A stretch of 64,000 nucleotides of DNA, from the NCBI GenBank assembly GCA_050950505.1, contig JBMNHS010000001.1, positions 1,056,001 to 1,120,000 of the forward strand, read 5' to 3'. This document shows positions 1 to 64,000 of this stretch, one piece after another. The number at the start of each line of letters is the position of its first letter. The first letter of the stretch is position 1. The translations under genes were made by a program, and so were the position numbers. Origin of the DNA: Candidatus Methanomethylophilaceae archaeon (GTDB taxonomy: Archaea; Thermoplasmatota; Thermoplasmata; Methanomassiliicoccales; Methanomethylophilaceae). Below the pieces are notes generated by a model, which saw nothing but the letters and a program-made list of their open reading frames with translations, did no database searches and was not told where the DNA came from.

Positions 1-317
1 AGGATTTTTTCAGGAGAGTAATTGCAGGATCTGCATTTTCTTTTTCCGCCTGTTTTTATCGATGAAGACAAACCGTCCACGAAAGAAAGTTCGCACAGCA
101 TTTCCGCCGCCGGGCCGGATATTTCGATGTCGCTGCCGGTTCTGAGTCTTATTCTTGATGCGCATCCGTGAGTTCTTATTTCGGCAACGATGCATCTGAT
201 GCATTCCGCCGACGCGGGATCGGGGACTCTCCCGCAGTCTCTGCAGTTGATGCCCAATACGTCACGGTCCATGACGGACCCTTTTTCTTTCTTTTTGCCG
301 CGGCCCTTGGATTCCAT
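1..317 (-). CDS. Cys-rich hypothetical protein, truncated by window edge (possibly pilus/Tad-locus associated)
   Basis: Frame open from ATG 317 (alt. ATG 272) to the edge: ...MDRDVLGINCRDCGRVPDPASAECIRCIV...KCRSCNY; three CxxC; not in ORF track. Confidence 0.6.
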   Translation of the reverse strand, partial: MESKGRGKKKEKGSVMDRDVLGINCRDCGRVPDPASAECIRCIVAEIRTHGCASRIRLRTGSDIEISGPAAEMLCELSFVDGLSSSIKTGGKRKCRSCNYSPEKI

Positions 318-418
318 ACCTTTTAAAATGAAACAGGAACGGTATTAAGCAGGGAAGTTACAGTTAGTCTTAATTCCCGTGCGCATAGGTTATAAACAAG
401 GGACATAGTGAACCGGTT

Positions 419-2323
419 ATGGAAATTTTGGCGCCCGCAGGTTCCCCGGAAGGTTTGGTCGCCGCCATACAGGGCGGATGCAATGCTGTGTATTTGGGAG
501 GCGAAGCCTACGGAGCGAGAGCCTTCTCGGCCAACTTCACCGATTCCCAGATTGAGGGGGCCGTCAAATACGCTCACGAACGGGATGTCAAAGTTTACGT
601 CACGGTCAATACGCTGATAAAAGACTCTGAAATGGATGACGCCGTATCCTTTGTTCGGTTTTTGTCCGACGTAGGGGCCGATGCCGTTCTGATTCAGGAC
701 CTGGGGCTGCTTGAGAGAATACGTGACATAAACATTCCAAAACACGCTTCCACCCAGTTGGGAATCCATTCCCGCGAAGGTTTGGAATGGTGTCATGAGA
801 ACGGAATAGAAAGAGCGATTCTCGCAAGGGAACTGACCTTTGAGGAAATATCGGGAATGGTGAAGAATTCCCCGGTCGAGACCGAAGTTTTCGTTCAGGG
901 GGCCATGTGTTACAGCATGTCCGGCGGATGTCTGTTCTCCAGCGTCATAGGGGGACGGAGCGGCAACCGGGGACAGTGTGCGCAGCCCTGCAGGAAAAAA
1001 TACAAAATGGACGGCAGAAGCGGGTTTCTTCTGAGTTGCACCGATATTTATGCTTTGGATTACATTCCCAAACTGAAGGAAATCGGAGTCGCCGCGGCCA
1101 AAATAGAAGGGAGGATGAGAAGTCCCGCCTACGCATATCTGGCATCCAAAGCGTATTCCATGAAAGAAAGGGGGGAATCCGACGAAGACATCGCCCCCAC
1201 GGCGAAATTGCTTCATACGATTTTCAACCGCGGAATCTCCGATGGTTATTTCGGAGGCGTGAAGTCCCCGGTCCAATCCCTGTTCCCGGACAACCGGGGT
1301 TACCGTCTGGGAACCGTCACGATAAAAAACAGATCTTTCGTTGATTCGGAAATCAACGGAAAACTGAACGTGAGGGACGGTTTATCGTTGTTCAGAGGGG
1401 ATGAAAAAGTCGGAGGATTCAGAGTCAGCGACACCGCCAAAGTCACCGTTCCTTTCAGTGTTCCCAACGGAAAATACGATGTGTACCGAACCTACGATCC
1501 GAGAATAGACGCCATAAAGAACAGTCTCGAATCCGTCCCGGCACTGACCGGAAACACCAAACGTAAAAAATCAAAAAAATTCCAAAGAGAAAGAATCGTC
1601 AGAAACATCTCCGCTCCCGACCTTTCATTTTACTTAAGTTCGGTAAGAAATCTGGAAGCTGTTTCGGAGTATGCCGACAGAGTATATTTTGAAACGGGCG
1701 ACGGTCTGAAGGAAGCCGAGGAAATATGCGAAATGTCCGACATAGAATTTGTGACGATACTTCCCAGATTCGATCCCGCGGACACGGTGATTTCCTCGCC
1801 GGTCATGGTGAACACCGTCGGTCAGATGCATGCCAACAGAAACGCCGCCAGAGTTTACGGGAATCAGAATATGAATCTGTTCAATTCTTTTTATCCGGAT
1901 GTCATGTACCAGACGACTCTGTCGCCGGAACTCAACAAGGACGAAATCAGACAGGTTACGGAATACTACCCCGGCCGGCTGGAACTGATGGTGTTCGGAC
2001 GTCAGGAACTCATGGTTACCAGAGATCCGAAAATAGCCAAGGGAATGTTGGAAGATCACAAAGGATTCAAGTTTCCGGTGTACGGGGACGATGACGGCAC
2101 ATCCAGAATATTGAATTCCGCCGACTTGATTCTTTTTGATTATCTGGACGGACTTCAGTCCATGGGATTCGATTCTTTCGGAATAGATTTGAGAAAACGC
2201 CCCGAATCTTTGGCAAGAATAGTCGCCGAAGCTTTTGGGAACCGTGACGGTTCCAAGAAGAAGAGAATCGTCGAAATGTGCGGTTCCGTGACCACGGGAC
2301 ATTACAACCGCGGCGTGATTTAA
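419..2323 (+). CDS. U32 family protein (RlhA/TrhP-like Fe-S hydroxylation protein)
   Basis: MEILAPAGS, CYSMSGGC..NRGQCAQPCR, KIEGRMR motifs. Confidence 0.9.
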   Translation: MEILAPAGSPEGLVAAIQGGCNAVYLGGEAYGARAFSANFTDSQIEGAVKYAHERDVKVYVTVNTLIKDSEMDDAVSFVRFLSDVGADAVLIQDLGLLERIRDINIPKHASTQLGIHSREGLEWCHENGIERAILARELTFEEISGMVKNSPVETEVFVQGAMCYSMSGGCLFSSVIGGRSGNRGQCAQPCRKKYKMDGRSGFLLSCTDIYALDYIPKLKEIGVAAAKIEGRMRSPAYAYLASKAYSMKERGESDEDIAPTAKLLHTIFNRGISDGYFGGVKSPVQSLFPDNRGYRLGTVTIKNRSFVDSEINGKLNVRDGLSLFRGDEKVGGFRVSDTAKVTVPFSVPNGKYDVYRTYDPRIDAIKNSLESVPALTGNTKRKKSKKFQRERIVRNISAPDLSFYLSSVRNLEAVSEYADRVYFETGDGLKEAEEICEMSDIEFVTILPRFDPADTVISSPVMVNTVGQMHANRNAARVYGNQNMNLFNSFYPDVMYQTTLSPELNKDEIRQVTEYYPGRLELMVFGRQELMVTRDPKIAKGMLEDHKGFKFPVYGDDDGTSRILNSADLILFDYLDGLQSMGFDSFGIDLRKRPESLARIVAEAFGNRDGSKKKRIVEMCGSVTTGHYNRGVI

Positions 2324-2375
2324 ACTAACTGTAGTTTGTCCGGTATATTTTCTTATGGCGGAATGACAGCATGTC

Positions 2376-2795
2376 ATGCGCAACCGCAGAGGTGATATCG
2401 GATTCATGGAGGCCATGGTCGCCGCCATGGCGGTGACCGTCGTACTTGCCGCGTTCACGGGTGTCGTTGTGTCAAAGGTATTTGTAAGCGATCTGCGCCC
2501 CGGCTATCCCGACATACGTGAGATGGCGGATTCACTGTACGTATCGGATGGCGAAATCCAAGGAAATCTTGATGAAGAACTTGAGATTATTCTGATGAGG
2601 GCGGGGCTCAACGGGATATCCGTGTCCTTCGTTCCCGTGCCCGACAAGGACGGAAATCCCGTCGTCGGCGGGGAGTTGTATTTCTCAGCGGGAAACGAAC
2701 GGGGTCATGTTTCGACGGAACGGATTCTGTGTTCCGTCAGCAAAGATGGTGGAAACGTACTCGTAAGGGGTGAATTGAGGGTATGGAGCCGATGA
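2376..2795 (+). CDS. Pilin-like protein with class III signal peptide
   Basis: MRNRRG|DIGFMEAMVAAMAVTVVLAAF: basic-Gly then hydrophobic helix. Confidence 0.65.
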   Translation: MRNRRGDIGFMEAMVAAMAVTVVLAAFTGVVVSKVFVSDLRPGYPDIREMADSLYVSDGEIQGNLDEELEIILMRAGLNGISVSFVPVPDKDGNPVVGGELYFSAGNERGHVSTERILCSVSKDGGNVLVRGELRVWSR

Positions 2796-3214
2796 ACCGC
2801 AAAGGGCTCACCGCCATGGCGGATGCGATGATATTCATCACACTGATTACGCTGGCATTCACCGTCATTTATTCCCTTGGCATGGAAAAAGACGGCCCCG
2901 AAGTTCAGGATGCATCGGAAATTCTGGACCTCCTGTTGGATTCGGAAACCGTCGCGGACATCGGCGACGGACCGGTTAAAATGAAAATATACCAGGGATT
3001 GGTTTATTCATTGTATGTCGAATGCGGAACCGATCGGGAAGTGACGAACATCCTGGATTCCCATTTCATGAGGGACGGCTCATACAGACTCACTGTGGAA
3101 CAGGGCGGCAAAACCGTGGTATTGGGCCACGGAGGGGGAATTCCGTCATCAGCCTGTACCAGGGTGTTGACGGCGCCTCATTTCACCGCCGCCTACACTT
3201 TGGAAATTTTCTGA
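2792..3214 (+). CDS. Pilin-like protein with class III signal peptide
   Basis: MNRKG|LTAMADAMIFITLITLAF; ATGA overlap with previous gene. Confidence 0.65.
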   Translation: MNRKGLTAMADAMIFITLITLAFTVIYSLGMEKDGPEVQDASEILDLLLDSETVADIGDGPVKMKIYQGLVYSLYVECGTDREVTNILDSHFMRDGSYRLTVEQGGKTVVLGHGGGIPSSACTRVLTAPHFTAAYTLEIF

Positions 3215-3216
3215 AA

Positions 3217-4452
3217 TCAGGCACCGTACTTTTCGTTTCTGTTGGCGAGATCCATACAGATCGGAACGATGTCGAAACCCCGTATCCTTCCCATGGAACC
3301 CGCAGCACATCCGGACTCGCTGTATTTCACGGCATCATCGACGACAATGTCGTCGGAGTACATGGTTATCGGGACGGGATCGGCGCTGTGATCCATCACC
3401 GTACAGGGAGTACTGTGGTCCGCAGTGAAAACCAGAACAAGGTTTTCCGGCATGTTTTCCCTTATGTAACCCGCCATCTCATCCAGTCTTTTGACCACTT
3501 CGCACTTCAGTTCGGCGTTTCCGTCATGACCGCAGACATCCGGAGCTTTGCAGTTCATCAGTATGAAATCGTATTCTTTCAAAGCTTCCAGGGCTGTTTT
3601 GGCTTTCAGTACGAAATCCGAATCCGCCCCTCCGGTGCATTCTTTCGGCAAATCAAGAACATCCAAACCGCAGACTCCGCAGATTCCCTTGATCATTCCG
3701 ACACCTGCCACACAGGCAGATTTGATGTTGTGAACGTCAGGGAACGGATCGATTTCCGGGAAGGAACCCGCGCCCCTGGGCAACAGTATGTTTCCGGGGA
3801 GGAGTCCTTCGGCTTCCCTTCTTTTGTTGACGGGGTGATCTTTGAGGATATCGTAGGACATTTTCACGAACTTATTTACGATGTCAGCGGTGAACTTGGC
3901 TTCGGGGGTGGTTCCGACGGATTCAAGCACTTTGCCGAGACATCCGGGATCGGTGCCGGTCACTTCCGGAGACAGTCCCGGGCCTCTGAGAAGCAATGCG
4001 GCCCGGTGTTCCGTTCCTTTCCCCACAATCACTTCCACGCCGTCGATTACGATGCCCTGCAGGGCTTCTATGAGTTCGGTGGTGTCCGGTTCCTTGATTC
4101 TTCCGGCGCGTCTGTCGGATATGAAGAAATCATCGTCGGAAGCGGCGAAGTTGCATCTGAACGCAACATCCCCTCTCCGGCCTATCACTCCGATTCCTGC
4201 GGCTTCGAAGGGACCTCTTCCGGTGTAAACTTCCCTCGGATCGTAACCGAGGATGGACAGGTGAGCCGTGTCGCTTCCGGGTTTTGTTCCCGGAGTTATC
4301 ACGTCACATATTCCCGACATTCCGTTTTTGACAAACCAGTCAAAATTCGGGGTGTCGACTGCCTGCAACGGAGTTTTGCCTCCGATTTCTTTGTTGCTGC
4401 GGTCACCGAGACCGTCCATAATCACCATCAGGATTTTCTTTTGCACTGTCAT
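3217..4452 (-). CDS. apgM: 2,3-bisphosphoglycerate-independent phosphoglycerate mutase
   Basis: MDGLGD, PGSDTAHL, YTGRGPFEA, DVCGHDG, TADHSTP. Confidence 0.95.
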   Translation of the reverse strand: MTVQKKILMVIMDGLGDRSNKEIGGKTPLQAVDTPNFDWFVKNGMSGICDVITPGTKPGSDTAHLSILGYDPREVYTGRGPFEAAGIGVIGRRGDVAFRCNFAASDDDFFISDRRAGRIKEPDTTELIEALQGIVIDGVEVIVGKGTEHRAALLLRGPGLSPEVTGTDPGCLGKVLESVGTTPEAKFTADIVNKFVKMSYDILKDHPVNKRREAEGLLPGNILLPRGAGSFPEIDPFPDVHNIKSACVAGVGMIKGICGVCGLDVLDLPKECTGGADSDFVLKAKTALEALKEYDFILMNCKAPDVCGHDGNAELKCEVVKRLDEMAGYIRENMPENLVLVFTADHSTPCTVMDHSADPVPITMYSDDIVVDDAVKYSESGCAAGSMGRIRGFDIVPICMDLANRNEKYGA

Positions 4453-4454
4453 CT

Positions 4455-5030
4455 TTATTCCAGCTTTTTAAGCAGCCAGGCCATGTTTTCACCAAGTGTT
4501 TTCATGGTACGGATGCCTTCTTCGTCTTCATCGAAATCCCCGGGAGCTCTGGAAAGGCTCATGTTCCAATAGGTGGAACCGGGAACAATCATTTCTTTGA
4601 TAAGGAAAAATTGATTGATGCTGTTGAAGACTCCGACGGAACCTGCCCTTCTCGCGACGGCGACGGCGGCGCCCACTTTTCTTTTCAGGGGATTGCCGTC
4701 TTTGGTTCCGCAGGAGTATCCCACACGGTCGATCAGAATCTTCGCTTCCGGGGTCAAGTCCGCAAAATAAGTGGGCGAACCGATGATGATTCCGTCGGAC
4801 GATGTCATTTTGGCGGAAAATTCGTTCAGCGGGTCGTCGTTCATTATGCACTTCCCGTCAAGATTTTCTTTACATTTCCCGCAGGCGCGGCAGGGGCGCA
4901 TGTCGACGCCTCCGACCTGTACGAATTCGGTTTCTATTCCGTGTTCTTCGAGAACGGCCAATACGGTTTTGATCATTCTTGCCGTGTTTCCGTTTTTCCG
5001 CGGGCTGCAGTTGAATCCTGTGACTTTCAT
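4455..5030 (-). CDS. Iron-sulfur flavoprotein (Isf/flavodoxin family)
   Basis: SPRKNGNT, CxxCxxCx6C, GSPTYF. Confidence 0.9.
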   Translation of the reverse strand: MKVTGFNCSPRKNGNTARMIKTVLAVLEEHGIETEFVQVGGVDMRPCRACGKCKENLDGKCIMNDDPLNEFSAKMTSSDGIIIGSPTYFADLTPEAKILIDRVGYSCGTKDGNPLKRKVGAAVAVARRAGSVGVFNSINQFFLIKEMIVPGSTYWNMSLSRAPGDFDEDEEGIRTMKTLGENMAWLLKKLE

Positions 5031-5125
5031 GTTATCTAGATTTCCTCGACCCGTGATAACCATCCGATTTTAATAAACCATCTTCCCCGGTCAGATATTA
5101 GTATGTGGATTTCCATCGGGCAGAC

Positions 5126-5896
5126 ATGCCTTTCGTAAGCATCCGGAACGGAGAATTGTCCTATTCCATCGAAGGTTCCGGCGAACCGTTGATTCTTTTG
5201 ACGGGATTCGGGTCCGACAAGGATTTCTGGAATTCCCTGGTGCCCGTTCTTTCATCGGATTTCACCGTTATCGCCGTCGACAACAGAGGCTCCGGCGATA
5301 CCGTCTGTGACGGAACATTCTCAATAGACGACATGGCCGATGATGTGATCTGTCTCCTTGATTCGCTGTCCTTCGGCAAAGCACACATTCTCGGATGGTC
5401 AATGGGGTCCCAGATCGCCCAATCCGTGGCAATCAGATATACTGAAAGGGTCCGCACTCTGACGTTGGTGTCTTCGTATTTCAGAAGACCGGAACGTTCC
5501 GCGTTCATGCTTGACGGCATGATGGAAGCCGTGGAAAACGGGATGCCTCTGAAATACCTCGGTGTTCCGCTTATTGCGATGGGGTTCCCCGAATCGCATT
5601 TCGCTTCGAAGAAACGGGAGATTCCCGAATCGCTGAATGCGGACATTGACGGAATGAGAAACCAGATGAACGCCGTCAATGCGTACACAACAAAAGGCAA
5701 AATTGAATTGATGGACACGCCGGTGCTGTCGATACACGGCATCAAAGATTACATGGTGCCGGCGGATATGGGCGATGAACTTGCCGATTCAATCAAGAAT
5801 TGTGTAAAAGTGAGATTCGAAGACGAGGGCCACAACATCCTTCCTCTGAGATACGCCGACCGACTGAAAGAATTTCTGACGGATCATCCGATCTGA
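5126..5896 (+). CDS. Alpha/beta hydrolase
   Basis: DNRGSG, GWSMGS nucleophile elbow, HGxxD, GH. Confidence 0.9.
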   Translation: MPFVSIRNGELSYSIEGSGEPLILLTGFGSDKDFWNSLVPVLSSDFTVIAVDNRGSGDTVCDGTFSIDDMADDVICLLDSLSFGKAHILGWSMGSQIAQSVAIRYTERVRTLTLVSSYFRRPERSAFMLDGMMEAVENGMPLKYLGVPLIAMGFPESHFASKKREIPESLNADIDGMRNQMNAVNAYTTKGKIELMDTPVLSIHGIKDYMVPADMGDELADSIKNCVKVRFEDEGHNILPLRYADRLKEFLTDHPI

Positions 5897-6408
5897 GATT
5901 TTCTCTTTTCTCTGGCTTCGTCCACTCTTTCCGAAATGCAGCCTTTGATTTTCAGGGTGCAGGGCCAGGAATCGTCCATATAATCAATCATTTCGAGAAT
6001 ATCCGCTTCTTCATTCACAATGGCCAGATACACTTTGCTCATGAACGTTGACACGAGATAGGGAAAATCTTTGCAAATCTGAGGTCTCGAGTCCCATATC
6101 GAACATTTTTCTTTCTTCAGGAAGGCGCAGGGATTGGTTTTCAAAAGCATTATTCTGCCGTCCCCGGCGACTCCCACGTAAGATGACATGAACTCTCCCA
6201 AAGGGACGCCGGAGGCGGAAGACACACGGTCAACTTCTTCCGGCAATAACGTAATAAGTTCCTGATGGCAGCATCTGCCGCATTCTTCACAGGGAAATTC
6301 GTTGTGAAGTTCTTCACACAATCCGTACGCAATGTCCAGGTCTTTTTCCATTTCGGGGGAGATTTCCCCCAGTCCCTGCAATATGTAACGTTCCCTGTAG
6401 ACCGCCAT
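5884..6408 (-). CDS. YkgJ-family cysteine cluster protein
   Basis: CEECGRCC, CAFL, CSIWDSRPQICKDFP. Confidence 0.85.
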   Translation of the reverse strand: MAVYRERYILQGLGEISPEMEKDLDIAYGLCEELHNEFPCEECGRCCHQELITLLPEEVDRVSSASGVPLGEFMSSYVGVAGDGRIMLLKTNPCAFLKKEKCSIWDSRPQICKDFPYLVSTFMSKVYLAIVNEEADILEMIDYMDDSWPCTLKIKGCISERVDEAREKRKSQIG

Positions 6409-6417
6409 CGGAAGACC

Positions 6418-6762
6418 TCAGAATCTGCTGAATCCCAGAATGAACGCCACCATCGAGAGGAGAAGGCCTATGGCGGAAATGGCTATGTACATGTTTCTTG
6501 ACGGGGCATCGTATACCCGGCTTGTGTTGAACGAATAGCCCCCCAACAGCAATCCGACACCGCCGAGGGCGATGCTGGCTATGGGCTGGAACATCACAAG
6601 AGCCGCCGCCAAAATACCCAATACGAACGTCACGGGAGCGAAAATCTTGGCCTTTTCGCCCTTTTCCTTTTCGGGCACGTAAGGGATGTCCATTCTCCAG
6701 TCACAGTTCTCGCAGAACAGTATGCCGTCATCGTTTTTGGTTCCGCATTTGGGACAAATCAT
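6418..6762 (-). CDS. Zinc-ribbon membrane protein
   Basis: MICPKCG..FCENCD followed by 3 hydrophobic segments. Confidence 0.75.
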   Translation of the reverse strand: MICPKCGTKNDDGILFCENCDWRMDIPYVPEKEKGEKAKIFAPVTFVLGILAAALVMFQPIASIALGGVGLLLGGYSFNTSRVYDAPSRNMYIAISAIGLLLSMVAFILGFSRF

Positions 6763-6845
6763 ATCGGTGACCAGTTTATTTCCCGATATAACTTTATCGG
6801 AAGAGGAAGACCGTTGGATTACCCCTGCAGACACCGAACCGGATC

Positions 6846-7430
6846 TCAGAGAGGTTTTGACAAAATACATTCAGAACGGCTTCTCAACGAACCGAACTTT
6901 GTTTTTTCCTCGACAAGACGGGATTCCGAGACGGTGAACTCTGAAAACAATGCTGTGATTTCTTCGGGCATCCGGTGTACATACCGTATCCCGTCCCTCA
7001 CCGGTTTGTCTGACCTCATATCTTCCGGCGAGAAAGATCTGACGAACAGTTTACCGCCGGGTTTCAGAACTCTGAAACATTCCGACGAAAATCTTCTGAC
7101 CCCGCCGTCATCGAAGTTTTCGGTTATGTGCACCGCATAGACGCCGTCAAAGACACTGTCGGAAAAAGGCAGGTCCAAACAGTCTCCGGTGACAAAAACG
7201 GCTTTGTCTCCGTAAATTTCAGAACAGGACTTAATGGCACAGGAAGAGAAATCAATGCCGGTCACGTCAAAATCCAATCCTATCAGACAGGAACAGGTCT
7301 TTCCGTTTCCGCAACCGGTGTCAAGAACTTTGCTGTTTTTCGGAAGACCCAGATTCGGAACTTCTTTGAATCCCCTCCATGCTCTGGGTTGTTTTCTGTA
7401 AAAATCATCCCAGATTTCCTGTCCGTCCAT
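6846..7430 (-). CDS. Class I SAM-dependent methyltransferase
   Basis: VLDTGCGNG, GIDFS, LPFSD, RVLKPGG. Confidence 0.9.
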   Translation of the reverse strand: MDGQEIWDDFYRKQPRAWRGFKEVPNLGLPKNSKVLDTGCGNGKTCSCLIGLDFDVTGIDFSSCAIKSCSEIYGDKAVFVTGDCLDLPFSDSVFDGVYAVHITENFDDGGVRRFSSECFRVLKPGGKLFVRSFSPEDMRSDKPVRDGIRYVHRMPEEITALFSEFTVSESRLVEEKTKFGSLRSRSECILSKPL

Positions 7431-7488
7431 GATTTCGGAAAGCTCGCGTAATATAAATAGAGTGATTGATTAGACGGGATGAGACAAT

Positions 7489-8787
7489 ATGTATTGGAAT
7501 CCTGAAACAGAATGCATGCCCGTCGAGGAACTGAAGAAGCTGCAGTTCACCGAAATCAAAAAACTGGTGACCCATCTTTACGGTTCCAACGGGTTTTACA
7601 GGCAGAAAATGGATTCGTCCGGAGTCACTCCCGACGATTTGCACACACTTGAAGACGTGTCTAAACTTCCTTTCATGCACAAACAGGAATTCAGAGACAA
7701 CTATCCCACCAAAATGTTCAATGTTCCCAACACGGAAGTGGTCCGGTATCACGTTTCTTCCGGAACCACCGGAAAACCCACTCTTGTGGGATATACCCGC
7801 AACGATCTGGAATATTGGACGGATGCTTTGGCAAGATCTCTGACGTCTATAGACGTCGGTGACAAAGACACATTGCAGGTTTCTTACGGATACGGGCTGT
7901 TCACCGGCGGATTGGGTCTGCATTACGGTGCCGAAAAAGTCGGAGCCACGGTTCTTCCCGCAAGCACCGGAAGCACCGAACGGCAGCTCGAACTGATGCA
8001 GGATCTGGAAGTCACGGTCATAGCCTGCACCCCGTCGTATTTCATACACCTCATGGAAACCGCCGAAAGTCTCGGAATAGATTTCAGAAAAGACACGAAG
8101 CTCAGCAAAGCCGTTCTCGGAGCGGAACCTTGGACCGAAACAATGAGGAACCGGATTGAGAAAATGACCGGAGTCAAAGCCTACGACATATACGGCACCA
8201 GTGAATTGGCGGGACCGATGTACACCGAATGCGAAGAGCAGGACGGCATCCACATAGACGGGGACATAACCTATGCGGAAATAATCGACCCGGAAACCGG
8301 CGAGGTATTGGGCCCCGGGGAACGGGGGGAGCTTGTTGTCACAATGCTGAAGAAGAACACATTCCCCCTGGTAAGGTACAGAACCAGCGACATCACGTCG
8401 ATATACGAAGAACCCTGCCCCTGCGGACGGACTTCTCCCCGCATAGCCAGAATCACCGGGCGTTCCGACGATATGCTGATTATACGCGGTATAAACGTGT
8501 TCCCGTCCCAGGTGGAATTTGCATTGATGAAAGTTCCCGAAGTCGGGAATCAGTACATGATTGTGGTTACCAAAGAGGGGGCCATGGATCGCATGACCGT
8601 TCAGGTTGAAATCAAACCCGAAACCTTCAGCGATAAAATGGAAGATATGTTGGCGGTCAGAAAACATATAGAAAACGAACTTAAAAAATATCTCAACATC
8701 AGTGTACATGTGGAACTCAAAGCCCCCGGAGAACTTCCGAGGTTTGAAGGAAAGGCATCCCGCGTCGTGGATAAGAGGTCAGAATAA
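7489..8787 (+). CDS. paaK: Phenylacetate-CoA ligase
   Basis: SSGTTGKP, YGYGLFTGGLG, YGTSE, GRSDDMLIIRGINVFPSQ. Confidence 0.93.
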   Translation: MYWNPETECMPVEELKKLQFTEIKKLVTHLYGSNGFYRQKMDSSGVTPDDLHTLEDVSKLPFMHKQEFRDNYPTKMFNVPNTEVVRYHVSSGTTGKPTLVGYTRNDLEYWTDALARSLTSIDVGDKDTLQVSYGYGLFTGGLGLHYGAEKVGATVLPASTGSTERQLELMQDLEVTVIACTPSYFIHLMETAESLGIDFRKDTKLSKAVLGAEPWTETMRNRIEKMTGVKAYDIYGTSELAGPMYTECEEQDGIHIDGDITYAEIIDPETGEVLGPGERGELVVTMLKKNTFPLVRYRTSDITSIYEEPCPCGRTSPRIARITGRSDDMLIIRGINVFPSQVEFALMKVPEVGNQYMIVVTKEGAMDRMTVQVEIKPETFSDKMEDMLAVRKHIENELKKYLNISVHVELKAPGELPRFEGKASRVVDKRSE

Positions 8788-9218
8788 TGTCAGAAGATAA
8801 CTTGATAATTCAGCTTTCGATTTTTGTGAACAATGAGCCCGGACGGTTGGCATCGATTGCCAAGACGCTCAAGGAGTGTGAAGTAAACATGAGGGCATTC
8901 AATCTCGCCGAGTCATCGGAGTTCGGAATTCTCCGCGCGATAGTGGACGATCCCGAAGAATCCTTCGGCAAGTTGAAGAGCAGAGGACTCATAGTGAAGA
9001 AAACCCACGTCATCGGAATTGTCATCGATGACACCCCCGGTTCTCTCTTCGACGCCGCCGATGTCTGCGGCCGCGAAAGCATCAACATCGAGTACGGTTA
9101 CGCTTATGCGGGAAAGAACATTTCCGCCTTTTTCATACGTGTGGACGACACGGTAAGAGCCGTCGAGGCCCTGAAGAAAGCCGATATCCGTCTGATCAAA
9201 GGTTCGGAGATCAGATGA
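8787..9218 (+). CDS. Tandem ACT domain protein
   Basis: QLSIFVNNEPGRL, DTPGSL, NIEYGY; coupled to paaK. Confidence 0.9.
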   Translation: MSEDNLIIQLSIFVNNEPGRLASIAKTLKECEVNMRAFNLAESSEFGILRAIVDDPEESFGKLKSRGLIVKKTHVIGIVIDDTPGSLFDAADVCGRESINIEYGYAYAGKNISAFFIRVDDTVRAVEALKKADIRLIKGSEIR

Positions 9219-10150
9219 GCAACCTCAACGTAGCGATGCTCGGAGCCAAAGTGGCTTCCGAAATAGGCAAGAAGGGAACCGTCACCGACGTGACTTTCTA
9301 TGAATTGAAGAAAGGCGACGATTCGGTGACCATGATCGAACCCGCCAAGTATCCCGAAAGGCTGTCATCGCTGTTTTTTGCCGTGGAGATGGCGGAGTTC
9401 GCCGTACTTGTCATCGATGAAATCGATGCGACTCTGGGAGAAACCATTGTCATGACCGACACCGTCGGAATCGAAAAAGGTTGGATTATCCTCAGAAATT
9501 ACATTCAACCGGAGCAGATTGCGCCTCTGATAGCGGACAGCGTTCTCGAGAATTACGAGTTCAGGGAGTACGATCCGATAAAAATCAGGGAAGAGCTTCT
9601 GGAGCTGTCTTCCGAACACAAAAGAGAACCCGGCGAAGGTTCCAAAGGAAGCTGTCCCGTTGACAGTCACTTCAACGTCCACGGCGTGGGCACCGTGGTA
9701 TTGGCATCCGTGGCTGACGGACACATACGCAAACACGACAAGATGAAAGTCTTCCCGCTCGGAAGGGAAGTGGTTCTGAGGTCGATACAGAAACACGATC
9801 TCGATTCGGAAACCGCCGTCAAAGGAGACCATACGGGACTGGCTCTCCGGGGAATAGAATCGGACGAGCTTGACAGAGGTTATGTGCTGACCACGGACAA
9901 AGACATCAAAATGACCCGGAGCTTTACCGGTAAAGTAAAAACCGTAAAGTTCTGGAAAGAACCGTTGAAGGACGGAATGGTAATGCATCTGGGTCACTGG
10001 ATGCAGATGATACCTTTCCGCATGTCTCTGTCCGGGGACGAAGTCACCTTCGACCTGAATTCGGATTTGATTTACAAACCCGGCGACAAAGCCGTTCTCA
10101 TGTACCTCGAAGGCGGGAAACTGAGAGTCGTCGGCAGTGTCACGCTGTGA
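9215..10150 (+). CDS. Archaeal SelB-like elongation factor (aSelBL)
   Basis: Degenerate G domain (GKKGTVTD), VDSHFNVHGVGTVV, RSIQKHD, LDRGYVL; EF-Tu domains II/III. Confidence 0.85.
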   Translation: MSNLNVAMLGAKVASEIGKKGTVTDVTFYELKKGDDSVTMIEPAKYPERLSSLFFAVEMAEFAVLVIDEIDATLGETIVMTDTVGIEKGWIILRNYIQPEQIAPLIADSVLENYEFREYDPIKIREELLELSSEHKREPGEGSKGSCPVDSHFNVHGVGTVVLASVADGHIRKHDKMKVFPLGREVVLRSIQKHDLDSETAVKGDHTGLALRGIESDELDRGYVLTTDKDIKMTRSFTGKVKTVKFWKEPLKDGMVMHLGHWMQMIPFRMSLSGDEVTFDLNSDLIYKPGDKAVLMYLEGGKLRVVGSVTL

Positions 10151-10227
10151 GGTTTTACCTAAAGGTATAAGTACGGCACAATATTCATGAAGGGTATCGT
10201 GCCAAGTAGTAGCACGGAGGCTTGCAA

Positions 10228-11529
10228 ATGGCATATTGGAACGAAGAACTGGAAACTAAGCCGAAAGAGGAACTTCAGAAAATGCAGTTGGAACTGCTGA
10301 GGGAGAACCTCCGGACGATGTATGACTCTTCCGAGCTCGTCCGCAAACGGATGGACTCCGTCGGTCTTCTGCCGGAAGACATAGACAGTTTCGAAACCTT
10401 CAGAAAAATGCCGTTCATGCACAAATCCGACCTGAGGGACAACTACCCCGACGGTCTGTTCGTGAAACCCTATCATGAACTCGTCAGAGTTCACGTCTCA
10501 TCCGGAACCACCGGGACCCCCACCGTTGTGGGGTACACCCAGAACGATTTGGACAATTGGGCCGAATCTCTGAACCGGGGAATGGTTTCTTTCGGAATGA
10601 ACAAAGACGACATGTTGCAGAATTTCCATGGATACGGGCTGTTCACCGGCGGATTGGGCGTTCATTACGCCGCCGAAAGGATGGGTGTCACGGTTTTGCC
10701 CATAGGCACCGGAAACACCGAAAGACAAATCAAAATGATGCAGGACCTTCCGATAACGGTGTTTGCGGGAACCCCGTCATACATGTTCCACATCGCCGAT
10801 GTGTGCGACCGCAAAGGCATCGACATCCGCAAGGACACCAAAGTCAGAAAAGCCATTGCCGGCGGCGAACCCTGGTCGGAAAGCATGAGGACCAAACTTC
10901 AGGAACGGACCGGCATCAGAGTCCACAACTGTTACGGCGCAAGCGAATTCTACGGTCCGATGTTTCTGGAATGCGAAAAACAATCGGGACTTCACATCTG
11001 GGCCGATTTGGCTTACATAGAGATACTTGACAAGGACGGCAATCCCTGTGCCGACGGCGAAAGGGGCGAAATCGTCATTACCATGCTAAAAAAAGAAGCG
11101 TTCCCGTTAATCCGTTACAAAATAGGGGACATATCCGCTCTCACCTGGGAGAAATGCGAGTGCGGACGCACTCACCCCCGGCTTATGAGAATATCCGGAC
11201 GCACCGACGACATGCTGATCGTCCGCGGAGTCAACGTGTTTCCTTCGCAGATTGAAGGCGTTCTCGGCGGATTCGATTTCCTGGCACCGTTTTACAACAT
11301 CGTCCTGACCAACGAGAATTTCATGGACGTCATGGTCGTCGAAGTCGAAATCTCCGAAGACTCCCTCACGGAAGACACCGTCAAACTGGACAAGATGACC
11401 AGAACCGTGGAGGCAAGCCTGAAGAACGAACTCAACGTCAAGGCGGAAGTGCGCATGGTGTTGCCCGGAACCTTAAAAAGATTCGAGGGCAAATCAAGCC
11501 ATGTCGAAGATTTGCGCAGATACGATTGA
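10228..11529 (+). CDS. paaK: Phenylacetate-CoA ligase, second paralog
   Basis: SSGTTGTP, GYGLFTGGLG, GRTDDMLIVRGVNVFPSQ. Confidence 0.92.
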   Translation: MAYWNEELETKPKEELQKMQLELLRENLRTMYDSSELVRKRMDSVGLLPEDIDSFETFRKMPFMHKSDLRDNYPDGLFVKPYHELVRVHVSSGTTGTPTVVGYTQNDLDNWAESLNRGMVSFGMNKDDMLQNFHGYGLFTGGLGVHYAAERMGVTVLPIGTGNTERQIKMMQDLPITVFAGTPSYMFHIADVCDRKGIDIRKDTKVRKAIAGGEPWSESMRTKLQERTGIRVHNCYGASEFYGPMFLECEKQSGLHIWADLAYIEILDKDGNPCADGERGEIVITMLKKEAFPLIRYKIGDISALTWEKCECGRTHPRLMRISGRTDDMLIVRGVNVFPSQIEGVLGGFDFLAPFYNIVLTNENFMDVMVVEVEISEDSLTEDTVKLDKMTRTVEASLKNELNVKAEVRMVLPGTLKRFEGKSSHVEDLRRYD

Positions 11530-11531
11530 AA

Positions 11532-12068
11532 TCATCCGGTGATTTGCTTGATGAAATCCTTCAGTTTTTCCTTGTACAGAGGGCGGTTTATTTCTTCCTT
11601 GTCGGCGAAGGGAACGGCGAAAGTGTTCAGGTAAGTCATGTGGAAGTATTCGCACATGTCCATCATCGCCGTGACCGCATAGGACGCAACGAACTCGTCG
11701 TCTCCCATGGTGGTCACCAACGCGACCTTCTTTCCGCTCAGTGAATCATACATGCAGTGAAGGCGCTCAAGGAACGCTTTTGTGCAGGCCGTGAACTGCC
11801 ACATGTAAATCGGACTTGCGAGAATAATGAGGTCGGTATCTCTGACGATGGGGTAGATGTCGTCCATGTCGTCATCCACCGCGCATTGGCCTTCGTTGCC
11901 TTCCTTTTCACAGACACCGCAGTTGTTGCAACCGAGAATATCTTTGTCGAACAGTCTTACGACGTCAATGTCGTATCCCGCTTCTTCGAGTCCCGGCACC
12001 AGATTTTTGATTACTTCGGATGTGTATCCGTCCACTCTGGGAGTTCCGCTGAATATTGTGATCTTCAT
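11532..12068 (-). CDS. Iron-sulfur flavoprotein (flavodoxin family)
   Basis: GTPRxxGYT, CNNCGVC..C, ASPIY. Confidence 0.88.
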   Translation of the reverse strand: MKITIFSGTPRVDGYTSEVIKNLVPGLEEAGYDIDVVRLFDKDILGCNNCGVCEKEGNEGQCAVDDDMDDIYPIVRDTDLIILASPIYMWQFTACTKAFLERLHCMYDSLSGKKVALVTTMGDDEFVASYAVTAMMDMCEYFHMTYLNTFAVPFADKEEINRPLYKEKLKDFIKQITG

Positions 12069-12117
12069 TTGATCTCCGATACAGTCTATGAGTCAACCCG
12101 ATTTTAACCGTTTTGCA

Positions 12118-12780
12118 TCAGTTGGCGCAGAGTACCTGCCCCTTTCTGGAGATGATGTATGTGGTGAGAGGAACGTCCTTTCCGCTTTTTTCAATGGCTT
12201 TGTTGACGGCGTTGTACATTCCCGAACAGCAGGGAACATCCATTCTTACCAACGTGATGGTTTTGATATCGTTGTTCTTGAGGATTTCCGATAATTTTTC
12301 ACTGTAATCGACGGGATCCAGTTTTGGACATCCTATCAACGTTATCTTTCCCTTGATGAACCTGTCGTGGAAGTTCTTTATGGAATATGCAGTGCAGTCG
12401 GCGGCAATCAGCAGATCGCTTCCGTCGAACCAGGGCGCTTTGACGGGAACCAGATTTATCTGAACCGGCCATTGGGAAAGCTCGCTGTCTTTGGGACCGT
12501 CATCGTCAAAAGGAATCATGGTCGGAACGGTGTTGCAGTCACAGGCGACGTTCTGTTCCAAAAAGGGATTCACAAAAGCCGGGGCTTCCCGGTATTCCAG
12601 TTTGATGGCATCCCGGGGGCAGGCGGGCAGACAATCCCCAAGTCCGTCGCAGTGATTTTCTTTTACGAGTTTGGCTTTTCCGTCGACAAGGGCCAATGCT
12701 CCTTCGGAACAAGCGTCAATACAAAGTCCGCAGCCGTCGCATTTTTCCTCATCGATTTTAATCATCTGCCTCTTCTTCAT
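12118..12780 (-). CDS. 4Fe-4S ferredoxin domain protein
   Basis: CDGCGLCIDAC, CDGLGDCLPACP, QWPVQ, AADC, GCPKLD, VPCC. Confidence 0.9.
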   Translation of the reverse strand: MKKRQMIKIDEEKCDGCGLCIDACSEGALALVDGKAKLVKENHCDGLGDCLPACPRDAIKLEYREAPAFVNPFLEQNVACDCNTVPTMIPFDDDGPKDSELSQWPVQINLVPVKAPWFDGSDLLIAADCTAYSIKNFHDRFIKGKITLIGCPKLDPVDYSEKLSEILKNNDIKTITLVRMDVPCCSGMYNAVNKAIEKSGKDVPLTTYIISRKGQVLCAN

Positions 12781-12841
12781 GAAATCGGAATATCCTTGGA
12801 CAGTATAGATATATTGAGTATGCGGAAGGAAACCGTGAAAG

Positions 12842-12928
12842 TGGTGCGGGGGATGGGATTTGAACCCACGAACCACTAAGGACAGGATCCTAAGTCCTGC
12901 GCCGTTGGCCGGGCTTGGCAACCCCCGC
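12842..12928 (-). tRNA. tRNA-Leu (anticodon TAG)
   Basis: GCGGGGG acceptor, CAGGA-CTTAGGA-TCCTG anticodon arm, long variable arm, GGTTCAAATCC, encoded CCA. Confidence 0.95.
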
Positions 12929-13021
12929 TTGCTTTCATCGTATATCCGCCGTATTCTTATTATTTGTCTTTACCACCTTTTTTATAAAGAATTTCTATAC
13001 CTTGTCTCATAGAGGCTGAAT

Positions 13022-14839
13022 ATGACAGACATCTTGGCTAAAGACGGAAAACACCTGCTTCTGGGGAACGAAGCCATCACCAGAGGTTTGTTCGAAGCAG
13101 GGGTAAGATACTCGTCCACATACCCCGGGACTCCTTCTTCGGAAGTCGGAAACATACTTGAGACGGAAGCCGAAAAAGGAGGAATGTATTTTGAATTCTC
13201 AACAAACGAAAAAACCGCATTGGAAGTCGCCGCCGCGGCGGCGGCTTCAGGTTTGAGATCTTTCACTTTCATGAAACATGTGGGTCTCAACGTTGCCGCC
13301 GATCCCATGATGACTCTGGCCTATTCCGGCGTTGAGGGCGGTATGCTCATAATGACCGCCGACGACCCGTCCTGTCACAGTTCACAGAACGAACAGGACA
13401 ACCGTATGTATGCCATGTTGTCTCTTTTACCAATGGTGGAGCCTTCGACCCCCGCCGAAGCCAAAGACATGATCGCCGAGGCTTACAAAATATCTGAAGC
13501 CGTCAATCTCCCTGTCATATACCGTACCACCACCCGCGTAAATCACGCAAGGGGGCCGGTGGAATTCGGACCGATGGCCGACACACCCGTGAAAGGGCAT
13601 TTCGTCAAAGACGACCCCAAATACGTCAATATCCCCGCGTTCTCAAAACCTAACCGCACAAGGCTGTTGGAGAAGCAGAAGAAAGCCATGGAACTTTCCG
13701 AGAATTCGCCTTTGAATTTCACGGAAGGCGAGGGTGAAGTGGGAATCATCACATCGGGAGTTTCATACACCTATGTCAAAGAGTTTGTCGGTGACGCAGC
13801 CATACTCAAACTGGGATTCACCGCGCCTTTGCCGGAAAAGAAAATCGCAGACTTCGTCAGAGGAAAAAAAGCCGTCATAATCGTCGAAGAACTGGAACCC
13901 TACCTTGAGGACAACGTTCTCAGAATTTCAGCCCAGGAATCTCTCAGCGTTCCCATATACGGAAAACGCAGCGGACATTTCCCACGGGAGTGGGAATATT
14001 CGCCGGACACGCTTACCGCGGTTTCCGACATCGTCAAAGTTCAAAAATTCGAAAAACCTCTTTCAAAACCCGACATCCTTCTGCCCGGAAGACCTCCGAC
14101 GCTGTGTGCCGGATGTCCCCACCGCGGCACCTTCGCGGCCGTGACAAGGGAAATGAAAGGCAAAGAGGCAGTTTACTGTTCGGACATAGGTTGTTACACC
14201 CTTGGAATTCAGGCACCCTTCCATGCGGCGGATTTCATAATCTGCATGGGCGGAGGGGCGGGAGCGGCGGGAGGGTTCGCCGAAGCCACGGACCAGATTC
14301 CGATTGCGTTCATCGGGGATTCGACATTCTTCCACTCCGGCGTTCAGCCTTTGGTTTCCGCTTTGTTCAACAATCATAAAATCAAAATGATCATAATGGA
14401 CAACCGCAGCACTGCGATGACCGGACATCAGCCCAATCCCGGTACGGGGAGGAATTTCGGCGGAATCACCACCGAACCTCTGGATATAGAATCTCTTGTA
14501 AAGGGAATCGGCGTGAAACATGTCAGTACCGTCGACCCTTACGATGTCAAGGCCATGCGCAAAGCCGTGCGCGAAGCCATCGATTTCGACGGTGTCGCGG
14601 TCGTTGTCGCAAAACAGGCATGTCCCCTCGAACTGAAGAAGCAGAAAATACTCAAAGTAAAGAGATGCGAAGTCGATCATGAAAAATGCATCAGATGTTA
14701 CACATGTCTGAAGACCATAGCGTGTCCTGCACTGATCAAAGACAAGGACGGATCCATTCTGGTTGACGATGTTCAATGCATAGGCTGCGGCATGTGTGCC
14801 AATGTTTGTCCAAAAGACGCATTGGAGGTGAAGGAATGA
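13022..14839 (+). CDS. iorA: Indolepyruvate:ferredoxin oxidoreductase alpha
   Basis: LGNEAI, YPGTPSSE, KHVGLNVA, CAGCPH, DIGCY, GDSTFFHSG, C-terminal 2x4Fe-4S. Confidence 0.95.
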   Translation: MTDILAKDGKHLLLGNEAITRGLFEAGVRYSSTYPGTPSSEVGNILETEAEKGGMYFEFSTNEKTALEVAAAAAASGLRSFTFMKHVGLNVAADPMMTLAYSGVEGGMLIMTADDPSCHSSQNEQDNRMYAMLSLLPMVEPSTPAEAKDMIAEAYKISEAVNLPVIYRTTTRVNHARGPVEFGPMADTPVKGHFVKDDPKYVNIPAFSKPNRTRLLEKQKKAMELSENSPLNFTEGEGEVGIITSGVSYTYVKEFVGDAAILKLGFTAPLPEKKIADFVRGKKAVIIVEELEPYLEDNVLRISAQESLSVPIYGKRSGHFPREWEYSPDTLTAVSDIVKVQKFEKPLSKPDILLPGRPPTLCAGCPHRGTFAAVTREMKGKEAVYCSDIGCYTLGIQAPFHAADFIICMGGGAGAAGGFAEATDQIPIAFIGDSTFFHSGVQPLVSALFNNHKIKMIIMDNRSTAMTGHQPNPGTGRNFGGITTEPLDIESLVKGIGVKHVSTVDPYDVKAMRKAVREAIDFDGVAVVVAKQACPLELKKQKILKVKRCEVDHEKCIRCYTCLKTIACPALIKDKDGSILVDDVQCIGCGMCANVCPKDALEVKE

Positions 14840-15435
14840 AGTATACCGTTCAGATAGTCGGTGTCGGGGGACAGGGAGTTCTCCTGGCTTCCATGGTCAT
14901 CGGAAACGCCGCCATGAAAGCCGGACACGATGTGGCCATGAGTGAAGTTCACGGCATGGCCCAGAGGGGGGGAAGCGTATTGTCCACGGTGAGATTCGGC
15001 GACGGCATAACCAGTCCTTTGGAAGCCGTCGGAGGTGCCAATCTCTTAATCGGATTCGAACCTGCCGAAACTGCCAGAAACCTTTCCCTTTGCAATAAAG
15101 ACACAGCGGTTCTCATGAATCTGGATCCGATTCTTCCCTCATCGGTCGCGGCAGGATTCGATACATATCCCGAAGTGGACGACATTGTGAAAGCCGTGAA
15201 AGCTTCGGTTCCCAGATTGATGACCATAGGCGCTACGGATCTTGCAACCGAAGCCGGACGCGCCGTCGTCGCAAATGCGGTGATGATAGGTGCCGTTGCC
15301 GCCGCCGAAGGATTCCCGCTCGACAAGGACTTGCTGTTGGAAACCCTGTTGGAAACTGTTCCTGAAAAATTCGTGGACCTGAACCGGAAAGCTTTCGAGC
15401 TGGGATATGAGTATTACGTATCCAACAGAGTCTGA
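14836..15435 (+). CDS. iorB: Indolepyruvate:ferredoxin oxidoreductase beta
   Basis: GVGGQG, SEVHGMAQRGGSV, NRKAFELG. Confidence 0.95.
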   Translation: MKYTVQIVGVGGQGVLLASMVIGNAAMKAGHDVAMSEVHGMAQRGGSVLSTVRFGDGITSPLEAVGGANLLIGFEPAETARNLSLCNKDTAVLMNLDPILPSSVAAGFDTYPEVDDIVKAVKASVPRLMTIGATDLATEAGRAVVANAVMIGAVAAAEGFPLDKDLLLETLLETVPEKFVDLNRKAFELGYEYYVSNRV

Positions 15436-15448
15436 ACAAAAACCATTG

Positions 15449-15479
15449 GGCCCGGGAAACCGGGCCATGTTTTATTTTT
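15449..15479 (+). terminator. Hairpin plus T-run after iorB
   Basis: GGCCCGG-GAAA-CCGGGCC then TTTTATTTTT. Confidence 0.7.
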
Positions 15480-15508
15480 CGAACCGTATCGAATAAAAAT
15501 TAAAAGTT

Positions 15509-15619
15509 GCAATGATACCGGCGGCACTTCGCACCGGCATCACTGCGCGTGCATCCCATAAACAAGAGGTTTGGAGGCGCGGGCCGGTATACGAGTCCCA
15601 TCCTTTGACCGGCCCGCAC
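15509..15619 (-). other. Two-hairpin structured 3' element downstream of RHH gene
   Basis: 12-bp and 15-bp stems whose mismatches are all G-U on the minus strand; U-rich tail. Confidence 0.6.
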
Positions 15620-15630
15620 ATATCGGTTCT

Positions 15631-15996
15631 TCATTTCAATTTCGAAGCCATCTGTGCCAAATCGAAAGCATTCTCGACGGTCTTTTTCATACCGGATTCG
15701 GGAATGATTTTTTCCAACACAGTGTTTCTCACGAATTCCTCCTCCGTAAGGCAAATCCCTTCATCCTTAAGAGTGGAAAGCATGATCATCTGCAACTCCG
15801 AAAAGCGGACGAAGATTCCGCTTTCATCCTCACGTGCGTCTTTGGCACCGGGTGCATCTCCGGAAACGAACGCTCGGATTGCGGCACGGATGAGATTGGA
15901 TCGATTTCCGATATCCGGGTTCTCTTCTACGAAGTCTTCCATAATCTGGACTTCTTCGGGTCCCATCCTGAGAGTTACCTTGATATCATCCGTCAT
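15631..15996 (-). CDS. Tandem ribbon-helix-helix (CopG-like) DNA-binding protein
   Basis: KVTLRM..RSNLIRAAIRAFV and IFVRF..EEFVRNTV. Confidence 0.75.
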   Translation of the reverse strand: MTDDIKVTLRMGPEEVQIMEDFVEENPDIGNRSNLIRAAIRAFVSGDAPGAKDAREDESGIFVRFSELQMIMLSTLKDEGICLTEEEFVRNTVLEKIIPESGMKKTVENAFDLAQMASKLK

Positions 15997-16219
15997 TCAC
16001 TCACCGTGCCACAGAGCTTGTAGAGTCCCATCCCTTCAGGCTCTGGATATACCATGTAAGACGGAGTATTTAAAAGTGTCGGGCATTGTCCTACTTTGTC
16101 CGACGGATTTGTATAAGAAATATCATACGGCTGCGCTTTTCATACGTACGCACATGATAGAGGTATAGAATAGTATATAATCGGTGTGGACTTCTTCACG
16201 AAATCATCGGGTAATGTAA

Positions 16220-19090
16220 ATGGAACTTGACCACACTAGCATAGAAGAGAAGTGGCAGGAAGAATGGTCGGAGACGGGAATCAGCATAGCTTCCCGTGAC
16301 GACAGGCCCAAATTTATGATAATTTTCGCCTATCCCGGAGTTACGGGATATCTTCATGTCGGACACCTTCGCGGTTATACGTATACCGACGCAATCGCTC
16401 GATACAAGAGAATGTTGGGATACAACGTCATGTTCCCCGTGGGCACTCATGCCACGGGAAACGGTGCAATCAGTCTCGCGAATCGCATCAAGAGGGAAGA
16501 TCCGGACATAATCGAATACATGAAAAGTAACGGTTGCACCGATGAAATTCTCAAAACTCTGACCGAACCCATGGCCGTCGTGAATTATTTCAATGATATT
16601 TACGTCAATGATTATTGGAAGAGATTCGGATTCCTGGCCGATTGGAGGAGATTCACCTGCACACTCAATCCCGATTACGGCAAGTTCATCGAGTGGCAGT
16701 TCAGAAAACTCATGGATGCCGGTCTTCTGATTCAGAAACCTTATTTCGCTCCCTTCTGTCCGAACTGCGGCCCGGTGGCAATCGATGCTTCCGAAACCGA
16801 TATTTCCAAGGGAGGCAGCGCCGAAGTTCAAGAATACGTTTTGATGAAATTCGAATTCGGAGAGATGAAACTGATTGCCGCCACCCTCAGACCCGAAACG
16901 GTGTACGGTCAGGTCTGTTTCTGGGTCAATCCCGATACCGATTATGTGAAAATAGAATACGGTGAAGAAGTCTGGATTGTTTCAAAACCTGCCGCCGACA
17001 AGCTGAGAATGCAGTATGACGGCATCGAAGATTTCGGAACCGTCAGAGGAAGGGATCTTGTGGGTTGGACCTGCAAAGCCCCCATGGTGGGAAGAATCAT
17101 CCCCATATTGCCCGCAACATTTGTGGATCCGGAAGTGGGAACCGGTATGGTAACCTCGGTACCCTCGGATTCTCCTGACGATTACATCAATCTGAAATAC
17201 ATCAAAGATCACCCCGAAGAATACAAAAAATACGGAATCGAAGAAGAGTTGATAGCTTCGATAGAACCGATTTCCATAATAGATATCGAAGGATACAGCG
17301 AATTCTCTGCCAAAGACGTGATTGAGGAAATGGGAATCACAGGTCCCGACGATCCAAAACTGGAAGAAGCCAAGAAGAAAATCTACAGAGACGGTTTCCA
17401 CTCCGGTGTGATGAACGCATCCAGCGGATCTTATGCAGGAATGCGGGTCGAAGAAGCCAAAGAAAAGATGAGGGACGCCATGTTGGAATCCGGTGAAGCG
17501 GTGCTTCTCCACGATCTGTCCGAAGAGGTCGTCTGCAGATGCGGCGAGAACGTCCGCGTGAAAAGAATCGACGATCAATGGTTCATAGATTACAGCGGCG
17601 AGGAACTCACGAAGAAAACCTCCGATCACTGCAGGGAAATGAGCATTTATCCCCCGGAATACCAAACCAACATTCACGGAACCCTCGACTGGTTCCGGGA
17701 ACGTGCCTGCGTCAGACAGGGCAACTGGTTGGGGACAAGGTTTCCCTTCGATGATAAATGGATCATCGAAGCCATATCGGATTCCACTCTGTATCCGATA
17801 TATTACGTAATATCTCTTTACGCCAACACCGGCAACATAAAACCGGAAGGAATGAACGAATCTTTCTTCGATTACGTCATACTCGGAAAAGGCGATGAAA
17901 ACGAAGTCGCCGAGGAATCGGGCATCACTCCCGCAGTTCTCAACAACATCCGCGAGGATGTGAAATACTGGTATCCGCTGGATGTGAATCTGGGCGGAAA
18001 AGAGCACATGACCGTGCACTTCCCAGCTTTCCTGTTCAATCATATGGCGATACTTCCCGAGAAGATGCAGCCGAAGGGAATCGTTGTCAATTGGTACATC
18101 ACCGGCAAACAGTCGAAGATATCCAAGTCAAAGGGAGGCGCCCAACCCATACCCGGAGCCGTGAAAACCTACGGGGTGGATGCCATGCGTCTGTATTATT
18201 CCCATGTGGCTTCCATGTTCATAGACGTGGAATGGAACGAGGAGATTCTGTTTTCGTACAAACAGAGGGTGGACAGAATCTTTGCTTTCGCCAATGATCT
18301 CATAGAAACCTCCGGCCCCAAGAAAGGCATCGATAAATGGCTGCGCTCCAGATTCCAGACCCATGTGTCCAATATACGGGACATCATGAAACGTTATGAT
18401 CTCAGACAGATGGCCACTTCCGTTTATTACGAAATGTACAATGACCTTAGGTGGTATCTCAGACGGGGCGGTGCCGACAACGAAACTCTGATGGACGTGT
18501 TGAAGATATGGGTTCAGAGCATGATGCCCATAACCCCCCACATGGCCGAAGAGCTTTGGAGTCTGGCGGGCTTCGAAGGAATGGTGTCCGAATCCCTTTA
18601 TCCCGAGCCAAGGGAAAGATACCCCATGGCGGAATACGGCGAGGATCTCATACGTTCCACGATATCCGACGTGTCTCAAATCAGAAAGGTCGCCGAAATC
18701 GAACCGTCAAAAATCTGCATATACACATCGCCTTCCTGGAAGAAGGATGTATACCGCATCGCCGCGGATATTCTTGATTCCGGCGAAGAACTGACGATTC
18801 CCATACTTACCAAGGAAGTCATGTCCGATCCGGAAATCAGGGCCAACGGCAAAGCCGCTTCCGAACTTTCGAAGAAAGTCGCCGTGGAACTTATCCGGGA
18901 GGATCCGTCAAGGATACGCAGGTATGCGGATACGGACGAATTCGGAATCATCAAAGAAGCCGCGGAATTCCTCGGGGAAGAATTGGGTTCCGCCGTATTG
19001 GTGTATGATGCCGACGACAAGGGAAAATACGACCCCAAGAACAGATCTTCCGTGGCGGTTCCCGGAAGGCCCGCGATATATCTTGAATGA
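16220..19090 (+). CDS. leuS: Leucine-tRNA ligase (archaeal type)
   Basis: LHVGH, ATLRPET, GTGMVTSVPSDSP, KISKSKG, PGRPAIYLE. Confidence 0.97.
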   Translation: MELDHTSIEEKWQEEWSETGISIASRDDRPKFMIIFAYPGVTGYLHVGHLRGYTYTDAIARYKRMLGYNVMFPVGTHATGNGAISLANRIKREDPDIIEYMKSNGCTDEILKTLTEPMAVVNYFNDIYVNDYWKRFGFLADWRRFTCTLNPDYGKFIEWQFRKLMDAGLLIQKPYFAPFCPNCGPVAIDASETDISKGGSAEVQEYVLMKFEFGEMKLIAATLRPETVYGQVCFWVNPDTDYVKIEYGEEVWIVSKPAADKLRMQYDGIEDFGTVRGRDLVGWTCKAPMVGRIIPILPATFVDPEVGTGMVTSVPSDSPDDYINLKYIKDHPEEYKKYGIEEELIASIEPISIIDIEGYSEFSAKDVIEEMGITGPDDPKLEEAKKKIYRDGFHSGVMNASSGSYAGMRVEEAKEKMRDAMLESGEAVLLHDLSEEVVCRCGENVRVKRIDDQWFIDYSGEELTKKTSDHCREMSIYPPEYQTNIHGTLDWFRERACVRQGNWLGTRFPFDDKWIIEAISDSTLYPIYYVISLYANTGNIKPEGMNESFFDYVILGKGDENEVAEESGITPAVLNNIREDVKYWYPLDVNLGGKEHMTVHFPAFLFNHMAILPEKMQPKGIVVNWYITGKQSKISKSKGGAQPIPGAVKTYGVDAMRLYYSHVASMFIDVEWNEEILFSYKQRVDRIFAFANDLIETSGPKKGIDKWLRSRFQTHVSNIRDIMKRYDLRQMATSVYYEMYNDLRWYLRRGGADNETLMDVLKIWVQSMMPITPHMAEELWSLAGFEGMVSESLYPEPRERYPMAEYGEDLIRSTISDVSQIRKVAEIEPSKICIYTSPSWKKDVYRIAADILDSGEELTIPILTKEVMSDPEIRANGKAASELSKKVAVELIREDPSRIRRYADTDEFGIIKEAAEFLGEELGSAVLVYDADDKGKYDPKNRSSVAVPGRPAIYLE

Positions 19091-19633
19091 TCATTCCCAT
19101 CTGTTGAAAATATCATTGGGAACGTTTGCGGCGTCCAGAGCCTTGCCCACGACGAAGTCCACCATATCGTCCGTGGTCTTGGGTTTTCCGTAAAATCCGG
19201 GGTTCGCGTCAAGTATGACCGCACCCGCACGGGCGAGTTTCAACTCGTTCTCCAGCATAATTTGGCTTTTCGGAGTTTCCCGAATGACCAAAACCAACTT
19301 TCTGCCTTCTTTGAGACAGACGCTTGCCGCTCTGGATATCAACGTATCCGCAATCCCGTTGGCGATTTTTCCGACGGAAGATTCGCTGCAGGGAGCTACG
19401 AACATGCAGTCGTACCGGTAACTGCCGGAAGAGATGGATGCAAACAAATCGTCGTCTTCGTAAACTTTATCCGCCATGGCGTAAACTTCCTCGACGGAGA
19501 ATCCCGTTTCAATCGGAATTATCTCTTTGGCGGTCTTGGAGACAACCAGAATTTTCTTTCCCGGAAGATTCTGCAACAGACGCACTCCGTAAACACTTCC
19601 GGATGCGCCGGTAATCGCTACGGCAAATTTCAT
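19091..19633 (-). CDS. ubiX: Flavin prenyltransferase
   Basis: ITGASG, SSGS, APCS, RETP, PGFY. Confidence 0.93.
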   Translation of the reverse strand: MKFAVAITGASGSVYGVRLLQNLPGKKILVVSKTAKEIIPIETGFSVEEVYAMADKVYEDDDLFASISSGSYRYDCMFVAPCSESSVGKIANGIADTLISRAASVCLKEGRKLVLVIRETPKSQIMLENELKLARAGAVILDANPGFYGKPKTTDDMVDFVVGKALDAANVPNDIFNRWE

Positions 19634-19671
19634 GTGACCTCTATTGAGGATTCAATAATAATAACTGACGG

Positions 19672-20673
19672 TCAGTCCATTGCGGCGTTGATGGCCAGTT
19701 CGGACAGGTCCATGGCATATTCCACGATACGTCTAAGACTTCCCGCAATCGCGCCGGCGGCCATACTGGCGTTCTGATCCAGACTCGCGGACTGTCTTGA
19801 CAATGCTTCGGTTCTCTCGACAAGTTCTTCGCTTGAGTTTATGCAGACGTTGGCTTCAATCATATTACGGTTCAGAAGGTGGGTGATTGAAGAAGAAACC
19901 CTTTCGTTGGCTTCTCTGCCGATGGCGATGATTTCCTTGAGCGTCTCCTCGGTATTGGGTTCCCTGCTCAGGATATCGAGATTCTTTGCAATCTGCAGCG
20001 TGTGATCGCCGATACGTTCCAACGCGCGGCTCGCTATGCTGCTGCGGGTAATGTCTGAAAGGTCGGCACCGATTTTTCGGGCCAGAGAATATTCTTTTTG
20101 AAAAATGTTTACCTGACGGGAAATCAACCAATCGATACGGTCTATCTCCCGGTCTCTTTCGTGGAGACCTTCGAAAATGTTTTTCTTTCCGGCTTCGGCC
20201 CCGTCAAGAACGTCGGATAACATATTTTTGATAAGCACTCTCATTCTTTCAAGGGATTTGGACGGTCTCATTTCGCTTTGGTCGACCAAATCTTTTATGA
20301 GAATTCTGTTTTCGCTTTCATCCATAATCTCCAAACCGATGGCGGTCTGAGTGAATGCGGATGCGACCCCTGCCGCCAAACTGGAAATTTCTCCCGAGGA
20401 TCTGAGTTCTATCGCGTTATGTCCCGCTATGTATGAACCGACCAAAAGCCTGTACAGGAAGGATCTGTCGTGGATTTCATCGACATTGATTGTTTTCACA
20501 GTGCGTTCAGAAGATTTGCCGGTACCCTGAGGGTATATTATGATGCTGCCGTCGGGTTGTGGCTGTAAGCTGACGGAGTCGTTCTTTTTCAATCCTATGG
20601 AGTCGGCCCATTCTTTCGGAAGGGTCACCATATATGACGATCCTCCGGTGATTTGTATCCTTCTTACATCCAC
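19672..20673 (-). CDS. phoU: AbrB-PhoU phosphate uptake regulator
   Basis: RRIQITGGSSYMVTLPKEW, LERIGDH; divergent from pst. Confidence 0.92.
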   Translation of the reverse strand: MDVRRIQITGGSSYMVTLPKEWADSIGLKKNDSVSLQPQPDGSIIIYPQGTGKSSERTVKTINVDEIHDRSFLYRLLVGSYIAGHNAIELRSSGEISSLAAGVASAFTQTAIGLEIMDESENRILIKDLVDQSEMRPSKSLERMRVLIKNMLSDVLDGAEAGKKNIFEGLHERDREIDRIDWLISRQVNIFQKEYSLARKIGADLSDITRSSIASRALERIGDHTLQIAKNLDILSREPNTEETLKEIIAIGREANERVSSSITHLLNRNMIEANVCINSSEELVERTEALSRQSASLDQNASMAAGAIAGSLRRIVEYAMDLSELAINAAMD

Positions 20674-20703
20674 ATTTCTCGGATTATTTAAGAGGATTTA
20701 AGC

Positions 20704-20883
20704 TTATCTATATTGATATGTATATTTTCATTGAAAATATATAGATTTTAGATATTACTTTGATTGTACAAACTGTTTTTTACTGCTGGTGATTACCTGT
20801 TACAGTAGTTGATGTGCATTTGACGAAGACGAAAACATTCAAAATGCTTAAAAAAACCCTTTTTGATATATTATCTATATTGA
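20704..20883. promoter_or_regulatory. Candidate Pho-regulon operator repeats
   Basis: TTATCTATATTGA at 20704 and 20871; perfect IR TATATTTTCA-T-TGAAAATATA 20721-20741. Confidence 0.5.
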
Positions 20884-20986
20884 CTATATAGAATATAAAA
20901 GAGATATATTGCTACGGAGTAGGATATAGAGTAATTCGATGAGGTATATATGCACTCCAAGAATACTCATATCTAAGGTGTAAATC

Positions 20987-21853
20987 TTGGAAAGCAAAAC
21001 TATGGTCTGGGTTGTCTTCGCTTTGGTCATGAGCGTTGGCGCAGGATCTACGGTATGGGGAGAAAACCTCTCGGATGTCGAGAACGTCATTATTTCTGTT
21101 GACGGGGTGGAACCCACCGTTGAAAACATATCTAGCGGATCCTATGCATTGGACAGGGATCTCATTCTTGTAAACAAGGGAGAACTTTCTGCCCCCGCAT
21201 CTGATTTCCTTAACTGGATTCTCAGCGAAGACGGTCAGTCCGTCGTTGCCGACAGCGGTTTCGTACCGATAGAAGCCGAAGAAAGGGTGATATCTGCAAC
21301 TTCCGGCACCGTTAACGTCGCGGGCTCCACCACTGTGCTGCCTTTGATGGTAAAATTGGTGGAAGTGTATGAGAAATCCACCAATATAACCGTAAATGTG
21401 ATGGGCGGTGGTTCCGGTAAAGGAATCAACGACGTAAAATGTGATAACGCGGATCTAGGTATGCTTTCCAGAGATCTTAACTCCGATGACCCTTCTTTGA
21501 ACGTTACTAAAATTGCCGGCGACGGTGTTGTTATTCTTGTTGACAAATCTTCCGGCATAACGAATCTTTCAATTGAACAGATTGCCAGAATTTTCAACGG
21601 CGAAATCACCAACTGGGCCGATGTCGGCGGCAACGATCTGAGAATATCCCCCATAGTCAGGGAAACCATATCGGGCACCCGCAGCACGCTGGACAACGCG
21701 ATATCCGAAGAACTCGGCATATCCCTCAAAAATGTAATCATGAACCTCAACTGCTACCCATCCACAAACTCCACCGGTGCGATGCTTTCCAACATCGGTT
21801 CCAGCATAGGGGCGATAGGTTACATCAACATGTATGCGGCCAACAACCTCTGA
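20987..21853 (+). CDS. pstS: Phosphate ABC substrate-binding protein, circularly permuted
   Basis: Signal helix; AGSTTV, GGGSGKGI, ITNWADVGG, RETISGTR, IGYI; canonical C-terminal segment placed first. Confidence 0.9.
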   Translation: MESKTMVWVVFALVMSVGAGSTVWGENLSDVENVIISVDGVEPTVENISSGSYALDRDLILVNKGELSAPASDFLNWILSEDGQSVVADSGFVPIEAEERVISATSGTVNVAGSTTVLPLMVKLVEVYEKSTNITVNVMGGGSGKGINDVKCDNADLGMLSRDLNSDDPSLNVTKIAGDGVVILVDKSSGITNLSIEQIARIFNGEITNWADVGGNDLRISPIVRETISGTRSTLDNAISEELGISLKNVIMNLNCYPSTNSTGAMLSNIGSSIGAIGYINMYAANNL

Positions 21854-21946
21854 TTCATTTCACTGAGTTCCAATCCGTTCCGACGGTTGAATCGGAACGG
21901 TCGCAAATAATTTTTCAATTTCAAACCGTAGGACAGAGGGTACGCT

Positions 21947-24028
21947 ATGGAGTCTGATGAGAGTTTATGCAGATTTGACGATGAGGAATCCCGAAGTCCC
22001 TGTCGTAAAAATCAGGATATAAACAAAAAGAAAAGATTTCGCAGAATCAATCCTGACCTGATGCCGCGATTGGTCCTGACGGCTCTGGCGGTAATTGCAG
22101 CGCTCATAATATTTTTCATAATATTTTACATCATCAAAGAAAGCATCCCGGCCTTCAGGGAAATAGGCGTATGGAACATACTTTTCGGTGATGACTGGTA
22201 TTTCAATTCAAACTATCCTGCGGATCCCGACCCGGGAATGTTCGGTGCCAAACCCCTGATAGCGGGAACCATACTGGTCACCGTCGGTTCGATACTCATT
22301 GCCGTTCCCGCCGGAGTCGGTGCCGCGATATATATCTCGGAAATTGCCGGGGAAAAGATGAGAAATGTTCTGAAACCCGTGATTGAAATTTTTGCCGGAA
22401 TTCCCAGTGTCGTCTACGGATTTTTCGGAATGATCGTTCTCGGGCCTATGTTTGTGAGATTTTTTCCGGAACAGTTCCAATACCCCACGTCCTGGTTCCT
22501 GGGCTCTTTGATTTTGGGAATCATGGCTTTGCCCACGGTCATATCGGTAACCGAAGACGCATTGCGCGCGGTCCCCCGTTCATACCGTCATGCTTCCGTC
22601 GCCATGGGTGCGACGGATTGGGAAACAATCAGAAAAGTCGTCCTTCCTTCCGCATCTTCAGGAATAATCGCCGCATCCATACTGGGCATAGGAAGAGCAA
22701 TGGGTGAGACAATGGCCGTCGTCATGGTAACCGGATCCTCTGCGACGATCCCCGAACCGATTTACAACATATTTTCCAACATCACCACGCTTACCGCGGC
22801 TATAGTCAACCATATGCCTGAAGCGGATCCGGGCGGGATTCAGTATTCTGCGCTGTTCGCTTTGGCATTGATACTGCTGGCTTCGATACTTATAGTGAAT
22901 CTTATCGCCAATGCCGTGGGAAAAGGCGCAAGAAGAAAGATGGGAATCGGAAAACCCTCCGGAAAATTCAAAGGATTGTCAGGATTCAAAGAAAGGGTTC
23001 TCGACACTAAAATCGTGAACGCCGTCAAAACAAGAAAGGACCGAATCACTTCTTTGTTCTGGTTCGCAATGATATTCACCTTTGTCACATTGATGTCCAC
23101 ACTGTTTGTTTCGGACGTTCTGTCGGTTATATTGGGAACCGTCGCGACCATGTCTTTCATCGTTACATATTTGCTGCTGGAACACATGAATTCCGCAGAC
23201 CGGCAATATCTTGCTTACGGCGGCCTGAAATTTCTGATGGTCATGATCTTTGTGATACTGGGAGTAATCATAGGGGACATAATCATCAAAGGGCTGCCTG
23301 CGTTGTCCTTTGAATTTATATTTTCGGCACCTGCCGACAACGGGGAATCCGGAGGCATATGGCCTGCGATAGTGGGTACCGTCCAACTTGTGGGATTGTC
23401 CTCTCTGATAGCTTTCCCGGTCGGAATAGGTGCGGGAATTTATTTGGCGCTGTATTCGAAAGAAGGCCGATTCACGGATGTGGTCAGACAGGCGGTGGAT
23501 GCTTTGAACGGCACGCCGTCCATAGTTTTCGGATTGTTCGGAATGTCCGTTTTCGTATTAATGTTCGGATGGGGGCCGTCACTCATAGCCGGAGCTTTCA
23601 CTTTGGCGCTGATGGTACTGCCTGTGATAATAAAAACCACGGAAGAATCGGTAAGAGCCGTCCCGACGAATCTCATGCTTGCTTCAATGGCAATGGGTTC
23701 CAGCAAATGGCAGGCCATTTACAAAGTGGTTCTTCCCGCCGCGTTGAGCGGAATCATTACGGGACTGGTTCTCAGTCTGGGCCGTACCGCGGGTGAAACC
23801 GCTCCGATTATGTTCACGGCCACGGTAGCATTCAGTTCCGCGACCTCGTTTTCATTGTTTGAACCTGTGATGTCTTTATCCTATCACCTGTATTATCTGG
23901 CGATGGAAGTGCCGCAGGCGATGACCAACACATACGGAACCGCCTTGGTTTTAATGGGAATGGTTCTGTCCATGTTCCTGTTGGCATCACTGGTGAGATA
24001 TCATTTTTCAAAACACAACAGATGGTGA
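21947..24028 (+). CDS. pstA: Fused phosphate ABC permease PstC-PstA
   Basis: Two permease domains (GIPSVVYG..GRAMGET; GTPSIVFG..GRTAGETAP). Confidence 0.92.
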   Translation: MESDESLCRFDDEESRSPCRKNQDINKKKRFRRINPDLMPRLVLTALAVIAALIIFFIIFYIIKESIPAFREIGVWNILFGDDWYFNSNYPADPDPGMFGAKPLIAGTILVTVGSILIAVPAGVGAAIYISEIAGEKMRNVLKPVIEIFAGIPSVVYGFFGMIVLGPMFVRFFPEQFQYPTSWFLGSLILGIMALPTVISVTEDALRAVPRSYRHASVAMGATDWETIRKVVLPSASSGIIAASILGIGRAMGETMAVVMVTGSSATIPEPIYNIFSNITTLTAAIVNHMPEADPGGIQYSALFALALILLASILIVNLIANAVGKGARRKMGIGKPSGKFKGLSGFKERVLDTKIVNAVKTRKDRITSLFWFAMIFTFVTLMSTLFVSDVLSVILGTVATMSFIVTYLLLEHMNSADRQYLAYGGLKFLMVMIFVILGVIIGDIIIKGLPALSFEFIFSAPADNGESGGIWPAIVGTVQLVGLSSLIAFPVGIGAGIYLALYSKEGRFTDVVRQAVDALNGTPSIVFGLFGMSVFVLMFGWGPSLIAGAFTLALMVLPVIIKTTEESVRAVPTNLMLASMAMGSSKWQAIYKVVLPAALSGIITGLVLSLGRTAGETAPIMFTATVAFSSATSFSLFEPVMSLSYHLYYLAMEVPQAMTNTYGTALVLMGMVLSMFLLASLVRYHFSKHNRW

Positions 24029-24035
24029 TTATAAA

Positions 24036-24800
24036 ATGGGAAACAAAGATTTGGCGATCAACGTGAAAAATCTGAGCCTTTGGTACGGGGAAAAACAGGC
24101 TCTGTTCAACATCAACATGCCGATTGCCAAGAATAAAATAACTGCGTTGATCGGACCCTCCGGATGCGGAAAGTCCACTCTTTTGAAAACAATGAACCGG
24201 ATGAACGATTTGATCGATGGAACGAGGGTCGAGGGCGCCGTCGAATATCACGGCAAAAACATCTACGATCCGGACGTGGATATTTTGGAAGTCCGATCCA
24301 ACATAGGCATGATATTCCAAAGTCCGAATCCGTTTCCCATGACCATACGGGACAACATCACCTACGGCCCCAAGATACACGGAATAAAGAACCGGACGGA
24401 ATTGGACCATATCGTTGAAGATTCATTGAAAAAGGCCGCGCTGTGGAATGATGTCAAAGAGAGATTGGATTCCTACGCAATGGACATGTCCGGCGGACAG
24501 CAGCAGAGACTCTGCATCGCACGCGCTCTGTCCATCAACCCCGACGTTCTGCTCATGGACGAACCCACATCCGCTCTGGATCCCATCGCCACCAAAAAGA
24601 TAGAAGAACTGGCGGTGGAGCTGGCTGAAGATTATACCGTTGTCATGGTCACTCACAATATGCAACAGGCCATGCGCATCGCCGATTACACCGGATTCAT
24701 GTACATGGGGAAACTGGAAGAATTCGGAGAGACCGATCGGATATTCAATGAGCCCAAGAACAATCTCACAAAGGAATATGTGACCGGTGCCTTCAGCTGA
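24036..24800 (+). CDS. pstB: Phosphate ABC ATPase
   Basis: GPSGCGKST, MSGGQQQRLCIAR, DEPTSALDP, VTHNMQQA. Confidence 0.96.
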   Translation: MGNKDLAINVKNLSLWYGEKQALFNINMPIAKNKITALIGPSGCGKSTLLKTMNRMNDLIDGTRVEGAVEYHGKNIYDPDVDILEVRSNIGMIFQSPNPFPMTIRDNITYGPKIHGIKNRTELDHIVEDSLKKAALWNDVKERLDSYAMDMSGGQQQRLCIARALSINPDVLLMDEPTSALDPIATKKIEELAVELAEDYTVVMVTHNMQQAMRIADYTGFMYMGKLEEFGETDRIFNEPKNNLTKEYVTGAFS

Positions 24801-24832
24801 ATATCTTTGAAGGCAACCGATCGCATTGATTT

Positions 24833-25390
24833 TCAATCGGTGAACACGGCACTCGTCGTATACAGAAGATATGTCACGCCCAATCCGATTACGGTGAATA
24901 TGATACCGTCTATGGACATAGTGAACAACAACACGAGAGATCCGGCGGCACACAGTATCACGGCAACCCTGTGATATCTCTTCATTATGCTTAACACAAG
25001 ACTTCCCAGAATAACAAGGACGGAAATCAGGAAAAGGGTGCCGATGAGCTCCATGGAGCCTACCAAAGCCAGCAAATCGTTGTAATAGTTCTCTCCGAGA
25101 ATCTCTATGTAGGTCGGGTCGTCAGAGGGCAGGGATTCAACGAACTGTTCGAAATACATTCCTGTGATTGCAATGATTATTCCGATAATCATATATCCCG
25201 CCATCAGGAAGTAAATCATTTTGAGCCTGCTTCCGGCCTTTGCAACGGCATATCCTTCCTGATATCTTTCAAAGGTGACGGGGACGTAATCCGAACCCCC
25301 CACCGGAGAGCCGCATTCCTGACAAAAAGTAGAATCCGGGGGCAAAAGAGCTCCGCAACTGGTACAGAACGCTTTGTTGTCTTCAGTCAT
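24833..25390 (-). CDS. Zinc-ribbon membrane protein
   Basis: FCTSCG..FCQECG plus 4 hydrophobic segments. Confidence 0.75.
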   Translation of the reverse strand: MTEDNKAFCTSCGALLPPDSTFCQECGSPVGGSDYVPVTFERYQEGYAVAKAGSRLKMIYFLMAGYMIIGIIIAITGMYFEQFVESLPSDDPTYIEILGENYYNDLLALVGSMELIGTLFLISVLVILGSLVLSIMKRYHRVAVILCAAGSLVLLFTMSIDGIIFTVIGLGVTYLLYTTSAVFTD

Positions 25391-25476
25391 GAACGTAAGA
25401 GGGAGCAATATGATTAATAATTTCCCGAAAGAAGTCCATACAAACAGTTAATATACATCCATGCGATGGTCGGTAT

Positions 25477-25562
25477 CACGGAGTTCATCTGTTCATACGG
25501 GTGCCGTGGCGGATATTACGTCCGCAGTCCGTACGGGGGCCGTCGGTCGAACGTGCGGAATT
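25477..25562 (+). ncRNA. Candidate three-hairpin small RNA
   Basis: TTAATATA at 25448, three stems, T-run at 25576. Confidence 0.3.
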
Positions 25563-25654
25563 GAGGTGTTTGCTATTTTTGTAGCAATGCTTTTATATAA
25601 TATTACACTACCAGTGCTATTATCTGAGCGATCGGATACTATAGAGGTACAAGC

Positions 25655-26083
25655 ATGGTAACTGTCTATGACGTCCCTGCCGAAAAACTCATACTGAAAG
25701 CGGCTGAAAAGCTCAAGGGGAATGACAAAATATCCCCTCCCGAGTGGGCCGAGTATGTTAGAACCGGCAGGCATACTGAGAAAGCTCCCGTACAGGAAGA
25801 TTGGTGGTTCACAAGATCCGCATCCATCCTAAGGAAGCTATACATCAAAGGGCCTATGGGAACCTCCCGTCTTGCCGCCGAATACGGCGGATACGCCGAC
25901 AGGGGTTCAAAACCTAACAGGGCCGTGAAAGGAAGCCGCAACATTGTGAGAAAATGCATGATTCAGCTCGAGGCCGCAGGCCTGCTGATATCCGTTGAGA
26001 AAAAGGGGAGGACGATTTCCCCCGCCGGACAATCCCTTCTCGATAATGCGGCAAAAGAGGTCTACGACGAACTGAACGCATGA
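25655..26083 (+). CDS. rps19e: 30S ribosomal protein S19e
   Basis: MVTVYDVPA, PEWA, DWWFTRSASILRKLY, QLEAAG. Confidence 0.97.
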   Translation: MVTVYDVPAEKLILKAAEKLKGNDKISPPEWAEYVRTGRHTEKAPVQEDWWFTRSASILRKLYIKGPMGTSRLAAEYGGYADRGSKPNRAVKGSRNIVRKCMIQLEAAGLLISVEKKGRTISPAGQSLLDNAAKEVYDELNA

Positions 26084-26098
26084 GGAGATGAGCATAAT

Positions 26099-26449
26099 AT
26101 GGATGATCCTGAACTTGAGGCATTGAGACAGAGGAGAATGGCTGAGCTGCAACAGCAGCAGGCCAGCGCACAGCAGCAGCAATTCGCCCAACAGCAGGCG
26201 GAAGAGCAGATGGAACGTGCCGAAGCCCAGAGACAGGCAATTCTCAGACAGATACTCGCCCCGGAAGCCCGCGACAGACTTGCCAATGTAAAACTTGCGG
26301 ATCCCGCTCACGCAGAATCCATCGAGATGCAGTTGATACAGCTCGCACAGTCCGGAAGGTTGCAGAAGGTCATCACAGACGATATGCTCAGAGAACTTCT
26401 CATGAAAGTAGCACCTAAAAGAAGAGAAATCAATATCGAGAGGAGATAA
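26099..26449 (+). CDS. PDCD5-like DNA-binding protein
   Basis: [23 protein letters not shown], conserved position after rps19e. Confidence 0.92.
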
Positions 26450-26451
26450 GA

Positions 26452-26607
26452 ATGTCAAGCACCAAACCGCCCGCAATGAAAGGCAGGCTCAACAAAAAGG
26501 TCAAACAGAACCGCCGTGTTCCGGCTTGGGTTATGATTAAGACCAACAGGCAATTCCTCCGCCACCCCAAGAGAAGGTCGTGGCGCATGGGTAAACTTAA
26601 GGAGTGA
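26452..26607 (+). CDS. rpl39e: 50S ribosomal protein L39e (below ORF-track cutoff)
   Basis: [51 protein letters not shown]. Confidence 0.96.
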
Positions 26608-26612
26608 TTCCG

Positions 26613-26876
26613 ATGGCTGACGATTTTGAGAGAACCATGGTAATTCCCCTCAGGGCAACGAAGAATGCACCTCGCACAAAGAGGGCAAACCGTGCCATAA
26701 AAGAAATCAGGGAATACATCATGAGGCACATGAAAGTTGAGGAAAAAAATGTCTGGATGGACAAAACCCTCAACGAAAAAATCTGGGAAAACGGCATTCG
26801 CAACCCACCGTCAAAGGTTACCGTGAAGGCAATCAAGTTTGACGACGGACTTGTTGAAGTAACCCTAGCTGAGTGA
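26613..26876 (+). CDS. rpl31e: 50S ribosomal protein L31e
   Basis: IPLR, KRANRAIKEIR, RHMK, LNEKIWENG, NPPSKV. Confidence 0.95.
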   Translation: MADDFERTMVIPLRATKNAPRTKRANRAIKEIREYIMRHMKVEEKNVWMDKTLNEKIWENGIRNPPSKVTVKAIKFDDGLVEVTLAE

Positions 26877-26884
26877 TAACCTTG

Positions 26885-27547
26885 ATGAGACTCTCCCGTT
26901 ACGGAGGAAATTGCAACATAGGCGTTTATGCCGCCGCCGGTGAGAGTCTGGCCATCATCGCCGGGGATGCCGAACCCAGTTTCGTAAGAGACTTGGAAAC
27001 GGTCCTCGGCGTGGAAACCGTTTTGACCACCGTCGCAGGCTCCTTTGTTGTGGGTTCATTGACGGCAATGAACTCGAACGGCATAGCGTTGTCCGGAATG
27101 GCCGAAGAAGACGAGATGAAACGCATCGGTGAATTCTTTGACAATGTTTACACCGTGCCCGGGCGCTACAATGCGGCAGGAAACAACATTCTCGTCAATG
27201 ACCGCGGAGCTTTGGTCAATCCCCTTTATTCGGACAATGCGGTGAAAACTTTCGAAGACATCTTCGGAGTTGAGTGCATCCGTGCGTCCGTCGCGGGATG
27301 CGATACCGTGGGATCCGTTTGTGTGGTCACCAACAAAGGATGTGTCTGTCACATCGACTCCACCGAAGAGGACCTGGAGATGCTGGAAGACATATTCAAG
27401 GTAAGACCCGTCAAAACCACCGTCAACCACGGAGTGGATTTCCTGTCTTCGGGGATAATAGCCAATTCCAAAGGCGCGCTGGTAGGCGACCAGACAATGC
27501 CTTTGGAAATGGGAAGGATAGAAGAAGGTCTCGACCTCTACGATTAA
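26885..27547 (+). CDS. eif6: Translation initiation factor aIF-6
   Basis: NIGVY, GNNILVNDRGALVNP, TVNHG, ANSKGALVG. Confidence 0.93.
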   Translation: MRLSRYGGNCNIGVYAAAGESLAIIAGDAEPSFVRDLETVLGVETVLTTVAGSFVVGSLTAMNSNGIALSGMAEEDEMKRIGEFFDNVYTVPGRYNAAGNNILVNDRGALVNPLYSDNAVKTFEDIFGVECIRASVAGCDTVGSVCVVTNKGCVCHIDSTEEDLEMLEDIFKVRPVKTTVNHGVDFLSSGIIANSKGALVGDQTMPLEMGRIEEGLDLYD

Positions 27548-28188
27548 CGGTCGAACACCCAACACTCGCTGTGTTCCGGCAGTTCTTCCGGAGACAGATC
27601 TATCTCGTTTCCCACATAGTCCACATTTTCGGCGGGAACCATCTGCAGGAAATCATCCAGAGGAAGTACGGCTATGCATAATCCGAAAACCCGATAGTGC
27701 ATGGGCACTATCACTTTCGGATCCACCAGATTTATGAATTCCCTCACTTCGGGGAGTTCCATTGTGTAATTTGCGCCCACCGGCACAAAGAGAATGTCTA
27801 TGTTGCGGATTTTATCAATCACTTTTTTATCGGGTATCGCACCCAGATCGCCGCAGTGACAGACGCTTATGCCGTCCATTTCAAAACGGTACATTGTGTT
27901 GACGCCGCGTTTCGCGCCCTGTTCCTCGTCGTGATAAGAAGGCAATCCTTCGATTTCAAAAGGACCGGATTTGAATTTACCCGTTCTCCCGACATATTCT
28001 TTGAAATCTCCGCAAATTACTCTGGATGCACTGTGATCGTAATGGTCGTGCGTCATAAGCACCACCGAAGCACCGGCGGGAGCCGGCGCCTTGATACCTA
28101 GGGATTTGCCGTCGTGGGGATCCAGAACTATGGTGCCGTCGTCGCATCCGAATTCAAAACAAGAATGACCATGCCATCTGATAAGCAT
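27544..28188 (-). CDS. MBL-fold metallo-hydrolase
   Basis: WHGHSCF, THDHYDH, HCGDLG, PMHY. Confidence 0.9.
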   Translation of the reverse strand: MLIRWHGHSCFEFGCDDGTIVLDPHDGKSLGIKAPAPAGASVVLMTHDHYDHSASRVICGDFKEYVGRTGKFKSGPFEIEGLPSYHDEEQGAKRGVNTMYRFEMDGISVCHCGDLGAIPDKKVIDKIRNIDILFVPVGANYTMELPEVREFINLVDPKVIVPMHYRVFGLCIAVLPLDDFLQMVPAENVDYVGNEIDLSPEELPEHSECWVFDR

Positions 28189-28272
28189 GACTGAACAATG
28201 TAGCATCCTTCGTATAATAATTTTCCATGACCTTATAGGAAAGTGTTTATCAATCATACACGATTCCACATT

Positions 28273-29406
28273 GTGAAAAAAACCCTGGTCCTTGTCGTCG
28301 ACAGGGATGACGATTTCGGCACCAAAGGCAATGTTGAAACCCCTGTCATCGGAGTTGAAGACTGTTCCGTGGCAGCCGCCGCTCTGGGAATCGCCGATCC
28401 GGAAGATTCCGATATAAATTCCGTTTATGCTGCCATCAATATTTACAAAGAGATGCTGAACGACGGTTATAACGTGGAAGTCGCAATTCTGTGCGGGGAC
28501 CGTAAAGTGGGTTATCGTTCCGATTCCGCAATCATAGAGGAATTGGAAGAAGTCATGAATGAAGTCAATCCGGACAGAATAATTCTTGTCGGAGACGGTG
28601 CGGAAGACGAATACGTTTATCCGATTATTTCTTCCCGCATTCCCATAGATTCCGTTAAGAAAGTCGTCGTCAAACAATCCCCCGGTCTGGAAGGGAACGT
28701 ATACATCATAACGAAGATGCTGGAAGATCCCGTGAAGAGGAAAAGATTCCTCACTCCCATTGGATGGATTCTGGTCCTGATGACGTCGGTCTTGATCGTG
28801 CCCACACTGTATTCCCAGGGGGTCAGCGCATCCACAATATCAAGAATATCCGGATCTCTGATGGCAATGATTATGGGATTGGCTTTGCTGATTTACGGAT
28901 ACAGTGCCATTACCAAAGTCACAAAGTGGCTGTCCAAATGGCTTTCCGGATTGAGATCGGGAAGTGTTCTGATTACATTCGCATTGATATCCATCTCTCT
29001 GATTTTTTCCGGGATTGTTTTGGGGGCCCTGACGGTTCAGAATTCGTATTCGCCGACCCCCTATCAAATGACATTGAGATTCGGAGCCGCGGCGATTTGG
29101 CCCATAATTTTCGGATTTCTGTTCTTCGCGCTGGGAAGTTTCATCAATGAATATCTTTCCAAAGGTTCAGTCAGACTCAGTTTCATAATCGGTTCAATAA
29201 ACATTCTGGCCGTAGGCATGGTAATCATGGGGGCATTCGATCTGATGATGACTTATGTAGACATCGGCCCGTCCAGCATAGCCTTGACCGTGGCAGAAAT
29301 TGTTTCGGGCATAGGACTTGCTCTGATTGCGACCCTGATCAGGAAATTTTTCAAATCGCGTACGCCCCCCTCCGATAAGGAGGCAGTCGAAGTTGAACTT
29401 CAGTGA
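28273..29406 (+). CDS. DUF373 family membrane protein
   Basis: VDRDDDFG, DPEDSDIN, DGAEDE, VVVKQS. Confidence 0.88.
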   Translation: MKKTLVLVVDRDDDFGTKGNVETPVIGVEDCSVAAAALGIADPEDSDINSVYAAINIYKEMLNDGYNVEVAILCGDRKVGYRSDSAIIEELEEVMNEVNPDRIILVGDGAEDEYVYPIISSRIPIDSVKKVVVKQSPGLEGNVYIITKMLEDPVKRKRFLTPIGWILVLMTSVLIVPTLYSQGVSASTISRISGSLMAMIMGLALLIYGYSAITKVTKWLSKWLSGLRSGSVLITFALISISLIFSGIVLGALTVQNSYSPTPYQMTLRFGAAAIWPIIFGFLFFALGSFINEYLSKGSVRLSFIIGSINILAVGMVIMGAFDLMMTYVDIGPSSIALTVAEIVSGIGLALIATLIRKFFKSRTPPSDKEAVEVELQ

Positions 29407-30058
29407 ATGGGAACCGATTTATTCCGAAATCATTTCAGACTTGAATCTGAGCCGTACGGATGACGAAAACTCCGCAAGAATGCTGAAAGCCCTTACTTTG
29501 AATTCCAATCTTGTTTCAGGGGATGCCGTCCGTGACGTGATGATGCCCGTGGCAACCGTGTTCGGAGACGCGTATTCCCTGGAAGATGACGTTAAATCCC
29601 TGCCCCCCGAAGGCACTTTGATTTCAGCAGGGTCCGCAACCGAAAGACTGGTCGAAATGAATATTTTGCCGGACCTTGTCGTGACGGACCTTGACGGAAA
29701 CATCGAAAGTCAGATCGAAGCTTCAAAATCCGGTTCAATCACTGTTGTGTTGGCCCACGGGGACAATACCGATCTGATTGCCGAACACATCAAGTCTTTC
29801 AAAGGCCCTCTTTTGCTTACAACCCAAAGCAATCCGACGGGAATCGTTGAAAATTACGGCGGATTCACCGACGGGGATCGCGCGGTATGCATTGCCAGAC
29901 ATTTTGGGGCAAAAAGGATACTGCTGGAAGGTTTTGATTTCGAAAAACCTCATTTGCGCGCAGGTAACGATGAAGAAACCTCCCTGAAAAAATTAAAATG
30001 GGCCAAAGAGATAATATTCGGAACAAATCCTTCCGATGTGGAAATAATCCGTCCATGA
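29393..30058 (+). CDS. mptE: 6-hydroxymethyl-7,8-dihydropterin pyrophosphokinase (MptE-like)
   Basis: VTDLDG, AHGDN, GGFTDGDRA, GFDF, KKLKWA. Confidence 0.85.
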   Translation: MNFSEWEPIYSEIISDLNLSRTDDENSARMLKALTLNSNLVSGDAVRDVMMPVATVFGDAYSLEDDVKSLPPEGTLISAGSATERLVEMNILPDLVVTDLDGNIESQIEASKSGSITVVLAHGDNTDLIAEHIKSFKGPLLLTTQSNPTGIVENYGGFTDGDRAVCIARHFGAKRILLEGFDFEKPHLRAGNDEETSLKKLKWAKEIIFGTNPSDVEIIRP

Positions 30059-30187
30059 TTTTATCGATAATGGCTTTTTATCAAAAAATCAGCTTAAATA
30101 CCGAATAAAGATTAATATGCCCGCGTTGTTGTACGTCCGAGGGATAGGATTATTTGGGTTGTTCTCGTTATACTTGCACTGATATAC

Positions 30188-31681
30188 GTGCCCGTCCTTA
30201 TGTGGGTCTGGCAATCGCCCAAAGCTAAGGAGTGGGGTCTTGAACTCAGAGGCCCCATCGTGGTCTACAGGACCCAACGCGGAAAGGGTGTGATGGACCG
30301 TATCGGCTCTCACCGTAAATTCTGTAGAATTCTGGCTACATTTTCAAATTTCGTGGCTATAATTCTGATGGCGGTCATGATACTGATCATGGCGGTGGCA
30401 ATAAAGGGAATACCTTTAAGAATCAAAGGCGGAACCGGTACGGCACTGTTTACCGGTTTCAGCTTGAATTATACCGAATTTCTCATATTCGGAGTATTGG
30501 CCTTGATTGTCGCGATGATTATTCACGAATTCGCTCACGGCATTCAATCCAGAGCAAACGACGTCCGCGTGGAAGCTTCCGGCCTTATGTATGCCGTGGT
30601 TCCTTTGGGCGCTTTCGTTGAAATGAATGAGGAAGATTCCAATAATGCGACTTTAAAGGAAAAGATGAGCATCTATTCCGCGGGAATATCGATAAATTTC
30701 ATTGTTGCTGCAATATCCTTCGTATTGTTGGCAATGCTCATGCTGGCACCGCTCAGCAACACCGACGGCGTAAATGACGACAGCGTCGGCCTTTACTCCG
30801 TGTCGGACGGCTCCCCCGCGTATCTTGCCGGGTTGTCTCCGGGATCCGTGATTATTTCGATTGACGGCGAGGAAGTGTATATTGAAAGCGGTATCACGAA
30901 TCAGATTTTCCAAAACGGCAATGTTTTGGGCGGAAAAAAATACACAGTGGAGTATCTGACACCGGAAGGATCCGTCACCGAGAGTATATGGTTGGGCGTC
31001 TATGTGGAATCGGTTGTCAAGGAAAATCCCGCTGAACTGTACGGGCTGCCGAAGAATTCATTGTTGATAGAGATAGACGGAGTTCCAATAACGGGGCCGG
31101 ATTCTTTTTCGGATTTCCTTGCAAGCACTTCGCCCAATCAAGAAGTCGAAGTGAGATACGTTGACGTTGCGTCAGAATCCGAAGGAACAGTCGATATCAA
31201 ATTGGGCAGCAACGGAGACATCGGATTCATGGGGGTGCGGACCTCCTACAGCGGAATGATTCTCACGACGCCCGGATTTATTCTCGGAAAGGCGTCCAAT
31301 CCCATTTACGGTGAAACCGCAGCTTACGGCATGCTGCATTCCGCATTGCAATACCCCTTCCTGTCCATGGAAGGATTCTCACCTGTTCCGGACGTGTTCC
31401 ACTGGTGGTTTGACGCTCCGGGAGGCAACGTATTCTGGATGTTCGGCGCGATGATATATTGGATGTTTTGGGTCAACCTTCTGTTGGGAATAACCAACGC
31501 CCTGCCGCTGATACCATTTGACGGTGGATATCTGTTCAGAGGCTGGGTCACGCAGTTGCTTGAAAAGATGAGATACAAAACCGAAGAAATCCGGGAAAAG
31601 GTCGCAAAGAATATATCCAGCGCGGTTTCCGGATTTATGGCATTCTTATTAATACTGATTGTATTTGCAGTAGTGTTTTAA
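30188..31681 (+). CDS. Site-2 (M50) protease with two PDZ domains; true start probably upstream
   Basis: HEFAHG, GAFVE, NALPLIPFDGG; frame open upstream to 30116. Confidence 0.9.
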   Translation: MPVLMWVWQSPKAKEWGLELRGPIVVYRTQRGKGVMDRIGSHRKFCRILATFSNFVAIILMAVMILIMAVAIKGIPLRIKGGTGTALFTGFSLNYTEFLIFGVLALIVAMIIHEFAHGIQSRANDVRVEASGLMYAVVPLGAFVEMNEEDSNNATLKEKMSIYSAGISINFIVAAISFVLLAMLMLAPLSNTDGVNDDSVGLYSVSDGSPAYLAGLSPGSVIISIDGEEVYIESGITNQIFQNGNVLGGKKYTVEYLTPEGSVTESIWLGVYVESVVKENPAELYGLPKNSLLIEIDGVPITGPDSFSDFLASTSPNQEVEVRYVDVASESEGTVDIKLGSNGDIGFMGVRTSYSGMILTTPGFILGKASNPIYGETAAYGMLHSALQYPFLSMEGFSPVPDVFHWWFDAPGGNVFWMFGAMIYWMFWVNLLLGITNALPLIPFDGGYLFRGWVTQLLEKMRYKTEEIREKVAKNISSAVSGFMAFLLILIVFAVVF

Positions 31682-31721
31682 AAATAAAGGGAGGTGGAGG
31701 AAAACGTACGAAATATTCAAA

Positions 31722-32648
31722 ATGGAAAAAGGCAGTGTGACGAAAACCGATGAGATCCAAGACAATGTATGGATTAACATGGTTCGACCCACTGCTGAAG
31801 AAATAAACGAAATCAGCCTCAGACTCGATATCGAAAAAAGCGTTATAACGGCATCCTTGGACGATGAAGAGGAATCCAGAATAGAGATGGAAGTCGATTA
31901 TTCATTGATTCTTGTTGACGCGCCCGCCGTGGAAATCAGAAACCAGCGGGAGGAGTATACTACGTACCCTTTGTCCATAATCATGACTCCCAACATAATC
32001 GTCACCGTATCTTTGTACGATTTCCGTTCCATCGGGTCAATAATCGACAATAAAAAACAGGCACATGTGGTGAACGTGGAAAACAGAACGAATTTTGCCA
32101 TGGTTATTTTATACAGGATTGCGACCCAATATCAGAATTATTTGAAGCTTATCGCGAAGAAACGTATGGCGATCGAAGCTTCTATCCGCAACAAAACCCA
32201 ACGTAGCGATCTTTTCGAACTTCACGAATTGGAGTCCAACCTCGTTTATTTCAAAACATCCCTCAGTGTCAATCTTTCCATCGTTGAAAGATTGGCCAGA
32301 CAATTCAAATTCATGACCGACCCCGAAGACAGAGATCTTCTGGAAGAGGTCACCGTCGAAACCGAACAGGCTTTGAAGATGACCACGACTTACAGTGAAA
32401 TCGTAAGAGGTACACGACAGCTTGTGCAGGCGGACATCAACAACACTGCAACGGGCATCATGAAGTTTTTGACATCCATAACATTGGTTGTTTCAATACC
32501 TACGATGATTTCCGGTATTTTCGGTATGAACTTCGACTTCATCCCCGGTACTCAGCACCCTGCGGGATTCATGGTCACCGTTTTGCTGATGATTGTGATT
32601 ATCTATTTCAGCATCAGATATTTGCGTAAGCAGGATCTGTGGCGTTAA
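31722..32648 (+). CDS. corA: CorA family Mg/Co transporter (possible ACG start at 31704)
   Basis: WINMVRPT, LDDEEESRIE, GIFGMNF, two C-terminal TM. Confidence 0.92.
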   Translation: MEKGSVTKTDEIQDNVWINMVRPTAEEINEISLRLDIEKSVITASLDDEEESRIEMEVDYSLILVDAPAVEIRNQREEYTTYPLSIIMTPNIIVTVSLYDFRSIGSIIDNKKQAHVVNVENRTNFAMVILYRIATQYQNYLKLIAKKRMAIEASIRNKTQRSDLFELHELESNLVYFKTSLSVNLSIVERLARQFKFMTDPEDRDLLEEVTVETEQALKMTTTYSEIVRGTRQLVQADINNTATGIMKFLTSITLVVSIPTMISGIFGMNFDFIPGTQHPAGFMVTVLLMIVIIYFSIRYLRKQDLWR

Positions 32649-32916
32649 CGAACCGTATCGTCCGCCAATCCTATCGGATTCATTGCCTAGGATTAACAAT
32701 TATCGCATCTGTGCTCATCAAAACCGTTCATATAAGCATCGGATGCTGTGAAGGCATTTCTCAACCAATCAATTGGTGGTTGTCATTCAATTAACGGATC
32801 GATGAGATTCCAAAAATTCCGGCCAGAATCTTATGTCTGTATTCTGTGACGGTATGTGTTACGGTCATTGGATGTAACTTAGATAATTCTTTATACCTAA
32901 ACCTCGTAATATATGT

Positions 32917-33149
32917 TGCACGCGTGGAGTTCGCAAGGATGAACAAAGAAGAATTGTCTTCTGAACGTCCGGAGCCCCACAACACCCAGGAACGGATGAT
33001 ACCATCTCAGTGCGTTACACCCGTATGCTGTGTGTGAAGATTCTTCTGCGGAGGATGAAGTGCAGGCGTAGAAAGGCTTCGGAGGGACCTCTCATGGAGA
33101 CATTCCCTCTTCGAAGTAACAACGACCTGCATCAGGCTTCACGCGTGCA
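32917..33149 (+). ncRNA. Unidentified structured ncRNA candidate
   Basis: 15-bp terminal stem, internal stems, TTTATA at 32890, TTTT at 33151. Confidence 0.55.
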
Positions 33150-33163
33150 GTTTTCAAGTCTTC

Positions 33164-35254
33164 TCAGAAACTTTGACCTTTGCGGCGATCGGCAAGTTCT
33201 CCCTTCTTACCCTTGTTCCATCCGGATATCTTGGAAAAGAATCCCGTTACTCTTGTGATGCCTTCAACGTTGTCCGAATCGCAGTAAGGGCAGTTCTCGG
33301 ACAATCCCCGGGAAGTTCTGGAGCAATCGAGACAGGACGTGAATTCCGGACTGAAAGCAATCTGTCCGTTCTGTGTCTTCTCGAAGGTGCTCTTGACGAA
33401 TGCGGCAACACTTTCGGCGGAAGGTTTGGATTCTCCCAACCACACATGAGTAAGCGCTCCGGCGTCAATGATGGGGTGGAACATCCCTTCAAACCTGACT
33501 CTTTCGACGGGACTAACGTCGGCTCCGACGTTCAGATACGAGGAGTTGGTGTAATACACATTGCCGGCATCTTTGTCGCCCTTGACGACAGATCCCGCCT
33601 CTCTCGGATAATCCCTCAAATCCAATTTTGCGAGTCTGTATACGGTGGACTCCCCCGGAGTCTGTTCCAAAGTCAGTTTCAACCCGTCCCTCTTAGAAAG
33701 TTCTTGGGTTTTCTGCCTCATGTGGGAGATTACCTTCAGTCCGAACATCAAAGCATCCTTGGATTCATGCATTTCCTTGCCGGTATGATACTGAACCAAT
33801 TCGTTCAGGCCCAGAACCCCTACGAGGTAAGATGATTTTTCTATTCTGTAATACGGTTCACCGTCAAGATTCATTGTCAGCATGCTCAAGGGACCGTTGT
33901 TGCCCAACAGGAGAAGTTCCTGGATAAAGTCTCTTTTTTGACTGTGGGCTTTTGAAACCAACTCCAGAGCTTCGTCCAGATTGGAAAACAATTCTTCATC
34001 GCTGCCCGAGGACATATATGCTATTCTGGGGAGATTGACTGTAACGTTCTGCATTGCGGAGAATCTCATCTTCCAGGGGGTCTTTGCATCTTCAAGATCG
34101 GTGTCGTCCAAATTGAACGAGAGTCTGCAGCATTCGGATATCCTTGCGGTGTCGCCTCTGTCGAACACGAAATATGTGTTGCCCATCTCGGCGGCAAGTT
34201 TGCATATTTTATCCAAAAATTCTTCATGGCCCGGTGTTTCGAACATACGTTCGGTGATGTGAACCTGAGGCTTAGGGAAGAAGAACGGTCTTCCGTTCGC
34301 ATCCCCTTCCAAGTAGACCTCCATCAAAGCCATGGCAAATCTCTGAGATTCCTCTTCATAGTCTTCGTAGTTCTTTCCGGTATATTCTCCTCCGGGGCCG
34401 ATTGCGGGAACACCGACAAAATGTTTCGGTGTTTCCCAATAAATGTTGATGTCGCTGAATATCGACTGTCCGCCCCGGGCGACTGCCTGCTGGGCATATT
34501 CGTAAACAAGGATCTGTGCCAACTGATGCATTCTCTTGTCGTCCACATCAACCAGGTAAGGGGCAAGGAAGACGTTGAACGCATCCCATCCGATGGCGCC
34601 GGCGTAGTGTCCCTGCAGGGCTGCGGAAAATTTCACAATTTGTTCTATCAGGACTTCGGGGTGTCTTGCGGGTTTGGCGATGGACATGGCGTTCGGAAGG
34701 TTGAGACCGAACTTTTTAACGTATTCAATAGACTGTCCGCTGCAATAGGGGCGGTCAATCATGCCCAAATCGTGGAGATGGATAAGCCCTGTCATGTGTG
34801 CGTCAGCGACGTCGGGAGTGAAAACTTCCAGCAGAGCAAATTCTTTCTTGATGTTTTCTGCCAAGGTAAGATTGGTGGCTTCGGGCCCGTGGGGAACGTT
34901 TGCATTTTCTTTGTTGGGGGCCATTATGATTTCTCTCGCGTCATATATCGGAACTCCCAAACGGGTATGCTGTTTCCTGATGTCTTCGAGACCTCTCTCC
35001 ATAAGTTTGGCGTTTGTCAATTCTCTTATAAGGGGGGCGGTTATGTAATTGACATCGATCTGTTTTATCATACGGTCTACGTCGTTGGCGATGATCATGG
35101 CATTGAGTTCGGAAATATCCGTCTCTCTGAGCAGAACATCATAAATTCTCTTTTTATCCCACTTCTTGAGATCTTCATCTGAAGATCTCACAAACAATCC
35201 TATGTCTGTCGATTCGGCACCTTTCTTGATTATATTCTCTGTGTCCGTATGCAT
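33164..35254 (-). CDS. nrdD: Anaerobic ribonucleoside-triphosphate reductase (class III)
   Basis: ATP cone, HLHDL, PYCSG, SECCRL, EQTPGES, CxxC..CPYC, TRVTGFF. Confidence 0.95.
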   Translation of the reverse strand: MHTDTENIIKKGAESTDIGLFVRSSDEDLKKWDKKRIYDVLLRETDISELNAMIIANDVDRMIKQIDVNYITAPLIRELTNAKLMERGLEDIRKQHTRLGVPIYDAREIIMAPNKENANVPHGPEATNLTLAENIKKEFALLEVFTPDVADAHMTGLIHLHDLGMIDRPYCSGQSIEYVKKFGLNLPNAMSIAKPARHPEVLIEQIVKFSAALQGHYAGAIGWDAFNVFLAPYLVDVDDKRMHQLAQILVYEYAQQAVARGGQSIFSDINIYWETPKHFVGVPAIGPGGEYTGKNYEDYEEESQRFAMALMEVYLEGDANGRPFFFPKPQVHITERMFETPGHEEFLDKICKLAAEMGNTYFVFDRGDTARISECCRLSFNLDDTDLEDAKTPWKMRFSAMQNVTVNLPRIAYMSSGSDEELFSNLDEALELVSKAHSQKRDFIQELLLLGNNGPLSMLTMNLDGEPYYRIEKSSYLVGVLGLNELVQYHTGKEMHESKDALMFGLKVISHMRQKTQELSKRDGLKLTLEQTPGESTVYRLAKLDLRDYPREAGSVVKGDKDAGNVYYTNSSYLNVGADVSPVERVRFEGMFHPIIDAGALTHVWLGESKPSAESVAAFVKSTFEKTQNGQIAFSPEFTSCLDCSRTSRGLSENCPYCDSDNVEGITRVTGFFSKISGWNKGKKGELADRRKGQSF

Positions 35255-35551
35255 ATCTTATTTCCCTCCATCTCTCCGGTTGGCGTTCCTGAGTTCACTT
35301 GATCAATATAAAGCGTTTTTTGAACTATAATTGGTAATAGATGGATGAGTCTTTGTTACCATGATTGTTACCATATCTGATATTTTTTAATAGGCCAGTA
35401 ACTTAAAATTTTTATTTGTGCGTATTAATGTACTAATTCATACATTGTTGGCATATACATCCAACTCAAAATCAAAATTGACCAAAAAAACACCCAAAAA
35501 ATCATGAAAATATGCATTAAGTTTAAGTTAATCTATTCAGTATGAGATTCT

Positions 35552-36115
35552 GTGTTCAATCCCGACAAAGATTTCTCCCGGATATTATTGTAGTGTTTGG
35601 GCAAAGATGGCAAGTCAATAAGTGCACTTTCAAGAGACCTTGAAAGAGTCGGTTTCAAACATCACAGACTGATATTGACGGGATATCTGAGAGCTCTTAC
35701 CGACATGAACATTGTGAAAGAAAAGTCGGTTCCGCCGTCTAAGGTATATCAGGTAGTAAGAACCCCTGCTGAAAATATCTATGAGGCCGTGGGCAGAGTC
35801 TGTCAGAAAAGATACCCGGGAAACAATGATCTGATTATTTTCGTTCTGAATCAAATATTCAAACGTCCCGTGTTTGAATCGGAGCTGTTGCTTGCCGGCG
35901 TGACGGAACACAACGGCAAACCCGCGCAACCTAACGAGACCTTGGAATGCCGGAAATTGTTGAAGCGTTCCGGAAACGTGGTGCCTGCCCACGACTCGTA
36001 TTATTCCCGCTCGGAGTATTCGAAAGAATTGAAAGAAGTGGTTATGGAAATAGTGGCAGATGTCACGGATTCAAACCATTTGGTGCTGTTGACCAAACAA
36101 ACCCGATTACTGTGA
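35552..36115 (+). CDS. Winged-HTH-like protein with in-frame TAG (probable pyrrolysine, codon 14)
   Basis: GTG-start MFNPDKDFSRILL-TAG-CLGKDGKSISALSRDL..LTGYLRALTD..KVY. Confidence 0.7.
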
Positions 36116-36157
36116 AAAAACAATACTCTTTTATTGAGGTTGAATAATCCTCGATGC

Positions 36158-37135
36158 ATGTCTCTGGATGAACTTGTGCATGCTATCCGCACTTTTCCCG
36201 GCGTGACAAGAAAAAACCCTATCCATGAGATAGTAGGTCTTTTGCCTCTCGATGAGTTCCCGCAGGTTGCCGCCGCCGCAGGCGAAGATGCGGCCGCCGT
36301 CGAATTCGGCGATAAATATCTTTTGATGGCCGCGGACGGGATCATGTCCTCTCTTGTGAGGGTCGAGCCCTTCTACGCCGGATACTTCGCAGTGCTTGTG
36401 AACATAAACGATATCGCCGCAATGGGAGGCGTCCCCATCGCGATGGTCGACGTCATATCCATGAGAAGCAGCAAAGTCTGTTCTCAGATTCTCAGAGGTG
36501 TCGAACACGCAGTCAGAAAATTTGGCGTACCGGTGGTCGGAGGTCACACACACCCCGACGGCGAATTGAATTCCATTGAAATTTCAATAGTCGGTTCTGT
36601 TCCCAAGGAAGATATAATTCTAAGCACGACCGCCGTTCCCGGCGACGATATCGTGTTTGTTGCGGATTTGGACGGATTTTATCCGAAGAATCTTCCTTTG
36701 GCTTGGGATACGACCACTCTCAAAGATGCCGAAGCAATTCAGAAACAAATCGCCATATTGCCCAAAATAGCATCTGAAGGCCTCGTACATGCCGCCAAAG
36801 ACATGAGCAACCCCGGCAACATAGGAACGTTGGGGATGATGTTGGAATCTTCCGACATGGGCGGCACCGTCGATCTGTCAAAGATACTCAAACCGAAAGA
36901 CGTCGATCTGAAACATTGGTGTCTTTCCTATCAGGGATTCGGATTCGTATTTTCCTGTCCTCCCGAGAATTCTGCAAGATTGATTGAGATGTGCGAGTCC
37001 GTGGGCGCTTCCGGTTCGGTCGTGGGCACCATTGACGACACTTCCGAATTGAAACTTACATTGAACGGCGAAACAAAGACCGTGTTCGATTTCGACAAGG
37101 ACATCATTACCGGATGCCGTCCTAAAAAGAAATGA
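36158..37135 (+). CDS. Methanogenesis marker 2 protein (AIR synthase-related)
   Basis: FPGVTRK, GEDAAA, VNINDIAAMGG, GGHTHPD, KDMSNPG. Confidence 0.9.
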   Translation: MSLDELVHAIRTFPGVTRKNPIHEIVGLLPLDEFPQVAAAAGEDAAAVEFGDKYLLMAADGIMSSLVRVEPFYAGYFAVLVNINDIAAMGGVPIAMVDVISMRSSKVCSQILRGVEHAVRKFGVPVVGGHTHPDGELNSIEISIVGSVPKEDIILSTTAVPGDDIVFVADLDGFYPKNLPLAWDTTTLKDAEAIQKQIAILPKIASEGLVHAAKDMSNPGNIGTLGMMLESSDMGGTVDLSKILKPKDVDLKHWCLSYQGFGFVFSCPPENSARLIEMCESVGASGSVVGTIDDTSELKLTLNGETKTVFDFDKDIITGCRPKKK

Positions 37136-37142
37136 AGAAAGT

Positions 37143-37446
37143 GTTTGGCCACATGGGTTGACTCCGAATCCGGATCAAGTTGTCCGCGGCGTTTCTCGAC
37201 CCTGCGATCCCGCAAACGTCAGTAGTTCAGAGTAAGGCTGCTCCCGTCAGGACCTGGCCCGGTTTCCCCGATTAATACGGTTCAGCGATCCTCCGACCGC
37301 TTACATCGTACACACTGGCTCTGCAGGACAAGATCTCATTGTCCCGATGCGGGCTTGAACGTTCAACGGGGCCGTCCCATGCTGTCACCCCAGCATATCG
37401 ACGATTTCAGGTATAGGGCACGCCGACCTCCCCGGTCAAGCCAAAC
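37143..37446 (-). ncRNA. ffs: Archaeal SRP RNA (7S)
   Basis: ~304 nt, GTTTGGC/GCCAAAC helix 1, Alu-like 5' domain, helix 6 GGAG loop, helix 8 CCAGG..AGCAG. Confidence 0.93.
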
Positions 37447-37486
37447 GATTCTTTACCTACGACGATGTATTTAACCGCTTTCAAAA

Positions 37487-37861
37487 TCAAAAAGGCGGAG
37501 GTTCGTTGTATTTTCGGTTCGAACCTCTTGAAGTTTCGACGGGATACCTTTCCTCATTTTTTCTTAATTTCTCCCTCAGGGAGGATGTGAGGTCGATATC
37601 GTTTCTCTGCGCAAATCTCAACACAAAATAGAATACGTCGGAAAGCTCATCCCTGACCATTGAAAGATACCTTTCGTCCTTCATCATTTCGGCGACTTCT
37701 TCGTCGCTTTTGAATCTGAATATTTCTAACAGTTCCGAAGCTTCGGTAATTAAACCTGCGGCAAGATTCTTGGGGCAGTGAAATTCATCCCATTCCCTTG
37801 CGTCACAGAATTCTTTGACCGAGGCTTTGAGTTCGTTCAGATTGGTGTTCCCGTCGTCCAT
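37487..37861 (-). CDS. MazG-like nucleotide pyrophosphohydrolase
   Basis: RxWxxFHxPKNL, EASELLE, DELSDV, NEERYP. Confidence 0.9.
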   Translation of the reverse strand: MDDGNTNLNELKASVKEFCDAREWDEFHCPKNLAAGLITEASELLEIFRFKSDEEVAEMMKDERYLSMVRDELSDVFYFVLRFAQRNDIDLTSSLREKLRKNEERYPVETSRGSNRKYNEPPPF

Positions 37862-37983
37862 ATGAACCTCTTACGCCTTTTTTCACGTAAATCCTTTCCG
37901 TAACCCTTCACAATCAATTATATATGTCCTGTCCATAGAGGTGTCAACCGTGCTAAGTGTTAACATGGTACTCGGTGAATATA

Positions 37984-38109
37984 ATGTTAGGACTGACTGA
38001 CCCTTGGATCTGGAGTGCGTATATCGGCTGTTTTGCCGCCGTTGCGTTCTGCATAATATACGGATACTTCAAAGGAAACAAAGCCGAAGAGGTTGAAGAA
38101 GATGAGTGA
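37984..38109 (+). CDS. Symporter small accessory protein (41 aa)
   Basis: MLGLTDPWIWSAYIGCFAAVAFCIIYGYFKGNK; overlaps SSS start. Confidence 0.85.
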   Translation: MLGLTDPWIWSAYIGCFAAVAFCIIYGYFKGNKAEEVEEDE

Positions 38110-39745
38110 CGGAGTAAATTTGACGATATTCGGCGTCATGACCGTGATATTCGGTATCGCAACCGCCGTTCTCGCTTACTACGGATACAAGAACACCAGT
38201 GACAGCGAGCAGTTCATGCTGGGCAGGCATAAAACAAGTCCTGTGATTATAGCGTTGTCTTACGGAGCCACCTTCCTGAGCGCATCCGCCATCATCGGAT
38301 TCGGGGGGCAGGCGGCGGTTCACGGAATGTCGCTTATGTGGCTTTGCTTCCTGAACATATTCGTCGGAATCATAGTCGCGTTCATTGTGTTCGGTCCGAG
38401 AACCAGAAGGCTGGGGAAAAAGTTGGGAGCCTCCACTTTTGCCGATCTTCTGGGAAAAATATACAAATCAAAAGGAATCCGCGGATTTACCGCCATATTG
38501 ATTGTGGTGATGATGCCGATTTACTGTGCCGCGGTTCTCAAAGGTGCGGTCAACTCATTGGCGGTCATGACCGGATTGACCGCATACTATGATGTTCTGT
38601 TGATTGTGTTGGCTTTGGTTGTTGCTTTGTACGTTGTGTACGGGGGCATAGTGGCCGTGATGTACAACGATGCATTGCAGGCCGGAATCATGTTTCTCGG
38701 AATGGTGGTAATCCTGGTATTGACGTACTCCATGTTCGGCGGCGTAGGATCCGCCCATTCCCAACTGAGCAACCTCTGGGATGCGGGGATAGTCGATCAG
38801 GCGGGAACGCTGATCGGCGCCAGAGGATGGACGGGCATTTCCGAATTCGGTTCTCAGGAATGGATGTTGGTCATCACCACATTCCTGATGGGCGTGGGAA
38901 TAGGTTCGCTGACCCAACCCCAGTTAGTGGTAAGGTTCATGTCTGCCCGTGACGACAAGACCCTTTACAAGTCCATGATAATCGGAAGCATATTCATGCT
39001 TGTGGTGGTGGGGACCGCGTACACCGTGGGGCCTTTGAGCAACATATACTTCGCGGACAAGTACGGAGTCGGAGCCTTTGAATACATAACGGGTTTGGGA
39101 TTGGGCACGGATTTCATAATTCCGCAGTTCCTGACCGAAGTGTTCGGAAGTTTCAGCAACGCGACCTTCGGAGATCTGTTCCTGTCCCTGTTCCTTTTGG
39201 CATTGCTGTCGGCGTCGATATCCACGCTCAGTGCGCTGATGCACACCATCGGCGTTGCGGGGGGATACGATCTTTTCACTCTTGCCAGAAACAGGTTCTA
39301 CGGCGAAGAAAAGGATTCCAGATCCATCAGAATCAACAGAATTTTCACCATGTTCGTTTTGATTGTGGTTGTCGCGGTGTGTTACCTCATGCCCAACGAC
39401 ATCATCGCAAAAGCGACATCGGTGTTCATGGGGATAACGGCGGCGGCATTGCTTCCGGCATACGCCCACGGACTGTATGCCAAAAAACCCAACAGAATCG
39501 CAGCCTTGACGAGCATGATCGCGGGAACTTCGGTTTACCTGTTCTGGGCGCTTTTTATGAACGCGGGAACCGCGACCTTCCTCCCCATATGCAGAATATT
39601 GACGGGAAGCCACGTGCTCTTCGGGAATTCCGTGTTGGCGTCTTTGGACGCGGTCATCGTTGCTTTGCCGGTGTCGGTAATCGCAATGATTGCGGTGTTG
39701 ATTCTCAACAGAAGAACGGTGACGGAAGAACCGATCGCCGTCTGA
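38102..39745 (+). CDS. Sodium:solute symporter
   Basis: ALSYGATFLSASAIIGFGG, YGG..NDALQ, QPQLVVRFM, ~13 TM. Confidence 0.92.
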   Translation: MSDGVNLTIFGVMTVIFGIATAVLAYYGYKNTSDSEQFMLGRHKTSPVIIALSYGATFLSASAIIGFGGQAAVHGMSLMWLCFLNIFVGIIVAFIVFGPRTRRLGKKLGASTFADLLGKIYKSKGIRGFTAILIVVMMPIYCAAVLKGAVNSLAVMTGLTAYYDVLLIVLALVVALYVVYGGIVAVMYNDALQAGIMFLGMVVILVLTYSMFGGVGSAHSQLSNLWDAGIVDQAGTLIGARGWTGISEFGSQEWMLVITTFLMGVGIGSLTQPQLVVRFMSARDDKTLYKSMIIGSIFMLVVVGTAYTVGPLSNIYFADKYGVGAFEYITGLGLGTDFIIPQFLTEVFGSFSNATFGDLFLSLFLLALLSASISTLSALMHTIGVAGGYDLFTLARNRFYGEEKDSRSIRINRIFTMFVLIVVVAVCYLMPNDIIAKATSVFMGITAAALLPAYAHGLYAKKPNRIAALTSMIAGTSVYLFWALFMNAGTATFLPICRILTGSHVLFGNSVLASLDAVIVALPVSVIAMIAVLILNRRTVTEEPIAV

Positions 39746-39833
39746 AACACTTTCATTTTAAACCCCTTTCCTGTTTTTGTTCACCGTTTGTTATTCCGTC
39801 ACTTTTAGGTATAATAAGGGTATAACCTCGTTT

Positions 39834-40625
39834 ATGGAGAAGGCAATGGAACTGAGGAACGTCTCGGTGGTCAGAAGCGGAAAAAAGCTTTTGGACTCCG
39901 TGAATTTGGATATCGGAGCCTCGGAAAATGTTGCCGTCATAGGCCCCAACGGTTCCGGCAAAACAACCTTGATAAAACTGCTCAGAGGGGACATCTATCC
40001 TTATTACGACGAAACAAACCCCCCCGTTATGAGAATATTCGGAGAAACCAACTGGTCGCTGTACGATGTGCGGAGCAAAATGGGCGTTGTGTCCATGGAT
40101 CTGCAAAATATGTTTTCCGACGACACGATTGTCAGGGATGTCGTACTGTCCGGATACTTCAGCAGTCTGGACATATTCAGAACCCATGAGATTTCAGATC
40201 TCATGACCGAAGGCGCGGAAAAAGCCATGGCGTATATGGGAATCGACAATCTCGCGGACCGGACTCTTGAGGGGCTTTCCTTGGGGGAGATGCGGAGAAC
40301 TCTGATTTCCAGAGCCTTGGTTACCTCCCCGAAAATGCTGGTTTTGGACGAACCCATGACGGGATTGGACATCGTCATGAAATCCAAATTCCGCAAGATG
40401 TTCGATCTTATGGCCGACACCGGAGTGAACCTGATTATGATAACCCATGACTTGACCGACATCCCGTTGTCGTTGAACAGAATCGTTATGATAAAGGACG
40501 GAAGGATTTATGCCGACGGTCCCAAATCAGAGATACTCACTTCCGAAAAGGTCAGTGAGTTGTTCGATGAACCTATTAATATCCAAAACAATAACGGAAT
40601 ATATTCCATGAGGATGGACGAATGA
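39834..40625 (+). CDS. ABC ATPase (ModF-like, stand-alone)
   Basis: GPNGSGKTT, LSLGE, LDEP, ITH. Confidence 0.88.
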   Translation: MEKAMELRNVSVVRSGKKLLDSVNLDIGASENVAVIGPNGSGKTTLIKLLRGDIYPYYDETNPPVMRIFGETNWSLYDVRSKMGVVSMDLQNMFSDDTIVRDVVLSGYFSSLDIFRTHEISDLMTEGAEKAMAYMGIDNLADRTLEGLSLGEMRRTLISRALVTSPKMLVLDEPMTGLDIVMKSKFRKMFDLMADTGVNLIMITHDLTDIPLSLNRIVMIKDGRIYADGPKSEILTSEKVSELFDEPINIQNNNGIYSMRMDE

Positions 40626-41161
40626 CGATTTACATCTGTTCCGAATGCGGAAAGGAAATTCCGCCGGATTCGGATTTCTGTTACCATTGCGGCAGCCTTA
40701 AGAGCAAGGCTTACACAATCGAATACAAGAATGACGGGTCGGTCTCGGAACAGTTTGCATGCCCGGAGTGCGGGATAATCGGTGACGAAAATACCAAATT
40801 CTGCAGACATTGCGGAGTGGAAATAGACAAGGCCGTGCCCAAGAACGTAAACCGTCCCCGTCCCGCCGCGGGCCCTTCTTACGGAGGCGGATACGGAACG
40901 ATGCCCATGCCCGTTCTTCAGAAGAACGGCGGATTCGCCATGTTCATGTCAATCATCTTCGGATTCGTCGGGATTTACGGCATCGGACATTTGATAATGA
41001 AAAAATGGTCCAGGGGACTTATGTTCCTGGCAATGTCCGCCGTGAACTGGTATATCTACATAAGTGTCGGAACCTTCCCGTTTTTCGTAATGTTGATTTC
41101 TCTGATGCTGTTCTTCAAACAGTCCATGGAAATCACGAATATAGCTTACGGGAGGTCTTGA
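40622..41161 (+). CDS. Double zinc-ribbon membrane protein
   Basis: Four CxxC, GIYGIGH (TM2-like), hydrophobic C-terminus. Confidence 0.75.
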   Translation: MTIYICSECGKEIPPDSDFCYHCGSLKSKAYTIEYKNDGSVSEQFACPECGIIGDENTKFCRHCGVEIDKAVPKNVNRPRPAAGPSYGGGYGTMPMPVLQKNGGFAMFMSIIFGFVGIYGIGHLIMKKWSRGLMFLAMSAVNWYIYISVGTFPFFVMLISLMLFFKQSMEITNIAYGRS

Positions 41162-41162
41162 G

Positions 41163-42578
41163 CTGGCCGAGGATTGGGCATCCAAATACCGTCCCTCAAC
41201 CCTCAACGACGTTCTCGGAAACCCCGGCGCCGTGGAAAGTCTGAAAAAATGGGCGGTTTCCTGGGATTCGGGAATTCCTGACAAAAGAGCCGTCATTCTG
41301 ATAGGTTCTCCGGGAATCGGAAAAACCTCCGCGGCATTGGCATTGGCTTCCGACATGGGTTGGAGCGTGGTGGAAATGAACGCTTCCGATCAAAGAACCG
41401 GACATGCCATTGAAGACGTCGCGGTCAGAGGCGCGATGTTCAACACGTTTTCCGGTACGGGAGAGTATCTGAAATCTTCCGAGGGCGGAAGAAAATTGAT
41501 CATTCTCGATGAAGCGGACAATCTCTTCGGACGGCAGGACCGAGGCGCGATTCCCGCCATAGTGAAACTTATCACGGAAACCAAACAGCCCGTCATACTC
41601 ATAGTGAATGACTTTTATGAACTGAGCCGGAGAAGTTCCACGATAAAGAACCGGACTTTGCAGATTGAATTCAGACGGCCTCAGATCAACACCGTCATAA
41701 AAACCCTGTCGAAAATCGCAAAAACCGAAGGGGTGGAGATAAAACCCGAAGCGTTGAGGTCGATAGCAGACAATGCCGCCGGGGACCTGCGGGCCGCGGT
41801 CAGCGACCTTCAGTCCATCGCCCAGGGAAAAACGAAAGTCACCGGGGATGTGTCTGAAATGCTGTCCGAAAGAGACGGCAGAAGCTCCATGTTTGATTTC
41901 GTCCACGCCGTGTTCAGAAAAAACGATCCGGGTAACGCCAGAGCCGTTCTTCATGAAACCGATTCCGACCCGGACACGGCATTGTTGTGGGTTGACGAGA
42001 ATCTTCCGTACGAATACCTGGACAAAGGAGATTTGGTAAGAGGGTACGAACGGCTCAGCCGCGCCGATATTTACCTGGGAAGGATTCACAGAAGACAGCA
42101 TTACAGATTTTGGGCTTATGCCAACGACATGCTTTCCTTCGGTGTCGCTTCCGCCAAACGTTCCAATCTGTCCGGAGGGGGACGGTTGCGTTTCCCTCAA
42201 TACCTTACAAAAATGTCCAGAAGCAGATCCGTGCGGGGCATGAAGAAAGAGATAACCCTCAAACTTGCGGTTTATCTGCACACATCCACCAAAAGGATAG
42301 AACTGGACGTTCTTCCGTACATCAGAATAATTGCGGCCAACGATGAAAAATTCAGGGTGATGCTGGTCAGAAACATCGATTTGGAGCAGGAAGAACTCGC
42401 ATTTATTCTCGGTGAAAAGACGGATGCCCCCGTTGTGGTCAAAACAATGAAAACGGCATATCCTGAAGTTGCCGGGGGGTCGAAACCGATTCCCGGAAAG
42501 AAAGAAATACCCGTCGAAACCGTGACCGTCGAAAAGCCGGTGCCGAAGGAAAATCAAAAAAGTCTGTTAGATTTCTGA
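41163..42578 (+). CDS. rfcL: Replication factor C large subunit (CTG start)
   Basis: WASKYRP, GSPGIGKT, EMNASD, DEAD, GDLRAA, WVDEN. Confidence 0.93.
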   Translation: MAEDWASKYRPSTLNDVLGNPGAVESLKKWAVSWDSGIPDKRAVILIGSPGIGKTSAALALASDMGWSVVEMNASDQRTGHAIEDVAVRGAMFNTFSGTGEYLKSSEGGRKLIILDEADNLFGRQDRGAIPAIVKLITETKQPVILIVNDFYELSRRSSTIKNRTLQIEFRRPQINTVIKTLSKIAKTEGVEIKPEALRSIADNAAGDLRAAVSDLQSIAQGKTKVTGDVSEMLSERDGRSSMFDFVHAVFRKNDPGNARAVLHETDSDPDTALLWVDENLPYEYLDKGDLVRGYERLSRADIYLGRIHRRQHYRFWAYANDMLSFGVASAKRSNLSGGGRLRFPQYLTKMSRSRSVRGMKKEITLKLAVYLHTSTKRIELDVLPYIRIIAANDEKFRVMLVRNIDLEQEELAFILGEKTDAPVVVKTMKTAYPEVAGGSKPIPGKKEIPVETVTVEKPVPKENQKSLLDF

Positions 42579-42588
42579 GGTTTGAAAT

Positions 42589-43536
42589 ATGGATCCGGAT
42601 TACAAAGCACTGCTTGAAAAACAACAGTACCGCATCTGCGGAGACCATGCCGCCGTCAAACTTTGTCATTGGCTCAAAGAGTCCATAACCGGCAGACGGA
42701 ACTGTTACAAACAGGATTTTTACGGCATAACGAGTCACAGATGCCTTCAGATGACTCCTGCAATCAATGAATGCAGTCACCAGTGTTCTTTCTGCTGGAG
42801 GGTTCAGGAGCACGATTACGAAGTGACCGATTGGATGGAACCCGCCGAAATGCTCGATTGTCTCATAGAACGTCAACGGGAGCTCATAACGGGATACAAG
42901 GGAGATTCCAGAGTTACCTCCGAAGCTTTCGAAGAAGCCGGCAATCCCGATCAGATTGCCGTTTCATTGGCCGGGGAACCAATAACCTACCCTTATCTCT
43001 CGGACCTGTTCAAAGAATGTCACCGGAGGGGAATGACGACGTTTCTCGTGACCAACGGCACATACCCGGAAAGACTGGAAGCTCTGGACGAATTGCCCTG
43101 CCAACTCTACGTGACCGTCGCCGCACCGGATGAGGAAACCTACCGCAAAATATGCCGGCCGAAAATAAACGACGGATGGGAACGCATCATGGAAACATTG
43201 GATCTGATGCCGTCCCTTGACACCAGAACCGTGATAAGACACACTTTGGTGGACGGTCTGAACCTGCATGATGTCGAAGGGTACGCCGCGTTGGACAACC
43301 GGGCGGAACCGGATCTGATAGAACCCAAGGGATACGTGTTCGTCGGAGGTTCCAGACAGCGTTTGTCCATGTCCAACATGCCGTCTTTCGACAAAATCAG
43401 GGAATTCTCAGCAGAACTGGGAGAACTGACCGATATGAAAATCCTCATGGAAAAAGCCGACAGCAGAGTTCTGTTGTTGGGTCCCGAAGGGATAGACACC
43501 GACGTCAGAAGAGTGAACGCTCACCGCTTCAAGTGA
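42589..43536 (+). CDS. tyw1: 4-demethylwyosine synthase (radical SAM)
   Basis: VKLCHW, CYKQDFYGI.SHRC, CSHQCSFCWR, SLAGEP, EPKGY. Confidence 0.93.
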   Translation: MDPDYKALLEKQQYRICGDHAAVKLCHWLKESITGRRNCYKQDFYGITSHRCLQMTPAINECSHQCSFCWRVQEHDYEVTDWMEPAEMLDCLIERQRELITGYKGDSRVTSEAFEEAGNPDQIAVSLAGEPITYPYLSDLFKECHRRGMTTFLVTNGTYPERLEALDELPCQLYVTVAAPDEETYRKICRPKINDGWERIMETLDLMPSLDTRTVIRHTLVDGLNLHDVEGYAALDNRAEPDLIEPKGYVFVGGSRQRLSMSNMPSFDKIREFSAELGELTDMKILMEKADSRVLLLGPEGIDTDVRRVNAHRFK

Positions 43537-43543
43537 GTCCGGT

Positions 43544-44347
43544 TCAGGATTTGTCGTTCATGACGTCGTCGTAAAGCGACATGACGTACTGATTGAAATA
43601 CATGTTTTCGGCCTTGGCCAGAGCTCGGATTATATCCGTGGTTCCGGAACCGTATTGGGAGGATTTCTTCTTTCTGCCGGCTATTGTGTCGAAGCCCAGA
43701 TCCGCCGCGATTTCTTTCAGGACGGTTTTACGGGAATCCATATCCTTGGGCCGGAGTTCGGAAGGGTCGATCTGATTCAGTTCCGCCAACACTCCCGTGT
43801 TCAGATACGGATACACTATCTCCTGTCCGAAATGGGAAACGATTTTTTTTTCGCAGGGAACCGACACGTTCAGCAATCTGTCGACTCCGTCCCGGACAAG
43901 AAGGGAATATTCGGGATCCGGGCAGTCAACGTATTTGGCGCATCCGATGAAGAATTCGTCACAGCCCTGCCCGGAAAGAATGGTTTTCTCTTTTGCGGTT
44001 CTGCATACGGAATAGAGTTGAAGTTCGTAGGTAATCGTGAACGGATCCGATATTTCGAAATATTCGATCATTTCCCGTATCAGGGATTCCACGTTGTCTT
44101 CGGATATTTTGACGTGAATCCACGGCAAACCGAGCTCTTCGGCAAGTTCTTCGGCCATAAGAGTGTCATAAGACGTGTCGGTTCCGCAGGTGTACAGCGT
44201 AACCGAATCCGCGCAATCCCCGGCCAAAGCCGAAACAAGACCGGAATCCAATCCTCCGGAGAAGGCAACGCCCACATCTTTGCCTTCACATCCGTCCTTG
44301 ACGGCTTTGATGATGGAATCCCGCAGTTTACCGTATCTGAATGTCAT
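43544..44347 (-). CDS. Asparagine synthase C-terminal (PP-loop) domain protein
   Basis: FSGGLDS, SGQGCDE, KKSSQYGSG; no glutaminase domain. Confidence 0.8.
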   Translation of the reverse strand: MTFRYGKLRDSIIKAVKDGCEGKDVGVAFSGGLDSGLVSALAGDCADSVTLYTCGTDTSYDTLMAEELAEELGLPWIHVKISEDNVESLIREMIEYFEISDPFTITYELQLYSVCRTAKEKTILSGQGCDEFFIGCAKYVDCPDPEYSLLVRDGVDRLLNVSVPCEKKIVSHFGQEIVYPYLNTGVLAELNQIDPSELRPKDMDSRKTVLKEIAADLGFDTIAGRKKKSSQYGSGTTDIIRALAKAENMYFNQYVMSLYDDVMNDKS

Positions 44348-44396
44348 TTGCAGAATACCTTTATCCCGAAGGGCTGATAAATCTTGGGTTTGAAAT

Positions 44397-44765
44397 TCAC
44401 TGTTTCTCTTCGACGAACTGAACCGTGACCCCGTTAGGGTCGGAAACCATGAAGAAACTCAGACCCGGCGAGGGGGACACGGGACCGGATACAATCGGTA
44501 TTTTGTTCATCTTAATTTTTTCAAGCATGCCTTCAAGGGAATCCACTCTCAGGCCGACGGAAATGCCTTTGGTGTTTTTTACGGTTGCATAACCCTTCCG
44601 GCATAACAGTTCAACCTTCGCGGATTCGGGATCGCCCAGCATCGCAATGTCGGTGTTTTCGTCGGGACTGAATCTCGAATCTATTTTCAATCCCGCAATT
44701 TCCGTATAGAATTTCAGAGATTCTTCCATTTTTTCGGTTGTTATTGTAATCCAGCACAGACTCAT
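44397..44765 (-). CDS. VOC/glyoxalase family protein
   Basis: SLKFYT, VEL, DPNGVTVQF. Confidence 0.88.
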   Translation of the reverse strand: MSLCWITITTEKMEESLKFYTEIAGLKIDSRFSPDENTDIAMLGDPESAKVELLCRKGYATVKNTKGISVGLRVDSLEGMLEKIKMNKIPIVSGPVSPSPGLSFFMVSDPNGVTVQFVEEKQ

Positions 44766-44827
44766 GGCATGATATCACGTAGTCTTTACATAATCGTAAT
44801 GTACGGTAAAAACAAAATCGGTTTGAT

Positions 44828-44844
44828 GCGGGGCATTGCCCCGC
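44828..44844. terminator. GC-rich inverted repeat, probable terminator of flavodoxin gene
   Basis: GCGGGGCA-T-TGCCCCGC. Confidence 0.5.
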
Positions 44845-44854
44845 TTAAATGTTT

Positions 44855-45403
44855 TCAGAACTTCTTTCCGAGTTCTTTTGCCTGATTGAGGATGTCCCGA
44901 TCCTTGGATGCGGCGTCTTTGTCGCCCGAATCCTTGAACACTATGGAACCCACCGGCCCGGCGGAGAAGTATTTCTGGAAAACGAAGTTCATGTGGTCCG
45001 CTTCCTTCTGGGCGTCTTCGGTGTCAGCGCCGCAGGTGACCACGGCAACGACCTTCTTACCGGCGGGAATGTTGCTTCCGTTGGGTCCGATTGCGGAGTA
45101 AAGACGGTCTTCGAAAACACGGTACTGTGCGCAGGTCTGTCCGAAATACAAGGGCGCCGTGAGAATTACGCCGTCACAGTCCCTGATGTCATCGATAAGT
45201 GCGGAAATACCGTCTTTCTGGATGCATCTGTCGTGAATTTTACAGTAATTGCAGGCCTCACAGGGTTTCATTTCCATATCTTTCATATGGACGAATCTTA
45301 CTTTTTTTCCGTTCTCTTCAGCGCCTTCGGCGATGGATCTTGCTATGGTTTCAGAATTGCAGCCGGTTCTGGGGCTGCTTATAATTGCGATAATTTCTGA
45401 CAT
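44855..45403 (-). CDS. Iron-sulfur flavoprotein (flavodoxin family)
   Basis: SSPR, CEACNYC..C, PLYF. Confidence 0.88.
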   Translation of the reverse strand: MSEIIAIISSPRTGCNSETIARSIAEGAEENGKKVRFVHMKDMEMKPCEACNYCKIHDRCIQKDGISALIDDIRDCDGVILTAPLYFGQTCAQYRVFEDRLYSAIGPNGSNIPAGKKVVAVVTCGADTEDAQKEADHMNFVFQKYFSAGPVGSIVFKDSGDKDAASKDRDILNQAKELGKKF

Positions 45404-45478
45404 ATATATCCCCGGGCTCTCGCCCAAACATATTATGAGGCGTATGATTTAATATCCTTTTGATATCTGTTTCATATT

Positions 45479-45826
45479 ATGAAAGACTCTGTCCGTTTCA
45501 ATTGTGCCGTGGACGGAGTCATGTCCGTCATCGGAGGAAAGTGGAAAACAACCATACTTTGTCTGTTGTCTCAGAAGGAAAGACTCAGATTTTCCCAATT
45601 GAAAAGAAGCATTCCGCCGATTTCCCCGAGGGTGTTGAGCAAACAGCTGAAAGAACTGGCGGAGGACGGCATAATAATGAGGGTAGAGGTGAAGGACAGC
45701 TCCTATCACGTTGAGTATTCCCTGACGGAGAAAGGGAAATCCCTCCGGCCGGTATTGGAATGCATGGCAGGTTGGGGATTGAAAAATCTGATGAATCCCG
45801 TCATAGAAATCGATGAAGAGCCGTGA
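45479..45826 (+). CDS. HxlR-family transcriptional regulator
   Basis: CAV..IGGKWK, LRFSQL, LSKQLKEL, VEYSLT. Confidence 0.92.
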   Translation: MKDSVRFNCAVDGVMSVIGGKWKTTILCLLSQKERLRFSQLKRSIPPISPRVLSKQLKELAEDGIIMRVEVKDSSYHVEYSLTEKGKSLRPVLECMAGWGLKNLMNPVIEIDEEP

Positions 45827-45885
45827 TTTTTGATTCTGTGCCGTAATCTGTTTTAATATCTGCATTTGAATACGGGACTGATAAG

Positions 45886-46821
45886 ATGAGTTACAGGGTC
45901 GATATCATAAGCACCGAAAGGGTGCGCGAACTCAAAGAAAGATATTCCGACAGGAATTTTTACACATCCAAAGCGGACATCGGAGGCATCTGCTTCCAAC
46001 TGTACACGGAAAACAGAAAATACATAGAAATGTGGACCGAGAACTTCTATTCCATGGGCGACAGGGTACATTCCCATGCCAGAGCCTACGAAGTATCGGA
46101 TCCCGACGAGGAACCCCATGTGGATTACGACCCTCTGTCCGCCACGGCTTTCATCTACAATTTTGATTATTACGGATGGGTCAAGAGCATAGCGCTGGGA
46201 GTGACCGGAAACCTTCTTGAAGACGTTCACGACATCTATTCCATACACGGCGCCGCCATAGACATCGACGGCTCCGGAGTGACTCTGATCGCGCCCTCCA
46301 AAACCGGAAAAACCACCCAGTCCTGGGGATTGCTGAGAATGCCCAACGCCCATCTGATTTCCGATGATTGGTATTTCGTCGTTCTAGGAAAAGGAAGGCC
46401 GGCCGCATTGGCCTCGGAGAAGAACTGTTACATCGATGCGGACATCGGCGACGTTTGGGAAGAATACAGGCCTCTTGTCGCATGTACCGAATTCGACAAC
46501 AAAGGAAGATGTGTGGCCAACATCAGGTGGATTCACGGAAACTCCGCGGTGATGCCCTCGACTTCCATCAGAACAATCATATTCCTGAAACGCGACCCCG
46601 AAGATCCGCGTTTCGAAGTCGAACTCAACACCGAGGAAGCCATCGAATATATGCTGGAAAACGATTTCTGCAATCCTCATCAGATGGTCTGCAACGAGTA
46701 CAAGAGAAACCTCAGAGTCGGTTTCCTGAGGGAATATTTCGACAAGTGCAAAATATTCCTGATAAACACCACCACGCCCGCGGAAGAAACTCAGGAAAGA
46801 ATCCGCGAACTCATAAAGTGA
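45886..46821 (+). CDS. HPr kinase/PEPCK-like P-loop protein
   Basis: HGAA, APSKTGKTT, ISDDW. Confidence 0.7.
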   Translation: MSYRVDIISTERVRELKERYSDRNFYTSKADIGGICFQLYTENRKYIEMWTENFYSMGDRVHSHARAYEVSDPDEEPHVDYDPLSATAFIYNFDYYGWVKSIALGVTGNLLEDVHDIYSIHGAAIDIDGSGVTLIAPSKTGKTTQSWGLLRMPNAHLISDDWYFVVLGKGRPAALASEKNCYIDADIGDVWEEYRPLVACTEFDNKGRCVANIRWIHGNSAVMPSTSIRTIIFLKRDPEDPRFEVELNTEEAIEYMLENDFCNPHQMVCNEYKRNLRVGFLREYFDKCKIFLINTTTPAEETQERIRELIK

Positions 46822-47509
46822 TTCCGTTACGGAGTTTCACCGGAATTCTTTCGGCAAGCTCCATGGAATCTTCGGTCACCCTGCAGGTGTATGCGACAAC
46901 GTCCACACCTGCTTCGACCGCTTCTTCCACGGCGACGGCGAATTCTTCGTGCATGTCGTAATTCGGCATGAAATAATCCGCCCGGTCCATCTGCACGACG
47001 AACACCGCCGATGCTTTGAATCCCTGATCTATCAGCGACGCAAGGCCTTTGAGATGCTTTACCCCCCGTCCCGTGGGAGCGTCGGGAAACAGCGTGACGC
47101 CGTCATCTTCCAAAGTCACGCCTTTGACTTCGGTGTATATCTTTTCCCCGTCCTTCTCCACAAGAAAATCGAATCTGGAGTCTCCGCAGGTCGCTTCCGG
47201 CTTAACCGTGACGGGCACGTCGTAAATCCTGCCGTCGTTCAGCGCTTCGCCGTAAACTTTGTTGGGAGCCTGGGAATCTATGTTTATGAGAAGATCTCCT
47301 TTGTAAGCGGCGACGAGATCGAAAGCGGTTTTTCTGTCCGGGTTGTCCGAATGGGCCAGAACGGCTTTCGCGCCCGGTACGAGTATTTCTTTGCAACGGC
47401 CGGTGTTTTTCACGTGTGCCGTCACGGTTTCACCGTTCAGGTCGGCTTTCGCTATGAATCTGTTCGGTCTTTCCAAAAACGTGGCTTCCGACACTTTCGT
47501 ATATCTCAT
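46811..47509 (-). CDS. sfsA: DNA/RNA nuclease SfsA
   Basis: RPNRF, NTGR, SRFDF, EVKGVTL, FPDAPTGRGVKHL. Confidence 0.93.
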   Translation of the reverse strand: MRYTKVSEATFLERPNRFIAKADLNGETVTAHVKNTGRCKEILVPGAKAVLAHSDNPDRKTAFDLVAAYKGDLLINIDSQAPNKVYGEALNDGRIYDVPVTVKPEATCGDSRFDFLVEKDGEKIYTEVKGVTLEDDGVTLFPDAPTGRGVKHLKGLASLIDQGFKASAVFVVQMDRADYFMPNYDMHEEFAVAVEEAVEAGVDVVAYTCRVTEDSMELAERIPVKLRNGITL

Positions 47510-48075
47510 TTCAGCCAACTCAATATTTTCAGATCGTTTCTCGGTGTGACGGGATTTTCCTCGGCGGGAACGCCGAGAGCCAAGGCGGTTATGTATGTGT
47601 AATCGCCGGGAACGTTCAGGTCGGCCCTGAAACTGCTGTCACGGCCCAAACCCTGAGCGAATCCTATGAAACAGGTACCGTAACCCATGGAATGTGCGGC
47701 AAGAGTGATGTTCTGTGCGGCTATGGCCCCGTCTTCAACGGGTTTGACCCCTTCGGGGGATGAGAATATGAATATCTGCACGGGGGAATTGAAAAAAACA
47801 TTGTAATTCTCGTCGGAAAGTATTCTGATGAGCTTTTCGCTGGGCTCGCTCTTCATTCCTTCCCCTTCAATTCTGAGTGTTTTTGCCCGATCGGAATATT
47901 CTTTCGCTTTATCCCGATTTTTGACAACGGCAAAGGCCAACGCCTGTTTGTTCATGGCGTTCGGACCGCGGAACCCGAGATTGAGAAGCTTCATAATCAC
48001 CTCATCGGGAATCTCCTCGTCTTTGTAATTCCTGACGGAGGTACGGGTGTTTATACACTCAATGACCTGATTCAT
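47506..48075 (-). CDS. Nitroreductase family protein
   Basis: RTSVRNY, PNAMNKQ, AAQNITLAAHSMGYGTC. Confidence 0.9.
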   Translation of the reverse strand: MNQVIECINTRTSVRNYKDEEIPDEVIMKLLNLGFRGPNAMNKQALAFAVVKNRDKAKEYSDRAKTLRIEGEGMKSEPSEKLIRILSDENYNVFFNSPVQIFIFSSPEGVKPVEDGAIAAQNITLAAHSMGYGTCFIGFAQGLGRDSSFRADLNVPGDYTYITALALGVPAEENPVTPRNDLKILSWLK

Positions 48076-48158
48076 GATTCCGTATTGTGACTTTATGTTA
48101 ATACTGATTGTCATGGTTGGCGGCAATGTTTACGAAACATCGCATACCGCCGTTGTGA

Positions 48159-48788
48159 TCAACCGATTTGATTTTTGATCAAGGCGTACCCTCTTTCATA
48201 TTTGCTGTCGGTGACCGGAGTCATTCCGAAGGAAGATTTCAAAGTCGAAATGAAATTTCTCAGGTCTTCCGAATATTCTATGACGCCTCTCATGGATTCG
48301 ATTTCCACTTCCGCAAATGATTGGACTTCGGCACCGTCGGAGGGATTTATGAATTTGCAGTTGTCTATGCATACGGTGTAATACAACTCGGTGCTCAACA
48401 TCCATCTGTGGGTTTCAAGGGTGAGGACATGGAGTATTTCCCCATCATAATCCGGGAAGACCTGATTGACGACGTTTCGAATGGCTTCTTCGTTGGAATC
48501 CACAATCGATCCTTCGTATTCGTTTCTTGTCAGAATTCCGTCCTCGTCGGAAATGAAGGTTTTGAAGGTAAATCTGCGTTTCCCGTCATTGAATTCCCTG
48601 ACCCTCAATGAACCCGAAGTGGAATAAAGTATTCCGTCGGGAGTGTCGTAATAAAAATCGGTGTAATGTTCCGAAATGAAAACTTTGCTGCCGAAAATGA
48701 AGGGGTTCGATAACGTATTTGACATTATACCGGCGGAATCCCCGTCAACCAAGGTCAGTTTTATTTCACGTTCGATTTCTGATTCCAT
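48159..48788 (-). CDS. CYTH domain protein
   Basis: EREIK, DFYYDT, LRVR, EVEIE, SKYERG. Confidence 0.85.
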   Translation of the reverse strand: MESEIEREIKLTLVDGDSAGIMSNTLSNPFIFGSKVFISEHYTDFYYDTPDGILYSTSGSLRVREFNDGKRRFTFKTFISDEDGILTRNEYEGSIVDSNEEAIRNVVNQVFPDYDGEILHVLTLETHRWMLSTELYYTVCIDNCKFINPSDGAEVQSFAEVEIESMRGVIEYSEDLRNFISTLKSSFGMTPVTDSKYERGYALIKNQIG

Positions 48789-48890
48789 AGACGCGAATGG
48801 GCTTTGATGGATATTTGTTTATCTTCGATATTGTGAATTTTATATCATCAGAAAGACAAATCATGCATAAATGCGGAGAGAGAAGGTTAA

Positions 48891-48978
48891 TGGCGCGGAG
48901 AGAGGGATTTGAACCCCCGAGGCAGAATGCCACCGGTTTTCAAGACCGGCGCCGTGGTCCGGGCTTAGCTATCTCCGC
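48891..48978 (-). tRNA. tRNA-Ser (anticodon TGA)
   Basis: GCGGAGA acceptor, CCGGT-CTTGAAA-ACCGG, long variable arm, GGTTCAAATCC, GCCA end. Confidence 0.95.
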
Positions 48979-49056
48979 TTGGACGAATAATAAAGGATGC
49001 CATATTTAACCGACACTGCTGAGATGCCGTCCCCGGGGCAAATCGACAACCGCATC

Positions 49057-49995
49057 TCACTGTGCCGCGCCGTCATGCGACGCGTCGGTATGCGGCCATA
49101 TCCTGTCTCCGTAGCTCGTGAAAATGGAAAACCATACGGATTCCATAACCAGGGATATCGCTCCCGGAACGGCGGCTTCGGGCATCCCGGTAAGCAGTAC
49201 CATGCTCAGCGAAGTGGCCATCCCCGAATTTTTCCAAACGGAGAACAGCACATAGATCAAACCCATGTCGCGATTGACGCCTTTGTGTTTCAACAGATAT
49301 GTCAGCAAAAATCCCAAAACGAAGGTTCTGATTATGCAGACCAGGATGATCCAGAATATTATGTCCGCCTGCGACAGGATGTAATCCCGGTTGGAACCCA
49401 ACGCAAGGAAGAGAAGGGTTGCCATCATCGCGTTTATGAAAATCAGTCTCCCCTTCGCCGGCAGGCTGCGGTGTTTCAGAGCCTGTGACGCAATCAGGGG
49501 AATGCCGATGAACAGCAGAATGTATTTCAGAACTTCAAGAGGGCTTATCGCCGAACCGATGAGAACCCAACTTATCAGAGGCGTTACCGCCAATGCCGCA
49601 ACATATATCGCACCGGTCATCAGCACCGTGGCTTTCGTGTCTCCTTTAAAGTACAGAGAAGCCGAAACCACCGATACGGCGGACGGAACGGCCGCAAGCA
49701 TGACCCAGCCATACCATAAAGCGGAACTGATCGGTATGAAAAACGAACCGAACAGTATCGTGATTCCCGAATTGACGAGGAAACAGCAAACCAACCCCCA
49801 CATCATCGGTTTTCCGTATTCGGATAAATCACCCTTCACAAAGGACAGTCCTTTCAAAGAAACCGTCATCTGAACAATGAGGACGACTATCATGATTGTC
49901 GAAGCCTGATCTCCAACGGGACCCACGATAAGTCCGGCGATGAATCCGAAAGCTATCCAGATTCTCAGGTCGCCAAGAGCGTCAACAACCGCCAT
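49057..49995 (-). CDS. Bile acid:Na+ symporter (BASS/Acr3-like) transporter
   Basis: ~10 TM, AAVPSAVS, KNSGMA. Confidence 0.8.
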   Translation of the reverse strand: MAVVDALGDLRIWIAFGFIAGLIVGPVGDQASTIMIVVLIVQMTVSLKGLSFVKGDLSEYGKPMMWGLVCCFLVNSGITILFGSFFIPISSALWYGWVMLAAVPSAVSVVSASLYFKGDTKATVLMTGAIYVAALAVTPLISWVLIGSAISPLEVLKYILLFIGIPLIASQALKHRSLPAKGRLIFINAMMATLLFLALGSNRDYILSQADIIFWIILVCIIRTFVLGFLLTYLLKHKGVNRDMGLIYVLFSVWKNSGMATSLSMVLLTGMPEAAVPGAISLVMESVWFSIFTSYGDRIWPHTDASHDGAAQ

Positions 49996-50021
49996 GTACG
50001 GCAGTCAAGTTCACCGAGGAT

Positions 50022-52146
50022 TTATCCTTTGCCGAAAAAGCGTTCGGCTTCGGCAATGGGGTCGGAAGTGACTCTTGCTTCAAGGTCATTGGCATACCTG
50101 GAAGTTCTTTTGTCGAGTATGACGCACATCCCCCGGTCGGTTTCGGTTCTTATCAGACGTCCGATTGCCTGCTTTATTTTTCTCGTCGCAGGAGCCTCGC
50201 TTACGAACTTCCATCCCGAACCTTTGCCGAATCTGGTATCGTACAGTTCGGAAAGGGCGTTGGCTTCCAGTGAAGGCGGCGGATAAGGTATTCCGATTAT
50301 TATTGCCAAAGAAAGCTCGTCACCCGGGAAATCCATTCCTTCCGCAACGGAACCTCCCATTACGCTGAAGAAAACCCCGCCTCTCCCGCTCTTGAATTTT
50401 TCCAGTTCTTCCATGGTTCTTCGGGGATTGCCGGAATGTTCCCAGTACATGGGAAGTTCCACGTCCCTTTCCAGGAAAGGACGCATTTTGTCCATGATTC
50501 TGTAAGAGGTGAAAAACACAAGAGTGTTCTTTCCCACCGCGTTGCAGAGTTTGGCGGTTCTCCGTTCTATTCTGGAGAATATGCTCGGGTCGTCCTTCAT
50601 GTCGTTGTATCTGGTGGTCACGTCGTTCATGTAGAGAACGAGGCGGTTCTCCTTCGGGAAGGGCGAGGGATAAATTTTGCTTATGGTGCCCCGGGGCAAT
50701 CCCATGGTTTTGACATATTGTTCCAACGGCCTCAGAGTGCCGGACATGTGAACCGCTCCGTCCAATCCCCTCATGAAATCCGAAACGTCCACCGGGTCTA
50801 TGCAGGCGGCATAAAGATATTCCCCGGTTTCCGAGGCCTTGATGGTTTTGATGTAATTGTCTCCGGTGGCTCCCTAGCCAACTTTGCAGGGATGCCGCGA
50901 TTGTGTCGATGTCGGACGCTTTCTGCGCGTTGTTTTCCGTCAGCAGTCTGGATCTTTCGGAACCTATGTCCACCAGATTCGCGATTGCGACATCGAGGTC
51001 TCTGTCGGTGATGTTGAATTTTTTCATCAGACCGTGTTTCAGAACGTCGATTTCAATGATGGCCTCACGGTTCATTATGTCCAGCTTTGAATTGGCCGTG
51101 TTTTTGATGATGGTCTTTATTTCTTTCAGAAATTCGTCTATTTTTATTCCCTGGCCGATGGAAGTGGATCTGAACGTGGAACATTCGTCTATCGCCGCAT
51201 CGGCCATCCTCAATGAAATGCGGAAGCTTTCCTGATCCTTCGCCGCGTCGATGATGTTGTGGGCTTCGTCCACGATGACGGTTATGTTCTTCCTGTCCGC
51301 ATCCATGTTTCCCAGGAAAGTTTCCCTGATGTCCTCGGAAAGAATGTGGATGTACGGAGCCACGATGACGTCGGCGGATTTCATAAGGACTTTCTTCGCT
51401 TCGTAAGGACAGACGCCCTTGTCTTCGCAGAAGTTGTCCAATCTCTCGGATGTGGGGAATTCGTTTCTGCAGAAATCCCATATCACGTCTATCATGTCAT
51501 TGACTCTGAAGAAATATTTGCATTGTCCGCCTTTGCCTCTTTTTCGGTTTTCGCACAGAGACGACAAAACGTTTGCGGACAGGGGTTCCTGGCCGGGACC
51601 GGGTCTGAACAGCAGACAGGAACGTCCTCTTCCGGTTATCGGCAGGCCGGAAACGGGTTTGAACCTGGATATCGCTTTAAGTTCCCTCATTACCTGATTG
51701 CTTTGGGAAATGGTGCGGGTAAGGTACACAACTTTTTTCTTCAGAGGAACGGCGTGTTCAAGGGCACCGGACAGGGATACTATGGTTTTTCCCGTACCCG
51801 TTCCGGATTCCATCACTATGTGTCTGGACGAGTCAAGACATCCTTTGATGTCTTTTATGATTTCAAGCTGTCCCGGACGGGGGACATAAGGAAGGTAAGG
51901 CGCATCGCTGTTTTCCGAATCCGCAAAAACGTAATCCGTGACCTCCGGTTCCTCATGGAATTCAAATTCTTCCGAATCGTATCCCGGATCATGTCCCGCG
52001 TCTTCCTGAACCCCGGATATTTCCGACAGTGAACGCTGAGGGCTCACGGAATCATCGTCCAGTTTGGCGCGGCAGATTCTGCATCGCTTCGAACCGGGGA
52101 GATTGAGACTCTCACAGCGTTTGCAAAACAGACTTTGCATATTCAT
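50022..52146 (-). pseudogene. xpd: XPD/Rad3 Fe-S DNA helicase with one +1 frameshift near 50872-50877 (or read error)
   Basis: ESGTGTGKT, Fe-S Cys, DEAHN in first frame; SGTL, FFTSY, EGMDF, QAIGRLIR in second frame. Confidence 0.8.
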
Positions 52147-52206
52147 TGAATCGGTACCTCTGTTATAACCGTTCCCCGGAGCTGACCGAAACCTCCGAAA
52201 GTGGAT

Positions 52207-53106
52207 TTACACGGATTTGGAATCATCGAGGTCATCGCAGAGATTCAACTGCAGGATTTTCATAAGGTGCTTTTCCGCTTCTTTGACTTCTCCCGTCTGG
52301 GCGTAAAGCCCGGAAACGTCCCTGTGGGTTTCAATCAGCAGCTCCCTGATTTCCGGCCGGTGGTATTCAAGCATGATTTCCAACACGGAAATGACGGCTT
52401 CGTAATCCTCGAGGGCGGCTTCGATATCATCCTTTGCCAATCTTACGTCGCCTCTTAGAATCAGGGCGGTGACAAGGACCATCTCGTCCTCGAGAACGTT
52501 TTCTTCCATAAGCCGCCGGCAAAGGTTGACGGACCTGCCCAGATAATCCAATGAAGCGGAAAGTCTGTCCGATTCCTGTTCGGTTTTGGCCATAATGTTC
52601 AACGCGTCGACGCTCCGGTTAAGAGACCAGGGGTCGGTTCGGTCCACGAGCATCCTTTCCGCCGTTCCGTAAAAGGGAGCGACGCCTTCCGGGAATCCTC
52701 CGTAAAGAAGATCGTCGCCGCAGTTAATGCACATCACCACAATCTCTTTCCAATCAAAATATCTCGAGTTTTCATCAAGTTCTTTCAAACGCGATGCGGC
52801 GATTCCGTAATCTTCGGCCATGCCCCCCGCGTCTTCGGAATACTGCAGTTCGCCTCTTGACACGTACGCTTTCACAAAGGTGCCCGGATCCACGGATATG
52901 CCTTTTCTTTTCAAACTGTTGATTATATCGATGGCTTCGTCAAAATCGGTGAAGGCGGAAACGTAAGATTCCAGCATCGAAAGCACGGTGCCCCTCATTA
53001 TGTACGCGTCCAACAACTGCTCTTCGGTGCCGTTTTCTTCGCATTCCTGAACTTTGGCGTTATATTCTTTCAACGCCTCGGCAAGGTGTTTGTCGGATCT
53101 GCTCAT
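52207..53106 (-). CDS. TPR-like helical repeat protein
   Basis: AYIMRG..AFTDFDEAI, ALILRG..ALEDYEAVI repeats. Confidence 0.7.
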   Translation of the reverse strand: MSRSDKHLAEALKEYNAKVQECEENGTEEQLLDAYIMRGTVLSMLESYVSAFTDFDEAIDIINSLKRKGISVDPGTFVKAYVSRGELQYSEDAGGMAEDYGIAASRLKELDENSRYFDWKEIVVMCINCGDDLLYGGFPEGVAPFYGTAERMLVDRTDPWSLNRSVDALNIMAKTEQESDRLSASLDYLGRSVNLCRRLMEENVLEDEMVLVTALILRGDVRLAKDDIEAALEDYEAVISVLEIMLEYHRPEIRELLIETHRDVSGLYAQTGEVKEAEKHLMKILQLNLCDDLDDSKSV

Positions 53107-53195
53107 GTCGGTTTGTATGACGCATTGTCAGATAAAAGGATTACAGTCTTTTTCGCATCGGAAGTTTTTATTAAAAGCGCCGTTATTGAGAAGTT

Positions 53196-54542
53196 ATGGT
53201 CCAAAAGAAAGTAGTGGCGATTCACGATATATCCTGTTACGGAAAGTGCTCGCTCACGGTCGCTTTGCCGGTGCTGTCCGCCGCGGGCATAAACACCCCA
53301 ATCATACCCACCGCGGTGTTGTCCACCTTCGTAGGGCCTTTTCCCGGTTTCACTTACCGGGACATGACCGAGGACATAATTCCCGTCGTCGAACACTGGA
53401 ACGACATGGGATTCGAATTTGACGCCGTATACACCGGATTTCTGGGATCCAAAGAACAGGTGGAAGTCGTCAGAAAAGCGATAGGGATGATTCGGAACCC
53501 CGATACCAAAGTTTACGTGGACCCGGTGATGGGGGACCACGGAGAACTTTACTCCACTTTTAATGAGGATTTCCCGTCGGAGATGAAAAAACTCTGCGGG
53601 GACGCGGATATCATCATACCCAACTTTACCGAAGCCACAAAAATGCTGGATGAACCCTTCGCCACAGGTCCGTACACCGAAGAATACGTTGAAGGACTGG
53701 TCAGAAGAACCGGAAAACTGAGTGCCGGAAAGGTTGTCCTCACCGGTGTTTATTTTGATGAGAAAAAACTGGGCGCCGCCGCTTACGACAAAGAAACCGA
53801 TGAAATCATGTACATAATGAAAGAACGGGTAAAGGGATTCTATCACGGCTCCGGAGACATCTTCGGATCGGGATTGGTGTCTTCCCTGGTTCACGGATGG
53901 GATCTTGCCGAAGCCGTCGACATAGCCGAAGACCTGACGATTGCCAGCATCAGAAACTCTCTGGAAGGGGGTTACGATACGGATCACGGCCTTTGTTTCG
54001 AAGAAGGATTGACGGATTTCGGACTCAGAGTCAAATCAATAAGGGGCCACAGAAAAATAATCTCCCGTGCCGATATGGATAAACTTTCAAACCTCGTGGA
54101 AGAAATATGGAAAGAGGCCTTTGCAGAAATGATTTCCGGGGAACAGATCGAATACATGCTGGAGAAATTCCATTCTCCCGTCGCGATTGAGAAGGCGATT
54201 TCCGAAGGGATGGTTTACGAATTCATCACGTTCAAAGGCGAAGACATCGGATTCCTGGCTTACAGAAAGGATGAGAACAGACTGTTTCTGAGCAAATTAT
54301 ACGTTCATGGAAAGTACAGAGGACACGGTTTTGCGTCTGATTCCATTAATCATATTCTCAGGATCGCCTGCAGAATGAACGTCGATTCGATCTATCTCAC
54401 GGTGAACAAAGGAAACAAAAAAGCAATTTCCACATACGAACACTGGGGTTTCAAAACCACCAAAGACGTCTGTGAAGACATCGGGAACGGATTCTTCATG
54501 GACGATCACATAATGGAACTTGACGTCAGGCGCGTCTTCTGA
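53196..54542 (+). CDS. pdxK: Pyridoxal kinase fused to GNAT acetyltransferase
   Basis: HDISCYGKCS, TGFLGS, VDPVMGD, PNFTEA, GSGD; then LSKLYV..YRGHG, LTVNK.N. Confidence 0.88.
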   Translation: MVQKKVVAIHDISCYGKCSLTVALPVLSAAGINTPIIPTAVLSTFVGPFPGFTYRDMTEDIIPVVEHWNDMGFEFDAVYTGFLGSKEQVEVVRKAIGMIRNPDTKVYVDPVMGDHGELYSTFNEDFPSEMKKLCGDADIIIPNFTEATKMLDEPFATGPYTEEYVEGLVRRTGKLSAGKVVLTGVYFDEKKLGAAAYDKETDEIMYIMKERVKGFYHGSGDIFGSGLVSSLVHGWDLAEAVDIAEDLTIASIRNSLEGGYDTDHGLCFEEGLTDFGLRVKSIRGHRKIISRADMDKLSNLVEEIWKEAFAEMISGEQIEYMLEKFHSPVAIEKAISEGMVYEFITFKGEDIGFLAYRKDENRLFLSKLYVHGKYRGHGFASDSINHILRIACRMNVDSIYLTVNKGNKKAISTYEHWGFKTTKDVCEDIGNGFFMDDHIMELDVRRVF

Positions 54543-54547
54543 ATGCC

Positions 54548-56299
54548 ATGTCCGCCGCCTCAGACAAAGACGATGTGAAATATTCCTCCGGACCGGAGAA
54601 TCCCTTCAAAGGATTCATTCCGGCTTCGAAAAAAGAGATGAAAGAACGGGGATGGGATTCCCTGGACATCATTCTTGTTTCCGGCGATACGTATTATGAT
54701 ACGCCGTACAGCGGCAGCGCGATGATCGGGAGATGGCTGATTCATAACGGATACAGGGTTGGCATAATTCCCCAACCGTCGGAGGAAGACATCGGAAAAC
54801 TGGGCATTCCCGAACTTTTCTGGTCGGTTTCCGCCGGATGCGTCGATTCCATGGTTGCGAACCGTACCGCCAACAACAAAAAGCGGAGACATGACGACTT
54901 CACCCCCGGAGGGGTAAACGACAGACGTCCCGATCGGGCGACGATTGTGTATACAAACATGATCAAACGGTTCTGCAGGGACAAACCCATCGTGTTGGGG
55001 GGAATCGAAGCGTCGTTGAGACGCGTCGCCCATTACGACGGCTGGACGGACACGGTGAGACGGAGCGTGCTTTTCGACGCCAAAGCAGATTACATCACAT
55101 ACGGCATGGCCGAATTTTCAAATCTTGAACTGGCCGATGCGCTGAAAGCTTCAAAAAACACAGAGAACATCAGAGGAATCTGTTACATTTCCAAGGAATG
55201 TCCGGAAAATCATATCCTGATTCCTTCTTACGAAGACTGTTCGGAGGACGATGGGAAGTTTGCCGAAGCTTATCGCGCGTTCGGTGAAAACTGCGACCCG
55301 GTCACGGCGAAGGGTTTGTGCCAGAGGCACGGCGACCGTTATCTGATACAAAATCCCCCTCAGAGAGATCCCACAACGGAAGAGCTGGATTTGTTTCACT
55401 CGTTGGGGTATATGAACGAAGTTCACCCGTCCTGCATCAAGGACGGGTACGTGAAAGCCGCGGACACCATCAAGAACTCCGTAACCACCCACCGGGGATG
55501 TTACGGAGGCTGCAGTTTCTGCGCCATAGCCGTCCATCAGGGGCGCAGAGTCGTTTCCCGCTCCGAAGATTCCATAATCGAAGAAATAAAAGGGTTCGCG
55601 AAGAATCCCGATTTCAACGGTATCATTTACGATCTGGGAGGACCCACCGCAAACATGTACGGCATTGAATGCGAAAAGAAAATCACAGGGGGTGCGTGTG
55701 AAGACCGGGGGTGTCTGTTCCCTCATGTGTGCAAGTCTCTGAAAGTGAACCATGACCGTCAGCTGAAACTTCTAGAACGTGTTTTGGACGTCGAAGGCGT
55801 CAGAAAAGTTTTCGTCACTTCGGGAATACGTTACGATATGATATTGGCCGATGAAGAACACGGAAAGGAATATGTCGATGCGGTTGTGAAGAACCACGTA
55901 TCCGGCCAATTGAAGATAGCGCCGGAACATGTTTCCGATGAGATTCTGGAACTTATGGGTAAGCCCGGCAGGAAAGAACTTCTGGAATTCAAAAAGATGT
56001 TCGATTCCTCCAACAGGGAGCACGGCAAAAAACAGTTCCTTACGTACTATACGATGGCGGCGCATCCGGGATGCACGCAGAAACACATGGAAGATCTGGG
56101 AAAATTCTGCCGCAACGTGCTGAAAACCAATCCGGAACAGGTTCAGATATTCACCCCCACCCCGTCCACGGTTTCCACGCTGATGTATCACACCGGCAAA
56201 ACCCCCGACGGAAGGGAACTTTTCGTGGAACGTCATCCCCAAGGAAAACAGAGGCAGAAAAACGCGGTGTTAGGAAGGCGGAGATATGCCAGAGAATGA
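54548..56299 (+). CDS. YgiQ-family radical SAM protein
   Basis: SAGCVDSMV, GGIEASLRR, RGCYGGCSFC, DLGGPTANMY, AAHPG, QIFTPTP. Confidence 0.93.
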   Translation: MSAASDKDDVKYSSGPENPFKGFIPASKKEMKERGWDSLDIILVSGDTYYDTPYSGSAMIGRWLIHNGYRVGIIPQPSEEDIGKLGIPELFWSVSAGCVDSMVANRTANNKKRRHDDFTPGGVNDRRPDRATIVYTNMIKRFCRDKPIVLGGIEASLRRVAHYDGWTDTVRRSVLFDAKADYITYGMAEFSNLELADALKASKNTENIRGICYISKECPENHILIPSYEDCSEDDGKFAEAYRAFGENCDPVTAKGLCQRHGDRYLIQNPPQRDPTTEELDLFHSLGYMNEVHPSCIKDGYVKAADTIKNSVTTHRGCYGGCSFCAIAVHQGRRVVSRSEDSIIEEIKGFAKNPDFNGIIYDLGGPTANMYGIECEKKITGGACEDRGCLFPHVCKSLKVNHDRQLKLLERVLDVEGVRKVFVTSGIRYDMILADEEHGKEYVDAVVKNHVSGQLKIAPEHVSDEILELMGKPGRKELLEFKKMFDSSNREHGKKQFLTYYTMAAHPGCTQKHMEDLGKFCRNVLKTNPEQVQIFTPTPSTVSTLMYHTGKTPDGRELFVERHPQGKQRQKNAVLGRRRYARE

Positions 56300-56969
56300 A
56301 CGCCTCAACGGATTTGTGAATGAAATCGCCGCCGAGAAAGGAATCAAGACAGTCGGGGCGGAGTATTGCAAATTTGCAAAAATAACCTATCATGCCTATT
56401 CCGTCAGAAACGTTTACAGATTCAGAATCTCGGACTATCTTTCCACGGCTCCGGACGATGTTCTGAAAGATTATCTTGACACGATGATGTCCAACCTGAA
56501 GAAAAAGCAAAGAAAACCTTCCGGAAAATTCATGGATTGGATGCTCTCCGACGAGTTTGTCTCGCAGTGGCGGCCGGTCCGCATCCAAAGAAGCAAAAAC
56601 ATTTCCCGGGGCACCGTTGGCAAAGCAAGAGATTTGGGGGCTTCTTTGGACCGATTGATGGACATGGGTTTGGTGTACGATTCGGATATCAAAAATTCAT
56701 ATTATACCTGGACTTCCCGTCCGAATCACAGAAAGGTGGGGGAATGCGACCTGGTATTCCGCATCGTCACCATATCCAGCGTGCTGGATTCCGAAAACGT
56801 TCCTGAAAAGGTTTTGGATTATGTGGTGTATCATGAAACCGTTCATCTGAGAATCGGACACCGTCAGGGTGAATCGGCTCACGGAAAGAAATTCAAAGAA
56901 TTGGAAAATCTGTATCCCGATATCGAATGGTGTGAAAGATACCTGTCTGAAAACCTGAAGAAAAAATAA
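56286..56969 (+). CDS. YgjP/SprT-like zinc metallopeptidase domain protein
   Basis: DYVVYHETVH..H motif. Confidence 0.8.
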   Translation: MPENERLNGFVNEIAAEKGIKTVGAEYCKFAKITYHAYSVRNVYRFRISDYLSTAPDDVLKDYLDTMMSNLKKKQRKPSGKFMDWMLSDEFVSQWRPVRIQRSKNISRGTVGKARDLGASLDRLMDMGLVYDSDIKNSYYTWTSRPNHRKVGECDLVFRIVTISSVLDSENVPEKVLDYVVYHETVHLRIGHRQGESAHGKKFKELENLYPDIEWCERYLSENLKKK

Positions 56970-57143
56970 AGACCTCTGGCTCATGACATCCGTAAACATG
57001 ATATTTTGTTTATTGCGGAGGCCCGCCTGCGCCAACTTTCTGATATGAGAGGTTGTTTTCTTCAATAAATTATACAAAATCCAACTATTTTTATAGAACA
57101 AGTCATATGTCGGTTTGCTGGATGGGGCTTTTTAGCACGTAAT

Positions 57144-59102
57144 ATGGAACAGGTCACTATAGTCACGGTTTATTTCGCAGCGGTATTTTTACCTGCCTTA
57201 TTCGGTACTTTATTGGGCGTGTTCCCCCGTTCTTCGAAAGTTTCCAAATTTGTCTCTGTTCTGTGCATTGTTTCCTGCGTCGCAGGGGCATCAACGTATC
57301 CCCTCTGGCATTTCGGTTATGAATTGTCCCAGATCATACCGGTACATTCCGCGCTGGGAAAATATGTCCTAAGCATAGACCAACTGACCGCCGCCGTGAT
57401 TTCCATGTCTTCGGTAATCTATATTCTGGTGGTGGTCCATGAAATGAGATCCACCACGGGTTCCGATTCCAGATACGGAGGATTCCTGAACGTTCTGTTC
57501 CTGGCATGTTTTTCATGCATGGCCGCAGACAGCGTCATCACCCTGCTGCTTTCCTGGGAAACGGTCACCCTTGCGACATTCATGATGGCCAAAAGAGGCA
57601 ACAACGAAAAAGCCAGATGGCTGTTTTTCGTCATCGCCCACATCGGCGGAATATTGCTGATTTCCGCATTCGTATACATGTCATTGGTTGCGGAGACTCA
57701 GATTCTTTCCGAATGGGGCAATCTCAGTGCCGTCATGGGTTCGGGCATTTCAATGGCGCTGATAATGATGCTCGTTCTCGGCTTCGGAGCCAAGCTGGGT
57801 CTGATTCCGTTCCACGCCTGGATGCCGGGGATGTACGCATCCGCGCCGATACACACCACCGCTTTGCTTTCCACCGTCTGTTCGAACGTTGCCGTGCTGG
57901 TGTTGCTCAAGAGCATTTTCTCTTATATCGGAATCCTGCCTTCGATGTCCTGGATAGCTTTCGTCATAATGGCGATAGCCGCGATCACCGCCCTCTGGGG
58001 CGCCATGGAATCCTTGATTCAGGACGAACCGAAGAAGATTCTGGCTTATTCAAGCATGGAAAACATGGCCCTTGTGGTTCTGTGCCTGGCATTGGGGATG
58101 ATTTACGTAAACGAATCCCCGGCCTTCGCGAAACTGGTTCTGATTGCCGCCATGCTGCACACTTTGAACCATTCCGTATTCAAATCGCTTATGTTGATGA
58201 CCATCGACACTGTTGAAGACTGTACAAAGGAAAAGAAAATCTGGAGAATGGGCGGACTGTCCAAGGCTCTTCCCGCATTGTCCGTCGTGGCAATCATAGG
58301 CGTGCTTTCGATGGCCGCAATTCCTCCGACGAACGGCTTTGTCAGCGAATGGCTTATGATTCAGTCTCTTATGGGCGGTGACATCGAATCCAAGGGAATG
58401 AGTCTGTTGATCCCTTTGGCTTTGGCCGCCGTGGGAATCTGCGGCATGATGATGGCCGCATCCTACGCAAGACTGTACGCTTTCGTGTTCCTCGGAAGAC
58501 CCCGTTCCGAAAAAATGGTGGATCCGACGCCGATGAAAGGAGGAACCATCGTTCCTCTGGTGGTATTGGCCGTTTTGTGTCTTGTGATGGGGTTCCTCGC
58601 CACGCTGATAATGGACGTTCTGGGCTCCGGTATAGTGTCCCTGACCGGAATGCCCTCGGATCCGAATCACAGAGACGTCATGACCGTCGAACTTCTCCCG
58701 CTGATATTGGGCACTTCGATAGTGGCGGTGTTGGGAACCGTATTTTGGCTTACATACCGTAAAAAACGCAACGTCAGGGAAACCCGCACCTGGGGGTGCG
58801 GCGGCGAATTGGATGAAACCATGCAATATTCGTCCATAGGATTTTCACAGCCCTTGGTCAAGGTTTTCCATCCTCTTTACGGGGATGCGGTAATGACCGT
58901 GGAATCCGACGAAAAAGGTGACAGGTCGGTGTTCGCCGAAATGAAAGAACCATTCGTCAAATATCTGTACAAACCTCTCGCGGACGCCGTGACGGCGTTT
59001 TCGGAGAGAGTGGGAAAAATGCAAAACGGCAGCATACAATCATATTTCGCATACATACTCGTGACACTGGTCGCGGTGTTGTTGGCGACGAGGTTCCTAT
59101 GA
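57144..59102 (+). CDS. hyfB: Hyf/Ehr antiporter-like subunit (HyfB-like)
   Basis: KLGLIPFHAW, LAYSSMEN, PPTNGFVSEW, WGCG. Confidence 0.85.
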   Translation: MEQVTIVTVYFAAVFLPALFGTLLGVFPRSSKVSKFVSVLCIVSCVAGASTYPLWHFGYELSQIIPVHSALGKYVLSIDQLTAAVISMSSVIYILVVVHEMRSTTGSDSRYGGFLNVLFLACFSCMAADSVITLLLSWETVTLATFMMAKRGNNEKARWLFFVIAHIGGILLISAFVYMSLVAETQILSEWGNLSAVMGSGISMALIMMLVLGFGAKLGLIPFHAWMPGMYASAPIHTTALLSTVCSNVAVLVLLKSIFSYIGILPSMSWIAFVIMAIAAITALWGAMESLIQDEPKKILAYSSMENMALVVLCLALGMIYVNESPAFAKLVLIAAMLHTLNHSVFKSLMLMTIDTVEDCTKEKKIWRMGGLSKALPALSVVAIIGVLSMAAIPPTNGFVSEWLMIQSLMGGDIESKGMSLLIPLALAAVGICGMMMAASYARLYAFVFLGRPRSEKMVDPTPMKGGTIVPLVVLAVLCLVMGFLATLIMDVLGSGIVSLTGMPSDPNHRDVMTVELLPLILGTSIVAVLGTVFWLTYRKKRNVRETRTWGCGGELDETMQYSSIGFSQPLVKVFHPLYGDAVMTVESDEKGDRSVFAEMKEPFVKYLYKPLADAVTAFSERVGKMQNGSIQSYFAYILVTLVAVLLATRFL

Positions 59103-60043
59103 ACATCCCTGAGATGGCCGTGATGGTCGCCCAGGTTGCGATCCTGATTGCAATATCCCCGCTGATAACGGGAATCATCAGAAAGATGAAGGCGTTCATG
59201 CGTCACAAAAAAGGTGCCAGCGTGTTCCAGCCTTACAGAGATCTGAAAAAACTATTCAAAAAAGAATCCGTGGTATCCGAAGATTCGTCCTTCCTGTTCA
59301 GACTGATACCTTTGGTCTGTTTGACTTCGATGTTGTTGCTTGCGGCGATGACTCCGTTCATCTATACCGGAGTCATTGCGCCGTATTCCGATGTAATCGC
59401 CATGGTTTACATATTCACCATGTTCAGATTCGCCATGGTCTTGGGGGGACTTGAGGGAGGTTCCGTGTTCGGAGGCATGGGAAGCAGCAGGGAAGTCATG
59501 ATGTCGGTTCTGATAGAACCGGCTCTGCTTATCGCAATCATGTCCCTTTCCGCGATGACCGGGGCGGGGTTCGACATCACCGCCATATCCGAATCGATGA
59601 TAGCCGCGGGAGCTGTGGCGATTTCCCCCGCTTTGCTGCTGGCCGGCACATCTTTCGTCATAACCATGGTGGCAGAGAACACCAGAGTTCCCTTCGACAA
59701 CCCCGATACCCATCTGGAACTCACCATGGTTCATGAAGGAATGGTCATAGAGTATTCCGGAAAGGACTTGGGAATGATGGAACTGTCATCCATGCTCAGA
59801 CTCACAATATTCATGACATTGTTGGGAACTCTGTTTTTCCCCTGGGGAACCGCGGTGACTTTGTCCGCGGTCAGTCTGATCGCCGCCTTTGCCGTAATAA
59901 TAGTGAAATTGCTTGTGATTGCCTTCGGAATAGCCTTGCTTGAGAGCACGGTTGCGAAAATGAGACTGTTCAGCGTACCGAACATGCTCACCGCGTCCTT
60001 TGCCCTGTCCCTCATGGCAATGATTTCCCTGTACATACTGTGA
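59099..60043 (+). CDS. hyfC: Hyf/Ehr NuoH-like subunit (HyfC-like)
   Basis: QPYRDL, GSSRE, RVPFDNPDTHLELTMVHE. Confidence 0.87.
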   Translation: MNIPEMAVMVAQVAILIAISPLITGIIRKMKAFMRHKKGASVFQPYRDLKKLFKKESVVSEDSSFLFRLIPLVCLTSMLLLAAMTPFIYTGVIAPYSDVIAMVYIFTMFRFAMVLGGLEGGSVFGGMGSSREVMMSVLIEPALLIAIMSLSAMTGAGFDITAISESMIAAGAVAISPALLLAGTSFVITMVAENTRVPFDNPDTHLELTMVHEGMVIEYSGKDLGMMELSSMLRLTIFMTLLGTLFFPWGTAVTLSAVSLIAAFAVIIVKLLVIAFGIALLESTVAKMRLFSVPNMLTASFALSLMAMISLYIL

Positions 60044-60053
60044 GGAACCGAAA

Positions 60054-60716
60054 ATGTACAACGTACTTACCGGAAATCTCATAGACATCTTTGCTGTCGC
60101 GATGTTGCTGTCTTCGGTGATGGCAATGGCCAGCGTGAGGATGCGCCCTCTGATCCGTCTGTTCCTTGTGCAGTCGGTGTTTCTTGCCGCCTACGAATTT
60201 ACCGTTGCATACACTCACAACGAACCGAAAATTTACGTGATGGCAGTTCTGACTTTTGTGATCAAAGTCCTGATCGTGCCTAAATTGCTGAATTACATCA
60301 TGGACCGCATCAAAGTCGGTGACGAAATGTCGTTGAGCATCGGGATTCCCGGTTCGATGCTGCTGTCCGCATCGATGATTTTCCTGTCCTATTTCATTTC
60401 GGAACCTTTGATATCCATTCTGGACACCGCCGAAAGGAACTCCCTGGTGCTGTCGTTCTCCATGATTCTCATAGGGATGCTGATGATGGCCACCCGTCAC
60501 AAAGCCATCAGCGAAGTAGTCGGTCTGCTTATGGCGGAGAACGGTCTGTTCATGGGCGCCATCGCCCTGTCCAACGGAATGCCCTTCATTGTCGAACTCG
60601 GGGCGTTCATAGATGTGCTGATGGCAGTGATAATCATCGGTATATTCGCACTCAGGATCAACAAATCCTTTGACTCGTTGGATACGACACTGATGCGGAG
60701 GCTGAAAGAAGAATGA
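60054..60716 (+). CDS. hyfE: Hyf/Ehr subunit (HyfE-like)
   Basis: K..IVP, ENG, MPFIVELG, 7 TM. Confidence 0.85.
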   Translation: MYNVLTGNLIDIFAVAMLLSSVMAMASVRMRPLIRLFLVQSVFLAAYEFTVAYTHNEPKIYVMAVLTFVIKVLIVPKLLNYIMDRIKVGDEMSLSIGIPGSMLLSASMIFLSYFISEPLISILDTAERNSLVLSFSMILIGMLMMATRHKAISEVVGLLMAENGLFMGAIALSNGMPFIVELGAFIDVLMAVIIIGIFALRINKSFDSLDTTLMRRLKEE

Positions 60717-62170
60717 CGCCTCTCGCCATGGTTCTGATGCCTCTGATCTTCGGCGTGATGCTCCTGTTCATCAGGAATATGAAGTTCCTCCCGTACGTTT
60801 CGTTGACGGGGGCCGTCGCTTTCCTTGCTGTTACCGTTGCATGCTGTCTCCCTCATCTGAGGGGGGAAGCATACAACGATTCGATATGGTACATCGACAG
60901 TCTGTCCGCTTTCTTCCTGACCGTAACCGCGGTGATTTCCTTCGCCGCCGTTTTGTATTCGAAAAGTTACATGGAAATCGAACATGAGAACGAAGTGTTC
61001 AGCACCAAAGAAGTGAGCCATTATTACTTCATAGTGTTCGCTTTCATTGCGATAATACTCTTCACTTTCTCCGTACGGTCCGCAGCGCTCACGTGGATAG
61101 GAATCGGCATGACCACTTTGGTTTCCGCTTTCCTTGTCGGATTGCGCAAGGATGCCGCGGCCACCGAAGCCGCCTGGAAATACATCATGCTGTGTTCCGT
61201 AGGGATAATGCTGGCATTGTTCGGAATCGCATTATTGTTCGCCGCGTCAACCGACGTCATACCGGACAGCGATTCTCTTGATTGGCCCGCGTTGGTTCTC
61301 AATGCTTTGGATCTCAATCCGGTTCTGATGAAGTTCGCCGCCGCTTTCTTTATAATAGGTCTCGGAACGAAAGCGGGATTGGCCCCGTTGCACAACTGGC
61401 TGCCGGATGCCCACAGTCAGGCTCCCGGTCCGGTGAGCGGAATGATGTCCGGAATTCTGCTTAACTGCGCAATGTACGGAATCATGAGGTTTTACACCGT
61501 ATCGGAACTGGTCAACCCCGGGTTCGCAAAGAATATTTTGCTTCTGTTCGGAGTTCTTTCTTTGGTGATTGCCTCTTCGTTCATACTCATTTCAAAAGAT
61601 TTCAAAAGGATGCTGGCTTATTCAAGCGTGGAGAACATGGGGTTGATTGCCATAGCCCTGGGAATCGGGACTCCCCTTGCATTGTTCGGAGCCGTATTCC
61701 AAATAATGGCACACTCCGTGTGCAAACCGTTGATATTCTTCTGTTCCGGAAACGTCGCACAGGCTTACGGAACAGGAAACATGTCAGAAATACGCAACGT
61801 TTCGAAGAAAATGAAATTTACCGGGTTCGCAACGGCGGCCGGGGGGTTGGCCGTGGCGGGGGCTCCGCCTTTCCCGTTGTTCATCGGCGAATTGCTGATA
61901 ATTTTCGGTGCGATAAGCGCGGGAATGTACTGGTTGGCGGGATTCCTGGGCATCATACTCGTGTTCGTCTTCGCCGCCCTCATCAAGAACATATTCCCCA
62001 TGCTTTCCGGTTCAACCGACAAAGAAGTCAGCGAAGGGAAATCTCCGTTCGGAAGTTTCGCAATCGTTTTACTCATAGGGATTGCTCTGTTCATCGGACT
62101 TTTCATGCCCGAATCCATGAGGGACGTCTTTGAAAGCATGGTTTTGATTCTGTCGGGAGGCGGGGCATGA
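60713..62170 (+). CDS. hyfF: Hyf/Ehr antiporter-like subunit (HyfF-like)
   Basis: EAAWKY, PLHNWLPDAHSQAP, KRMLAYSSVE. Confidence 0.87.
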   Translation: MTPLAMVLMPLIFGVMLLFIRNMKFLPYVSLTGAVAFLAVTVACCLPHLRGEAYNDSIWYIDSLSAFFLTVTAVISFAAVLYSKSYMEIEHENEVFSTKEVSHYYFIVFAFIAIILFTFSVRSAALTWIGIGMTTLVSAFLVGLRKDAAATEAAWKYIMLCSVGIMLALFGIALLFAASTDVIPDSDSLDWPALVLNALDLNPVLMKFAAAFFIIGLGTKAGLAPLHNWLPDAHSQAPGPVSGMMSGILLNCAMYGIMRFYTVSELVNPGFAKNILLLFGVLSLVIASSFILISKDFKRMLAYSSVENMGLIAIALGIGTPLALFGAVFQIMAHSVCKPLIFFCSGNVAQAYGTGNMSEIRNVSKKMKFTGFATAAGGLAVAGAPPFPLFIGELLIIFGAISAGMYWLAGFLGIILVFVFAALIKNIFPMLSGSTDKEVSEGKSPFGSFAIVLLIGIALFIGLFMPESMRDVFESMVLILSGGGA

Positions 62171-63625
62171 TACTGAACAGATCCACATACTGCGACAGCG
62201 ATGCGTTGACCCAGTTCATAGGTAACTATCACGCGGACGGATGGAGAGTGATGGATATTTTCGCTTACGATCTTTCGCCGGGATTCATGATGAACTTCCT
62301 TCTCAGACGGGGGAGCGACATACTCAGGATCACCTCCGACGTTGACGAAACGTATCCCGCCGTCACTCCTGCGGTTCCTTCCGCTTCGCTGTTCGAAAGA
62401 AAGGTTTGGGAGATGAACGGCATCGTCCCCGAAGGTCACGAAGATCTCTCGCCCGTGATTTACTGGAGGAAAGGTGACGGGTATCCCCTTCAGAAAGAAC
62501 CTTACATGACATTTGACGAAACCAGAATACCCGTGCCGAAAAACCGTTTGGCGGGGCCGGGAGTGTTTGAAATACCCGTGGGGCCCGTACACGCCGGAGT
62601 CATAGAACCCGGCCATTTCAGATTCAGCACCGCGGGGGAACCCATACTTGAACTGAAAGTGCATCTGGGATACACCCACAAAGGAATCGAGAAACTGATG
62701 GAGGGTTCCGTGGACCGCAACCTGTCGCATCTTGCCGAAAGGATCTCCGGCGACAATGCGGTCGCCCACAGTCTTGCTCACGCTCACGCCATGGAAGGCA
62801 TCACGGAAATACCCGAAAGGGCCCGTATAATCCGTGTCATACTGTCCGAATTGGAAAGGATACACAATCATCTTGAAGTCATGTCCGGGCTTTGCACGGA
62901 CACCGCGTTCAGCGTCGCCGCGGCTTTCGGTCAAGAAACGCGGGAAATACTGCTGAGAACCAATCAGGAAGTCTTCGGAAACAGACTTCTCATGGGAAAC
63001 ATCGTCCCCGGGGGAGTGAGGAGAGACCTTACCCCGGAAAAAATCAAGAAGCTCGAGAACGCGGTCATGAAAGCGAGTTTTGCAGCCTCCAAGTTGGACG
63101 GCTACATGACGAAATCCCCGTCGGAAACCGATAGATTGGAAACCACGGGAATCCTTACGGAGGAGTATGCCGAAAAACTCGGTACGGTGGGAGTCATCGC
63201 AAGAGCCAGCGGCATAGAATCCGACGTCAGGAAAGAAGTTCCTTATGACAAATACGGCGATTTGTCGCTGAACGTCATTACCCGGAAGAAAGGGGATTGC
63301 TTGGCCCGGTCCTCCGTAAGGGCAGGAGAGATAAACGAATCCGTCAGTCTGATACTTCAGTGTCTCACAAAAATAGAAACCGGAGACATCATGACGGAAC
63401 CGGAAATACCGAGAGGCATGGCCTGCGGCATAGTCGAATCTCCCCAGGGGCGAATTGCTGCACAGTGCGGAAATCATAGACAATGAAATTTGGAGATACA
63501 GCATAAGGGATCCGTCTTTCGTCAACTGGCCGGCGTTGGAGGTGTCTGTATTGAAGGACATCGTTCCCGATTTCCCGTTGATCAACAAAAGTTTTGGGCT
63601 GTCCTACAGCGGGAATGACGTGTGA
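62167..63625 (+). pseudogene. Ehr/HyfG-like large subunit without NiFe ligands; +1 frameshift at 63442-63445 (or read error)
   Basis: GPVHAGVIEPGHF, ERISGD; +1 frame continues RGELL..RDPSFVNWPAL..DFPLINKSFGLSYSGNDV. Confidence 0.8.
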
Positions 63626-63634
63626 GGTGAAAGA

Positions 63635-64000
63635 ATGATAAAAAGAAGCCTGCTGAATTTCTTTTCAAGGAATAAACCCGCCGAGTCGCCGAAGGATATG
63701 GACAAAACGCCGCTGATGATGCCTTTTGTCGATGAAGGCTGCGAAAGATGCGGGAGATGTGCCGATATATGTCCTTCTTACGCCATAGAAATAACTGAAG
63801 AATGGACCATCGATGCGGGAAAGTGCATATTCTGCCTGGATTGCCTCGATGTCTGTCCCATGGGTATCATGGGCACCGTAAAAGTGCCGTTGTACGCTCT
63901 GAAAAGAGAGGATTTGGTATTCTCCGAATCCGAACCTCCCAAGGATACCGCGGAAACTCTGAACAAAGAAATAACAGACGCCATCGGAAAATCGATTTCC
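63635..64000 (+). CDS. Hyf/Ehr 2x[4Fe-4S] subunit (partial)
   Basis: CERCGRCADICP, CIFCLDCLDVCP; SD GAGGTGA. Confidence 0.85.
   Translation, partial: MIKRSLLNFFSRNKPAESPKDMDKTPLMMPFVDEGCERCGRCADICPSYAIEITEEWTIDAGKCIFCLDCLDVCPMGIMGTVKVPLYALKREDLVFSESEPPKDTAETLNKEITDAIGKSIS

Follow-up and report, generated by a model that had tools for sequence, protein, structure and literature searches.

Two hairpins that bracket a ribbon-helix-helix (RHH) gene in the genome of a Methanomethylophilaceae archaeon, and which carry the same sequence in their loops, are probably sites at which the RHH mRNA is targeted, through kissing loops, by a trans-encoded small RNA (sRNA) that controls a CdrS-like regulon of cell division and segregation; we put the probability of this reading at roughly 0.65. 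The hairpins had been noticed in a sequence-only reading of the window (the whole 64,000-nucleotide stretch of DNA that was analysed, whose coordinates are used here unless another contig or locus is named), which took them for a recognition element displayed twice and proposed a factor acting on the 5' UTR. In the present work we describe a candidate for that factor, which is most likely a trans-encoded small RNA with an apical loop complementary to the motif, and not a protein. Both the production of this sRNA and its pairing in vivo we infer from sequence.

The RHH locus and its twin hairpins

The RHH gene is an open reading frame of 121 amino acids on the minus strand (15631..15996), preceded by the Shine-Dalgarno sequence GGTGA (16001..16005, minus strand; the 16S 3' end is GGATCACCTCCT); in relatives the corresponding position is occupied by a GAGGTGA-like box. 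The divergent neighbour is the leucyl-tRNA synthetase gene leuS (16220..19090, plus strand), a neighbourhood that is kept at 26 of 30 RHH loci. All features described in the remainder of this section lie on the minus strand. The promoter of the RHH gene has the TATA box TTTAAATA (16067..16074), an A/T box conserved at the same place in orthologous loci, and directly 5' of it are three 8-nt repeats, GTCGGACA, GTAGGACA and GCCCGACA (16077..16104), which form a putative operator that is possibly bound by the RHH protein itself.

The hairpin of the 5' UTR (16009..16046), which like the other two hairpins described below is predicted by RNAfold, starts 21-22 nt past the TATA box, close to the 22 nt first estimated. 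Its outer arms, CAGAGCCTG (16045-16037) and CAAGCTCTG (16020-16012), or CAGAGCCUG and CAAGCUCUG in RNA letters, pair with one C.A mismatch, and within what had been taken for the loop there is a conserved inner stem of 4 bp, AGGG/CUCU, overlooked in the sequence-only reading, which closes a hexaloop AUGGGA. The 3' hairpin (15577..15619) consists of 12 bp with one G.U, formed by GTGCGGGCCGGT (15619-15608) and ACCGGCCCGCGC (15588-15577). The 11-mer GGATGGGACTC is shared by both loops (16033-16023 and 15603-15593). Further downstream lie the previously overlooked sequence ATGGGATGCAC (15549..15559), which is complementary to GUGCAUCCCAU of the sRNA, a long G.U-containing hairpin (15509..15546) that is also present in the related genome G007, and the T-tract TTTTAATTTTTATT (15492..15506), a putative archaeal termination signal; the long hairpin probably belongs to the same terminator. 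On re-reading, the two hairpins, the U-tract and the shared 11-mer were all found where they had been placed. A near-copy of the motif within the open reading frame, GGATGGGACCC (15958..15968), had also been overlooked; it encodes residues R-M-G-P of the conserved TLRMGPEE and may be explained by protein conservation alone.

A scan of the whole genome (1,326,829 bases) for further copies, as had been proposed, found the exact 11-mer only twice, both times at the RHH locus and on the same strand, and its reversed control not at all. Counts in the 64-kb window alone are not remarkable: with up to one mismatch there are four matches against an expectation of 1.58 ± 1.16 (8 of 100 shuffles reach four), and a 9-mer occurs three times against 0.86 expected (6 of 100 shuffles reach three).

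Conservation of the hairpins was examined at orthologous loci. The loop GAAGGGAUGGGACUCUAC of the 5' UTR is found in all 24 loci of family f1 that were viewed, with varying stems, and is absent from six loci of other families. When the 5' hairpin is aligned with MAFFT, without fitting, both partners vary in every one of the six outer-stem pairs (the structure has ten pairs in all), 79.5% of cells are paired as against 74.2% in shuffles (0/500 reach this value) and 11-55% in slid controls, and the covariation score is 0.215 as against 0.142 in shuffles (1/500). The intergenic or 3' hairpin has 87.2% of cells paired and four compensatory pairs out of eight, which none of 500 shuffles reaches, and in G007 it is kept with double compensatory changes in the stem. 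The covariance model of the 5' hairpin, R1, scores 52.2 bits at its window copy, detects the element in 23 of 24 f1 genomes and yields no match to the 3' hairpin of the window at E<=10; the loop motif alone is common to both hairpins. Covariation above shuffles in both hairpins, together with a loop motif that is nearly invariant at orthologous loci, is the pattern that the sequence-only reading had suggested looking for, and bears out its description of one recognition element displayed twice.

The earlier failure to recognise a described family likewise agrees with Rfam 15, which has no match at the RHH locus or at the sRNA locus introduced below. At the former nothing comes near a gathering score, and PtaRNA1, which matches the 3' hairpin with 19.7 bits (E 0.88) where its gathering score is 47, can be dismissed as noise. 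Other identities of the motif were tried and rejected. As a Shine-Dalgarno sequence it is a poor match to the 16S 3' end, and the RHH gene is already provided with a GGTGA box; the AUG of the motif, taken as an initiation codon for a leader peptide or an N-terminal extension, is in frame in G006 and out of frame in the window genome (ATGA overlap), and comparison by eye shows the nucleotides and not a peptide to be conserved; and a G-quadruplex is precluded in the 5' UTR by the presence of two G-tracts only.

The RHH protein and the ftsZ neighbourhood

Orthologs of the RHH protein were found in 40 of the 41 relatives searched. Among 21 orthologs compared with Pfam, 17 match RHH_8 (PF17723), which upholds the original naming of the gene, and 13 match RHH_1 (PF01402); the window protein itself falls below the Pfam cut-offs and is assigned to the RHH fold through orthology. 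PDB profiles match both halves of the protein, identifying it as a tandem RHH, and its position beside ftsZ in relatives makes it CdrS-like.

A pattern search places a short ftsZ at most 400 nt past the RHH gene in 27 of 30 loci, and a 28th (G025) has a Pfam tubulin match 256 nt downstream. The two exceptions are the window genome (G000) and G007. The window genome, which is 99.6% complete, has no match to the tubulin/FtsZ family PF00091, which 38 of 41 relatives possess, yet it retains SepF, SMC, the RHH regulator and the sRNA. In the window, the gene that follows the RHH gene is iorB, in convergent orientation, and the placement upstream of ftsZ2 is found in the relatives and not here.

In relatives there are two or three copies of the motif between the RHH gene and ftsZ, with GAAGGGAUGGGA directly past the RHH stop codon and GGGGGAUGCAC directly ahead of the ftsZ start. 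The GGGGGAUGCAC box is found in all three frames relative to ftsZ and is therefore non-coding, and the possibility that GGGGAUGCAC is ftsZ coding sequence is ruled out in the same way. Since the FtsZ family is present in relatives and unmatched in the window genome, the 3' region of the window locus appears as what is left of the RHH-ftsZ intergenic element; by this comparison of sequences the 3' copy of the motif is a remnant of that element, and ATGGGATGCAC is a relic of the GGGGGAUGCAC box which directly precedes the ftsZ start codon in relatives.

A predicted small RNA gene

When R1 was searched against family f1 it found, besides the RHH 5' UTR, a second and syntenic site about 37 kb away, which was viewed in 15 genomes. 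In the window genome this site is a predicted sRNA gene of about 70 nt (G000:C1:1034449-1034520, plus strand), which lies outside the window, 21.5 kb before its start; the distance to the RHH gene is 37.5 kb. It stands between SRP54 and a convergent gene; SRP54, which is downstream of it, has by eye a TATA box of its own. The predicted fold is one long hairpin with helices P1 (6 bp), P2 (7 bp) and P3 (5 bp) and an apical loop of 13 nt, UGCAUCCCAUCCC, of which the loop motif is the reverse complement.

The strand and the ends of the sRNA are predicted from promoter and terminator signals in the sequence. On the strand opposite to the motif, a TATA-like box lies some 22-30 nt upstream in every copy viewed, with invariant TTTATATAG-type columns about 23-25 nt upstream in all 15 aligned copies and TATA-like boxes in the other 36, and a T-run follows the hairpin in nearly all of them. 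The hairpin alignment contains 24 G.U cells that would be A.C mismatches if it were read on the motif strand. In this alignment 97.4% of cells are paired, 5 of 13 pairs are compensatory, no shuffle out of 500 does as well and slid controls reach 38-60%. The gene has, as would be expected of a trans-encoded sRNA, a predicted promoter and terminator of its own, separate from those of the neighbouring genes, and its complementarity to the messages of other loci is conserved.

Matches to R2, a covariance model of the sRNA, occur in 146 of the 151 genomes from the order (118 of the 119 of high quality) and, at the level of the class, in 112 of 151 genomes, spread over 23 of 27 families; R2 matches are absent from families f14 (0/18), f17 (0/3), f22 (0/15) and f23 (0/2). 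The exact 23-mer core of the sRNA is present in at least 120 contigs from Thermoplasmata, Methanomassiliicoccales and Methanomethylophilaceae MAGs. Rfam 15 gave no match at three examples of the sRNA locus (L070, L078 and L080) at E<=10. Two known classes of RNA were considered and set aside: on inspection, the 3' tails (GCACUUUU, CCCAAACC, CCCAACCCC) vary and have no conserved ACA, the invariant part being the apical loop, which disposes of a box H/ACA guide, and ARAGORN finds no tRNA or tRNA-like gene in L091. Assembled contigs from four of the eight metatranscriptome runs found do not cover the sRNA locus (L091:1443-1648, with the sRNA at 1501-1572), a gap in contigs that proves nothing.

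Complementary sites on the messages

The inner part of the 5' UTR hairpin, GAAGGGAUGGGA (16037-16026, minus strand) followed by CUCUAC (16025-16020), matches the complement of the sRNA in two uninterrupted runs of 12 and 6 nt, which a short bulge of the sRNA separates. The loop of the 3' hairpin, CAAAGGAUGGGACUCGUAU, is a second complementary site, and its AAAGGAUGGGACUC, as well as the ftsZ-proximal box of relatives, is a shorter piece of the same sRNA complement. Every variant of the target can be derived from the sRNA-site sequence GUCAGAAGGGAUGGGAUGCACUCUAC, either as a sub-string or by deletion; the 5' UTR hairpin and the sRNA gene have 19 of 22 nt in common and the same layout of a hairpin with the motif in its loop. 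By calculation, a match of 12 + 7 nt with a gap of 0-5 nt is expected about 6e-5 times in the window genome. A duplex-energy scan of the whole genome, which is swamped by G-rich background, ranks the RHH site about fifth among windows, and exact complements of 10-12 nt also occur elsewhere in G000 by chance. RNAcofold, which cannot model kissing loops, gives net energies of -4.5 and -2.0 kcal/mol for the two hairpins, equalled by 0/200 and 2/200 core shuffles, respectively.

Complementarity extends well beyond family f1. All ten RHH loci fetched from families f3-f6 carry a perfect sRNA complement (19, 16, 16, 14, 20, 16, 19, 16, 16 and 14 nt), which in nine of them reads as intergenic and 3' to the RHH gene. 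Of 151 genomes, 148 contain the 13-mer AGGGATGGGATGC, as against a single hit of the reversed control in the entire set; the RHH locus of G029 (f6) is without this 13-mer and carries AGAAGGGATGGGGTGCAC. In genomes G025-G040, 26 of its 42 copies lie outside the sRNA gene, and these extra copies stand in the 5' UTR of SMC and ahead of a small gene to which no Pfam family corresponds, here called gene X. The SMC 5' UTR has complements of 9-16 nt in all 30 loci viewed, and also in G000, where the leader contains AGAAGGGAU and, abutting the GUG start, GGGAUGGGAUG. Ahead of gene X a complement of 10-15 nt ends about 4 nt before the start codon, that is, in the ribosome-binding region, in 13 of 13 loci; with the query used, the gene was found in 13 of 16 genomes outside f1 and in none of 24 within it. 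At the RHH, SMC and gene X targets it is invariably the mRNA strand that carries the motif. For SepF in G000 no sRNA site was seen.

Variant target sequences stay complementary to the sRNA. The loop of G020, GAAGGGAU-AUGCACUC, matches other parts of the sRNA; A-to-G changes in the targets of G022 and G028 would form G.U pairs with it; and one target in G188 matches the divergent sRNA of its own genome over 15 nt, as against 11 nt at most for those of other lineages. The sRNA of the same lineage is the best or tied partner in six of eight target regions and not the best in two, with G188 as the one clear case; with so little variation in either partner, this co-variation of sRNA and target is thin.

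Shared DNA repeats

The candidate regulon genes appear to share, besides the sRNA match, a DNA operator. Repeats or palindromes of GTCNGACA stand ahead of the RHH gene in relatives, of SMC in families other than f1 and of gene X. In the non-f1 families SMC and gene X carry the palindrome GTCCGACA...GTCGGAC, with the motif 0-25 nt after it, and the RHH promoter has three such repeats.

Alternative explanations of the shared motif

The decoy of the sequence-only reading would, in its present form, be a 3' hairpin that titrates the sRNA, as part of the whole message or cut out of it, away from the 5' UTR and other targets. Hairpin and motif have been kept under selection in G000 and G007 despite the loss of ftsZ, the strong hairpin and T-tract downstream could stabilise a 3' fragment, and the two or three copies between the RHH gene and ftsZ in relatives would be in keeping with a sponge; the element of the relatives, however, lies inside an operon and directly ahead of ftsZ, where ordinary target sites fit equally, and we consider the decoy unlikely as the explanation of the twin loops. 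A sponge role of the 3' copy is compatible with its being a target of the sRNA. Bacterial CsrA recognises GGA-type motifs in hairpin loops, and GGGAUGGGA might be the site of an RNA-binding protein that reads such loop motifs in the same manner, the sRNA being unrelated. Such a protein would account for a motif displayed in loops with covarying stems and for copies that overlap ribosome-binding regions, but it leaves unexplained both a class-wide hairpin RNA with the exact complement in its apical loop and the variants that stay complementary to different parts of the sRNA; no candidate protein was identified, and we give this explanation perhaps one chance in ten.

It is similarly improbable that GGGATGGGATGC is a DNA element belonging to a composite operator, which would include the GTCNGACA palindrome and be recognised by the RHH protein or some other factor, and that the copy in the sRNA gene is a further operator. 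The motif is always near a DNA operator, which it follows by 0-25 nt in SMC and gene X, and the RHH promoter carries the same repeats, but without exception the motif also stands past the promoter and on the strand that is transcribed; in f1 it is displayed by the loops of RNA hairpins with covarying stems, between the RHH gene and ftsZ it is hundreds of bases from the operator and past the stop codon, and in the sRNA gene it forms the apical loop of a covarying hairpin. That the likeness is one of G-rich sequences arisen by chance, and the shared motif without function, we regard as very improbable indeed. While the window-level counts are within reach of shuffles and other parts of G000 also contain G-rich 10-12-mers that are complementary to the sRNA, the exact 11-mer is found in the whole genome only twice and both times at the RHH locus, the loop is constant across family f1 while its stems vary, perfect complements of 14-20 nt stand at orthologous positions in many families, and the reversed control pattern has one hit in 151 genomes.

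A model for the action of the small RNA

According to the sRNA-target reading, a kissing contact between the two loops would nucleate pairing of the sRNA with the mRNA, which would in turn alter the translation of the RHH message, its stability, or both; in relatives, pairing would also occlude the ribosome-binding region of ftsZ. If the pairing is real, we lean towards repression as its effect on the targets, since several sites overlap or abut ribosome-binding regions. The sRNA would appear as a riboregulator of both division and segregation because it matches the SMC 5' UTR everywhere this was viewed and, outside f1, gene X.

A broader proposal, which we put forward as tentative and rather doubtful, is that the hairpin RNA of about 70 nt acts, jointly with the CdrS-like RHH factor, as a class-wide cell-cycle riboregulator of the Thermoplasmata. 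Joint targets would bear both the GTCNGACA operator and an sRNA site, and the sRNA would set the levels of the RHH regulator, FtsZ, SMC and the small unknown protein. The target hairpin in the 5' UTR of f1 would have arisen as an inverted copy of the sRNA gene, and the circuit would have outlived the loss of FtsZ; being kept in a lineage without any FtsZ or tubulin gene, it would govern FtsZ-independent division too.

Comparison with known systems

The RHH locus of the relatives resembles the cdrS-ftsZ2 locus of haloarchaea, in which, too, a small RHH gene lies directly upstream of a co-oriented ftsZ. In Haloferax, knock-down of CdrS is reported to lower ftsZ1, ftsZ2, sepF and an smc homologue, and cdrS is found on monocistronic as well as bicistronic mRNAs (PMC8406309); cdrS-ftsZ synteny across archaea is likewise reported in a second paper (PMC7439475). 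The likeness is one of position and fold, CdrS of haloarchaea being a single small RHH and the protein described here a tandem RHH of 121 amino acids, and the haloarchaeal locus has ftsZ2 whereas the window genome has no ftsZ. Both papers deal with transcriptional control only, the word 'sRNA' appears in neither and the word 'hairpin' is absent from the second (PMC8406309, PMC7439475); to that extent an RNA layer at a cdrS-like locus would be new.

Our finding offers a sequence-defined RNA partner with exact pairing sites that are open to mutation and compensation, and three conserved targets, namely the CdrS-like regulator with ftsZ, SMC and a small unknown protein. To our knowledge, post-transcriptional control of archaeal cell division is essentially unexplored. 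The sRNA occurs in most of the Thermoplasmata lineages sampled, including methanogens from gut and rumen in the families Methanomethylophilaceae and Methanomassiliicoccaceae, and, as some of these methanogens are cultured, its prediction is directly testable. A nearly complete genome without FtsZ also raises the question of how its organism divides.

Among antisense systems, CopA/CopT of plasmid R1 and RNAI/RNAII of ColE1 are kissing-loop pairs that are cis-encoded on opposite strands. The present case resembles these in having complementary sequences in the hairpin loops of both partners and differs in that the sRNA and its RHH target are encoded 37.5 kb apart and that there are several target genes. 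Trans-acting archaeal sRNAs, such as sRNA154, sRNA162 and sRNA41 of Methanosarcina mazei and those of Haloferax, pair with 5' UTRs or ribosome-binding sites; we know of no archaeal regulatory sRNA that is conserved at the level of a class or tied to division or segregation genes. The bacterial RNAs DicF, OxyS and StsR also act in trans by pairing near the ribosome-binding sites of division genes, but are narrow in range or borne on prophages, whereas the archaeal RNA is class-wide and is matched with an RHH regulator and SMC.

With the 6C RNA of Actinobacteria, which is linked to cell division, and RsaE/RoxS of Firmicutes, the archaeal sRNA has in common a stable hairpin, a C-rich loop and a match to G-rich stretches of mRNAs that are often ribosome-binding sites. 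The C-rich loops of 6C RNA are described as binding several mRNAs without a chaperone (PMC6486639). The archaeal RNA belongs to another domain of life and has no relation to these RNAs in sequence or in Rfam; it has one hairpin with one loop where they have two or more C-rich loops, its complementarity reaches 20 nt, and two of its targets are displayed in conserved hairpin loops. The literature searched held no published description of this RNA that we could find, and the matches listed for the 11-mer CATCCCATCCC were all unrelated. Base-pairing sRNAs with C-rich loops are a known kind, of which this family is undescribed in Rfam 15 and in the literature found; what is new, as judged from sequence, is the class-wide archaeal range of the predicted RNA, the association that it appears to have with ftsZ, SMC and a CdrS-like regulator, and the placing of putative target loops at both ends of one message.

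FtsZ in the source genome and its relatives

No match to the FtsZ/tubulin family (PF00091) was found in the whole source genome (G000), which is 99.6% complete, and G007, a relative that is 76% complete, is likewise without one; a PF00091 match is present in 38 of the 41 relatives. Within family f1, the group of relatives to which the source genome belongs, the sole strong match is a short ftsZ (235-290 aa) adjoining the gene for the CdrS-like tandem ribbon-helix-helix (RHH) regulator, and the source genome carries an ftsZ scar at window positions 15490-15630. The nearest relative retaining ftsZ is G015, in which the match is weak (E 4e-18). SepF is encoded at C1:767227 of the source genome; Snf7 was not found there, the control for this search being weak. 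At the G008 locus (L016), the conserved ftsZ N-terminus has no in-frame canonical start codon upstream, which may point to a start that is non-canonical or to a mistake in the assembly.

The predicted sRNA gene and its loop sequence

The gene for the predicted hairpin sRNA lies 21.5 kb before the start of the window (G000:C1:1034449-1034520, + strand). In most f1 genomes, though neither in G016 nor in G018, SRP54 stands directly downstream on the same strand; it carries a TATA box of its own and looks leaderless. The sRNA loop of family f19 (loci L329-L331, L337 and L338) is lengthened to ...CAUCCCAUCCCACCAUCC, a second C-rich repeat that suggests additional, lineage-specific targets.

Four type-II tRNA genes of the source genome (window 12842-12928, - strand; G000:C1:311461, 623922 and 806684) carry AAUCCCAUCCC in the T-arm/acceptor 3' strand, identical to the sRNA loop over 10-12 nt. 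ARAGORN assigns the window gene to Leu(tag), two of the other three are Leu by eye, and the leucyl-tRNA synthetase gene is a conserved divergent neighbour of the RHH gene (26/30 loci); this correspondence is probably a coincidence.

A putative shared operator and gene X

Repeats or palindromes of GTCNGACA (window 16077-16104; loci L286-L300 and L316-L328) are found ahead of the RHH gene, SMC and a small gene, gene X, and look like the operator of one transcription factor common to all three, perhaps the RHH protein itself. Gene X, found in 13 of 16 non-f1 genomes versus none of 24 f1 genomes, encodes a small conserved protein of about 75-100 aa with the motif DWMxxHTIGDLK (loci L316-L328, e.g. 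L271:718-957) and no Pfam match. Because the palindrome and a putative sRNA site precede it in every case, its product is a candidate for a new factor in division or segregation.

What the first reader, a model, noticed from the sequence alone, without database searches (positions are those of the whole stretch)
32890..33154. Unannotated ~233-nt structured RNA gene between corA and nrdD
Seen: TTTATA at 32890 puts the start at ~32917, where TGCACGCGTGGAGTT pairs with GGCTTCACGCGTGCA (33135-33149; wobbles are G-U on +), followed by TTTT. Inside are TTCGCA/TGCGGA, GAAGA/TCTTC, TGCAGGCGT/ACGACCTGCA and CTTCGGAGGGA/TCCCTCTTCGAAG arms. Box C-like GGATGA occurs three times at 57-59 nt spacing (32937, 32994, 33053), with one CTGA. 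It does not match tRNA, 5S, SRP or RNase P consensus. Inference: a novel stable, possibly L7Ae-bound ncRNA.
Basis: partly seen in the sequence, partly recalled or inferred. Interest (0 to 1): 0.8.

Follow-up and report, generated by a model that had tools for sequence, protein, structure and literature searches.

The report
New structured RNA gene in methanogens
A roughly 232-base stretch between two ordinary genes is a real, previously uncatalogued folded RNA gene found only in two related genera of gut and digester methanogens, and its promoter carries the same upstream signal as their vitamin-B12-type (corrinoid) methyl-transfer genes.

Summary
Window 32918-33149 (+) is an independent, structured non-coding RNA gene. 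It has its own TATA box at 32890 and a 12-bp closing helix, and it folds far better than shuffles (z -5.4).

I collected 31 homologues from 18 genomes of two genera of one Methanomassiliicoccales family. Of 57 consensus pairs, 38 show compensatory changes, with 0 of 500 shuffles as good.

It matches no Rfam 15 family, here or in 12 homologous loci. RNase P, SRP and 5S RNAs are encoded elsewhere.

The fold is a five-way junction with one conserved kink-turn-like element.

Genomes carry one to three copies in unrelated contexts. Nearly all copies share the upstream element TGGATGYAAC. In other genera this element sits before corrinoid-protein, MttB and CobW genes.

Short contigs from three RNA libraries lie wholly inside the gene.

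Function is untested. My best guess is a trans-acting RNA-protein particle RNA co-regulated with corrinoid methyl-transfer genes.

The parts
32869..32878 (+). Upstream promoter element TGGATGTAAC. It starts 21 nt before the TATA box and 48-49 nt before the RNA 5' end.
   Evidence: Of 31 family members, 23 have it exactly as TGGATGYAAC, 6 have one mismatch, 1 has two mismatches and 1 lacks it, all at the same distance (my count). In the own genome, with a TATA at the right distance, it occurs only at the two RNA genes. In other genera it sits before corrinoid-related genes.
32890..32895 (+). TATA box TTTATA, preceded by an A/T-rich BRE-like stretch at 32884-32889.
   Evidence: A TATA-like hexamer lies 22-28 nt upstream of the conserved 5' end in all members shown. 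That this spacing is typical of archaeal promoters is from my own knowledge.
32918..33149 (+). The RNA gene, about 232 nt. Its likely 5' end is G32918. Its 3' end is at or just after 33149, before TTTT at 33151-33154.
   Evidence: CM match 32917-33149 at 234 bits. Sequence conservation starts at 32917/32918. An RNA-library contig starts at 32918. z = -5.36.
32918..32929 (+). P1, 5' strand (GCACGCGUGGAG). It pairs with 33137-33148.
   Evidence: Twelve pairs with 97.4% of cells paired. Four pairs show double changes and five are invariant. Also found as an inverted repeat.
33137..33148 (+). P1, 3' strand (CUUCACGCGUGC).
   Evidence: As above.
32937..32970 (+). P3 domain. GGAUG (32937-32941) pairs with CGUCC (32966-32970). 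It encloses a conserved internal loop (AAC.AA / .GAA) and a variable apical hairpin, which here is the short GAAGA/UCUUC. Two flanking P2 pairs are 32933-32934 with 32974-32975.
   Evidence: All 5 P3 pairs show double changes. The apical part is 24-26 nt longer in most homologues.
32973..32981 (+). Conserved junction strand AGCCCCACA (family consensus GCCCYRYA).
   Evidence: G58, C59-C61, C64 and A65 are invariant or at least 90% conserved across 24 divergent members.
32982..33035 (+). P4 (32982-32989 with 33028-33035) plus P5 (32993-32995 with 33021-33023) and a variable apex. P4 is the canonical (C) helix of the kink-turn-like element.
   Evidence: P4 has 8 pairs with 95.6% of cells paired; 4 pairs show double changes.
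33036..33058 (+). Kink-turn-like element. It comprises the bulge GAA (33036-33038), G-A (33039-33040), U (33041), the P6 hairpin 33042-33046/33051-33055, then U-G-A (33056-33058). This gives G.A, A.G and U.U pairs.
   Evidence: All 3 P6 pairs covary and are 100% paired. The G.A/A.G signature is kept in 21 of 31 members, 5 have A at position 2n, and the 5 most divergent copies lack it (my reading).
33060..33132 (+). 3' domain. P7 is 33060-33062 with 33130-33132. P8 is 33064-33069 with 33122-33128. P9 is the long hairpin at about 33076-33117.
   Evidence: P7 has 2 of 3 pairs with double changes, P8 has 3 of 6, and P9 has 12 of 12.
33151..33154 (+). T run, a candidate termination signal. The stop codon of the convergent nrdD gene is at 33164.
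   Evidence: T-rich stretches follow most members within 35 nt but are not uniform.

Best explanation
Window 32918-33149 (+) is an independently transcribed, stable, structured non-coding RNA. It belongs to a previously uncatalogued family confined, as far as searched, to two related genera of one Methanomassiliicoccales family.

Transcription starts about 22 nt downstream of the end of a TATA box. The 5' and 3' ends pair in an almost invariant 12-bp G+C-rich helix (P1). P1 closes a five-way junction made of P1, P2/P3, P4/P5, P6 and P7-P9. Its joining strands (AUCGCA, GCCCYRYA, GAAGA/UGAAG, CGUAAGG) are the most conserved parts, and its outer hairpins vary freely.

At the P4/P6 corner there is a kink-turn signature: a 3-nt bulge, then G.A, A.G and U.U. 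The non-bulged strand runs on into another helix, as in a k-junction.

I infer that the RNA acts in trans through its shape, as the core of an RNA-protein particle. L7Ae would be the likely binder of the kink-turn, and the invariant P1 and junction would bind a further, unknown partner.

Each genome has one to three paralogous genes. These share a dedicated upstream element, TGGATGYAAC. In neighbouring genera the same element precedes corrinoid-protein, trimethylamine methyltransferase and CobW genes. I therefore infer that the RNA is co-regulated with corrinoid-dependent methyl-transfer and cobalamin genes.

Shown: the gene is real, its strand, its fold, its distribution, and the promoter architecture. 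Inferred: L7Ae binding, action in trans, regulon membership, and any role in corrinoid metabolism.
For: Fold: z -5.36, with 0 of 200 shuffles as good.

Homologues: BLASTN found matches in 8 of 41 related genomes. Model R1 matched 18 of 151 genomes: genus g1 13/15 excluding G000, genus g9 4/4, and 0 of 131 genomes in 17 other genera.

Covariation: in the MAFFT alignment of 9 sequences, 24 of 57 RNAalifold pairs have double changes. In 29 sequences, 91.7% of 1581 cells are paired and 38 of 57 pairs have double changes. All five measures are reached by 0 of 500 shuffles, and slid controls are only 28-55% paired.

Strand: 185 G.U cells against 46 A.C cells, giving 91.7% paired on + and 82.9% on -.

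Independence from neighbours: the flanking genes differ between paralogue types. They are corA/nrdD, chorismate synthase/GHMP kinase, a nitrogenase-like protein/ACT protein, and a Zn-ribbon protein/OpuAC.

Promoter: the element is present in 30 of 31 members with at most two mismatches. It is unique to the two RNA genes in the own genome. The family-wide pattern occurs in 45 of 151 genomes, against a single match for the reversed control. All matches in g1 and g9 are at the RNA genes. Twenty-nine genomes of seven other genera also have it. Of 20 downstream ORFs tested there, 5 are B12-binding corrinoid proteins, 1 is MttB and 1 is CobW, all above Pfam cut-offs. The MttB locus also has a PYLIS_3 match. 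In the own genome, a TGGATATAAC element precedes a B12-binding protein gene. TGGAT-N5-ATCCA palindromes precede CbiD, a corrin methylase, CobN, FecCD, ABC ATPases and a B12-binding protein.

Expression hint: contigs of three RNA libraries from three studies lie wholly inside the gene, at 32948-33126, 32918-33072 and 32929-33084. None crosses its ends.

L7Ae: two L7Ae-family genes are in the genome.

Kink-turn definitions come from passages of PMC4005666 and PMC4316175, and from abstract starts of PMC5061560 and PMC10573300.
Against: No experiment bears on function. L7Ae binding, trans action and regulon membership are all inference.

The kink-turn signature is absent from the five most divergent paralogues, including this genome's own second copy. 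Its C-helix partner strand comes from a five-way junction, not a three-way one, so it is not a textbook kink-turn or k-junction.

The promoter link is partial. Twelve of the 20 downstream ORFs tested in other genera are unrelated to corrinoids or have no Pfam match, and one (Peripla_BP_2, L106) is a below-cut-off match. I chose the first batch of ten partly by eye. The element could simply mark strong promoters. The palindromes in the own genome share only the TGGAT half-site with the RNA element.

Alignment A3 was fitted to the model's structure, which favours pairing. The RNA-library evidence is assembled contigs only, which the tool says cannot prove transcription or ends.

Two of 15 genomes of genus g1 had no match. 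They are 92% and 73% complete.
Confidence: 0.6

Rival explanations
1. The RNA is a housekeeping RNA-protein particle RNA with no link to corrinoid metabolism. On this view TGGATGYAAC is only a generic strong-promoter or activator element in this archaeal family, and the RNA does something lineage-specific in RNA processing or translation.
For: Twelve of the 20 ORFs tested downstream of the element in other genera are not corrinoid-related. Corrinoid proteins are among the most highly expressed genes of methylotrophic methanogens (my own knowledge), so a shared strong-promoter element would give the same picture. The kink-turn signature and L7Ae genes are present.
Against: The SRP RNA and RNase P RNA genes of the same genome lack the element. 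With a TATA box, it occurs only at the two RNA genes in this genome. Seven of 20 downstream ORFs being corrinoid-pathway genes is far above their share of a genome.
Confidence: 0.22
2. The RNA is a trans-acting ligand-sensing RNA. On this view the conserved five-way junction is an aptamer, for example for a corrinoid, and the RNA sequesters the ligand or a regulator. The closest analogue is the bacterial B12-riboswitch-containing sRNAs (recalled from my own knowledge).
For: The junction strands are the most conserved part while the peripheral helices vary, as in riboswitch aptamers. Kink-turns are architectural elements in several riboswitches, including cobalamin ones (PMC4316175 passages). 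The promoter link to corrinoid genes applies here too.
Against: No Rfam riboswitch model matches at E <= 10 in this locus or in 12 homologous loci. P1 is a very stable 12-bp helix with no expression platform. In every context seen, the downstream gene is on the opposite strand.
Confidence: 0.1
3. The RNA is a cis-antisense regulator. Read-through from the RNA gene into the convergent neighbour, here nrdD whose stop codon is 14 nt beyond the RNA's end, would lower that gene's expression.
For: In all paralogue types examined, the next gene downstream converges on the RNA gene. The gap between the RNA's 3' end and the neighbour's stop codon is short in the types examined, 14 nt here. T runs after the RNA are short.
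Against: The convergent neighbour differs between types: nrdD, a GHMP kinase, an ACT protein, a Zn-ribbon protein and opuA-like genes. A conserved 230-270-nt fold with 38 covarying pairs is not needed for antisense read-through. The RNA-library contigs stop inside the gene.
Confidence: 0.04
4. It is not an RNA gene of a new kind. The alternatives are a miniature transposable element with terminal inverted repeats, a small protein-coding gene, or a very divergent member of a known RNA family.
For: A 13-nt terminal inverted repeat contains the palindrome CACGCGTG. There are several copies per genome. Some members have stop-free frames on the - strand across their whole length.
Against: Synteny is stable across species for each paralogue type. 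There are at most 3 copies per genome. The conserved promoter lies outside the repeat. Internal helices covary with strand-specific G.U pairs. All three - strand frames are poor in stops, and the open frame shifts between homologues because of indels that are not multiples of three, so this is composition, not coding. No Rfam family matches, ARAGORN finds no tRNA, and no viral contig matches.
Confidence: 0.04

Closest known systems
Kink-turn and k-junction RNA motifs bound by L7Ae-family proteins, as found in archaeal box C/D and H/ACA sRNAs, RNase P RNA and rRNA
   Same: [quoted passage not shown] A Watson-Crick C helix (P4) lies 5' of the bulge. The non-bulged strand continues into another helix, as in a k-junction. 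The genome encodes L7Ae-family proteins (definitions from PMC4005666 and PMC4316175 passages).
   Different: It sits in a five-way junction rather than a duplex or three-way junction. There are no C/D or H/ACA boxes, no guide regions and no pseudouridylation pocket. The RNA is 230-270 nt rather than 50-70. The signature is missing in 5 of 31 members. Binding was not tested.
Orphan large structured ncRNAs of bacteria (OLE, GOLLD, ROOL, raiA, HEARO), recalled from my own knowledge
   Same: It has a complex multi-helix fold with strong covariation, a narrow lineage distribution, its own transcription unit, and no function evident from sequence.
   Different: It is archaeal, has no sequence or Rfam relationship to them, is smaller than most of them, and carries a family-specific promoter element.
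Cobalamin riboswitches and B12-riboswitch-containing sRNAs
   Same: It is a multi-way junction RNA with a kink-turn that is associated, here only through its promoter element, with corrinoid and cobalamin genes.
   Different: There is no match to any Rfam cobalamin model at E <= 10 in 13 loci. There is no B12 box, no cis-regulated downstream gene and no switching P1.
Archaeal RNase P RNA, SRP RNA and 5S rRNA
   Same: These are also stable structured RNAs with paired 5' and 3' ends. RNase P RNA also binds L7Ae (PMC4245976, title and abstract start seen in the listing).
   Different: Canonical copies of all three are elsewhere in the genome: RNase P at 205.6 bits, SRP at window 37142-37447 with 157 bits, and 5S at 89.8 bits. 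This RNA matches none of their models.

Membership tests
Box C/D sRNA | C box RUGAUGA near the 5' end and D box CUGA near the 3' end, forming a terminal kink-turn, plus internal C'/D' boxes | tested here: not met
   RUGAUGA occurs in 1 of 31 members, and no CUGA sits at a conserved position. The ends form a perfect 12-bp helix.
Box C/D sRNA | Size of about 50-70 nt with 10-12-nt guides next to D/D', and a match to C/D-box covariance models | tested here: not met
   Members are 222-270 nt long. The best C/D model hit is sR52 at 12.2 bits, E 7.5, against a gathering score of 50.
Kink-turn / k-junction motif | [quoted passage not shown] | tested here: met
   Here it is GAA-GA...UGA at 33036-33040 and 33056-33058. 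It is canonical in 21 of 31 members, 5 have A at 2n, and 5 lack it (my reading).
Kink-turn / k-junction motif | A Watson-Crick C helix 5' of the bulge, and a third helix on the non-bulged strand | tested here: inconclusive
   P4 is well supported (8 pairs, 95.6% paired) and the non-bulged strand enters P7. However, P1 and P2/P3 also join, making a five-way junction rather than a three-way one.
Kink-turn / k-junction motif | A tightly kinked three-dimensional geometry and binding by L7Ae | not testable with these tools
   Only the presence of two L7Ae-family genes in the genome could be shown.
Archaeal RNase P RNA (RF00373) | A match to the family covariance model (P4 pseudoknot and conserved regions) | tested here: not met
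   The model's only match in the genome is at C1:804398-804688, with 205.6 bits. Nothing was found in 32600-33250 at E <= 10.
Cobalamin riboswitch (Rfam cobalamin models) | A match to the covariance model, and location in the 5' leader of a regulated gene | tested here: not met
   There is no hit at E <= 10 in this locus or in 12 homologous loci. The downstream gene is convergent in every context.
Y RNA / Ro particle | A Ro (TROVE-domain) protein encoded in the genome | tested here: not met
   PF05731 gives 0 matches in a genome that is 99.6% complete.
Miniature inverted-repeat transposable element | Terminal inverted repeats with many dispersed copies at non-syntenic sites | tested here: not met
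   An inverted repeat is present. However, there are only 1-3 copies per genome, each type sits in conserved synteny, and the conserved promoter lies outside the repeat. Target-site duplications were not examined.
tRNA / tmRNA | A cloverleaf detectable by ARAGORN or the Rfam tRNA model | tested here: not met
   There are 0 genes in 32500-33400 and no tRNA hit there.

The most novel reading that the evidence does not exclude
This may be the first archaeal regulatory or sensor RNA of the corrinoid (vitamin B12) and methylotrophic-methanogenesis regulon. On this reading it is a trans-acting RNA with a kink-turn-organised five-way junction that binds a corrinoid or a regulator of corrinoid-dependent methyl transfer. 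It would be transcribed from the same operator-bearing promoter type as the corrinoid-protein genes. That would fill the gap left by the absence of cobalamin riboswitches in archaea.
Probability: 0.15. Interest if true: 0.9.

Novelty: categorically new. Interest (0 to 1): 0.72.

Why it matters
Large, strongly covarying structured RNAs with no known family are rare in archaea. Each earlier orphan class of this kind in bacteria has eventually revealed new biochemistry.

This RNA is well enough defined to go straight to the bench. It has 31 sequences, a consensus fold, mapped promoter elements and a likely 5' end.

Its promoter element ties it to the corrinoid-dependent methyl-transfer machinery. 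That machinery is the energy metabolism of the Methanomassiliicoccales, which are methane producers in guts, digesters and landfills.

If the link is real, it gives a direct handle on how these organisms regulate methylotrophic methanogenesis, about which very little is known. It also gives a candidate operator (TGGATGYAAC, and TGGAT-N5-ATCCA) for an unidentified transcription factor.

If the link is not real, the RNA is still a new archaeal kink-turn RNA whose protein partners are worth finding.

Tried and rejected
Known families. I ran Rfam at gathering thresholds on the whole window, at E <= 10 on 32600-33250, and on 12 homologous loci. Nothing matched the RNA. The Gut-1 (15.4 bits) and sR52 (12.2 bits) hits are noise. 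I rejected RNase P, 5S and SRP because canonical genes exist elsewhere. Reading those sequences by eye showed no resemblance and no shared promoter element. I rejected tRNA. I rejected Y RNA because there is no TROVE protein.

Partner protein. A Zn-ribbon protein of about 195 aa lies convergent to the D/E-type copies. Full-length homologues occur only in 9 of 15 genomes of genus g1. None is in G000 or in genus g9. It is therefore not an obligate partner. G001 has the protein but no RNA beside it.

Wider distribution. Model R2 matches outside g1 and g9 (G017 at 15.3 bits, G029 at 13.7 bits, one in G007 at 15 bits) lie in coding sequence and I count them as chance. The genome contigs pattern scan returned 12 archaeal and 2 bacterial stretches. 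The bacterial ones do not score with the model. The metagenome scan returned 9 loci that score like species already in hand. The viral scan returned 0.

Other work that led nowhere:
- Loci in other genera that carry the promoter element but have no ORF within 450 nt (L094, L095, L096, L097, L101, L114; L110 has only an 82-aa ORF at 390 nt) show no similarity to the family. L094 does not fold better than shuffles (z -0.69).
- A naive all-against-all column screen for pseudoknots gave 695 pairs, dominated by phylogenetic signal, and was discarded.
- The - strand 'open frames' are a composition effect.
- A genome-wide search for mRNA targets by duplex energy was not completed, so no target prediction is offered.
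- TGGAT or ATCCA five-mers upstream of 7 of the 8 own corrinoid-protein genes I examined are close to chance expectation and are not used as evidence. The exceptions are the 10-mer TGGATATAAC at one gene and the full palindrome at another.
- RNA-library coverage gaps outside the gene are not used as evidence of absence.

Literature. Three searches found no paper describing this RNA. PMC4153887 (passages seen) lists only a group II intron, SRP RNA and RNase P among ncRNAs of three other Methanomassiliicoccales genomes. Its Additional file 1, Table S1, could not be seen because supplements are closed, and it might list further Rfam hits.
Full report
**Observation**

The region lies between a CorA-family gene (31722-32648, +; Pfam CorA, 155.8 bits) and an anaerobic ribonucleotide reductase gene (33164-35254, -; Pfam NRDD, 475.9 bits). 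The two genes converge, leaving 515 nt without a credible ORF.

The only inverted repeat in 32600-33300 is 32917-32929 with 33137-33149. As RNA, the + strand folds at -92.7 kcal/mol against -69.8 +/- 4.3 for 200 shuffles (z -5.36). The - strand gives z -3.36.

**It is a conserved RNA gene**

BLASTN against 41 related genomes found the stretch in 8. A MAFFT alignment of 9 copies (A2) showed blocks of invariant sequence separated by helices that change by compensatory substitutions and by indels of 1-26 nt. RNAalifold on that alignment gave 57 pairs, 24 of them with double changes.

A covariance model built from it (R1) found full-length matches in 18 of 151 genomes of the family. Genus g1 had 13 of 15 and genus g9 had 4 of 4. 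None of 131 genomes in 17 other genera matched.

On 29 model-aligned copies, 91.7% of 1581 cells are paired and 38 of 57 pairs have double changes. All five measures are reached by 0 of 500 shuffles. Partners slid by 1-3 columns are only 28-55% paired. That alignment is fitted to the model, which favours pairing. The independent MAFFT-based result points the same way.

G.U cells number 185 and A.C cells 46. The structure is therefore 91.7% paired on + and 82.9% on -, so the RNA is on the + strand.

Protein coding is excluded. The - strand is poor in stops in all three frames, and the frame that is open changes between homologues.

**Anatomy (window coordinates)**

- P1 is 32918-32929 with 33137-33148. 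It has 12 pairs. GCACGCG/CGCGUGC is nearly invariant, and the inner pairs covary.
- The joiner AUCGCA follows P1.
- P2 is two pairs, 32933-32934 with 32974-32975.
- P3 is 32937-32941 with 32966-32970. It has a conserved internal loop and a variable apex, which is 24-26 nt shorter here than in most homologues.
- The joiner GCCCCACA follows.
- P4 is 32982-32989 with 33028-33035, and P5 lies within it.
- The kink-turn-like element comes next. It is the bulge G33036-A-A, then G33039.A33058, A33040.G33057 and U33041.U33056, then the hairpin P6 (33042-33046 with 33051-33055).
- P7, P8 and the long P9 span 33060-33132.
- The joiner (C)AUCAGG here, CGUAAGG in most members, leads back to P1.

The G.A/A.G signature is canonical in 21 of 31 members. 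Five have A at position 2n, a variant known from natural kink-turns (table in PMC4316175). The five most divergent copies lack it (my reading).

P4 is the C helix 5' of the bulge, and the non-bulged strand runs into P7. This fits the published description of a k-junction (PMC4005666 passages), except that here two more helices join. The abstract start of PMC4382518 says that folding in ions alone requires 3n = G or 3b = C. Most members have U.U or A-U at that position. This suggests the kink needs a protein or tertiary contacts, but that is an inference.

**Paralogues and contexts**

I collected 31 copies from 18 genomes. They fall into several types:
- corA/nrdD (this locus and five other species, one with a tandem pair);
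- chorismate synthase/GHMP kinase (seven species);
- nitrogenase-like protein/ACT protein (genus g9);
- copies beside an opuA-like transporter gene, with or without a Zn-ribbon gene.

Several of the last type are tandem pairs.

This genome has a second, much diverged copy at C1:894336-894557. It scores 42.5 bits with R1 and 103 bits with the broader model R2. In every context seen, the next gene downstream is on the opposite strand, and the neighbours share no function. The RNA is therefore an autonomous gene.

With R2, nothing credible was found in 16 other genera among 41 relatives. A pattern scan of 185,579 species' genomes returned 12 archaeal stretches. All came from records titled as Methanomassiliicoccales or Methanomethylophilaceae-type archaea. 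It also returned 2 bacterial chance matches that the model rejects. The metagenome scan added no new diversity. No viral contig matched.

**Promoter**

A TATA-like box lies 22-28 nt upstream of the conserved 5' end in all copies. Twenty-one nucleotides upstream of it lies TGGATGYAAC. This is exact in 23 of 31 copies, has one mismatch in 6, has two mismatches in 1, and is absent in 1, which is the second copy of a tandem pair. Between the two copies in this genome, this upstream region is better conserved than the RNA body.

In this genome the element with a TATA at the right spacing occurs only at the two RNA genes. The SRP and RNase P RNA genes lack it.

Across 151 genomes of the family, the pattern TGGATGYAAC-N9-13-TWWAWA occurs in 45 genomes, while its reversed control occurs once. 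All matches in g1 and g9 are at the RNA genes. Twenty-nine genomes of seven other genera also have it.

I examined 29 such loci. Twenty-three have an ORF of at least 80 aa starting within 450 nt, and I sent 20 of these to Pfam. I chose the first ten partly by eye. The results were:
- five B12-binding corrinoid proteins;
- one MttB, with a PYLIS_3 element;
- one CobW;
- one weak periplasmic-binding-protein match below cut-off;
- twelve with unrelated families or no match.

In this genome a TGGATATAAC element precedes a B12-binding protein gene. Ten TGGAT-N5-ATCCA palindromes lie before genes for CbiD, a corrin methylase, CobN, FecCD, two ABC ATPases and a B12-binding protein.

I conclude, as an inference, that the RNA genes carry the upstream signal of the corrinoid/methyl-transfer regulon of this family. 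The alternative is that the element is only a general strong-promoter signal.

**Expression**

The DNA stretch is present in digester, bioreactor, landfill and wastewater metagenomes. I laid four RNA libraries from four studies. Three have short contigs wholly inside the gene: 32948-33126, 32918-33072 with a loose 14-nt end before 32918, and 32929-33084. None extends past 32917 or 33149. The fourth covers only nrdD. The tool warns that contigs cannot prove transcription or ends, so this is a weak hint. It is, however, consistent with a discrete, relatively abundant transcript that starts at G32918.

**Comparison with known families**

No Rfam 15 model matches. The RNA fails the defining features of box C/D and H/ACA sRNAs, RNase P, SRP, 5S, tRNA, cobalamin riboswitches, Y RNA and miniature transposable elements (see the membership table).

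What it shares with known systems is a motif, the kink-turn. Many archaeal RNA-protein particles use it to recruit L7Ae, and several riboswitches use it as architecture. The genome has two L7Ae-family genes.

**Mechanism and odds**

- Real, independent, structured ncRNA of a new family: about 0.95.
- Kink-turn-like element functional (protein-bound or architectural): about 0.6.
- Bound specifically by L7Ae: about 0.45.
- Co-regulated with corrinoid/methyl-transfer genes: about 0.45.
- Direct ligand sensing: about 0.1-0.15.

The overall confidence of 0.6 refers to the combined statement with its inferred steps marked as such.

**Limits**

There is no experimental data, no raw reads, and no tree-aware covariation statistics. 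E-values from the home-made models are rough. Absence in other genera means 'not found in those searched'.

Noticed in passing
outside the window: own genome C1:894336-894557 (+) = L011:1539-1760: This is a second, strongly diverged paralogue of the RNA. It has the same promoter element, lies about 150 nt downstream of a tRNA gene, and converges on an opuA-like (permease plus OpuAC) gene. It lacks the G.A/A.G kink-turn signature.
   Followed up: yes
window 37142-37447 (-); 48894-48978 (-); 12845-12928 (-): There is a canonical archaeal SRP RNA (157 bits) and two long tRNA genes (84-85 nt) in the window. The SRP RNA promoter lacks the TGGATGYAAC element.
   Followed up: partly
outside the window: own genome C1:41693, 117450, 863782, 865526, 870387, 874757, 899490, 1026951; C2:22344, 148239: Ten TGGAT-N5-ATCCA palindromes were found. 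Several lie between divergent genes for cobalamin synthesis (CbiD, corrin methylase, CobN), FecCD/ABC transport and a B12-binding protein. This is a candidate operator of a corrinoid regulon whose transcription factor is unknown.
   Followed up: partly
L014:656-911 and 1501-1752; L037:894-1160 and 1501-1769; L038:892-1160 and 1501-1769; L046:1380-1606 and 1863-2104: Four species have tandem pairs of the RNA gene 240-600 nt apart. In one pair (L014) the downstream copy has lost the upstream element.
   Followed up: partly
L033:902-1486 (+), L041:1795-2382 (-) and homologues (L079-L087): A protein of about 195 aa has an N-terminal zinc ribbon and a conserved C-terminal region with no Pfam family. 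Full-length copies were found only in 9 of 15 genomes of genus g1. Where checked it converges on a D/E-type RNA gene, except in G001, where no RNA lies beside it.
   Followed up: partly
L094, L095, L096, L097, L101, L110, L114 (other genera): In these loci the same promoter element plus TATA box is followed by at least 390 nt without a sizeable ORF. They show no similarity to this RNA family, and L094 does not fold better than shuffles. What these promoters drive is unknown.
   Followed up: partly
window 33021-33091: One RNA-library contig (run X19, record 4) matches only this part, with 6 differences, and runs on unlike the window at both ends. It is probably a relative's or paralogue's version of the same RNA in that sample.
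   Followed up: no
window 32917-33149, - strand: All three reverse-strand frames are nearly free of stop codons in most family members, because UUA, CUA and UCA are rare in the RNA. This could mislead gene callers into predicting small ORFs here.
   Followed up: yes
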